A stretch of DNA of 55,445 bases, filler included, from Sphacelaria rigidula (Eukaryota): the NCBI GenBank assembly GCA_964200075.2. It is 5 parts of 5 records of this genome, joined end to end, with 100 filler letters (N's around TTAATTAATTAA, not from the genome) between each part and the next. Parts side by side here need not be neighbours in the genome. Positions count along the whole stretch, not along the records: positions 44,438 to 55,445 come from CAXNAA020005544.1; 4 more parts are not named here. One strand, written 5' to 3'. Within the stretch, counting starts at the first letter, position 1, and each line of letters opens with the position of its first letter. Position numbers and translations under genes: made by a program. This document shows positions 1 through 55,445 of the stretch, one piece after another. Under the pieces are notes generated by a model. That model was given only the letters and a program-made list of their open reading frames with translations. It was not told the DNA's origin and ran no database searches.

Positions 1-589
1 ATCTATTCATCTGCCTCAAGTTTTGGATGAAAAACGTTCTATTCACACCTGCAGATGCTGTGAAAGGATCTGATTTCTTGGTCTTCTGATTGATGCTGCT
101 GAGACGACCTTGAAGTGACGTCCCCTTCCTCGTGCTGACTTTTGTAATCTCGAATCGAAGGCCGATGACTTGAAGGACTACGTGGTCGCGAATCGGAGGC
201 TCAAAACCTGTTGGGAATATTTGGTGGCTCGTGGCGTTTGGTACTGTTCTCGAAATAGACCGACTACCGTCGCAGAGATAGTAGGTTAGCAGAGGTTGCA
301 CAGTCGTAGTCAAACCACTTGCTTCTGCAGCAGATAGAAAATCCAGAGACAAACATGGTGTTTGGGGCTCTTCACTTCGGCCGAACAAAATCAAGGTAGC
401 CTCTTTTGCAAGCAGAGTGCTGAGGAAACGAAAAAGAGCTGGGTAAGCTTGGTAAGCTTGGGAGTGATTGCACGGGCGATAAACCACCGAATACAACCAT
501 GCTCAATCCTGGAAGAAGAGTCCAACACTCTACACGTACGTGAGGTCTAATCGTTTCACTCAATTTAATCTCGCTATTGCTAACGCGGT

Positions 590-667
590 GGGGGGGGGGG
601 GAGCGCACTCACTTGTTGCTTGCCTTCGCCGGTTGGTCATTGAGCACGCAGCCCTATAGAGACGGAG
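590..667 (-). mobile_element. Short 5'-truncated copy of LINE family A, in tandem with the 672-1066 copy
   Basis: Diverged match to the family A terminal ~70 nt, followed by a C-run (G-run 590-601 on plus). Confidence 0.75.
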
Positions 668-671
668 TTTT

Positions 672-1066
672 GGGGGGGGAGGGGGCGTACTCATGTGTTG
701 CTCGCCTTCGTCGTTTGACCATTGACCACGCATCCCTTTCGAGACGGAGCACCGTTTCTACTCCTAATAGAGACACCTTCAACATTCCGGCGCTCATGAC
801 GTTTTTTCCACACATCCCACAAAATCATTTTACATATCTTATCCCCGTCCTCTTTTGCCGTCTGTGGCCACCATCTATCTTCTGGTATAACCATCGTTTA
901 CTCGCTACTGTCTAATGCATCAAACGATTTCATGTCACCTTCGTTCACGCATTTTCCCTCTTTAGCACGTCCCGTTCCTCCTTGTATAGTTCACATTCTG
1001 CGACTGACTAAATGAAATCTGCTCTCTATTGCTTTGCCACCGAGGCAGTTCTGTCCATCTACTTCC
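672..1066 (-). mobile_element. 3' fragment of LINE family A (CCHC zinc-knuckle C-terminus, oligo(C) tail)
   Basis: Homologous to 19513-20039. Encodes ..QNCLGGKAIESRFH.. and ends ..GVSIRSRNGAPSRKGCVVNGQTTKASNT-stop, then GTACG and a C-run. Confidence 0.8.
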
Positions 1067-4000
1067 TGAGTCTTGGGGACGGGGGCCTTCATGGAAAGAC
1101 TCTTTGATGACGGCTCAAGGTCGACCTTGTTCTTCTCAGTGCTTCTAGTACCAACATTCCTTCGAACGGAATAAGAATGACTGTCCACGGTGTTCAACGT
1201 TTCCCCCTTTGCTAGATTCCGACAGTGAAGACCTGGACGTGTTTCGCAACCACAGTACTCTAGCTTGTGCTTACCTTACCGTGGGTTTGGTTCATCGGTG
1301 AACCCAAGCAAAATAACAAAACCACAACATAGTATCACACGTTACGGAAACGAATTTGTTCTGATATTGTGGAATCATGAGTACGGACGTCTCGCAAGGC
1401 AACTCTCACCCAAGGGCGCGTCCTATGGCGATGTCATACAGTACAAGCAGCAGTCCAGTATCGTGACAGTCAGATTAGTGGCTCGTACTTCAATCATACA
1501 TAAAAATTCGGGATTTCGGATCGACAGCGGATTGCTGCTACCACAGCCACATCTACCGAATGCCCTGTAGCTACTGGTACTGGCGACTGGGGCGAAGTGA
1601 AACAAAGTGATGAAACAAGGCAGGCATAGTTGACGGTGACGGATGCTACGATAGGGGAGGGGGGTATTTGCTTCAACGAAAAGGGGGTCCATGGATGCTG
1701 CATGCAACACCACTCCCAATTACCCTATGATACAGTCATCCTATGACAGGGGGCGAGTATTGTGGGTCTCTTCTTGCATGAAGAATACACTTCAAACCCA
1801 CTGTTGCAAGCAGCAAATTTCGCTCTTACGCTCTTGATATCAAAATCACACGCGTGTTTACAAGGGTTGACATCACTGTTACCCACCTACAAGGATGACG
1901 AGTGGCCGACGTCGTATCATCAGTGCACACTCATGAACCAAGGTGAGGACGCTTCCCGGCACCACCTTCCGATCATGTGTTACGGACTCTTCCTGCCTTG
2001 TCCGCGCGCTCAATCGTGAACTGGTTGGCAGCAACCGCCATCATTACTGTCAGGAATAGACTCTATTGATAGGCCCAAGTGACCAATGATGTATCATTTT
2101 GATCGCGGGGCTATACCACAAGTATTTTTCCCAGCGGAACAAAATGCAACAGGAAGAGATATGCGCAGGTAACTGGTTGTTGGTGGCGGCGACAATTTCC
2201 TCAACCACGTCCGACTTTCAACAAAACCCAACCGAACTGATGAGTGCTCATTCAGTGCGCCTCCCATACTTATGCGAAGCAAGTAGATGTCAACAGAAGG
2301 ACTTGCTGACATCCACACTTTCCCTGCAATTTCTCACGCCATGCGAACGGTGCCTTGCGTGCGATGAGAACGCGCTCAACGTCGCGCCCCGAGTTCGTGT
2401 CAGGGTTGGCGCGGATCAAAGCCGCCGAGCCGCACGGCAGGCACTTTGTCATACGCGCAACTAGGCTGTTCATGTCTAGCTACCAGTCCGTATTAGGGTC
2501 GTCGTCGGACGCCGGTCACGATGACTCCGCTAGTGGCGGTATGATGCCTTCGCGACATTGGGAGCATTTCTCGGATCTACCGTCGGGACAGCTACTGCAC
2601 CTGCACGGGTAAAATGCGGATGAGCGAAGCGAAGCTGTGGAGTTACCACGACCTATTCCGCCGGAATGCACGGCCTATTGTCCCGGAAGAAATAAACGTG
2701 TCAAGCAAATTACTGGGAGCTCTGCTGCCCGCAAATAGCCGCAGTAGTAGTAGTGGTTGTAAAGTGGGGTGTGAGTGAGGAGGGAAGTTTCCGCTGCCGT
2801 CCCACAGGAGAGTTGCGGATCAAATTTCACTCGAGAAGAAGGCGGCATGCAAATTCCTTACTCAGAATCCCACTGCACTAAGCGAAGCCTTCGCTATGGA
2901 GTTGACGCGCGCACGCGGTAGTTGCTGTTTCTGCCATCAGGTGGGGTCTGGCTCGCAGAATTAATAAATTATGTCATCACCGCGAAAATGAACAAGCGCG
3001 TATATCCAACCGAAGATCAGCGAAAAACATGCGTGGAAATCGCCCAACACGCTGTCCTCACTGCAAAGGTCACGTACGTACGACGGGAGAAAGTGAAAAC
3101 ACCTACAGGATACACTACCCCTAATCAGCGACCAGCGGCGTAACAGTGTTGACACCTCACTGACAACAGAGAAGGCTCACAACACCGTCCCACCACAACA
3201 AGAACAGATATCACCGGGGGGAATCCTTACTCGTAGCGCGAAATCACCATTATACCAACGTTCTTCAGCGGACGCACGATAAGCCCCTTGACGACAAAGG
3301 CTTTGGGATCTTCGCGGCAGGGACAGTCGCATAGTAAAATATCCAATAATGCACACCTTGGTATACTCCGTGGACTCAAGTGGACTGCTTCGCGGCCTAA
3401 GAACGGTGAAGACGGAAGAACTTACTTCCGGCACATCGTCTACCTCACAGGCAGACCAGAACTACACACGAGGACACCTCAATGTTCGAGATGCTGCACG
3501 TACGCGCACCAAGCATGGTGTGGCCGTATGGGCACTAAAGAATCATTGATGTGCTCAATAGAAGGCACGCGCCGCTTTGCAAATTGGCCCTAGAAGTACT
3601 GCTCCCTCGCCCTGGACCCGGTCTCTGCCTTACACGGCGTATGAGATATCGTGAATCCCATTCAATAAGCGTACGCTTGTGTTTGTATACATGCGAAACA
3701 GCGTCCTGAGTGGGCGAAACACTCAAGTGAAGCCCACCATTACGCGTCCTGCGCAAGAAATTTCGCTTCACCTTTCGTATGCGAGATGGCGACGTTCTGA
3801 CGCGGGCACCGGTATGAGGTAGCCAGGCGTATGTCGACGGCAACGACGGTCATGTTCCTAGTAGGGAGCACAAGGACGAAATTTTGATGGTACAGTTCGT
3901 GCCACCACCGCTAGACGCCGAGTACACGGTGGTGACGATAATCAACGACCTTGGGGGTGGTCATAGCGTATATGCAAATCATTCCAACTACATGCTTACA

Positions 4001-4521
4001 TACAAATAACAGAATGCCTTGCCGCAGATGCAAGTTTTGACGACACCTGCCGATACAGATGCTGTGCAGTTTCTAGCATCAACCGTACCTCTTGTGTCCT
4101 GCACCTCTCCGGGCGCATGCATTCCATGTGGTTGTCGGGGCGGACGGCCTCGATTCGAAGGGCATTTGCAGTCGTGATTTCTCTTGGTCTTGCTTTGCGA
4201 CGGGTGAGTTTGTCTGTGCATGCTATCAACGCTGAAGGAAATGGTGTCTCCGCAGCTGCGCTCGCGGTGTTGCCCTCAATTGCCGATCGTGGTCAACGCA
4301 CACGCCAAGGGAAAAGCAGCGGAAGGGCTTCGGCATGTTGCAGCACGGCGGCATCACAATCTATCTTCTTCCTGTCTGCATGGGTCGCAAGAGATACTCA
4401 CACGACAAAATATGGGTGTGGATACCGTTCATAGGCTAACGGAAACCTTCTTACATCCGAGGTAGGCCTGGAATTTGGTGCGCAGGCGGGTCGACCGACA
4501 CGGACTGAGCTTCTGTTTTCT

Positions 4522-4628
4522 GGGGGGGATGGTGTGTTCATGATCTTGCATGCTATAATATATCTGACCAATGACCTCTCATCCCTACGAAGCCGGGACG
4601 GAGCACGCCGGGTTTTCGCCGGACCAGG
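4522..4628 (-). mobile_element. SINE-like family B copy (oligo(C) tail)
   Basis: Matches 34348-34465 and 43227-43334; starts CCTGGTCCGGCGAAAACCCGG and ends ATGAACACACCATCCCCCCC. Confidence 0.75.
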
Positions 4629-4645
4629 TGCTGTGAGGGAGGGTC

Positions 4646-4720
4646 GGGGGGGGGGTTCTCATTTGTTGCTTGCCTTGGTCGTTTGACCATTGACCACGCA
4701 TCCCTTTCGAGACGGAGCAT
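4646..4720 (-). mobile_element. Short copy of LINE family A flanked by G-runs
   Basis: Terminal ~65 nt of family A with G-runs at 4646-4655 and 4721-4728. Confidence 0.8.
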
Positions 4721-7700
4721 GGGGGGGGACAGCGAAAGGACGGAGAGGGGGATATGTCACTGTGTGTTACTCGCAGGAGCGATGGGTCACCCGAAGACAG
4801 AGCCTCGCGGATCTGGCTCTCGCAAGCGGCGGCAACTTCGTCCGAAATTCCTTTGCTCAGGGATCGCGTCACAAAAGAGGAATTGACGGCGTTTGCGACT
4901 GGCATATCGACTCATCAGGTAGCACTCCTCAGCGTGGTTTGTGGCGTGGCTCTCTTCTCACTGCATACATTCATGATGTCATCGCTTCACTTAATAATGA
5001 TTTCACGAAGTGGATTGTGTCTTTCCAAAAATACAGTATATGGTTGCATGAACAACGGCTTTCCGGAGCGGCTCATCTCTCGCTGTCTCCTGCACCTTTC
5101 CACATAAAACCCACTTTAAACGTTCTGGTTGGACTCGAGTCGTTTTACAAAGCGGCCGTGGGCAACAAAAGTGTGTACAAACGACTGCGTGTATGGTTGT
5201 ACGTAGCGGTGCAGTCATTTCGAAAAGTGGCTCATTCAGGCTAATCTCCGGTGGGTACGGATATTTCGATGAAAGAGCGGCTTTCTGGAGCGGCTCATCT
5301 CTCGCTTGGTTCTCCTGAGATCGAGTTCATAGCATCTCAAACGCCTCAGCTAAACTCGACCCGTTGTGTACGTCGCAGTACAGCCGTTTTGCAGAGTGGC
5401 CAAATACCCTCATCTGAAGGCTGTCAATCGCCTGCCTTCTGATATGGTGCGAGAACTGGGTAATTGCCTTGACACTAGAGCCAAATGGTTGTTGACTGCA
5501 CATCGCATTCAAGAAATTCGAACCCTGTACTGAATGAAAGTGATATGCTGAGAAGGGATAACGCATACCACGTCATCATTGAACCGACGGTGTATTGCAG
5601 AGGTCATAGTCCAACGATGGATACCATCGATATAATCTAAATACTGTAACAGTGACCTCGCTCATTCGCGTTTTTTCGGTGCCAGCGTTGAGCAGCTCTG
5701 GATTATTGACGGAGAGTCGATAAGTACTCACTCACCATAGTGAAACCAAGACGTTGTTGGCCACACCGAAACCAAGTACTCATTGACCTCACTGGAAGCA
5801 AGTAGGTACTGACTACACTGCAACTGACTATGTTTGACCACACCGAACCCAAGTGACTTAATCCCACACTACGCTCGAGTTTTATCATGGGCGTGAATGT
5901 AGTGTGCATTTAAATGCCATGATCCAACCGTGATGCTGGTGATTTGCAAAATGAATTAAACTGTTATCGGAGCACATATCCCTTATGAACACAGGGCGAC
6001 TGAAACTCCTCGGTCACATGATACTCAGGCGCAGCCGATATCTGGGTGGTGACGACGTTGTTCAGTTTGCATTCTGATGAAGAAACGGGCGAATGAAGTC
6101 TTTCACCTACAGGCTCGTTCACGCTTATCATTCGAAATCACCCATCCGCTGTACTTGACTCCGTTTATGTGGGATGAGACTCTGAAAAATTGCACACATA
6201 CACATATATCATGGGTTATCGCGAATTTTTCGAAAAGTGGGATCTTCAGATTTTCCATTTTCCCACCGGTTATAGGAGGTCTCAGGTTTCTGGCGGATCA
6301 CATATCCTTCTGGGAACCCCGCTAACCGGCAAGGAAAGAAATCGAAGACACTAATGTTTTAGAGTTATGCAATGACCCATAGTACGAGTGTGTACCGTTG
6401 CAGTCTTCCTCCAAAAAAATTCAAGTTTTTTGCTTCGGCGCGATCAACTGAAATTATAAGGTGGAAACTCCCAAAGCACTTGACTGCATTATCGCAATGA
6501 CTTTTTGGGTACATTTCTCGTGGAAACAACCTCTTTGCATCAGCATTTCGAGTTACGCAACGCAACTCTACAAACATTCCTTCTTTACCCCGGGATGCGT
6601 ACGTTTCGAATTTCTAGTTTCGCGGCATGAAGTGTCGGCCCCCAAGGGTTTTCAATGCCGGTAGAGAGCGGAGGAAGTTTGAAATATTCTAGAAGATTTT
6701 TTTTTCATTTAGAACTGCAAGATTGAGGGCGGTGTGAGCTTTCATACAACAGATACGAGGGAAACCGTCGGGAGGGTTCCTGGTTCTCGCGTACATATCA
6801 TCAATGGAGATCCGACGACGCCAAAATCCCACATCACCCGAATTACCACGATTTGGGCATAATTCGTTCCTACAGTCGTTACCGCTTTCATGTATGTTTC
6901 GAAGTGATGGCACGATAGGGGGGCGAGTTTGACTTCGCGAAAAACAGGGGCTCACGGGTGTGTCAGACGATATAAACACCTGCGGTACGTTTGTATTTGG
7001 GTGAAAACGGTGTCAAGTAACACGGATAAATGTGCCTTCTTGGTAACAAGCACATTCGAACAAAGGTTACTGCTTTCGACCAACGGTTTGAGGTGGAATT
7101 TCGTGGAAGGAATGCCCCAGAATCCCCCCCCTCCCCCTATCGTAGCATAATTCTTCATTCATTGGATTGCCGAGCGAATGGCTGATACTATGACTTGAAG
7201 TCTGGGGAGATTGAGTAAAACTTGTGTTAGGGGTTCGTTATCTCATTTCAGAACAAGTGGAAGGGCGCTGATTAGTCGGGGTGCCCTCTTGCCCCTACCA
7301 CCACCATGACAAACGACAAACATCTGGCCATGTCACTCTCCTTAGTTGCCCATGGCGGCCAGTATGGCATCGTATGTGCCACCGCTGTGTAGGTATTACG
7401 GAAGGTGTTTGCTGATCAGTCAACTTTGGGTGATGAGAGGAACTAGTTTACATATTTTTCGTGATTCTCTACAGACTCAGAAGCGGAGGCGGGAAACGTA
7501 CTGTGACTTGTGTCCTGCGGTTAGTGGAGCCCCTTTATACAGGGCATTTCGCAGTTGCCACAGCTGATAGTATTCGCTTCTTTTTGCCACAAATGTTGTG
7601 CTGAATTGTGCTCAGAGCCCATCTGAACGGGTTGAAAACACGAAAGCAAAGCAAGCGTCAAACAGCAGCATGTGGATCGGTCGCCGTGACATCAAGTGGC

Positions 7701-9665
7701 TGGATTACCAATAAACATGCTGCTATTCGATATCTGCTTTGCTTTACGCCCTTTTCCCGCCCGATCAGACACAGTGTAACAGTCTTATGCGCAAGAAACA
7801 GATCCGGTCTTTGCACCAGAGCTGCCTGCAGTTTCAGGTCACTTCGGCGCCGGCGCTGATTTGAGGAAAAACAACGCACGCTTGGCCTCGAACACTGAAA
7901 AAAATAAGCCAAGCTCACCACCAAGGTTTCACGCGTGTTGCTTTTGGTTTGTCGACGTGTGTTAATCGTGCTCGATAGGCTGTCGAGGGTAGGGGCAAAG
8001 ATCTCGGAAACCTCCGGCCGCAATCAAAGCAATACCCAACGAAAACCCGCTCGCATGGTCGGCAGCACTTGCATCCCCAGAAAGTATTCCACGCCCTACA
8101 GCTATAGAGCAAGAAACCTTCGAGTTCTATGTTTCAACTATTTGCATGCACTACTTCGCGCGCGATCACGGCTTCTGTAGTGCTGTACTCTTTAGAATGG
8201 CGAGACAATGGTGCTTTACACGCGACTAAAAGCTGATTGTACTGTACACTCTGAAGCGCACATGCACGTACGCGTCGTGCCTCCACGAAAAGTGACGGTA
8301 TACACCTTTGTGTTGTTCAATAACGCGCCCGCCGCTCGCTCTAATTGATAACAACAAAAACCGAACTGGCCATCAGAGCATGGCAGCGGCCATCGAAATG
8401 TATTACAATCGAATTACCACAGGGCATTGTACTGTTTCTTTATTAATGGCGATACCAAAAAGGAGGTTCCAACGCGCCCCATTCGTCCGCAAAAAAGACA
8501 ATCGTGAAATATTTTTGTGACCCACCAAAGGAGAGGGGGGTAAGGGTCGCGTGCCCCTGGTGTGGAGACATGTTCGGTTTCCGTGCATCTCTTTAAAGCT
8601 ATCATCACCCCCCATGGAGTGCAACACAGGTGCTGTATTTTACCGATTGTTGTAGGGCTCTCGGGTGACAGCTCATCCGTTGAAACTTTATTTCTCGGGA
8701 GCACAACCCAGAACTGCGTCATAAAGATACTAGTGGCCACATTCTCACCTATGGGATCTCGCCAACAAGATGGCTGCCCCCCTTGCCGAGAAAATTGAAC
8801 TACCGCAGTAATACATGCCTTTCACGCGCATCACCCCCAATATTTTCATCCGAGAGAATCAAGGCCGGTTTTTGGAGTTAGCCAGACTCTGAAAAATGCA
8901 CAAATATATTCAAGGTCATCACGAAACGATTCATGGACGGGCTTTCGATTTTGTTTCCTTCGCTGGTCATTGAAGGCCTCGGAGTTGTGACGGATATCGG
9001 GGGATCACACGCTTTTCTGGGACCCCTGATAACTGGCTGAAAAAAATATAAAGCTCGCCCATAAACACAGTACACGTGTGCATTGTGGGAGCCCAACTCC
9101 AAAACCCGGCGTGAGGTGTTGCGGATGCGTGCGCTGGAATGTACCGTGCACGGCATAAGACCCCAATCATGTGGTTTCAGTAGGAGACACGCCTTCTTTT
9201 CGGTATGTTTGACTCGAAACCGACCCCCTGGCATCGGTATTTTGAGTTCTAGGACAAAACCGCGTACAAATGCTCCTTGGAATCCCCCAGGATGCGTACA
9301 TTTTTTATTTTTGGCTTTGATGCAATCCGTACCGGCTGTCGGGAGTCTCCACGCCTGGAACCCCGCCCCGGAAGGGAGTAATGAGCGCAGAGATAAGGAA
9401 GTTGTATTTCGACAATACATGGTTCCATTTGGAACACCGATACTTACCGAACCGCCACGTGTGAGGGTGGCCTGAGCTTCGCCACGAAAGATGTAAAGGA
9501 AAACAACAGGAGGCCTTCTGGGTCGTGCATATCATCACTGGAAATCTCACGACGCCAAAACCCCCAATCACCCGAATACCGTCTGGGTAGTACTCGATCC
9601 CATGGTTACCGTCTTCACATCTCTTTTCCTCCCCTAGATTCCCAAGGTGGTGGTTACTACGATCT

Positions 9666-10543
9666 CAGACCCACTTTCATGGCAGGCACGAATCTCGATT
9701 TGTTATAGCATGGGGGTAAAAAATCGGGGAAAGCATTTCACGGACACGGATTTGGACCTAATCGGGGGCGAAAATTTGGGGGAAGTCACGATCTCGGAAC
9801 GGCTCCCCCCCATTTTTCGAAAAAATCGGGGCAAATCGTTCCGAGATTGTGACTTCCCCCATTTTGTTCGAGGTGACGTACGTGCACTGACGTACAATGC
9901 TAGAGTACGAGGCGTTTGATATTTTTGCAACGGCAGGAGCAGATAGTCTTGTGACAGCACAGAGTGTGTCTACTGCCCGCCCCAGCTGCTGAAGCAACTT
10001 TGCACGTGGTTTGACAAGCGGATAATAAGAGGTCACGCCGTACCCTGCGGCGATGGTAATATTTTATGTTGCGCTGTGCCGCCATATGTATCACTATAAC
10101 GAACACTACTGTACTCTCCTAGCTGTTGTCGCTGTACTTGAGGGGGAATGTACGGCACTGCACTACTGAACTCTGCTCGCGCACTGTTTGTCCTCTGATT
10201 TCACAATACCGGCTGTGCCCTCATGTACGACCACATGGCATTATCATGTACTGTACTGATGCAGTGTCCTGTATTACCCTAGGGTACCAAGGTATGACAC
10301 TGTATTCGAAGGATTATTTACCGCCTGCCTGCTCTTCGGCTTCATGCACGAGTACTACGCAGTACCACACTCATGCAGAAAGATACCTCTTATGTACAGA
10401 ACCGTTTGCCAAATGTGTGACACTGCACTGTCTGTACCGGAAAACGGTCACCCCGATTTTGAGTCCACGAATATGAGTCCTCCGATATTTCCAAAATCGA
10501 AGTCCGAAAAATATCGAGATTCGTTGCCATAAAAGTGGGTCTC
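9666..10543. mobile_element. Non-autonomous TIR element
   Basis: Inverted termini AGACCCACTTTCATGGCA..CGAATCTCGAT / ATCGAGATTCG.TGCCATAAAAGTGGGTCT and subterminal AAATCGGGG repeats; the TSD is not clean. Confidence 0.65.
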
Positions 10544-11010
10544 AATCAGGTCAGGGTTGCGTAAACATAAGGTTGGCAATTCGTAAAGTAATGCCAGTTC
10601 AATTCGAACGCCGCTGGTTGGTCGAGGTACCTTTCCGCCCTGGGCACAACTATTATGGCCTCAAACAAAAAGCCGGCTGTCACCCTCTTCAGTAGCCCAT
10701 GGTAGTCAGCGTAATACCATGTACACGATCATGAGTGCGTACTGCGGAAGCCATCTGCCGATGGCAAATTTTGGGCTAATGTGCGACCGACGATTCTTTC
10801 CTTTTTTTTTTTCCTTTTCTTTTGTTTTGGGGGGGGGTGTTGTGTACAGGCTGGTCCGCCTTAGAAGCTCACTTTTCTTCAGCCCGTTCTAACTGACGAC
10901 GTATCGCGAGTTGTGCCTACTATGACCCATCGTGGTAATCGGCGAATCAGCGCGTGTCTTCAAATCCATGTAGCACTGCGATCCGACAAGGTCTAATAAA
11001 ACGAAAAACC

Positions 11011-11110
11011 NNNNNNNNNNNNNNNNNNNNNNNNNNNNNNNNNNNNNNNNNNNNTTAATTAATTAANNNNNNNNNNNNNNNNNNNNNNNNNNNNNNNNNN
11101 NNNNNNNNNN
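11011..11110. other. Artificial scaffold linker N44-TTAATTAATTAA-N44
   Basis: Identical 100-bp spacer with stops in all six frames. Confidence 0.97.
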
Positions 11111-11352
11111 CGCCTCAACTAGTAGAGTAAGTCATTCCAAAGTGTCAAACTCCGCCTAGCTCTCTTTTGGGGCATAAAACGACGTAAAAGCTCCAAAAAG
11201 ACACTTGTCCACATTTTTATTCTTGTCGAATATGAGAAGCGGCCTAATAAGTAGATAATTGCATTTTCAACGAGGAAATCGGAACGGGGTGATCTTATCG
11301 CTTCGGGTGCTACTTCAGAAAGGAAACGTGGCGCGGTCCACCAAGGATTTAC

Positions 11353-13862
11353 CTGGCCTTGACGAACGCGTCACCTTCGCCGGTGAGTCGTTGCAACACG
11401 AATCCCTCTCCGCCGAAGAATCCCGCCATCATCTTTGTGAATTCCGTCTGCATGAGTCATGATTAACACGCCGCGAGAGAGAACAAAAGAGAAAAGGTCA
11501 AGGAGAAAAAAAAACACGCAGTATTATCGTGTCAACAATCCATCTCTGTTGCGAAGAAAGGATTGCTACTGTTGTATGGAGGACAACGAGAGCTATCGGA
11601 AAATTTCACGACAACGTTTCATGAGACTTCTCCATAGCGGGGACAATGTAGGTCACGAAGGCAAAGCGCCTGAACAACTTTCTCGGGGTGAACGCATGAG
11701 CGGTCGCCATCCTGTGGGTCACCCCGAGCGTGACCAATGACACAGGAGTCGGGCGCCTATGCCCCCTTATCAGCACCCTGACACCGTACTAGACCCAGCA
11801 AGCATTTGGAAACTGACAGCGGCGTGGCAACTTTCTCACTCAGTCGTCCAACCATGGAAGCGATTAGTCCTGCACCGTTTCACAATCACCACGAAAAGCG
11901 CTGTCTTCGTGCAGCGACCGGGCTTCCCCGTTGTGTAATACGAATTATAAAACGCCGCGGCCTGAGTTTGGTGTCGGCTGAGGGACGTCGAGCTTGCCCC
12001 ACGCTTCACCCAGCTTCCATAGGGACACTTATTTTGTCCCTGAGGATACACACCGTTGTTCACTGACCCCACAAACCGTGCGCTGTAGATATAATTCACC
12101 CGAGCATCGTCATCTCAATCTTGGTCAGCCGACCACACCGAGCCCTTCTACACGGATCCAGCACTCTGTAAGGGGTGTTGTGTTGAGACAGTGAAACGGG
12201 GCTTGGGCTGTCAACCGAGCTACTCTCGCGGCGCTCATGTCGCTGGCTAGTGGACCTAGAGCCGATCGTGGATGCTTTTATTCTTAGCAAACACGACGGA
12301 CGACGTTTTGGTCCATCGACCACAAAAGGAACAGGGACAAATGCGTCTAGACTTGCCCACGACATCGTACCTGTATGTCGATGGTGTGACTGCCCGCGAG
12401 AAAAGCTCCTCGCTGACAGATGACGGACCCTCCATAGTCGGCAAGGGGTAGCCGGATAATCTTGCTTGGAACGTCCGTGCCGAGCCCGACCTTGCCGGTC
12501 TTATCGCCGCGGTTGATGTAGTCCGTCACGAACATGTTTTGTCCCGTTATCACCCTGGTCGAGTGCCATCACATTCGTTGCATGCAAAACGTCAGCGGCC
12601 CTGTTCAACAACACAAGCGAAACATGAGCTCACACACCAAGCATGGCAACATTAAAAACAGTGGGACGCTTTGATTATCAGTATTTTACCGATTATACCC
12701 AGCCAAACCCACTAGGCACTGACTGAGAGATACGTGAGTCTGGCGGTCAGTTTTCAACTGAACATTATTCTGTTATATGACGGATGATGAGGCACACCTG
12801 GGTGATAAAAAGGGCTAACCTCACTTTTCGCACGGTATGACATTCTCGGTACATTGGGAAGTTTTTACCTTCTGAACATGCTGCTCGCACCTCCGCCCGT
12901 GTTGGTGTCCATTTCAATGCCGTCCTCCATGAAGACCAAGTTGCCCGCTTCGGCCTGAAAACAGATGCGCAGAAATGGGACGAAAAATATGAGTTGAGCC
13001 AAAACTTGCGGCTGGAGATTGATTGTATTCCCGAAGTCTTGCCGCAGTCTACTTTCCGAACGTGAGCAGCTGCCCACAAGACCCTATGAGATTCCAAAGG
13101 GCCACTTCGGCCACTTCAGAGTAGCATCCGCGTAGATGCAGTATCATCTCTTCGGTACAGTACAGTACCACAGAGAGAGCCCCATGGGCGACGGTCAGTT
13201 GTCCCGCAATAAACCCGCTCCCCGTGACTCAGCTAACAGACCAAGACAGGAAGACTGCTAAACTGGTTCAACGGACGGTACTTCTGTTGTGTTGCAGTAG
13301 GTACCGGACAAACTACAGGGGCAACGTGTACAACTTATAGGCAAACATCCGGATAGATCTCTATCAATGATACTCCCCCCACTGAGGATGGTGTACCATG
13401 TCATGCGAGTCTCACAACACCCCGGCGGCATGTCTCGATCTAGAACAAAGGATCAAACCCCCGCACTTTCCTCACCCGGATGACCTGACCAGGATCCAAC
13501 TCGAAGGTGACCATCTGAGATTCCTGCCCGTCCACCTTAGAGGCCACATCAAAATCGAGGGGTTTTGCCAGTGACAGATGGTCCTCCTGCTGACCGGTCA
13601 CGCCTGATTGTGTCGCCCCGCTGACGACATCGGTACTATTTGTAGATCGCGGCTGCGCACTACTCTTGTGTCGTGCTACTTTAGAAGGAGGGACCGGTAC
13701 TTGAGTTCTTGGAATGCCGCGTGAGACCGAGGTCGCTTTTTGCTGGTGATTGCTCGTCAGCAAGATGTCACGGTGGTAAAGGGCGCGAAATGTGGATTGC
13801 GACCGGCGCTGCTGCAAGGAGAGCAGTAGATGTCTTGCGAGAGAAATGCTTCTACTCGACAT
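11353..13862 (-). CDS. AIM24: AIM24-family (altered inheritance of mitochondria 24 / DUF124) protein, multi-exon, 3'-partial (runs off scaffold)
   Basis: Exons 13862-13476, 12954-12869, 12554-12371 and 11447-11353 have GT/AG boundaries with compatible phases (0,2,0,2). The spliced protein reads ...[62 protein letters not shown]...ICQRGAFLA...[35 protein letters not shown], matching AIM24 motifs. The R/S/L-rich, acid-poor N-terminus resembles a mitochondrial transit peptide. Confidence 0.92.
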
Positions 13863-14045
13863 TGGTTTCAACTTGACCTGAAGAGCTCTTGCACTGCTGA
13901 CTGGTGGAGGAGATTCTATCGCCTGATCCTCAAATCACTGGATTATGACCAGTTGCTGGACTTTCACGGGACTGTCACAGTCCGAACTCGATTATACGAT
14001 CCATTCCAACATGTGATACATATAAAGCACGAGGTTGCGGAGACG
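13863..14045. promoter_or_regulatory. Probable bidirectional promoter/5'UTR region between divergent AIM24 and CpcT-like genes
   Basis: The predicted start codons (13862 minus, 14046 plus) are only 183 bp apart; this depends on the inferred CpcT exon 1. Confidence 0.5.
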
Positions 14046-17000
14046 ATGCTTGTCGAACAGCTAGCATTTCTCGCGTGGGCCCTACCCGTGGCATCTCTGG
14101 TGAATCCTCGACTTAACAAGCCAACTTGTTTCAACTTTTCAGCAGTGAGTGATATCCTGGTTGGAATTGTAGAATCCGCCGGAAACATTCCCGCGCGACC
14201 TGGGCACAAGAGTACTGCTGGTAGTACCACCGTACTGAATGTGGGCACTTTAGACAGACCGACGCCCGTGCACTACAGAACAAGAAGCATCTTATTCGAG
14301 AGCTATGTATGAACAGTGCGGTGCGGTATGAACACATTATAGAGATTAAATATCGACGGCCATAAAGCAATGTTGCAGTTTGCGGGTAGTCCTATGCTGA
14401 GAAGTTGGTACAACTGCAGTTATCGGAACCTGCCTGTGTACAGTATTAATAGTAGCCTACTTTCGAAAGGGGCACCGCCTATGTTGGGATATTTCTCGCT
14501 ATACTCTTCGATCGAAGTTGAAGTTGATACGGTAGCGTCGACAGATTTTGGTGAAATAAACAGATTGTCTTCACCCTCAGTGCCCAAGTTAGTGCTAGTC
14601 AATGTAATCGGGCGATACTAGAAGATACTCTGTTTATCTAGGAGGGTGTTATTGACCGTGAAACACTGTTATTCGGCTGTAGTGCAAAAATTAGGTAAAT
14701 TAAAGGGGAAAAACCTTTTCATTTCTTCACAAGTACGATCGGGACAGGCTTGATCGACCGAAAGTACCGAAGAGTCGAATAGTCAGAATATGGGGCTGAA
14801 AAGTGGCAGGACCCCTGATGACCGGTATGCCCTTAAATCGCCCATATTGAGTACAGATGGACTTTTCCCCCTGGATTGTGGGGCGAATACTAGTATCTTC
14901 AGGTCCCCAATGTGACGAGCGGTGGCAAGCGGAAGAACGTAAGAAAATCGCCAATTACGAAGAAATCACCAAATTTCTCACGGTGTGCTGATGCTGTCCA
15001 TCTAGTGCGATTAACCATGTAGTTCATCACTCGTGTTGCTCGCGTTTCAAATGAGTTTTTTTTTTCCGGGCTCTATGCCGGAGAAACCAGTCGTTTTGTG
15101 TACTTCGAAGTAATACATTGCTGCAGCTCATGTACTGTAGTGTTGTCAACCCGTATCTGACTGGGAAATGAGACAACTGGAACGTGGAAGGTGTGAGTTC
15201 GTGACAAGAATTCGCGAGTACGAAATATTATTTCTTGCTGAGAGGCTTGGTCTCTAACCTCTTCAAAGCTGGCGTCAAAAATGCACTTTGAACTTGGGGT
15301 ACTGTACTGTGCTTCTCACGAGCTCACGTAGTAGGGAGATGATATCATAATAACCATGTTCGTTTTACAGTTATCGTAATTAATCCCCGTCCCGTAGTGG
15401 AAGAAGTTAGCCTACCGAAACATGCATCGGCCTTCTCCCTTGGACTACCTGGGTGGGTCACATGTCGAGCAGGCATCATTTTTTCTCGAAAAATGAATGA
15501 AAGACTCAGATGACTCACTCTGGCGGTCAAGGCGTTCGGTACATGCATCGACCGCTGGGAGGTCACACAGAAGGTGCTATGCTCGCCGATGAACGACACG
15601 AAAGCTTTCTGCTCTCCGACAATAAACGCCCTCTGTACCCTACGATACTATCTTCATCGCATGGCGTACTTTACACTTTCCAGTTGCAGTGCAAGGTGCT
15701 CTGTGACACTAACACAAGGTAGTACTGGCGCATAGCGGTCCTCTTCCTCCCCGACTTCAATTCCACCTCAGAAGCAGAAATATTGGTCACCTGTGCCACG
15801 GCCACTCTCGCTGCTCGATTGGCAGCAAACACCACGATGGAGGCACGCGAGGATTACACGACAAGCTTTGTCGCATATCCAAAAATTGGGGGGCAACCGA
15901 TGCTCAGCGACAACGGAAGAGCCTCCTTCAGCGGAAGTGTTGGTCTCTGACCTGTTGCAGTGTTTCCAGGGCGAGTTCGACAATTACGATCAGGTTCGAG
16001 TTTCACGGGTTCTATGGTCGGGCCCGCATACGCCACCGACGTTGCCTTCCTGCGATCCTCGGCTCGTTTTCGAACACCGTTTGCAATGTGCTACCCCGAT
16101 ATGTGTGAATATTTCATTCACTGCTGGTCATGTTGGCCCTTTTTTGTTTGTCCTCGTTTTTTTTTTTTCTCCTGTGTTTACTTCATTGGCAAAGGTGATG
16201 TGTTTATTTTACCACACCCCGACCAAACCGGAGGGAAGCTTGTTCTCTCCTGTTTTCTTCACGTCTCTATCTCATAGTTTTTTTGTTCGTTATTTTTCTG
16301 TATTTTCGGAGTCTCAGAGGAAGCAATGAGCGCTTTATCTCATATAAGGAGAGCAGTGACGGCACTGGAAAGGCGAGCCTATGTCTGTGAGCATGGGTAC
16401 GACAGATCGGGCTAGTGTGCAGAAATAGCAATAGTAATAGTAATATTAATAATAATGAGAAGAACAACAACAATGATGAATAAGATACAAGTAATAAATT
16501 GTTGGCCAAGATGTGTATGGTCAACGCATATCCAACAACAGCAGACGTAAATGCCTCTTGTACGGACGGCAGCGGGTGAAAAAATGCAGTTTTAGAAAAT
16601 CGCGGCGGGCCGGCACCTGCAAGGTAGCATGTGTTGCGGAAGTTTAGGTGGTCGCTTGCGTGTGCACACTCAGTTCAGAGGGTCACCGCGGGTGTAATGA
16701 TTTAATCGAAGCACATGTGTACCACGAGCGTTCTGTGTCCTCTCCGAATATCTAGCAACTAACCCTGAATCGACCCACCGGCCGTGCACCAGGTGGTCAA
16801 AGATCGTGCGGCAGGATTGGCCGCCGGTCCCGGCGGAGGACATGAACACATCCATTGCAGTCTCAAGGTAGTGGATGAGAGCCTGCTGCCAAAACAAATA
16901 TTGAGACAGCAACAAAGTCGGGATCGGCTGGTATCAACAGGCTCTTCTGCGGTTGAAGGAGGGGAAGGGGGAAGGGGGGCCGAGCGAGGTGGTGGTTGTA

Positions 17001-18321
17001 GTCAGAGGGGAGGAGAGGGTGGGACAGTCAACGAGGAACAAGAAGGGGAACGACCACTTGCGGTCGTGGCTGCCAAGTACTTTTTCAACGGAGACGCTGC
17101 GATTGTGTTCCGATATCGGCTCTACAGCTTTCATCGATGTCCGGTGAGTGTCATTGACTTCGGATTGAGTTGCTCAGATTTAGGGAGGTCTGAAGGGTGA
17201 GCTAGCTCTGACGGTGCGAACATATTTTCGCCGCCGTTCCTCCTGCCATCCACGACTTTTCCCACGCTTCATAAAGATCATGACCTGCAACATGATGCGG
17301 AATACCCATCACTAGTAATAAATGGCAATATGAACTTTGTGAGTGTTACCAGACTGTGTACTCTGTACCCTTTTTTTTTGAGCCGCCCTGCGTGTTTGAA
17401 TACGTGATATAACACGGTGCACTCATGACTCGAGGTGGAAGTCAACCAGACGGTGGTCCGCTCAAACATCCGTTCGGGGTGGTTGAGTCCATGACCGAAT
17501 ACTAAGTTCGTAGCGGTGCATGTGCTTAGCGTGCCTAGTCTTTATAAACGATTCGTGTGTCTGTGAATACACAGGACGAAGCAAACATGGGGCGAGGCAA
17601 CGTCATGATGAGGCTATGGCGATTGACCCCCAGCATCGAGTCACGCCTCCGCGCTGCGGGCTATGACCTTACGAATTTTCAGTGGCGGCCGGAAGAAGCT
17701 CACGAAGAAGTAGGCAAGCGATCAATAGGGGATGTCACAGATAGCGCCGCTGAAGATAGTACTGAGAGTGCTCGGGGCGAGGTCGCAGAATGTATGCACG
17801 GTTGCGAGATATACTGGAGTCGGGGAGAGCTCGGATCGACGACCGAAAATAACCAAGTGGTGGCAACACAGCATGATGATGATGTGAACGAGAGTGACCC
17901 AGATGTAGGGTTGGTAAATCATCATGGAGCTGCGGTTGCCACGTCAGCACGGATGGATCAATGCGCGTTTGTAGGGTTGATGGGAAAAGACGACGAAGGC
18001 ACATGGGTGGCGTCCCAGCACGTCCAAGGACTTGACATTTTAATAAAGGACGATTTGAAGGTTTGGCGTGACCGACTGTGGGTGAATGACCGAGGATTCG
18101 ATCGCGACGGAAAGTTCGTGTACGGCAATCAGCGTGGCGTGCCCTACAAACTTACGCGCGTTGACCCTAACGATGGAAATGACCCGCTGAGATGGACTCT
18201 AGGGAAGGAGCACAGGACACCCGAGCTGTATGCTCAAAAAATGTCCGACATCGGTGTTGCGCCAGGACAGAGATTTGGACCTCCCCCTTCGGGCGGTTTT
18301 AGGGGAGAGAAGGGACGATGA
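14046..18321 (+). CDS. CpcT/CpeT-family (T-type bilin lyase / CRUMPLED LEAF-like) protein, 4 exons, probably plastid-targeted, ~472 aa
   Basis: Exons 14046-14144 (inferred first exon, signal-peptide-like MLVEQLAFLAWALPVAS-LVNP, GTGAGT donor), 15772-15993 (alternative acceptor 15736), 16793-17143 and 17575-18321, all phase 0. Motifs FQGEFDNYDQ, HEHIH, FRYRLYSF, GCEIYW and LWVNDRGFDRDGKFVYGN...PYKLTR fit the CpcT/CpeT family. Exon 1 is less certain than exons 2-4. Confidence 0.85.
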
Positions 18322-19512
18322 ACAACTAACAGATCCTGGAAGAATGCGTAGAAGTCTAGCGGTAGTGGTTTGTGTTGCATTTCTAGTCTTGCGTTTCACT
18401 CGCGCAGTGAAGGTAGAGCTATCGCAGGAGTTGCAGGTGACGATAGCGTTTTCCTTGCTCTTCGAGGAGTGTGGGAGGCGATAGAATATCAGAACGTGGA
18501 ATTATAGAGAGAAGAAAGTGGCTCGCAATTGGTTTATTTGTCAGGATATATATGTATACTTCGAAGTATATACTTCCTTTGTCTCATAAGTCTGGGCACT
18601 TATCGGCGTTCAATCGTTTGGATATTTCAACGTTGACGATCATCCTGTGGTTGAGTTCGTTAGAGGGGTAAAGCGCGGACGAAGCTGATGGAGGAAAAAA
18701 AACGTTTTTTTCCTTTCATCACTAAAATGTCGAAATATACCCCCATTATGACCCTGTTTGATCCATTTATACCCCATCATTGGCCGATTTTGGACGTTTT
18801 CACGTCAAGCACCAGCAGTCACATGCTAACAAAATGTTTGAAGGGGCGCGCGTAAGTTAACATCACGGACATGTCCAAAATCAATGGTGGTCTCGCGATT
18901 TTCAATTTTTCTGGCCCATTTTTCGCGATTTTTCGTGTTCCCGGATCTCTCATGCTTTCCCGGGAAAACGAGCGAAAAATGGCCGATTTTGGACCGACCA
19001 ACTTTCTCTCGGCCGCGCGGCTGCATAGGTCAAGCACCCACGTCGTAGAAACAATGTTGGATGTAGCTAAAAAACGCCGACGAATGCAATAAAAAGATAA
19101 AAAATCAAGTATCACACCGTTAAGGGCACGGTACAACCATAAGTGCCCAGACTTATGAGACAGAGGAAGTATATATTATTGAACTCTGATGGGCCAATAC
19201 TCCTTGCTTGGCGTTCGACGTCATCCGCGTCCAAGACTATAAAATGTAACACGAATCACTCATATCTTTCGTGTACGGTAATTGGAAAAGTTGCAGATAA
19301 ACACAGGAGAGTGTACGATCATGCCAAGGGAACTGTACAAAAATACGTACTATTTCCGTCTGGCGTCCATCTTCGCCTCCAATATTCAAGAGGTCGTGCG
19401 AGTCTGAGCAAGCTTGCCGGTATCAACAGCGACATGTCCCAAGGCGATATGATAATGGGTTATATTTTATGAAACATGTTTCAAGTGCCCTTTTACTCTT
19501 AAAAGAGACCCA

Positions 19513-20039
19513 CCCCCAGTATCACCTGAAGATATTCGGCGGGGTGAGCGAAGGACTAGGGATGAAAGTATATCGGCATGGCCTAATGGACTCCGTAAAA
19601 AAAATGAAACAACGATTTCGAGTGGGAGACTTGGACCTGCCACAAAGAAGGAAGATGGATACCAGTAGTTGACTGGAGGAGGAAGTAGATGCACAGAACT
19701 GCCTCTGTGGCAAAGGAATAGAGAGTAGAACTCATATAGAGACAAAATGTGAACTATGCAGGAAGGAACGGAACGTGCTAGAGGGGGGAAATGTAGAAGG
19801 TAAATGAAGATAGCATGAAATTGTTCGATACATGAGACAGTAGCGAGAAAATGATCGCTATACCAGGAGATGGATGGTGGGCACAGATGGCGAATCAGGA
19901 AGAGGATAATATATGTACAAGAGTCTTTCCACGATAGTCTCCCCACATAAGTGCTCCGTCTCGACGTACATACATGGTCAAGGGTCAAACGACGAAGAAG
20001 GCAAGCAACAAATGAATATGCCCCCTCACTTCCCCCCCC
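19513..20039 (+). mobile_element. 3' fragment of LINE family A with CCHC motif
   Basis: Decayed frame ..RFRVGDLDLPQRR..NCLCGKGIESRTHIETKCELC..GDGWW.., an internal deletion near 19925-19950, then the family A terminus and a C-rich tail. Confidence 0.8.
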
Positions 20040-20289
20040 GGAGAAAACAAAAATCGCTGGTTTGGGGAGGCAAAATCCACACGTGAATCGAAATGAAAAA
20101 AGCCGAGCACGACGAGCGGGTGGGAATTGCCACGCTTGGGTTCGTTTCTGCCGATGTTCCCCACATGAGGCGATTCATGCAGCCTGGAAGCAAACATGAG
20201 GTGCTGTATGACCATTTTTGTCGTGACAGTTTTGGGCGGGTTTTAGGGGAGGGCTATCGTACAAGGTGAAAGCTAAAAAAAATCGTGTT

Positions 20290-20448
20290 ATGTATGGAAG
20301 AAACGCAATGAGCTCCCAAACGCCGGACATATCTCTATCAGGAGTAGGAGCGGTGCTGCGTCTCGCAAGGGATGGATGCGTGATGCGCGGTCAATGGTCA
20401 AACGACTAGGGCAAGCAAAAAATGAGTACGCCCCCCCCCCTTCCCCCC
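20290..20448 (+). mobile_element. Truncated LINE family A copy
   Basis: ..GGTCAATGGTCAAACGACTAGGGCAAGCAAAAAATGAGTACG followed by C10-TT-C6. Confidence 0.8.
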
Positions 20449-21325
20449 AAATTTTTCACGAGAACCCTCGTAATTCTCCAGAAAAAAAAAGGCCCTCTTT
20501 TTTTATTTTCAGCACGACTTCGCGATTCTACATGCTAAATTCCAAATCACAATTCTTAAAATTGAGCTGAAAGCCGAGATAAGGGTCAAGAGCAATTTTC
20601 ATTTTCCCTTGAAATCTCCCACAACCGATTTTTTTTTGAGAAAAATCTCTAGGGGCTGAAGTTTTTTTTTCCTAAAAGAGAAGATGTCACAAATTGGGCA
20701 TGGATTTTTCATTGAGGATGAGAAAACCGGAGAAATAAAAGCTTCGTATCCACACCAAATCTTCGAAATATGGTTCCATTTCTTCACTTGCTGGTATATA
20801 AAACATATGTGCTCGTTATATTACATATTAAAACATATGAAGGAGCAGAAGCAAATATACACCCGGCGAAGCCCACCAGACTTCATTAATATTCATTGAT
20901 CAATTTCTTGCAACAAAGTTGACAGAAAAATATCCAAAAGAACCAGGATAACTTTTGAAGAAACGCCCTGCGGCATCTGGGTCATCGGGACAGAGCCGGC
21001 AAGGAGCAGAAGCAGATATACGAACCCCGCGAAGCCCTCCAGACTTTCCGTTTTTGTCATTGTTTATTGATGAATTTATTGTAACAAAAATAACAGAAAA
21101 AAATCAAACCAGTATTTGTTGATCAATTTCTTGCGACGAAGTTGACAGAAGAAATATTGACCATTTCCGAAAAAATACCCCCGGTGGGGGGGGGGGGGGG
21201 GGGGAGAGGGGGGAAGGGAGGTAGGGGGGGGGGATGGGGGGGGGAAAAGCCGCAGGTATGGGNNNNNNNNNNAGACTTTTAATAAAATAGGCCGGGGGGG
21301 GGGGGGGGGGGGGGGGGGGGCTACG

Positions 21326-21583
21326 GAGTAATGCTGCGATAGGGTCTGCACTTTTGGGGCCAAAACCGGCCTGATTCAGGGGTTCCTAAAATTAGGAACT
21401 ACTCAAGAATATGGGTGAGGATATCCCCGTTTGCAAATTCATTCGGGATATCCCTAGCAAATTGGAAGAAAAACCCTGGCGTACTCTCACCTATTTCAAA
21501 AGTCGTGTTTTGGATGAGATAAAGGGTTCCTAACAATTCTAATCTCAGGTCGTGAAAGTGCTGACCCTATCGCAGCATCTCTC
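21326..21583. mobile_element. Sola-like MITE
   Basis: ~29-bp TIRs GAGTAATGCTGCGATAGGGTCTGCACTTT / AAAGTGCTGACCCTATCGCAGCATCTCTC, GAG..CTC termini and a 4-bp TSD TACG. Confidence 0.75.
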
Positions 21584-22120
21584 TACGTGTCCAATTTTTT
21601 ATTCCGCGCTGCCCCCTGGTCGTGGCCACAATCACGTGGGGATTCCGCAAGTAGTGACAACCGGTCGGAGTCGAAAGAGTGGGACTCCGATTCGTTCAAC
21701 CAGTGCTCCAAATGATTCCGAGGTGGGTGTGTAATACGACCTGTTTGGGTTCCCATTTCTTCGTGTAAAGCAAAACGTGTCCAACTGTGACAACATGCTT
21801 CAACCAAGACTCGCACGGTTCGAACGAATCATCGCCGGTTCGAATCACCCAGTCAACGGCTTTTCAGGCCTGATTTCTCAGCAAAGAGATAAAAGGTGAC
21901 CGCTGGTCAAAAAAAAGTCTCGACGCCTTTTTTGCGCCATTCCACATGCCTGGGCTAGGCGTACCTGGGTTTCAACGCTGGAAACAAAGACGACGGATTT
22001 ATTCGTACGGTACGAATAAATACACTAAAATCAAGTAATTCCCAGACAAATCTTTACCAACAGTAGTTTCGTGAGATTGAGAGTCTACGATACGATTGAG
22101 AGTAGGCTTTTCATTCGATT

Positions 22121-22220
22121 NNNNNNNNNNNNNNNNNNNNNNNNNNNNNNNNNNNNNNNNNNNNTTAATTAATTAANNNNNNNNNNNNNNNNNNNNNNNN
22201 NNNNNNNNNNNNNNNNNNNN
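22121..22220. other. Artificial scaffold linker
   Basis: Same 100-bp spacer. Confidence 0.97.
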
Positions 22221-22435
22221 GGGGGGCCCGCACAAAAGGGGGTGGCACCGCGGGGGGGGGGGGGGGGGGGGGGTATGAGAAATCAAACACTTGTGGAGAC
22301 CTTTTTGACACTCTTGAGATGCGGAATGAAAAGGATATCTATCGTGATGACCGAACTGCTGCTAGCGTGGTGCAGAGGGGTGCGTCCATGCTGCAATCTG
22401 GAGCAGCACTAGCTGCGTGAACACCTCGGTACAGT

Positions 22436-24200
22436 TAGATATGCTAATCAAGGCCAAAACATTTAGGATTTGTTTTCAAAAAGTGTGTAAGATCTTCCTG
22501 ATGGAAAATCGCACAAGCCAATGAGATGGGAATAATCCACCCAGTCGATCGGCGAAGAAGCGAATGGCCCGCCCGGTCGGTTGGGAAAAGAGGCGCAAAA
22601 GACCATCTGCACCCATGATACGCACATCTTCCTGCTGCATCGCATCGCCCGTACGGTCTGTTCATCATTCATTTCACGTCAAAACTGTGACAATGCAACA
22701 CAGATGACCCACCCTGGGGGTGCCCGCCTGTATAGGTCGAGACAAAGCCGATCGAAAACCCACAGTGCAATGCTTTGTATTTCAGTACGGTGTTGTCTTC
22801 TCCCTTCCGCCACCCGTTACCTTCGTTCCTCTTGTCTATGGGTATCAACAAGGTTCAGATTACACGAAACCCTCCGACACCGCCATCCCTTCCTGCCTCT
22901 AGTTGCAAAGAAGTCCTTTGGCTACGGTGGGTATTCATTTTTTGAAGTAAATATTAAGCCCATACAAAAACAACTGACCCACCATGGGGGGGCTGCCGTC
23001 TGTGTGAATAGACAAAGCCGAAGTGCACCGTACAGCGCAGTACAATCAGTACAGCACAGCACAGTACAAGACAATGTTATCTTCTCTGTGGCCCCCGCCG
23101 CATTCCTCCCTTCTTCTGTGGGTATCGTTGAGTATCGGATTACTTCTTTGGAGATCGTTACTCCTTCCGCCCGCTCTAAACGTGACGCTTGATCTCCAGG
23201 ATGATGTCTTGTGTTTATTTTTCAAGTCAAAATCTCTGGACACGGTCGCCTCTTCCGAAATAACCGACACTAAAGTTAAACTCTCCGACCCTGAATTGGG
23301 TCATCTGGGTTTTGCGTGCATTTTTCAAGCGAAAAGTATGCCGACAAAAGATATGCCCGACCCTGGGTTGGGTGGAGGGTGAGTGACACTTGTCCGTGTA
23401 TTCCCAATGTACAAGCTCAAGTCGCAGCGGACGGAGGCTGTAGACGCGGTGCGGCGAACATGGTGGTACCAATACGATTACACCACAGACGAAAAGGAGA
23501 GCACAATTCGGTGACCATGATGTTGTCTGTTCCAGGACACGCCATGCTTTTTGCCCTGGGTTCCTTGTGCGGCTGTGTATACAAGTAGCGGAGCTTTCCG
23601 AGACAGAAAGTGTCTGAGTGTATCATATTTGCACATGCGCACGCACCGAACTGAAGTTACTCCGCGACCGATTCAGATCTGCCCCCCCACGTTTCCCCCG
23701 AGCCCTTTCTGGCTGTCATTATTTTTCACTTGAAGTTATTGGGGACGGTGCGTTCCTTAAAACATAGTTCATCGAGGGATTGGTTATATCCGGGTGGTTC
23801 TCCACGGTTACGTGCGCGATTCGAGCGCCGATTGTTGCGTTGGGTCCTCCCAATCCCGATGCACCATACTGCAGCGGCCGTTTTAAGGCACGTCCCGCGG
23901 TCAGATCAGTAAGCCGGAAAATGCATATTTTTTTCAGGTTTAGAGTGTACGCCTTCAAAGCAGGAGGACAAGGCCACTGCTATAGGGTGCGTGTGGATGG
24001 TCAGCAACAGGATGTAGGGTGTGAACAGGGAGGGTGTTGCCTGCGCGCGCAACCAACTCGTCAAGAGATTGAATTGTAAAAGCAAGTGTATTTGGGCGGG
24101 GCATCCTAGGACAAGAAAGGACAAGGGGAATCCGTGTCTGTGGTCGTTATGATTTCCTCGAACAGCTCATTCACTTTTTTTGCCCCGATTAGCATGTCTA
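22436..24200. mobile_element. 1.77-kb non-autonomous TIR element nested in the left foldback arm
   Basis: TIRs TAGATATGCTAATCAAGGCCAAAA / TTTTGCCCCGATTAGCATGTCTA; ACAGT is duplicated at 22431-22435 and 24201-24205 (or CAG if the TIR is 1 nt longer). The opposite arm shows the empty site. Confidence 0.8.
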
Positions 24201-25025
24201 ACAGTAGCTTTCCAAAATTAATCCCGATGTGAGGAGGTCACGCATTACAAGCTGGGGCGAGATATGAACCCATGAGAAACAAGAATGCTCTATGATCCAC
24301 CACTTGACGTTGCATTTGACACCCACGCCATCAACCGTCGACCGCAAAGGTCTCGTGGCTTTCAAGCAACGCTGGCGGCAGTACGAGAGGCAAACCCGAT
24401 CATAGCTAGCTTTCGTTGCTCTGCTGTACTGACTGTCGTCTGCACAGCGGTCACCCACCGTAACAACATGCACCGAATTTTGCAACAGCTGTAAAAACAA
24501 AACAGTTCGATTTTCTCAACTACGTCCACATGGTTTGAAGGACTCGTGCTACCTGAGCGAAAGTGGCCGCTTTGGGTCCGGCCAAACGTGCAAAGATACC
24601 GTCGGACAGCAATACGAAACTTTGCTGGCATTGACATACGGCAATCAGTACAGAACTGAACAAAAATCGACAGTTTAACGTTCTTATTGGAAAGTAACGT
24701 GCATGAAACGGTTTGCAGGTGGGACAACGCGGATTTCCATAGAAGAGAAACTCTCTGTTCCCCCGTGAGTGTGACATGCGCTTGCAAAACTCTGTTGTCG
24801 TTCTTTCATACCTGGCGGGGGGACGGAAAAGCCACCCTTCCTCAGGTATCAAGAGTCCTTCAAATCATGTGGATGTAGTTGATAAAATCGAACTGTTTTG
24901 TTTTTTTCAGATGATGCAAAATTCGGTGAATATTGTTACGGTAAGTGATCTCTGTGCAGACGGCAGTCAGTATAGTAGAGCAACGAAAGCTAGCTATGAT
25001 CGGGTTTGCCTCCCGTACTGCCGGG

Positions 25026-25335
25026 CTTTTTTTTTTTTTTCCTTTTTTTGTCATCATTATTCCATTATATTCCATTTTATTTGCTCTACACTTTCCTCCT
25101 CTTTTCCTTTTATTTTTCCTTTTTGTTTTGGTTCGGCCATTTCAATCTGTGCTTTGCTTTTGCTGACATTCTTTGTTATCATTCTTTGTTATGACTTAGT
25201 CTACTATGTCCTTATGTTCGACCTTTTTTTTAATGTTCCTTTTTTTTCTTCAGCGAGTGTTTTTTTTTAATGTATTTCTTGGATATGCCCATCATGAGAC
25301 CACGGCTGGACCCCTGGAGGGTCCGTTAGAGTGCG

Positions 25336-25372
<37 letters not shown>
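25026..25372 (+). mobile_element. Retroposon 3' fragment with (CAAT)n tail, nested in the right foldback arm
   Basis: Absent from the opposite arm. T-rich body, then ..CATGAGACCACGGCTGGACCCC..GAGTGCGA followed by (CAAT)9. A second copy lies on the minus strand at ~51393-51545. Confidence 0.7.
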
Positions 25373-25373
<1 letters not shown>

Positions 25374-26704
25374 CCGCCAGCGTTGCTTGAAAGCCACGAG
25401 ACCTTTGCGGTAGGCGGTTGATGGCGTGGGCGTCAAATGCAACGACAAGTGGTTCATCATAGAGCACTCTTGTTCCGCGTGGGTTCATATCTCGCCCCAG
25501 CTTGTAATGCATGACCTCCCCACATCGGAATTAATTATGGGAAGCTACTGTATCGAGGTGTTCACGCAGCTAGGGTTGCTCCAGATTGCAGCATGGACGC
25601 ACCCCTCTGCACCACGCTAGCAGCAGTTAGATCACCACGATAGATATCTTTTTCATTCCGCATCTCAAGAGTGTCAAAAAGGTCTCCACAAGTGTTTGAT
25701 TTCTCATCCCCCCCCCCCCCCCCCCCCCCCCCCCGGCTCCCCCCGCCCTTCTGGGGGCCCCCACGACGCCCCAGGCCNNNNNNNNNNTGTCTTTTCCCCC
25801 CCCCCCCCCCCCCAACTGGCGTGTGGCACGCTCTTGTGGTCGGGCACCCAGATGGTCACATGTCGGGTGAAATCAACGATGAATAACTCCGCCCATGTTC
25901 AAATTGGATCTGTTATTGCCCCAGCACCGTCCTTGCTGGCATGTGTGTGACAGAGAACAGTAGCGGTGACGGGAACATCGCCCTGTTTTTCAACGACGTG
26001 TTCTGCAGCGCACAGAGGCGCGTTCTGTCCAATGAGAGAGGCAGAGAGAAATCGATCTTTGCCTTGGTAAGCTCCACAGGCAAGAAGAGACGAGATCCCT
26101 CCGCACCTCGATGTTCTTTGGGGGGCTGTGCGCAGCAATATAACATGCCTATCGGCACATGAGAAATTAGGTAGATGCTGGTAACATGCATGACGCCAGT
26201 CTCTCGAGCGATTGGTAATCGCCGAGCGAGGATACACAAAGGACACGGGCGAGGAACTTCCTCTCTGCCGTTGCTTTTCTCTCTGGTGACATCGTCATCG
26301 ACACGCGTATACACCGCATTCGTTCGGTGCACCTATAGCCACAACTGCTTCACTGCTGCAGACATTTTGGGGGAAATATGGTTTCGCTCTGTGTATCTGT
26401 TTCGCATCATCCGCGCAAAAAAGAGATGTCACTTGAAGCTCATTTTAGGGATCAATCCCATTTTCCAGGATCCACTGTTGTTTGGTGTGACAGTGATGTT
26501 CTCATGAAGTCAGCACAGCAGCATATATATGCATGAAGAATGAGTGTTGACCACAACTTGACACAGACAGCGAGTAGTACAAACAACATAAAACAAAGGT
26601 GACGTTTTTCCGGCTTGCACAGAAGTTCAGAGCAGGAGAAGGGAGCACGCATGCGATACAGCAGAAGACGTTTTTTGGCTCACCTCCCACAGATATGGGT
26701 AACT

Positions 26705-27552
26705 CAAGGTGAAATGAAAGATTTTCGCGCGAAGCGCGATCATGGCCAAGCATTTAAAAATCGGCACTCGGCAAATGTTGAGGACTCGTCTGAAATGAGG
26801 AGAAGAACCATCACATGGGACATGTGCTCTTTCGCCGTGCTGCAGCACAAATATACTCACGCCCTCTCTCATGTGTTGTAGCTGTCACTGCGCTGTGGTG
26901 TGTTCGGACCTTCGCGAAGACGGCTTGGTCTCCGCTGGGACTGCGTCGGTTGTGTTACTGTCACTGACTTCATCTTTACAGAAAATGAGGAAAACTATTA
27001 TTTTCGGCTCGCAGTGCTGTCTACCCACTACTGTTGTGTGTTGGCTGTTTCGTCTTCCGTCAAACGAACAAGGCGCTTCCCACACCCATTATTTATATGC
27101 TGTAGTTGTCGCTGTGCTGTTGTGCATTTATACTCTCTACGGCGAACATGGTGTGATGTGCGCTGGAGAGTGCCTAAACAGTTGTACTGCTGTATGCGGT
27201 GTTTCGGTCTGCACAGAAGTGGGGTGGGATCAAAGTGCTGTACACAGAGTTGAAACGATCACGTGACGACTGCGCAGCTGTCTGTTGCGTCTTCTTCGGT
27301 ACGTCAGCTGTAGTCGGGTGCTGTGATCGGAGAAGACACTCAAAGCGAACGAGTGCAGGTTGGGGCAACAAACTGAGCCAGCACAGAGCTGCTGTATCCC
27401 AAGCGATTGATGGTAGCAGCTGTCTGCCTTGATGTCCCATATGAAAGTTCTTCCCCTCATTCCAGAAGGGTCCTCATTTTTTACCGATTGCCGGTTTTTC
27501 AACGCTCGGCCATGATCGCGCTTCGCGCGAAAATCTTGTAACTCATCATGTT
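26705..27552. mobile_element. Non-autonomous element with >100-bp inverted arms
   Basis: AAGATTTTCGCGCGAAGCGCGATCATGGCC...CATGGGACAT (26718-26823) is the reverse complement of 27432-27538; the ends are approximate. Confidence 0.7.
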
Positions 27553-27639
27553 AATAAAAAAAACGCCATGTCCACGGAATACCAAATACACCTGCACAAG
27601 GCGAGTCATTCATCCGCCAAAAATCTTGAAGGATGACAT

Positions 27640-28212
27640 CCGATAAATCAAGCTCCTCAAAACATGACGAAGTGGTCGACCAACATCCGCCCAGCCCATA
27701 TCACACACCCGGTGACTGTGTACTCCACTCGTCTGTGCAAGGGACGTGCGCGTTGAAGTTCACCAGTACATATGGCCTTGTCGCATGTTGATCACACGAT
27801 GTTGGCCCAATTTCGATCCGCATCTTCCCGAAACATTGTTCGATTACAGTCATGTCCAAATTCTACGCAAACAGCATGGACAAACCACAAACGATTGTAT
27901 CGTCGTACCCCTAACCGAAAAATCACGCCTTAGACCCTCATCCCTCGACATCGATTAGAGATTATGTCCCGTCTGATAAATCCGACTCGCTACAGTCTTA
28001 GCTTGTCCAAGCGAGGCAAAAACATGCTGGTCGTCCAACTCATGCCAGGATTCCTTGCCGCGTGGCCCCAAAACAAAACCGTAGCCAACCTGCTTGTGAT
28101 TGAAAGGCGCACTTTACCCCACGAGCCCGGATAAGCCGTAAAAGTCGGTCTCTTCATGTCTGTTCGTGATTTTGGTCGGTGACACTTCTCTTGCTAACTT
28201 TGGGGGGTCAGG
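27640..28212 (+). repeat. Interspersed repeat shared with scaffold 5 (~44830-45015 and ~45455-45560)
   Basis: Colinear similar blocks: CGATAAAT.AAGCTC.TCAAA.CATGACGA.GTGGT.GACCAACA.CCGCCCAGCCCA.. and CCACGAGCC.GGATAAGCC..AAGTCGGTCT..TGGGGGTCAGG. Confidence 0.7.
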
Positions 28213-29693
28213 GCGTGTCTCCGACGGTGTCTCAGCACATTAGTTTCCGATCGAAATTGTGCGGTGGGAAAACAAAATCCCGATCTGATAGGCTGGGATC
28301 TCAACCATCTTACATGATGCTCGACCCATACGCGTATTGATGAACTGACTGCAAGGATATTGCCTTCGGGAAATCGGTTCAAACTTCAATGAGACAAGGG
28401 GATTTTGTCGAGCTCGCTCCGTACGACGCACCCTCAAACGGCCAAGGACTTCATCGTTAACAACTTCTGTGGCACATGCACGGCCGACCATTTTCTAAAA
28501 CCGATCGGGTTGCCGTAAAACGAAGAATACTATGTATATGTGAGGAGCTAGCGCTAGGCGTGACACGCCACTGCTGTGGGTGTCTACGTATGCTTGGTCC
28601 GGCTTCGGGTTTCTGGGACGCCCGTTGAGATCTCTAGACCTGTTCCGACTGTGTGCAGAAGGAGACACCGCTGTTCTAGTAAATGAATGATACCGCGATG
28701 GCCTCCCCAAGGAAAGTGGCTGATTTGAGCGCGAAAATTCTACATGTAAATCAAAATTACAAAAGCTGAGCACACCGGCCACCTGAAAACCCCCACCATT
28801 GATATCGTTCCCGCGAATGTTGCTGGTGTGAGTTGCTTCGAACGTATTGGAAATCTGCGATCATGCGCTGAACGGTCATTTCGTTCGTCACAGTCATGAG
28901 ACTGGTTGGTAATGGGGAAGCTATCGCGGCATTACTCAAATTCTGTTCTGTGCTTCCTGTGAGGGAACCGGGGGCTCATTGGTTGTTGTGGGCAGGCAAG
29001 CTACCTTGCTTACTCCCTTTTGGTTGATTTCATCGCCCGGATAAATCAGGACCGTTCATGAGTCGAAACAAGAAAACAGAAACCTATGAGATGGTAAAAT
29101 GGTTCCGCCAAGGTAACCTTCGAGGGGAATCAAGCTTGCTACTACACCTCTGACCATCGCCGTTGGTTGGTCTAGCAGATAGTTTGCGTCGCTGCGCTGC
29201 GCAGGTTCTGCGATTCAGAACTCAAACCGTGTCGCGGTTGCTTCAAAGTGCCACACAGTAAGGTGTTTACAGGGTAGTGTAGTGCACTCACTTTTCGGGT
29301 GGGCGACACGTTGTTGCTACCGTACGGTTCGCTCCCCACTGGCGCTGATGTCTTTCATGGTCAAGAGCACCCCAAGAAAACTAGGGCTTCCGCATTTTTA
29401 TTTAGGCACACACACATTGGTTGCTCGCGCCCTTGGGCATAACTGTACTCCTTGTCAGTCCTGACATCTTTTGTGGTGCTCTGCTTATTGTTTGCTCACA
29501 CGTCTCTCGTGCCCCTTTCCCTTCCCTTTTCCCACCCCCCTCCCCCACCTGTTCATCACCGAATGTTATGTTACGCAACCACACGATCCAACCCAGGGTA
29601 GGTGAGTGGTAGGTGGAACAGCTTGCCTTCGCTGCACAGCGAAAACATTCAGAGGTGGAAGGGGAGGGGGGGGTTGCACTCGAAATCAGCGAC

Positions 29694-32375
29694 ATGGGAG
29701 GAGACTCCCCCTATGTCTCCGCCTACGGAGAACTCCGGGAGGGCTTCCTGAAGCTCCATCAAGACGAACTCAACGTGATTCTTCACCTTTTCACGGGAGG
29801 CCTGGGTGTGATCGGCTGCTGCTGCCTGGTGTACCGCTTCTCCAACCGCTCACTCGGTACGCTATCCCTCCTCGTGGTCCTGTACGCGTCGTCCCTCGTC
29901 GGCACCGTACCCTTGCCCTTAGTCGCGGCCGTCTTGGTGTTCCTCGCCGCCGTGGCGATGCCCGTCGTGCGCGCGATCGACCTGAGCGTGACATGGTCCG
30001 CGATCATGGTAGCAATCGCATACGTGGGACAGGACGCCGCGCACTATATCACGGGCGAACCCACCTTTCAGAGCACTTACTCCGGCGCGGACTCCATGGC
30101 TTCCGTGTCGAATGCCACGACCTGGATCAGCAACTTCTCAGAGCACACGTTTTTCCTGCTACCGCTCACGGTGGACGCCGCGGTGCCGCTTATGCCCGAG
30201 ATGCTCAGGTCTTGGTTCGGGCCTGAGGCGGGGCAGGGGGAGGCACCGGCATGGCTGATGTCTCTCCGGGAGAACGCTTGGCTCCTCACGTTTTTGGCCG
30301 GGTGGGTTGGCGGGTGCTACGCTCTCGACTCGGATTCGGGCCCCTTTCCCTTCATGTTTGTGAAGAGGCGCATGCTACACTGCAATCTCGGGACTGACGC
30401 GCTGAGGAAAGACTTGGCCGCGATCAGAAAGTGGGCTACTGATCTAAAGCCGTCGCGGAACACGACAACGCACTGGTGGTTCACTGACTTGGACCCTGCG
30501 GAGTCTACTGCCTTCACACGGCTTGCGACCAGTCCCGAGGTCAGAGTTTGAACAACTGACACCGTATCTTGGTATTTGGTGGAGTTGTACGTCAGTACTG
30601 GAGGGGAGAGCTGTAGTGTGCGCTATTGTAGTACTTCATCTGTGGGTGCCCGCCGTGAATGATGATAGCTGGAAATCGGGGAAAACATGCACACACACAC
30701 CGAATTCATTCTCTGAGCTTGGAAGTTGGATGCAGACAGCAGTTAGCAGTCCGAAAGTGCGGGGTAGGAGATTGTGAGTGTGCAATACCGAGAAGTCTGT
30801 CGAGTAATCCCGTATTGCCGTAAGATAGAGAGGGGGGGGGAATATGGCTGGCCCATGAAGCAATTTTCATGGCCTAGCGCTGTCATTATGCCCTTCGACA
30901 GAGTGGCGAACTCGGCGCATTCTTTTTATTCCATCTCAAGAGTGATGGAACCCGTTTGTACAGATGGACTTGACGTGCGAGCAGACGACCTCCTGTGCAA
31001 GAACAACACAGTATGCCGCCGGCGGATAATGCCGTTTTCGGCGCCCGAGAACTCATCATCGAATGGTGATATTCCAGGGGGTGATATATAACGTACCCTG
31101 GTACAGCTTAACCGTCACCACTAGCATGGCGCCAAAAACAACCCAAACCTTCTTCGTTAAGGATGGTGAAAATCGCACGGGTTACACCATGCTCTACGGT
31201 GTATGCACGGTGTAGCATGATTGTAAGCCAGACTGCCCCCTCCGCTTGTCCCTTATGATTTATCTGTAAATTATCAAGTGCGGTTAGCAGCAATACGCGG
31301 TTGACTACTTTGTACACCATGTGCATTTCCCGTTTTCGACGCAGGTCGAGGCCATGTTTAGGGAGAAGTTCTCGTCTGATGAATACGGTATATCGGTGAT
31401 CGCAGGCATGAACGAGGTGAGGGCTAGCACTGCATTTCTATTTTTTGTTCCTTCTTGTCCTTTTCACTTCCCCTTCCCCGCCCTTTCCTCGGCACGAGTA
31501 ATTGATATCAAGGAATCAACACGTCTTCCCAATACTGCACCTACCCTGCCTGTTTGTCGGCGAAAACATTGGATCAACGTTCCCACTGCCCGTCAATGTT
31601 TCACCACCAGAAATAATTCACGCTTTACCAGCTCATACTGTTCGCACATTCTTGGACGACGGGTGGAGACCAGGAAAAAAAAACACACCACTACTGTTGG
31701 AAGTGAACCGGCGAAATCCGCGCCCAAATTAGTGTTTGTGTATCCCGTTGACCACCGAGGCTGCGATGTTAGCTGCGGAAACGGCCTTCCACGACAGGGT
31801 AAATATGAAGATGGATTGGTGAGAATGATGTAGTAACCGATAATAGTAGTTTCACAAAGATGATAATCTTCGTAGAAAAACTCCCAAAAAACAGGTGTAC
31901 GTTTCAGGCCCCGCCAAGCAAGGCAGCTCGGACACCGTGTTCACCACACGCCACACTGACGGCCCGTGGGCCCTCGTTCCCTTCTGCAGCACCTACCGCT
32001 GCATCCTGGGGCTCGACTCTAGTGCCATCTACACCACGGTGTTCCCCTCCGTCCCCGCCGAAAAAACGTGCCGCACCGGGGACCTCGTTTGCTTCGACTA
32101 CAATCGCGAAATTCACCTCATCGTCGGCAATCCCAAGTGCAAGGAGGAACAGGCCGTTCTTGCTCCAGACACGGGGGGAGACGGATTCCGCATCGTCTTG
32201 AAGGTAACGTTTTTTTTTTGGGGTTGGGAGAGGGGGGGGGGGGGGGGGGGGCAAGGGTCCTGTACGGGAAAGATTTGGTGGGGGGTGGGGGGGGCTGTGG
32301 GCGGAAANNNNNNNNNNGGGGGGGAGGTGGGGGGGGGCGGGTGGGGGGGTTTGGGGGTGGGGTTGGCGGTTGTGT

Positions 32376-32406
<31 letters not shown>

Positions 32407-33110
32407 GACAAGGTTCACTCGTCGCAAGTATCATTGTGGGATGCGATGTGCTCAGGCGTCGAAGAACCTTCCGTCCCTGAGTTACTGGCCGGCAGCAGCA
32501 AAATGTACGTATGTGAAAACGTGAGGGAAGCGGTGAATATCCATTCGTTTGGTTGGATGAACACCCTGTTTTCTCTTCTCTTTTTTCCCCGTCATTGCCG
32601 TCGCGCGGGGCGGGACGGAGAGCGACAGGGGGGGAAGGGGGAAACGGAGGGGCGGGAGGAAACGGAGGTGTGAGTTGTGTTGACTGTGTTTGGACAAGAC
32701 AGCGTGCATTCTGGGGTGATTCTTCAACGCTCGTCGTTCACAATGCAGTGAGGAATAGCTCTGTCGAACGTATAGGACAAGGAGGTGGCGTGACGGCTCT
32801 TCTGTTATTTTACCGCAAGAACGTTCGCTGTAGCTCGAAAACCCCAAAACCTGAGTTCAACGCGCATCGCGACGCTTCTTTTGCCCTCCCCTCTCCCCCC
32901 TTCCCCCCCCCCGCTCTCGCGCGTATCCGCTTCCACCGTTATTGTTTTTGGCAGCTGCACTATTGCGTGTATCCTCGGGTCTTATGGCCTCTCGGAAAGC
33001 TCGCAGCGGCCTTATCTTTGGGGTACAACGTGCTGTTTCGTAAGCTGTTTCTCTTTACTCTTACGCCGTCCGACACGAGTAGCCGCATCATGGCCTTCTT
33101 CGTCGTCTAC
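29694..33110 (+). CDS. Membrane protein: N-terminal Mpo1/DUF962-like domain fused to a putative HxD...H (DSBH/2OG-Fe-type) domain; multi-exon, 3'-partial
   Basis: Exons 29694-30539, 31345-31416, 31895-32203 and 32955-33110 have GT/AG boundaries, all phase 0, with GC3-rich codon usage. Motifs LHQDELNVILHLF and GQDAAHYITGEPT are Mpo1-like and flank hydrophobic helices. Downstream come SDTVFTTRHTDGP, YRCILGL, FDYNREIHLI and RIVLKLHY. The start codon is inferred; the gene continues beyond the scaffold end. Confidence 0.85.
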
Positions 33111-33229
33111 GTGAGTGCACCTGTTTCATCTGTGGACGGAGGGGGGGGGGGGGGGGGTGCGTTTCTTTTTTTTTTCTCCCCTTGTTCGTTGGAGTGCTAT
33201 CCCTGCCCTTCATCAGGCCGGGGCCACCT

Positions 33230-33329
33230 NNNNNNNNNNNNNNNNNNNNNNNNNNNNNNNNNNNNNNNNNNNNTTAATTAATTAANNNNNNNNNNNNNNN
33301 NNNNNNNNNNNNNNNNNNNNNNNNNNNNN
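33230..33329. other. Artificial scaffold linker
   Basis: Same 100-bp spacer. Confidence 0.97.
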
Positions 33330-34127
33330 GAGGAAGGGCGGGGGGGGGGGGGCGCAAAGTTTGGGGGGGTGGGGCCCGGAGGGTTCCCCCGGGGTTGGCC
33401 CCGGCCCGGCCCCCCCCCCCCCCCCCCTTGGCTTTCCTCCGCTCGCTACTCCACCTCTCCGTACATACTGCACAACGAGGGCGTACGATCGGTATGAGGA
33501 TCAAGAGAGGGTACAGGGTCCGGCTTCGAAATTCTCGCCGCCACGACTCTATTCTTGTTTTGAAACCGTGACGAGAGCACGGGGACAAACTCTTCCGCGG
33601 ACTCGCCAACACATACCACACGAAGCTGTGATTTGGATAATGACCGTTGTCATGTGAGGCGCAAAAACATCACCACCAACTGGCAGTCAAGCACGCTGGA
33701 CATACGCAAGTGTAAAAAAAAAGGACTTAACGATATACACCTCACCACTGCCAATGACCTACTTTTTCTTCACCCGTCTTTTCCTTCCGTGTACCCATGT
33801 CTCTCCTTCATTTTTTTTTCAACAACCGACACATATTACCATACCGGCCACTTCCACTCACGTTCGAACACACATGTACACACAACTATGTATGTATGCC
33901 CATGTTGTTGATGGTTCTTATTTTCACTTCGAAAGCCGTTCCGATATCTGCGCAGTACTCTGTGCTGGGCATCTGATGCGGACGCCTTCCGTGGTCATAG
34001 GCTAACTACCCGAAGCTAGGGTAAACGATAAACCAAAAAAAAAATAGGGCCCGAAAACAATCCACACAGATGCGATACAAAATAAAATAAAATAAAACTC
34101 GAACGGAGCATATACTGGTATTTTCAC

Positions 34128-37040
34128 CTTCGGGTCATCAGACTCTGCCATCGCGCGAGAAGCGCACTCAATGGCGTCTCGTTGCATACTCTCCGGCATG
34201 TCCGCGCTGAGCACTCTCCTTCGTTCCACAGGCTTCTCCTCCTGCACCAAACCCAACGACTGGCCAGGTTTCCTCGGCGCAAGCTTTCCCGTGCTTCTCC
34301 GTCGCCTCTGCATACCACACCAACAAAATGGAAGGGCGGCGGCGACAGGGGTGGAGGGGGGGGGGGGAGGGTGCTCATGATCTTGCATGCCATAGTCACA
34401 CGACCATTGATCTTGGATCCCTACAAAGCCGGGACGGAGCACGCCGGGTTTTCGTCGGACCAGGCAAAACGGGAGGGGGGCGGGAGGGGGCGAGATTAAG
34501 AAATATCGCGTACTCCTTCTGCAGCAAAAATTTGAAAGCTCTCAGGCCGCTCCTTGTAAAAGGCAAAAATAAAGTCTGCACAAATTCCTTTTTGGAGCTT
34601 TCACGTCGTTTTACGCCCCAAAAGAGAGTTAGGCGAAGTTTGACACCTTGGGATGACTTGCTCCACTAGTTGAGGCGGTTCGAGGATATCTTCCCGTTTT
34701 GCGGTGGCCGCAGTTTTATTTCTGGTCAAACAAGATTTTTTGTCAGATGACGGTACCGGTCACATCTATAAAACATCGCCACTTCTCTGTGGACTCGACT
34801 GTTATTCACCGTTCTTTGATAAAAATTCTTGTTTGGCCAGAATGAATACTGCGGCCACCGTAAAACGAAATGATGTCCTGGAACCGCCTAACTAGTAGAG
34901 CAAGTCATTCTGGGTGTCGAACTCCGCCTAGCTCTCTCTTGGGGGGTAAAACGACGTAAAAGCTCCAAAAAAAACACTTGTCCAGGTTTTTATTTATGTC
35001 TATTACAAGGAACGGCCTCAACTCTATAAAGTAGGGTATACCCGGAAGTGGGGACTTTTGGCCGGCATACAAACCCCCCGATGTCATGTGTACCCAATAT
35101 TCCGGCATGGTCCGGCTGTTCCGAACTATACGGCATGGTTCGGAAGGGTATTCACGAATGAAGATATCTCCTCTATGCTTTTTCTGTACAAACCCGAGAT
35201 TTTCAGTCGGTATACCCTGCAGGATACAAAATTGGCTTCAGTTTCTCCGAGTTCGGCCTGTATAAAGATCCATATCCTGACCACTTCCCTTTCCTTGTGA
35301 AAAACCCACTGCCCCGAAGAATCAATCCATCTCTCCCGTGGTACACGCCCTGCATTTGGCTCTCGTGGATTGGATCAGCCCTCACTACATATTTTACACC
35401 TTGGATATAACGCACACGTCGGACAGATCACGATCCGTCTGAAAATTACTTATTTTCAGCATACTGATCGGGATTATGTAACCCGCCTTTTCCATGTGTG
35501 CTCCCTCCAGCCCCGGACGCCGAGCACGCCGAGTAGCGCAAAGGTTGCGCTTTGGCTCTTCTGACTTCAAGGTCACGTAGTTTGTGTTTTCAGACCAAAG
35601 GATTTGAGAGTCTTGTTTGATCGGTTGTTCCAGACAGATCATCATTTGTGTGACGTGTGATATCATGTATATGGTCAACAGTTGCGGTAGGCAAAACAAA
35701 ATGTACTACGCAAACTGTAGGACTTTCGCAACTATTGACCTTAGCCGATAATAGTTGCAAGACGCCCATAGTATACTCTACGCAGTACGTTTTTGGAATA
35801 TTGCAACTATGAACCATGACTGAAAATGGTTGCGATAATGCCTATACAATACTGCACGCAGTACAATCCGAGCCAGTTTACAGCCCTAACAATAGACGGT
35901 CAATAGTTATAGGATGCCATTCAAATACTTTGAAAGCGGTCAGCGATTCGAAAACCATTCATCTGTAATATACAGCAGCAGATTCTCCGTGAGGAGAGGA
36001 AGATGCAAACAAGCCAAGGCTGGCAGCACGCGGGGATAAGAGCGCAAAATAATTCACGTCCGGAACCACAAGCACGCATGCACTTGAAGTGCAAGCCATG
36101 GTGTACCTTGTATTTTGTGGTCGCGGAGTACCGTTTGTTTGCTATTTTTGATTCCAGATGTGTCATGAAACGACAAACCTGGCATATATCCGCAATATCA
36201 GTTCGAGGTATAGTGACCACGAGTACTGTACTGTTGTACTGGCTGTACCTGTACTGTTGTCAGCTACAGACCCCAATCCTACTGTCATTTTGTTCGTAAT
36301 CATGTTAGCATCTTTGTTGTAAATTTACCATACTAAAGGTGGTATAAACATAGCTGGTAACGGCAAACTTCAAATAAACTGGATAAACTGGAGTGCTCAT
36401 CACCAGTTCCAGTTAAACTGCCAGTACAAACTGGTCCAGTTCACAGCCGTATATTTTGTCATAGTCAAGGGTGTGCTATATATCTCAACACTTCTCGTGC
36501 AAACATGGAACCATTGTACAGGGGAACCAGCCAAAAAAACTTCTCACCCGAGACCCAACACTCGCTCGTCCATCGACGGACGATCGAGATTCTTGTGCGG
36601 AGCTGCTGCTGCCGGGCGGAGACCCCGCATAGGCGGGTGACGACCCGGCGGACGCCGACCCCAAATAACCGCCGCCGAGTCTGACTCGGCTTTCGGAGGC
36701 GGCCGGCGACATATTCCTGTACGATGCTCCGGAGGGAGGAGATCCGTATCCAAATCCGAATCCGGTACCCTGGATGCTGTGGCTGCGGTGCATTACCGGG
36801 GACGAATTGGATCCAATGCTCTCGCTGCGTCGCCGATGCAGGGGTACGGGCGATGGATTTCGCGATCCGCCCCGGCTGCCGCTGCCGCTGCTGCGGGCGG
36901 AGCCAGTGGAGTGTCGGTTGCTACGTCTGTCGCTGCCGGGCGTGGTGACGTATGGCGATGCGGGCGAGTCTGCGGAAAAGGAAAAATCGAGCGATATATT
37001 TCCTCCCGATGTCTTGCGCCTGGGTGTTCTGTTGGGTGTT
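34128..37040 (-). CDS. Dynein light chain type 1 (LC8) domain protein with long S/G/P/R-rich N-terminal region; partial, two supported exons
   Basis: Exon 37040-36548 is low-complexity, with a good acceptor and GTGAGA donor, and splices in phase 0 to exon 34307-34128. The latter encodes VLSADMPESMQRDAIECASRAMAESDDPK, which aligns by eye to the start of LC8 (..ADMSEEMQQDA..CA..A). The rest of the domain was not found in this scaffold. Confidence 0.72.
34348..34465 (-). mobile_element. SINE-like family B copy in an intron, G-rich flanks on both sides
   Basis: Matches the other two B copies over the full length. Confidence 0.75.
34545..35017. mobile_element. PIF/Harbinger (Tourist)-like MITE, largely palindromic
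   Basis: GGCCG...CGGCC termini, ~150-bp inverted arms and a 3-bp TSD TCA (34542-34544, 35018-35020). A related arm at 11111-11244 ends GGCC-TAA, and another lies at ~37880-38040. Confidence 0.8.
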
Positions 37041-37377
37041 CTGCGAGGAAGAGGAGTGTGTCGGGGGTACAGTAATGCGGTGTCAGCGCAAATGACGGGG
37101 GCTATAGTTGCAATTGCCGTATGCTGCGATTGCAAACAATTTCAGACCTCTGAATGACTGAAGACCACAAATCTTCATCAATAAAATGTTACGTACAAAG
37201 GTAACTGCGTTTGGTTCTCATATTATAGCCCATCAGGCCGCTTTCCTTACACGAGCTGGGCCAGCTCAGAGTAGGTGTGAATCTCGCTCAGGCGACGCAC
37301 GGCGCGATATTAGGAGTTGGGCGCCGGAATTTTGACAGCAGCTTTTTATTATCGAAATCCAGAAGGTCACGTGAGAA

Positions 37378-37410
<33 letters not shown>

Positions 37411-39754
37411 GGGCATTTGAAATTTCAGCAAAAACAAGATAATGTCAGAAGTTCAGGAAAAAAAGAGAATCTGCAGCTGGACACGTAGTATCAGCTCCTT
37501 GGGTGCAGAAGGTCTTCCTGAAATTTCAGCTCAAGAGCCGTCGAATTGGGCCGTGCGTTCAACTTTGCCGTGACGCTGCTGCACCCCTATTAAACAAGCG
37601 ATGGGAGATCCCAATTATGGAGATCACGAGTTCGAATCCCGACATATTATCTTTTTTTCCTCAGTCGTTAAGGCCATACATTATGCAGCACATTTTGTAC
37701 AATTTTTTCCTTCATTCAGCGGCGATGCCGTGTGTGACCAGGTTGGTCTACACGGCACAGTGATATCCTCACATCAGGTTTTTTCGGGAAGGTGGGGAAG
37801 CTGTGGTGTGAGCAAGTTTTAGCAACTTTTAAGCTGGCCCAGCTCGTAGCAACCGAGGGAAGAAGTCCTGTGATAAATCTTGTTTTGGTCCCTTCTTCGT
37901 CGTTATACGCCCTAAAAGAGAGCAAGGCGGAGTTTGATCATTGCAATGACTTGCTCCACTCGTTGAGAGGGTTCCAGGGTATGTTCGCGTTTTCCGGTAC
38001 CCCCAGTTTTATTTTGGCCAAACAAGTATTTTGGTCCAGAGACAGTCAAACTCACAAAAATGGGAGTTTCAATCTCTAGACTTGACCCTTCTTGGACAAA
38101 AACACAAGGACTGAGCAACTATCTCTCTTCTCTTCTTACCTGTCCAAAATAATTGGAATGGTTTTTTTGGCGTCTCTAAAAAACTACGGTAGCTTCCAGG
38201 AGAAATCTGTAAGCCTGTCTTGAATCGAAAACTTAGAAGATCTCGTTCAGGAATCTACCCTCACATTTTTCGGACACTGATTATTTTTTTTTAATATATT
38301 TGATGGTACCACGTTTCCGTGAGAATGAGTAGAGTGTTGATCGGGAGCGGGCTCATTCATTCGCTTCAAATTGATCCATTTCTCACTCCGTGTGTGCTTC
38401 TGTTTGCCTGCAACACTGGCGTGTGCTTATAGCTACACGTTAATATCTCACTCAGAGATAACAAGGGCTTCAGTGGCAACCGACCTCCTACATGAAGCGT
38501 ATCGGGCATCGTGGAGAGTATTTTCGGAACTGAAACGATTCATTCATCAATTGACTGCTTCTCACTCACTCTCAATCATATCCTCTACTCTCAATCTCAC
38601 GAAAAACTGTTGTTATTTGTCGAAAAACAAAAAAAAAACTGTTCAGAAAAGGTCGGAGATTTCGAGAGGAGGTCCGTAAAATGCGTTTGCCAGTTTGAGG
38701 TCCCCCGATCTGCGCACAGATACAGATTGGTGACCGTCACGAATACTATAGTAGTCCAAGACACAACATCACGAGTAGGACATCGTTCCTCGACGGAAAA
38801 AATGCGGTGAAAAAATGAATCCAATCTGATGGGTCGTGATGGATGTCGACGTTACTCGTTTTGACAACATGACGATCCATGAGAACAACTTTTTCCCCTT
38901 CTCCACCGCACCTTTTCGATCGAAAAAACATTTTTTTTCTGTAATACGTCACGGCCTGATCACAAAAAATTATATATATATGTATATATATATTTAAATT
39001 TCGTAGTCAAAACGGGGCTGACTCAACCCTTTGACCGCCAGCATGCGTGAGTACAGCAGGTCATATCATCTGTTGCGTCGGCATCAATTCCATCGAAGAA
39101 ACAAATGCGTCCCAGATGACCTACCCTCACGGTCGGAAGGTTACCCGTTCGAATCCACCGCGAGATACTCAGGCAACTCGAGTTCCCATCTATCCATGCT
39201 GCATCCATCCCAAGGCACTCCTCGTCTTCTATGAGAGTGTATGTGTGTTGTCCTGTTTATTCTGGACGCCGGTCTACACCTTTCGCTCTATGTGGGCGTA
39301 TCAGCCGGGGTTACATAGGAGGAAGGTCAACACAGGAGCTTTTTCATTTTTTTTGTTTTAGTACCCCACCTTCCTTCTGCGGTGCTTTCCTTAATTTTAT
39401 CGCAAGAGGGGTTCAGCAGTCCCTTTCCCTCGTTGACCGTGTAGTCGAATGAGTACTACACTTCATTCTCTCTTCGCGACTGCTCCTCTAGAGTCAACCT
39501 GAAGGTCCGAGGTCGTGTTCTGTGTCTGGTATACCGATTGAGATTCGGGCATTCTACGGGAGTATGGTCAAGAGATTGATAATATCGGTAAATGACCTTC
39601 CGACCGAGGCATACCCAAGTGTTCGGAACAAGGATTGACACCCTGCTGGACCGTACCGGAATGCTCGATATACGTGTAAGCCAACAACAAAATCAAGCAC
39701 TTTCGGGTATACCCTACACACGACACGACCTTGCGAGGTTCATCTTGACGTTAA

Positions 39755-39855
39755 CCCTTAGAGGTAGGTCGAGAGTAGGTCATCTGCTGAATCGGCTTCA
39801 ATTTCACTTGAAAATAGGTTGCATGATCCAGATGGACTACCCTCGCGTAGAAGGG
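39755..39855. mobile_element. piggyBac-like ~100-bp MITE family (representative copy)
   Basis: TTAA-CCCTT...AAGGG-TT(C)A. Related copies sharing the core GTCATCTG(T/C)TGAATCGGC..CAATTTCA lie at ~39023-39143, ~41140-41210, ~43455-43499 (ends AAGGGTTAA), ~44192-44303 (starts TTAACCCTT) and ~44622-44727. Confidence 0.55.
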
Positions 39856-40702
39856 TTCAACACGACAATCTTTCCTTAGCGATCGTAAGGAGTCGACTTC
39901 ACTCAGCTCACCCTTTGACCTGATTGATCACCGGGGTTGGCTACCCGGGTCTAAGGATCCTCCTAGAATTGAAAATGATCTCCTATATTCCCATTTCAAC
40001 AGACGACCTTCATATCCATATGCATATGTACCCTGGTCATCAACCGCATTTATTTTAACCTTGACGACCCTTCTCAGGCCACCGATTCCATGTTATCCAT
40101 GGAGGTGAGGTCAAATCCTCCCCCCCCCCACCCGGGAAATGGTGCTCGTTCGTTGAACTACTACTACTTCGAGAGGTATCTCAAACTCGAGGTTTTCCGA
40201 TATACTTGAACCCTCTGACGGCGAGGGTGGGCCATCTGGCTATGCAGTCATTTTCCAAGTAGAACTGATGCTGATTCAACAGATGACCTATGCTCCTGGT
40301 AATGGGGGCGGACTGTAACCTCTTCCGTTGAATATACCGGGAAACCTCTACTCAGGCCGGTGTTTTTGGCGACAACTTTGAGACACCTCCAGAAAACTCA
40401 TACTGGCGGGTAAATAGATTGATTGTCGCCCATGAAGTGATCATGCCAGAGACATTCAGCCGGGCCAAGTCACGAGGTAACCGCCCCCGCCCCCCCTACC
40501 GGATATACTCGCTCGAGGAAACAACCCCCCCTGCAGAGGTGATTTTTCTTGCTGCAACTCTTGTTAGCCGAACGATCAAAAGTTCGTAACAGGCCATCAT
40601 TGCTGGAGAGATGGCCGGATATCTTCATAAAATACGTGGAGCACCATACTATCATCACTGGTATCGGAGGGGCCAACCGACGGCGGGTATGCTTCACTTT
40701 AC

Positions 40703-40802
40703 CCAGGACGGTAGGCGTTCGCGCGGCTGTACCTCCTCTCGCGGAAGGGGCGGAGGGTTCAGATCCAGGAGGCCATCAAGTAGCGGTGGGACAGTTGTGC
40801 GC
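40703..40802 (-). CDS. Candidate internal exon (possibly same gene)
   Basis: AG/GT-bounded GC-rich stretch RTTVPPLLDGLLDLNPPPLPREEVQPRERLPSW. Its phase does not join directly to the 37040 exon, so further exons would be needed. Confidence 0.3.
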
Positions 40803-41309
40803 CTAACACCAGCAAAGAGACAGATGCACAAACACACACCCCACCCTTTCCCCGAGTTGTGTTCCTTTGCTCCCCTCAAGTTGTAGGAAATACGTATGGA
40901 TGATACCGCGATCAAAACAAGTTTGTGATGGATGGGCACTCAACGGTCTGCCACATGGTGTCCGTTTTGCCCCGATGCCACACGTAGAGACTCTTGCACA
41001 CAAGAGTTGGAAACGCATTCACTGATGTATAGATGGGTAAGACAAGACGCCCCCCGCGGCAGAGTGTCCGGGAGAGCTGTGCGTCGGTATTGATGAGAAG
41101 AGGTACCTCAAACTCGAGATTCCCCATATGTTCGTTTTCATCAAACCGCGGGGGTAATCCCATCTGGATCCTGCATATTTTTTCCACCTGAAAACGATGC
41201 CGATTCAACAGTGATATACTTTACGCAGTACATTTCTTGTCCATTGTAACTCTATCGACCATATATATTGTCCAAGGTGTAAAAAATACTAGTAATAGTA
41301 TATAGTTTG

Positions 41310-41574
41310 CACAGGCACCATAGGTGAGGAAGGTACCCGGTACCGGTATTTGGGACATCTTATACCCTACCGATACTGGTCTAATTCGGTTTTTTCGAAT
41401 GTCATACCTACGGTACCTACTCGTACGATACCAGGGTATTTCGAGATTTTAATACCTACCGTACCCGCCCAATCCGGTATTTTCAAAACTCATACCAACG
41501 CATACCACGGCATGGGGTACTCCGGTAAATACCGGAGGTACGCTCGGTACGGTACCTCACCTACGGTACCTGTG
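41310..41574. mobile_element. hAT-like MITE
   Basis: TIRs CACAGGCACCATAGGTGAGG / CCTCACCTACGGTACCTGTG, perfect 8-bp TSD ATAGTTTG (41302-41309, 41575-41582), and internal GGTA/TACC repeats. Confidence 0.85.
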
Positions 41575-42717
41575 ATAGTTTGTGATTGATCTAATGAGGA
41601 TCACAAAGATTGCTTGGTTGATGATCCTGCCGCACCTTCAAAATAGCCAAATTGGAACGTCTCCGACGGAATGTAGCCATGGTAGTAATACCATTGTTCT
41701 CCCATCTTCCAACCCACCCCCCAAAACCCCGAAAATAGTGCACATCCTTGTGCCGAGTCTGGCCCGGGATGCCACAGGTCGATTCCAAGGCGATGGACGC
41801 AACTATTAAGGTGAACCAATCGCAAATAGCCGTTGAGGGAGTGGAAAGATACACATGAAAAAAAAAGAAAAAGGATAGCACTCGCAACAAATGACAAAAA
41901 ATTCAGAATAGGCCGTGTACGAACGCACAACTCGCCTGGTCATGTTTTTGTTCACCCTCCGACCCGTCGCGGGTGGTGCTTCGTGTAACGGACATTGTTC
42001 TGTAGCGGCATGCGGTATGGCATCCAGGCGTCTTGCAGGCGGCGATTATCACCTCGCCGAGGTGTGCTCGGCTCACCGCGTCCAGTCGTCGCGATTGTTC
42101 AGTCGGGGGTACTATTTGTATGCCTCCACATCTGGGGGAACTGAAGATCCTCTCACACTTTTTAGAAGTACCGAGATCTTTCCACAGCTGTTTTCAGTTT
42201 TTCACCCCATTTCTCCTGGGGCTTGTTCCTTCAGTCCGTTTGTGAAATCGTGATACCCTAGGCATCTGCATGTACCCTACCTGCTGATTTTAAACTAACG
42301 CTACAGATAGTAGAGCCAGCCAACCCTAACCCTGACCCTGGCGCCGATCATGGCATACGAGAACCCTCGGCCTAGGGTGGTTTCGAGGTTGCTCTGGGCA
42401 AATTGTTCGTTGGCAGTTCAAGCAGACTTGACGGCTCAAACAACGGTCAGGACAGGTACAGGTACAGGTACATGTACAGTACAGTACAGCGGTGTGGGTG
42501 AATCCCCGACATAAGAGAATAAAAGTTTTCCTTCATGGGCGCTTCACGGCATAGGTCATCGGTGAATCAGCGTCAATTTCACTTTCAAAATAGCCATGTC
42601 ACCTAGAGCCCCTGTCCTCGCGGTCTCAGACCAGTAGACCTCACCCGCTATTATAGTCGAGTACAATGATTGGTCGTTGATTTTTCTTGATTCCATAGTA
42701 AACATCATGAATCGGAC

Positions 42718-42832
42718 CTTCAAAGGGGCTGACAGCTGACAGTCCCAAGTGCTCCTGGCTCGTCCAGAACGCGTTTTCGTGCAAAATCGGCGCCACAGGC
42801 GCTCTTTTGAGGTCTGCCAGCGCACTCTCTAC
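42718..42832 (-). CDS. Candidate internal exon (possibly upstream part of the dynein-light-chain-domain gene)
   Basis: AG/GT-bounded open stretch VESALADLKRAPVAPILHENAFWTSQEHLGLSAVSPFE on the same strand as the LC8 gene; no recognisable domain. Confidence 0.35.
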
Positions 42833-43226
42833 CTAGGACACTTTCTGCACCCCCGTCACTGCGTAAGCTACGCGACCACGTTACCGATTCTTTTTGCGCG
42901 CTTGCGTTTTTTTTTCCCTTTTCACAGGTAACCATGATGGTAGTCCAGCTAGATCATATTCTGCGGGTTGTAGAACATGAACTCCGGGCAAAGGAGATGA
43001 TCGTGCCAACTAGCGTGTAAATGGTGAGACAGCTATGAGGCAGTGTATAAGCTATGGCTGTCTCTGGAAGTGGCGATACCAGAAAATGAAGCAACTTCAT
43101 GGAGGCTGTCATCCAAATGCAAGATAATCAGTGGGTTTCGGGCCGAACAATCTCAGCAGGATGCAGCTCGCCCTTCATGCGACCCGCCGAGCACCACGGC
43201 GCTTCGCGCTTCATGATTGAGTGCGA

Positions 43227-43334
43227 GCCTGGTCCGGCGAAAACCCGGCGTGCTTCGTCCTGGCTTTGGAGGGATGCGAGGTCAATGGTCAGATGACTAT
43301 GGCATGCGAGATCATGAGTACACCCCCCCTCCCC
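43227..43334 (+). mobile_element. SINE-like family B copy
   Basis: GCCTGGTCCGGCGAAAACCCGG...GGTCAATGGTCAGATGACTATGGCATGCGAGATCATGAGTACA followed by a C-run. Confidence 0.75.
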
Positions 43335-44337
43335 GCGCGCCCGAGGGTTCTCTCATGCCTTGGGCGGGGTTCGGGATAGACTTGACAATGGGTAAGATCC
43401 CCGCGAGGATAGCCCATGCGGATCATGTACCTTTTACCAGGTGAACATGAGACGGATTCAACAGATGACCTACGAGTGCTCTTGCCGTCGAAGGGTTAAA
43501 ATCTACGGGGAAATTCGAGTTTGAGATACCTCCAATACCCGTAGACATAACTCCTTGTTATTTCATCCAGTGGCGGATCACGAATTCGATCCGCATGGGC
43601 TCACAATTTTATTGGAATCCAAAGAACATTGAAAACTCGTCTTCAAAGAAGCCCCTTGTGCCACTGTGAACAATCCCATCAGCCCGAACCTTACAAGAAC
43701 TGAAGGCACGGGGGGCGGGGTCCACTGTTGAGACTGACGAGAGTCAAAAGCTTCAACGAAGCGGTTGCCGCGGGGCAAGAGGGGGTTTGATACAGGCGCC
43801 GCCACGCAGCGTTTGTTCACGGACAAAGCTTCGGGCCGAAAATAAATCATGACCTCGTAGGTATCGAATTGGTTATGCATCTCAATTGGACCTCGCGCAT
43901 TTCCGTTGAGGGCTGTTTAGGACATGGTTTAAATCTTCATGAGTAAAGGTGTCGCCGACCCAGTTACGGTTGGCACTATGTAAACAGGGTGCCAACCCTA
44001 ACGCTATTTCTAGTGCCCACCAATGTATACCAATAACCCTCGGGCACAGGTGGGAGGGGGGGGGGGGGGGGGGGGCAGAGGGTCCCCTAGGCAAAGTGTG
44101 GCATTGGTAGATCTCAAATCGGCGCCGGAACGGAAACACGGTCTGGGCGAACTAGGAGCAGTTGAGACTGTCAGTCCTCTGAGGGCCTGTCTTAACCCTT
44201 GGACCGCGAGGTAAGTCTTCTGTTGAATCGGCATCAATTTCAAGTGGAAAAAAGTACGCATGGTCCAGGAAGACTAATCTCGCTGTCTAAACGAAGGGGA
44301 TAATCCCCTTTTTCACCATCCCCTTTTGACAGGGGAT

Positions 44338-44437
44338 NNNNNNNNNNNNNNNNNNNNNNNNNNNNNNNNNNNNNNNNNNNNTTAATTAATTAANNNNNNN
44401 NNNNNNNNNNNNNNNNNNNNNNNNNNNNNNNNNNNNN
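44338..44437. other. Artificial scaffold linker
   Basis: Same 100-bp spacer. Confidence 0.97.
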
Positions 44438-47400
44438 TGATTGGGTAGGTCGCTCGAAGACTTATTTTTTATTATTCCACTAACACAGGGTCAACCATAT
44501 GTTAGTGGGGGTCCGGTCCCAAAAGGGTGAAGACACGCATCTGTTGTATCGGCGATGTTGGGTGACGGACGACCGTTTGTTCCCATTCCCTCTTGCAAAA
44601 CAACATCTTTGGAGTCCGATGAGCCCCTAGACCGCGAGAGTAGTCCATCTGGACCATGCATACTTCTTTCAAGTGGAAAATGATGCCGATTCAGCATGTG
44701 ACCAAACCGTCGCGGTCAAAACGCTAATGAATATCATATTCATCAAACGAAAAGCCATGCCCACGGAACAACAAATACACCTTGAAACGCGAGCCAATCG
44801 TCCGACAAAAGTTGTGGAATCATGGCAGCCGATAAATTAAGCTCGTCAAATCATGACGAGGTGGTGGACCAACACCCGCCCAGCCCACATTACACACCCG
44901 GTGACTATTTGCACTCCACTCGTCTGTGTTAGGGCCGACCTCGCTGAAGTTCATCAGTACATATGGCTTTGTCGCATGTTGAGCACATCATGTTGACCCA
45001 ACTTTGATCCGCCCAAAAATGGTTCAGTTTCCTGGTTTCACTTACCGGCGTTGGGCTACAAATGTTCATGGTTGATATTACTTGATTTGAGTGCGTACAA
45101 CGAGAATCGGAATTTTAGTAGGGCTGACGGTCCTGTGTAGTCCTCGGGTGCGCACAACGCGTTTTCGTTGAAACCTGCGCCACAGAAGTCGATTTGGGGT
45201 CTATCAAGGCCTCACTTTCTTCAGGGAATGTATGTACCGCCCTTGCCCGAGTGTTCTCGGTGTGCGTTGGATTGGGTCAACCCAATCAGCCTCCTTGCAT
45301 GCCAAGGTATCGCAAGCTTGGACGAAAGGTGACGCAGTGGCATGTAATATATGGGGAACAATGGAAATAACGGTAGGGTTCTGGTTTTAGATGGCAGTCC
45401 ACTTTTTTTCGATATGAAGTTTGGATCCATGCCGTTCTCTTCCGATGACGTACGGCGCATTTTACTCCACGAGCCTGGATAAGCCCCAGAAGTCGGTCTG
45501 TTCGTGTCTGTTCGTGATATTGGTCGGTGACACTTTTTTTGCCCATTTTGGGGGGTCAGGCGCGCCCATAACTGTCACCACGTGACGCCGTATGGGCGTG
45601 TTTGTCGGCAAGATGTTCACTCATGTTCATTGGATCTGCTTCACTGTATTTTTCGTTCGTGTTGCGCAGCTTGGGTCCGACCCAGTTAGGAAATGCACAA
45701 CGAAAAAAGACACACTGCCGCTGGAACAGCGCGCGATAGGCTAGACTGTAATCCCAGATTCTGTTATTGATTGTGTGCTTGGCCTTTCGTCAATCGGTTA
45801 CCAACTCAAGTAGCATCGCATGTTTTCGGACAAAGGCGTCACTCGAAACAAGATATTGTCAAGTAAGAAAACTCGCAGAAACTTTCACGCAGATGGCCTT
45901 CGCTCACCCTGAATCCCACCGATGCCACTGGATGAGTAACTTGAACTGTTGTGTACTTGTCCGTCTTGAGAAGGTGCGAAGCGTCGAGCGTCAGAGTCTG
46001 TAGGTCTCGGGATACGCGTTGAAATGTCGAGCACACGTGTCTAAAGGTGGAACAGCACAACCGCTGGGCTTCAGTCTGATTGTCCCTGATTGGTGTAGCA
46101 GTTTACTGCGCCAGATCCCGTCAGAAAAAGCTGAGACCATTTTCTGAGACCCGAAATTTTATTCATGGCACGCGGCGCCTGATCCCCGTTGCCCCCAGCT
46201 ACATTTTTCCTTGGCACTGTAAGCATCTGTCTCTAGGATGGACCCCTGTGCCCGCGGGCTCATGGTCTGCATATCGTTGCGGTTAGGGTTGAGGTTAGAC
46301 TACGGTTAGGGTTGGGTTGGGTTGGGTCGGGTCAGGTCGGATAAGGTCGGTTAGTGTGATGATCATGAGTGGCACGAGGGACTACTTTGGAGACAATAGT
46401 ACTTACTACTTCAGCTCCCGGAACATGGTTGACCCATACGGGTCCAACTAATTATGATAGTAAAATGAACCAATTAGGAACACAAATGACGTATACCTAT
46501 CAGATCGGATTCGCTAAATTACACCGCATACTTAAACTGATCGAATTATATTAGGTCTCATCTTATCGAGACAAAAGAAGAAGCGAGCATAAAAGAAGCA
46601 AACAAAAGTAGCATCTTGACCGGTTTTCGCGATACCTCCCCTCGACCCACCCATGAAAAAAGAAGCGGCGGGTTGTGTACGTAGATATATATATATATAT
46701 ATATGGTGTTCTAGTCGCGTGTTTTGGTCTCGCCCATCAAGATTTCCAGACCTGTTTCTGACTGCATCCAGTGCCAAATAAAACCTCGATATTTGGAAAA
46801 GGTTAGTTTTCTGTTCCGTCGGTAGGGTCCAAACTATTTGCTGTGGACAAAAATATTTTTTCCTCGCTTTATTTTTGCTTGTCTTTTCGTCTCCCCAAGA
46901 CATGGCCTTGTCAGACATACCCCCACAGCATTCGGGTCAAACGCTTTATCTTGTCTCGGGTAGTCTTGGGGATATCATGTCCGTGTAATATTGCAATCTG
47001 CGGTCCTCTCCGTTTGCAGGCACACCTTTCTGAAGGGGATCACACTCCGAAGAACCGCTCAACAAAGTAACACCAATCGCAAGCTCATCGCAAAGAGAAG
47101 TATGCATCCCCATTGCCCGAGGGTTCTCGGTATACCTTCGATTGGGGTTAGCGTTAGCGTTAGCGTTAGCGTTATGAATAGGCGAAAATAGAGTACAGTG
47201 GTGGACCCGCGTTAAGGCGGTACAGCGTCAAGCCAACAGTACTAGCCTTCGACATACTCCCGCTTTGACCTGGGCCAAGGCGGGTACAGCCCTGTCGCCG
47301 AATTCGGTATAAAGCGGGTCCCACCCAAACACGGGTTTTGACGCCAAACGCGAAGGCGAATGTCGGTATCGCCTGAAAGATGGGATTTGGATGTGTGAGA

Positions 47401-49800
47401 GAGCAAGCAGACCGCTGCTCATCAAAGTGGCATGCCCTCGTGTTTCATCAAGCTCGTTTTTGTGGTGTGGAGTTCCAAGCTATAATCTACCCGGCGAAAC
47501 ATTTTTTCTGGCACCAAGGAATGAGTGTTTCCTCGCACCGCCCGATGGACTAACGACCAGAGCGTACAAGCGCAACTGCGAGCTACTACGGAGTATTTCG
47601 GTACAGCTACTGGTGTGATAATGATCTATGATGACGATCTCGAAATTATCGGACATAGTTGTACTTAAGGTTCAGTAGTGATCCAGTAACACAACTGCAC
47701 TGATCCTGAACCTCACAAAAGGAAGGCGAAGGAAACAACAGTCGAAGAGCGGATAGCTGGTGAAATATTGTCAAAGGGGGCATTTTAGCACGCGCCAACG
47801 CGACACTGGGGAGGAACTAAACAAATGGAAATGATCTACAGTATTACACACGGAACGAGCAAAGCACGAAAGCACCTACTGTTGTACACCACACACATTC
47901 GCCGCAAATGGAATTGCTCCCCACCAGCCGGATGACACTGCACGCCACGAAAGAAACATGAAAGCACCTTGTTGTTGGCTGGGGTTCGTAAAAAACTCGC
48001 TTTATTGTCAGCGGGGGTCCACAAAAAAGCGGGTGATATTGTGATATTGGACAAGAGGAAAACCCGCCTTATCGAGGGAAATATCGGGAGAAGCCGGCAA
48101 AACCCGCCCTATTGGTGGTCTCGCCTTACTAGGTGCTACCTGAGGGCCCTTCGCAACGACGAAAAAGGGTATATTTTCCCTCTCTTGCTCGCCTTCCATG
48201 CACACCTCCCGGGTTTTTTTTCAACTTGGAAACGTGCGTGACCTTCCCTCCACAATGCTGTTCGTTTCTATTTACAAGGTGGAAAGTGGGTACCCTCGAA
48301 ACTCTGCGCTGCTGTTTGTTCCATGCCATTTGGGGCACGCACAGCCTCAGCACCGGACAAGCATGACTGCACTGCAAGTATGATTTTGCTGTTCTTGGTG
48401 GTGATGATGATATTGTTGGCCGTTGGCGCGCGCTACTGGCATGACACGGTGTGATGGCATGTGAAATGCTTACATGTGCCCGAAACCGCTTCGCATGAAA
48501 CGTCGTTCTTCAATTTTTTCAGCTGGAAAATGGGAAAGTAAATGGAGGGTTTCCAAAAGCACACGCATCGGTCAAAACGGCCTTTGCCTTTCACCATTCA
48601 ACCTCCAGCCCCTCCAGATTGCCCTGTATTGCCCAAGGTCAGGGTTGGCTCCGAATATCTTGTTCTTCAAATGGCACAACACGACTCATTTTCTGAGCAG
48701 ATGGGTGATGAGTGTACGGAAAATAGTACATGACAATCCCTGACAGTCCGTTCTTTCTGGTCAAGTCACGTGGGTGCGCGTTTCGGCACGCTGAGCAGGC
48801 GGTACGTGCTTTCATACGCAACGAGGTGGTGCATGATGGCTACTACTGCTGGTGCGATGTGTACTTGAACAACACACTCTCCACATTGCTTCAGCAGTCC
48901 TCGTACTTTCGGAGTGTTGCTGGCGAACCTCTTGCGTGCTTTGATGTTATACCGCATGCTATTTCATCTCAGCAACTGCACTTTATGGTGCCACGCTGCT
49001 GCAGTACCGAACGGATGGACTTCCTTCATTAACGGCTAAATGCAACAAACGGTGCCCTTGCTGCCCACTACACGCAGTACAACATACATTGGCTTTATAT
49101 CTACTCAGGTAGTTCGAAAAGATTGCGCAGCGAGCAACAAGCACCCTCTTCGCTGCGTGCATCCATGGTTCACGGTAAAATGGTAAAATACAGTTTCACT
49201 TCCGGGTGGGGGATATTGGTGTTTCGGAAGACAACAATTGGACTCTGGGATAAGACTCGGACCCAGGGTCGATGTTTGCACTCAAACTAAATCCCCGAGG
49301 CGAAAAGGTCCGATCTTTTCAGGGTTACGAAGGGATACACCGAAGATGACGTGGCCGGCGCCATGGCATAAAGAGGAGACCAGTAACCAATATTATCTGT
49401 ACCGCTGTACCAGACTACTGAACTGCTGTACCGACTTACTGTATGTACAAATGCGGTACTTCATGTACCCTCTGTACTGTTCGGCACAGACAGTAGACGA
49501 GTATGCGGCAACAGCATAGTAGCACAGCACGACTACAGCGCTCGGTGCATGCAGTACAGAGCTGAAGCGTGTAGTGCACTAGTTGAAAGGCTCAGCTCAA
49601 TTTTTGAAGGATGCATACAACTTGAGGCGCTCCTGCCTTGAGGCACCGGTGGAATGCGCGCCGACCAGCAGTCCTCATAGGACAAGAACGCGATTTTAAA
49701 TAATCAAAACAAATATGGCTTGTTTTTAATTCAAATGACTAATTATGTATTCTGTTTCATTAATGATTTTTTTTCAACCCTATGATTGATATTAATAATT

Positions 49801-50170
49801 ATGCTTGAGTGGGTAAATCAACCCCTGATTTTGAAATAACAGTAGTCTTCCAAGAAGAATTTGGATAGATTCGACTATCCGATTATTGGAAAAATATAAA
49901 TATATATTTTTATCCATTAGATTATATTTTGTTTGTCCAACGGAAATAACATCATTTACTGATCGTTTTTACGAATCTTCTTCGTTAGATACGGAAATCT
50001 TAGGTGTTTCAGTTGAAAGTGAATATGCCCATCTAAGCTGGTTACAAACTGAACGTGAAGAGGGAGGATTGGGGCTATTACAATATCCCTTAATTGCTGA
50101 TTTACGAAAAGGAATAAGCAGTTCCTATATTGTTTGACTAAAAGATTCTGGTGTTGCTTTACGAGGCTCA
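49801..50170 (+). pseudogene. ycf42: Plastid-derived 2-Cys peroxiredoxin (ycf42/bas1) pseudogene, NUPT
   Basis: Abruptly AT-rich and intronless. Translates across frameshifts as VGKSTPDFE..VFQEEFG*IRLSDY...FYPLD..FVCPTEITSFTDRF...EILGVSVESEYAHLSWLQTEREEGGLGLLQYPLIADL...GVALRG. In-frame TAG at 49866-49868, several frameshifts, C-terminus absent. Confidence 0.85.
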
Positions 50171-50237
50171 TATTCTACAGAAGCTTTGTGAAAAAAATAA
50201 CGTTTTTATAAAACCTAAAAGCTTATAGCGGTATTTA

Positions 50238-50641
50238 CTCGGTTTATCATTCAAGAATTAAAACATTAAATACTTCAGGGTTTCGCTCGTAATTAGAATA
50301 AACCGAACATCTCACGACACGAGCTGATGACGCCCATACAACACCTAAAAGTTTCAAAATCCTGAATGTTTCCGGTAAGGTTACGCGCATTTCTCGCATC
50401 AAACCACATGCTCCACCACTCGTTTGGACTCCCGCCAATTTCCTTCATTTGTAAGCTTGCGCTCGTACTCTTCAGGCGGAACGCTCAAAGTCTCTAGTCC
50501 ATTGCCTAGAATTTCTAATAATTAGCTCTCATCGTTGACGGCGTGGACTACCAGGGCCTCAAATCCTGTTTGCTCCCTACGCTTTCGTCTCTCAGCGTCG
50601 GTAGCGAACCAAAGAATCGTCTTCGCCATTATGGTATTCCA
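50238..50641 (-). pseudogene. rns: Organellar SSU rRNA fragment (approx. E. coli positions 710-1170), probably mitochondrial rns (NUMT)
   Basis: Reverse-complement 16S-type signatures: ACATCTCACGACACGAGCTGA, AAACCACATGCTCCACC, GGCGTGGACTACCAGGG, CCTGTTTGCTCCC, GCTTTCG..CTCAGCGTC. Many substitutions at sites conserved in bacteria and plastids, with short AT-rich variable regions, suggest mitochondrial origin. Confidence 0.75.
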
Positions 50642-51240
50642 GTTCACTTTTTAGTTTGGTTTGGTTAAACTGTAAGGACATGCTCTGCGCTACCTCGATA
50701 CTACATGACACGCTTCTGCAGTACACCTGTCCAAGCTAGTACAAGCTCCACAGCAACTGGCCCCTTCGCAGAGCTCCTCTCCCCTGTTCGCTTATTGTGC
50801 CTTCAAACAATCTATCCTAGCTTACGCGAACGAGAGCTCACCACTTTTCATGCCGACAGGCTCCGCTATCACCTCCTCTGATTAGCATTGCCGCACAGCT
50901 GTGTTCTTGTAACAGGTCGTAATCGCGTGGCGTTGCTGTTTCGGTTTCACGAACATGGCCCTCAGTAGCAACTTTTCTGACGCTCAGGGTTCAGAGTCAG
51001 GACTCGATTTTGGAATCCAATTCTGAACCCTGTGTCTCTCTTTTTCGTCTCAGATCGTACGTTAGCTAATATGCCATCTCTAAGCCCGTATCCCTGGCAC
51101 TGAGTTTTACCCCTTAGTCGATCATTTCTTCGCCTGAAGTCTATTGGGCGATAAATAGGGGAATTTAGTAGATTATCCCCACGGAAGGTGGGGCATGATA
51201 TACTTCCTTTTTTTCCCTTCACACTCCACCTCTGAAGCGA

Positions 51241-52779
51241 GTACGGAGAGCAGTGTGGGGAATGCTATTCGCCGATGACGCGGCCGTTATCTCGAGGTCA
51301 CCCGACGGCCTGGCGAGGATGATGGGCATCACAGTACGCGTGGTTCGGGCCTACGGACTGACGGTCTCGGAGAAGACAGATTCTACTGCTGTGATTGATT
51401 TGATTGATTGTCGCACTTTAACTGAACCATCAGGGGTCCAGCTGTGGTCAATGGTCAAACGACTAAGGCAAGCAACAAATGAGTACGCCCCCCCCCGGGG
51501 GGTCCAGCCGTGGTCTCATGATAGACGTACCCAAGAAAAACGAAACTGAAACACGCTTTGAGGAACATTATGTGAGTACCGGGAAAATCGCCACAGAAGG
51601 GGGAGCCACCAACACCACCTCCCTCGTCACTGGTACACAAAGCAGCGGGCCAGAAGTACGCACAAACCACCAAGTTTCGATACACGGGTGGGCTCGTCAC
51701 CAAAGGTGACGAGCTCACACAAGAGATCAACAACCGGAGCAGAGTCGCGTGGGCATGGACCAGAGAGTTTTCCCGCGAGCTCTTTGATCGACCGAAAGCA
51801 CCGTGGAGACTCAAGGTCCGTCTGCTGAAGGCGGAGACGATGAAGGCCTTACTGTACGGATGCATGACGTGGGCCCCGCGCCGCGAGCACTACTGGTTGC
51901 TGAGGACGGTACACTACCGGCTACTACTGCAAGTTATCGGGTACCGCCGCGTGCGTGGCACATGCCGACAGTTATCGCACGCCCAGGCTCTCAAGAATAC
52001 CGGATGCCAAAGTTTTGAAGCAATCGTCCAGCAACGGCGATTGCTGGTCGCGGGAGCCCTGGCTTTACAACTGGACGCACGACTACCGAAGCGACTGGCA
52101 TTCGGAACACTCGTGGGGGGCGGAGGGTCCAGGACCAGGGTGCCCGGCGCAAAACTGGCTGGAGTGTCTGAGGGACGATTTTCAAGCTTTCGGAGCCACG
52201 AACGGCTCTACGGACAACAACCGACAGACGTTCGGAGTTGAAAGTGCACAATGGCCTTTAGCAGCGAAGAAGTAAGGCGGGATACGATGGCACGCGGGGG
52301 TGCTGCAGGGAGCGGAGAGGTTCATGACCTCTTCGCACAAACGAGGAGGAGGCCAGCCAAATACATGCGAATAAACGGGATCTTTGAGGAGAGCAGGGAT
52401 GAGATGGAAGAATGCGAAGCCAGCTTGTACCGAACTGAACATGGCGGAAGGGGCAGGACTCTCCATCATCTCCCCTTGCCTTCTTTTTCCCTATTAATTG
52501 CTGGCTTCCATGCACCCCTACCCCGAAGTGGTGTGTTGTTATGTGGTGCTTTTCCTGCTATGTTCATTCGTACACGTGGCTGTCCCTCTAGAGGTCCAAG
52601 GATGGAACCCTGAAATTCTTATCGCTATGGTTGGTGATCTTGGTCCCTGAGGTTTGACTCCCTTCCTATTTGGCTTCGCGTGTTGAGTGGACCAATGGAC
52701 CCTGCCTCCAGGGGCCCGAATGGTCGCACAAGGCATCGGAACTTGGGAGGCTAGGAATATATATATATATATATATATA
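51241..52779 (+). mobile_element. Decayed 5'-truncated RTE-like LINE (RT C-terminal half plus 3' region, ends in (TA)n)
   Basis: VWGMLFADDAAVISRS (RT YADD-type motif), YGLTVSEK, then KALLYGCMTW and QQRRLL..G...RLPKRL, typical of RTE ORF2. Frameshifted and interrupted at ~51380-51550; (TA)n at ~52758-52779. Confidence 0.85.
51450..51496 (+). mobile_element. 47-bp family A insertion with target-site duplication
   Basis: GGGGTCCAGC(T/C)GTGGTC is duplicated at 51433-51449 and 51499-51515; an empty-site homologue is visible at ~25290-25335. Confidence 0.8.
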
Positions 52780-53289
52780 CATGTTTCTTTTCGTTAATAT
52801 TTTTATTTCGTTTGTTCGTTCGATGTTTGTTTGTATCGCGTATCTGTGAATTCTTTCTGGGTCCGATTTTTTATCTTTTACTTCACTCTATTTTTTGGGG
52901 TAGTTAGCCTGTGACCACGGAAGGCGTAGTCATCAGAAGCCCAGTACAGAGTACTGCGAAGATATCGGAACTTTTTTTATGTGAAGACAACAACAACAAC
53001 AACAACAACAACAGCAACGACTTTGAACCCCCCCCCCCCCCACCCCCCGCCGATACACGCCTTGCCTGTTGGTCCCGCGGAACGGATCAGCAATCCCGCA
53101 CCGTGTCGACTCTCGCGAAACAAACTCATTCGAACAAACTATTTTCGCTACGAACGTCCGCATGTTTCCAAAGACGGAAACGAAATACTTCGAAGAAAAA
53201 ATATGAACACATGTAGCGGGTATCAAACCCATATGTTCTCCACCCTAATGTTGTCATTTATATTATTACATCATTGGGGCGCGGCAGAT

Positions 53290-53580
53290 ACCCTACCCCG
53301 TGTACTTCGAGAAGTCGTACTTCCAGTACTTCAGTTATTGGAAAGAGTATTGATATAATAACCAACTCTACCCAATTCGGGAAGAGTATTGAAATACTCG
53401 AGTGATACACGTACTCTATACCCGGGTATTGCTGAGGTGATTTACCCAACTTTTCTTATGAATTTTGAGATTATAACCGAATTACCCATTAGTTAAGTAA
53501 AGTTTTGAGATTACACCCAATTTTGGCGAGAACTTGGGTAGAGTAAATACCTGGGTATCATGTTCGGGGGGTACTTACCC
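53290..53580. repeat. TACCC/GGGTA-rich degenerate tandem repeat; second copy at ~54205-54460
   Basis: Recurring (T)TGAGAT..ACCCAA units; both copies end AACTTGGGTAGAGT.AA.ACC. Confidence 0.6.
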
Positions 53581-54660
53581 TATCCGACCTTCCTGTACAA
53601 TCTTACTTCTGTACCGTCGGTGTTACTGTTTGTACCATCTGTAATAAATTGTATCGTTGTACGGCTACATCACAGTATTACTGTCGGGCAAAATGACGTC
53701 GCTTTGAACACGGGTAACGAAGATCCTACCGATGTCCCGCTTAGTTCGCGATCCAGGTCGACACAAGGCGCGTGAGAGTTGAAAAGAAAAACCGCACGAA
53801 TTGGACCGCGGCGGGTTGTGCTGGCGTCAGGTCTATTTATTTCGACCCTCCGGCGTCCTTGTCTGCTATTGGGTTGTCGGCAGCTTCTGTTATTTTTCCT
53901 CGCGATCGTGACATATCCATATTTACCACTATCGTTTCCGACGCTGGCTCTCTCATCGAGGAATCAGACCCGCGGTCCGCATTGTTGCTCATTTTTCACT
54001 CCTTCTACCCGTCTATCCGTCTACTCAAATACCGAAGGTTAGTGAACGCTCTTTCCTGAAAACTGAACTTTGGATACAAATCGGAGTTATAAATCATTAG
54101 GGGAGTGATGAAACTACATGTTTTCTTGTTATTGGTGGTCATCATTCTCTCTCATAGTCAAGGTAGTGTGTGAAGTGACGTCACGACGTCACCAACGGTC
54201 AGTGTTACTGATATCACACCCAAGCGATAGTCTTCACCCCGGTACTACTGAGTTTACATACCCATAGTTTGGGTAGGGTTTTGAGATCATACCCAAGTGA
54301 TACTTTATACCCAGGTGTTGCTGAGATTATTTGCCCAATGTTTGATTACTCGTAGAGTACTGAGATCACACCCAACTCTATCCAAAATTTTGGTTACAGT
54401 ATTGAGATGGCAATCTATTTACTCACAACTTGGGTAGAGTGAAAACCCGCGGCTATTGTGCCCGGCACTCAAACACACATACGAGCTGGGCCAGCCAACA
54501 ATGGGTGGTTTTCGCGCCAAGGCGACGCACGGCGCGATATTAGGAGTTGGACGCTGAATTTTTGATAGCAGTTTTTATGATCGACATGCAGAACATCACG
54601 TGAGCAGCAAAGAAAAAAAAAACAGGAAGTTACAGGTATGATGATTTGAAATTTCCAGGG

Positions 54661-54706
54661 GGGCGTACTCATTTGTTGCTTGCCTTAGTCGTTTGACCAT
54701 TGACCA
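54661..54706 (-). mobile_element. 46-bp family A insertion with perfect 14-bp TSD
   Basis: TGAAATTTCCAGGG at 54647-54660 and 54707-54720 flanks the family A terminus. Confidence 0.88.
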
Positions 54707-54726
54707 TGAAATTTCCAGGGAGGGAT

Positions 54727-54920
54727 ACGTGACACGTGAACGTGAGCGTGACGTGAATCACGTTCGTCAAATTTAACGTGACGTGAACGTGACGTTAATC
54801 ACCTTAAAAAAATTGAACGTGACGTTTCGTCACATGTCACGTAGTATGTCACGTGATATTGTCACGTATCACGTATTATGTAACGTGACATTGACACGTG
54901 TCACGTTCGAATTTAACGTT
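54727..54920. repeat. ACGTG/CACGT-rich short-period repeat with orientation switch
   Basis: Many ACGTGA units followed by mostly TCACGT units, giving a loose palindrome. Confidence 0.6.
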
Positions 54921-55445
54921 TCATTCTATGCATATCGCGGCTCACACCAGGGTTGGAGGTGTTTTGACATGTCGTGTAACGCGTAGAGTCACCGTGTGCG
55001 TGGCACTGATGGTCGCCTATCGTATGTTTGATCGTAGGCGCATTATTTGAGTGTATAACGCTTTTTTCTCTACAGTGTATCATGCATTCGTCCTTGACCG
55101 GATAAGTTTCCCTGTCTTTTCACTGTCTCATTTCAAGTTTTCAAGATTCGAATGCTTGGTCATTCGCACGACAGCGCATACTGTACATAGAATAGTTCGC
55201 GAACGAGATTGAACGCCAGCTTGAGTCTTCCTGGCATTTCCCAGACAGAACTACGTCGGCACCCTTGGTTCTACACGTGTATGACAGGTTTACACCGCCA
55301 GGTAATCTACACATTCGTCTGGCTTGACAAGCTTTTGCTTCACTGTACACAGACTGATGGATTTTTCACTTTTCCATCAGATCAAACCGCCACGAAACCA
55401 GCCGTTGCGGTAGATGCTGAAGCTGAAGGCACCGGCCGAGACTGA

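Follow-up and report, generated by a model that had tools for sequence, protein, structure and literature searches.

Target sites and tails of a C-tailed LINE in the brown alga Sphacelaria rigidula suggest G-primed reverse transcription

In LINEs of the RTE, CR1, L2 and I-factor types, a genomically templated repeat tail matches the first bases of the target-site duplication, and passages of PMC6007223 relate that either pairing or tail-guided cleavage has been proposed. For L1, passages of PMC7617806 and PMC13708176 report in vitro support for pairing between tail and target; the former also reports that stimulation was abolished when the nicked target was changed to CCGGCG, and that the staggered second nick falls at +7 to +19 nt in vitro. 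The closest described elements are those of Ectocarpus sp. 7, for which the supplement rows of PMC12477816 list RTEX-1_Ec32 with a single EN-RT ORF, '(C)n 3'' and a 'C-rich' TSD, RTEX-2_Ec32 with '(C)n termini/TSD', and RTEX-N1/N2_Ec32 as a non-autonomous partner of about 600 bp; the last 60 bp of RTEX-N1 are 83% like the LINE, and it 'can be present in tandem'. Other classified LINE rows of that table end in (CAA)n or (CA)n, and the green-algal RTEX elements described in passages of PMC3747384 have tails of repeats such as (CA)n, (CAA)n and (CCAT)n. The traits of the Ectocarpus elements are given as table notes: the available main text of PMC12477816 contains no match for 'C-rich', 'priming' or 'reverse transcription', and its supplement rows and passages hold no counts, nick position or truncation peak for RTEX-1 or RTEX-2.

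A C tail with a C-rich TSD in Ectocarpus relatives, and tail/target pairing for RTE, CR1, L2 and L1, are thus already on record. What is new here are the counts, the signs of a nick inside the C run, and a sharp truncation peak at 66–67 nt, which coincides with the border of an RNA domain predicted to be closed. We regard the pattern as a G:C form of a priming principle already known, seen in a family for which the C tail and the bias towards C-rich targets had been recorded before. A literature search, whose coverage excluded most subscription papers and Repbase, returned no account of C-tail priming; matches from Blepharisma concern the end of a DNA transposon.

The window analysed is a stretch of 55,445 nucleotides composed of five contigs of about 11 kb each with N linkers between them, and is not contiguous DNA; the genome assembly comprises 244 Mb in 27,214 contigs. 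We collected 200 ends of a LINE family, termed family A, and 60 ends of a related family B from about 860 kb of loci. Most of these copies were picked by an exact 36-mer or as best hits, not randomly, and the unbiased set is small (22 ends). Both flanks are readable and the 5' end lies within the model in 135 A copies, which are those used below. Poly-C tracts were counted in a 255-kb sample whose choice did not depend on the element, consisting of the window and 20 x 10 kb (L230-L249). Coordinates are collected in Table 1.

Table 1. Features discussed in the text, as positions in the window unless a locus is named
Feature	Position	Strand	Remark
N-flanked linkers at contig joins	11011-11110, 22121-22220, 33230-33329, 44338-44437		
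64-nt family A tip, C tail, immediately behind the 671..1066 copy	590..667	(-)	
Family A copy, ~382 nt, C-rich tail	671..1066	(-)	head-to-tail with 590..667
95-nt family B tip, C-rich tail	4522..4628	(-)	immediately behind the A tip of 4646..4728
66-nt family A tip between C8 target run and C10 tail	4646..4728	(-)	tip e.g. 4654-4719
66-nt family A tips, examples	4654-4719; L062:1-66	(-) for 4654-4719	
~67-nt family A tip, C-rich tail	19951..20040	(+)	behind longer A remnant 19680-19920
~135-146-nt family A tip, C-rich tail	20285..20448	(+)	
Paralogous empty site of the 51433 host repeat, CCCTCC-A-GGGG	25293..25321	(-)	CCCTCC at 25314
96-nt family B tip, C-rich on both sides	34348..34490	(-)	
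Long family B copy with C tail	42850..43334	(+)	homology to other copies to at least 42850
44-nt family A tip (51444-51487) with C9 tail (51488-51496)	51433..51515	(+)	
Older host repeat, recipient of the MITE-like element	54481..54654	(+)	window paralog 37251-37426; 742 candidates
Target-site duplication, copy behind the tail	54647..54660	(-)	identical to 54707-54720; element strand begins CCC
Three C beyond the duplication, element-supplied part of C6 tail 54658-54663	54661..54663	(-)	
Last 43 nt of family A LINE, 5'-truncated: ORF end, stop codon, few pre-tail bases	54664..54706	(-)	
Target-site duplication, 5'-junction copy, across the border of two older repeats	54707..54720	(-)	
MITE-like repeat end; its GGGAGGG (CCCTCCC on the element strand) is the target	54715..54930	(+)	173 candidates

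Judged from its sequence, family A is an apparently single-ORF APE-endonuclease/reverse-transcriptase LINE (RTE-X-like) of a brown alga, present in thousands of copies. The 386-nt copy at 681-1066, used as query, returned 4853 candidates in the genome, and an exact 36-mer of the family A tip occurs 876 times in the genome (control, 0). Longer copies run upstream into reverse transcriptase and then endonuclease motifs, and the ORF stops a few bases ahead of the tail. No intact family A copy was recovered in the S. rigidula genome. Two intact relatives, P0001 and P0002 (1360 and 1328 aa, single ORFs), carry nearly the same C-terminal peptide as family A, and all four metagenome relatives with a 3' end terminate in (C)n. 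Both relatives score above the Pfam cut-off (P0001: Exo_endo_phos, E 3e-12; RVT_1, E 1e-30), and a profile of the P0001 endonuclease built from 49 sequences finds L1 endonuclease as its best match (E 1e-21). The endonuclease model (pLDDT 95) has L1 endonuclease among its top fold hits, with the catalytic motifs in register; an earlier model from 5 sequences (pLDDT 36) was not used, and a single-sequence PDB search with the endonuclease returned noise only. The same endonuclease and reverse transcriptase motifs are visible in broken copies of the algal genome itself, including an RVT_1 hit in L192; two endonuclease fragments from this genome gave no Pfam hit on their own. Thus, the family combines an APE endonuclease N-terminal to the reverse transcriptase with 5'-truncated copies, a common 3' end, a tail and duplications of variable length, as in APE-type LINEs.

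Likened by the table descriptions, family A very probably belongs to the lineage of Ectocarpus RTEX-1/2. Like these, it has a (C)n 3' end, a C-rich TSD and, in its relatives, a single EN-RT ORF, and the cluster of P0002, a relative with a near-identical C-terminal peptide, includes Ectocarpus proteins. The RTEX clade label for family A is provisional, being taken from the best-hit notes of the Ectocarpus paper; no named RTEX reference stands among the hits. A search of viral contigs with the family A tip pattern gave no match. Family B, which is identical to family A at 55 of the 67 terminal positions (12 differ) and has a length of at least 470 nt, appears to be the non-autonomous partner of family A, and in both respects resembles RTEX-N1. 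As for a Pol III head of family B, no tRNA was found in 43000-43340 and no Rfam hit near threshold in 42900-43400; the true 5' end lies perhaps further upstream. The 5' ends of family B seem clustered at about 95-101 nt and about 300 nt from the end (4533-4628, 34370-34465, 43020-43322).

With human L1, family A shares the APE-type endonuclease, a homopolymer tail that would pair with a homopolymer primer, and duplications of 7-23 nt, near the +7 to +19 of L1. L1 differs in that it adds poly(A) and nicks at the T/A junction of TTAAAA, whereas the C tract of family A appears to be template-encoded and the nick apparently falls within the run; moreover, L1 has two ORFs and relaxed RNA recognition, whereas family A apparently has a single ORF and a conserved 3' tip common with its partner. 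As in the 'stringent' LINE/SINE pairs described in passages of PMC3747384, this tip is conserved across an autonomous and a non-autonomous family, its predicted stems being kept while loops vary; unlike in those pairs, the family A tip reaches into the end of the ORF, 5' truncation is concentrated at the border of the predicted domain, and covariation is not significant. Finally, the tail/duplication overlap of RTE, CR1, L2 and I-factor is one to several bases long with A/T-rich tails, while that of family A involves a pure C run, commonly matches over 3-13 bases and consists of G:C pairs.

The sequence TGAAATTTCCAGGG occupies 54647-54660 and again 54707-54720, an exact 14-nt duplication around a 46-bp insert (54661-54706) which, on the (-) strand that the element follows, consists of 43 nt of family A and 3 C; the duplication opens with CCC. 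An earlier note on this DNA had described a 46-bp family A insert within a perfect 14-bp duplication whose GGG end abuts the tail, and that description is borne out. The 14-nt match is not due to chance, since the strict duplication rule applied below fired on only 10 of 1158 mismatched flank pairs. The site itself is, by comparison of repeats, a three-layer nest, in which an old repeat appears to have received a MITE-like end and this in turn the LINE tip. Among 19 paralogous ends of the MITE-like element, found in 15 of 19 other loci, none has the insert and 15 read GGGAGGG; the C-rich target is therefore older than the 54647 insertion, and the empty site, as read from the paralogs, is CCCTCCC on the element strand. 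The older host repeat continues without a G run at 14 sites, which lie in 13 of the 19 other loci. Among the joints listed from public runs, none represents an orthologous empty allele of this locus. The insert would then be a 5'-truncated copy produced by target-primed reverse transcription.

The C-tail and C-run target pattern is real, genome-wide and well supported. At least 7 of the 10 nt that follow the element end are C in 175 of 198 cases for family A and in 50 of 59 for family B; at least 7 are A at none of the 198 A ends, and the L1-type combination of poly(A) and TTTT is not seen. On the other side, within the 30 nt outside the 5' junction, where no duplication call is needed, C4 is present in 90 and G4 in 11 of the 135 A copies, and C4 in the next 30 nt further out in 13; the same three figures for family B are 12, 0 and 6 of 19, and C4 occurs in 9.5% of random 30-mers. 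A family with (CAA)n tails in the S. rigidula genome (a 32-mer with 134 exact occurrences, 40 fetched, 34 usable) served as control; C4 stands outside its 5' end, which is roughly placed, in 4 of 34 copies (Fisher p 8e-9 vs family A). The earlier note had let its case depend on C/G enrichment of pre-insertion sites at the 3' junction relative to background: these sites are strongly C-enriched, the signal is strand-specific, and it is absent in the control LINE. A 3' end of the control family, which is RTE-like, lies in the window at about 52880-53015 (+); the duplications of this family are short or absent, reaching at least 9 nt in 1 of its 34 copies.

Duplications were called by a strict rule (an exact duplicated core of at least 7 bases, at least 4 of them non-C), which fired in 27 of the 135 A copies vs 10 of the 1158 mismatched flank pairs. 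The locus-specific core is directly preceded by C in 25 of these 27 (null, 24.6%) and by at least 3 C in 23 (null, 1.5%); the tail base thus matches the start of the duplication above chance, which amounts to 3' microhomology. Duplications are about 7-23 nt long and open within the C run. The rule found no duplication in 108 of the 135 usable A copies and in 18 of the 19 B copies (1 in 19 had one); the 27 are a subset, since old copies and all-C duplications cannot be called. The G runs that the earlier note reported on both sides of 4646-4728 (G10, G8) and 34348-34490 are seen, with no callable non-C duplication at either. No upstream T stretch is evident in the profile of the 27 sites.

Target runs would suffice to put C on both sides of a copy, and this raises the question whether the endonuclease alone picks G/C runs, with pairing unneeded and the tail consisting mostly of duplicated target enlarged by slippage or by untemplated G addition at the cDNA start. 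The RTEX-2 entry in the supplement of PMC12477816 would accord with this, as would tails of just 2-3 C and the priming of R2Bm without pairing described in passages of PMC6007223. We nevertheless hold it to be unlikely, in view of the run lengths. Compared with the target run, the run on the right has more C in 16 of the 27 copies, as many in 2 and fewer in 9, and the element therefore usually supplies C of its own, as with the three extra C at 54647 and the C9 at 51433 compared with about C6 in its paralogs. Furthermore, since C follows any genomic source copy, a tract of C is to be expected in its transcript. In 7 of 27 copies the target run has more C than the whole tail, which places the nick inside the run, unless runs shrank later; homopolymer lengths can drift after insertion, which weakens both the longer and the shorter counts.

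Use of sites rises with the length of the run, from about 1 per 1000 sample sites at C3 to about 100 at C10 or longer (small counts), the median target run being 5 and the longest 13. This rise fits pairing and nuclease preference equally. It could also be expected if copies were patched into breaks at fragile poly-G tracts (e.g., G-quadruplexes) through microhomology of the C tail, independently of the endonuclease, and the genome sample, with 15 C/G runs of at least 15 vs 0 A/T runs, holds long tracts of this kind. Runs of these lengths are, however, short for stable quadruplexes, and the clean 7-23 nt duplications, together with the endonuclease motifs intact in the relatives, make such break capture very unlikely.

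G-primed reverse transcription on a C tail is in our opinion the best model and a likely one, the nick and the pairing being deduced from genomic data. In this model, the RNA would acquire its C tract by transcription of the genomic tail of its source copy, and the protein would bind the last ~67 nt of the RNA. As no enzyme adding poly(C) to transcripts of this kind is known to us, the source copy itself is most likely the template of the tract. The endonuclease would nick the G-rich strand within a short G run; the freed G-ended 3' end would then pair at some point along the C tract of the RNA and prime the cDNA, a step which the strong statistics above favour and as a consequence of which the new tail could be longer or shorter than the target run. 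A second, staggered nick would yield the duplications of ~7-23 nt opening in the C run, and synthesis would often stop 66-67 or 35-44 nt from the end, the last two steps being visible in their outcome. Each new copy would leave C runs on both sides, open to re-targeting. The earlier note had a ...GGG-3'OH left by the endonuclease pair with the oligo(C) of the RNA; the C-enriched sites support the core of this proposal, with the amendment that the nick appears to lie within the run. Its description as a G:C analogue of the L1 mechanism holds loosely, given a nick inside the run in the 7 copies mentioned and a C tail that is presumably copied from the genome, not added like poly(A).

Pairing that selects among loosely chosen nicks is in our view somewhat more likely than an endonuclease strictly reading G runs, the data being compatible with both. 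A bolder version, in which the endonuclease itself nicks oligo-G, the C tail is template-encoded, and a closed 67-nt RNA domain suffices for mobilisation and sets the truncation point, is possible but doubtful. If true, the element would correspond to the L1 system in a compact form built on G:C pairs; the tail and the specificity of the nuclease would have changed jointly, and every copy would make targets for the next. Copies with short tails were also inspected by eye for pairing into the last bases of the element, and show no clear pairing of this kind (2 of 5).

The copy at 51433 gives further information on empty sites. Its duplication is 17 nt long with one mismatch (51433-51449, 51499-51515) and starts with GGGG; the left copy reads ACCATC-A ahead of GGGGTCC, so that the filled locus has no C run on its left, which makes it one of the two exceptions among the 27 duplications. 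By eye, 21 distinct paralogous sites span this position, 16 with at least 5 C, 3 with CCCTCC and 2 otherwise C-rich (4 more hits that stop short of the site are left out of the count), and public-run contigs that skip the insert show C-rich letters at the joint. The claim of the earlier note that the empty site begins with CCCTCC is thus right for the paralogous empty site (25314, -), while the filled locus reads otherwise. We had regarded this copy as a counter-example to C-run targeting and withdrew it as such once the C run was seen in the paralogs, which do not account for the filled flank itself. The copy is hosted by a repeat with a (TTGA)n-like end (51385-51545, 25293-25350).

The 5' ends of family A are far from evenly spread. 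Counted from the element end, 61 of the 135 copies start at 60-72 nt (31 of them at 66-67), 18 at 35-44 and 3 at 45-59; among the 81 copies outside 36-mer loci the numbers are 19 at 60-72, 3 at 35-44 and 0 at 45-59. A consensus was also built from the loose ends in four public runs: in two of them (905 and 136 pieces) it changes to a run of C precisely at -66, and in the other two it continues into the element. The last 67 nt are predicted to form a closed domain, in which the first six bases pair with the pre-tail bases and enclose two hairpins (z -2.1); folding of 66 nt plus tail gives z -0.16, and with the tail added an alternative fold wins in 2 of 5 family A tips. Between families A and B, 1 of the 42 paired positions is changed as against 11 of the 25 unpaired ones (p 3e-5), in a tip that in family A is also coding. 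Within family B, variation in one loop is three times that in its stem (52/193 vs 44/490). Covariation in the tip stems is not significant, being matched by 108 of 500 shuffles. A protein-protected RNA fragment or a stop of the reverse transcriptase at the predicted domain edge may lie behind the 66-67 nt peak, the chances being about even.

Copies often stand behind one another. In 26 of 168 cases an earlier copy in the same strand ends no more than 50 nt ahead of the 5' junction, and in 4 the copy abuts one in the opposite strand, with a chance expectation of about 0.2% per copy, which agrees with the observation in the earlier note that copies land beside earlier ones. Sequential insertion into the older tail, i.e., duplication of that tail behind the newer copy, is clear in just 4 of 31 head-to-tail pairs, and insertion into the left-hand C run or one-event tandem copying may therefore explain some of the others. 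This low number, and the marked uniformity of the 66-67 nt copies, would be in line with there being no target preference at all, the flanking C runs having arisen from later slippage, one-event tandem copying, or a short element with its own C-rich 5' end. We find this scarcely credible: the left C run lies outside the locus-specific duplicated core in 25 of 27 copies, 10 of the 31 copies of 66-67 nt have a locus-specific duplication of their own, and the empty paralogs already have the C run, which largely refutes it.

The suggestion that element tails seed the many poly-G/C tracts of this DNA fails for most tracts. In the 255-kb sample, 18 of 113 tracts of at least 7 C, 5 of 37 of at least 10 and 1 of 15 of at least 15 stand at an end of family A or B, though copies of great age may have escaped this count. 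Behind the ends, the longest run has a median of 8 and reaches at least 15 in 14 of 251. The dependence may instead be reversed, with abundant C runs supplying the targets. Most of the C/G runs of at least 15 in the sample lie away from element ends, and most have unique flanks.

The G-primed model would explain clusters of short head-to-tail repeats in brown-algal genomes, and the data carry the warning that copies only tens of nucleotides long are real insertions; a C-tailed LINE does not account for the long poly-C tracts of the genome. The family offers a natural test of a point that the passages of PMC6007223 leave undecided, namely whether a tail steers insertion by pairing or by the choice of cleavage. 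Its pure C tail, strand-specific target signal, intact relatives P0001 and P0002 and short RNA tip make this question testable.

Several further features of the DNA were noted. Of 260 ends, 7 have one and the same short motif after the C tail (L014, L029, L034, L063, L087, L101, L129), and in 2 of those 7 it is also present in the left flank; it may be a favoured target within another repeat. A broken remnant of another LINE, presumably RTE-like by resemblance, occupies 51290-52400 (+) of the window and is split by the repeat that carries the 51433 copy; this remnant gave no Pfam hit, and P0001 showed no similarity to it at 51576. Long nested inverted repeats at 22238-25744, with arms that are 88-93% complementary and poly-G/C at their outer ends, are probably DNA transposons. 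The repeat with the (TTGA)n-like end recurs in the MITE-like loci L152, L154, L158, L160, L162, L164, L166 and L169. The MITE-like repeat at 54715-54930 has inverted ends (inverted pairs in L152, L164, L166, L168), ACGTGA-rich subterminal repeats and A/T-rich flanks.
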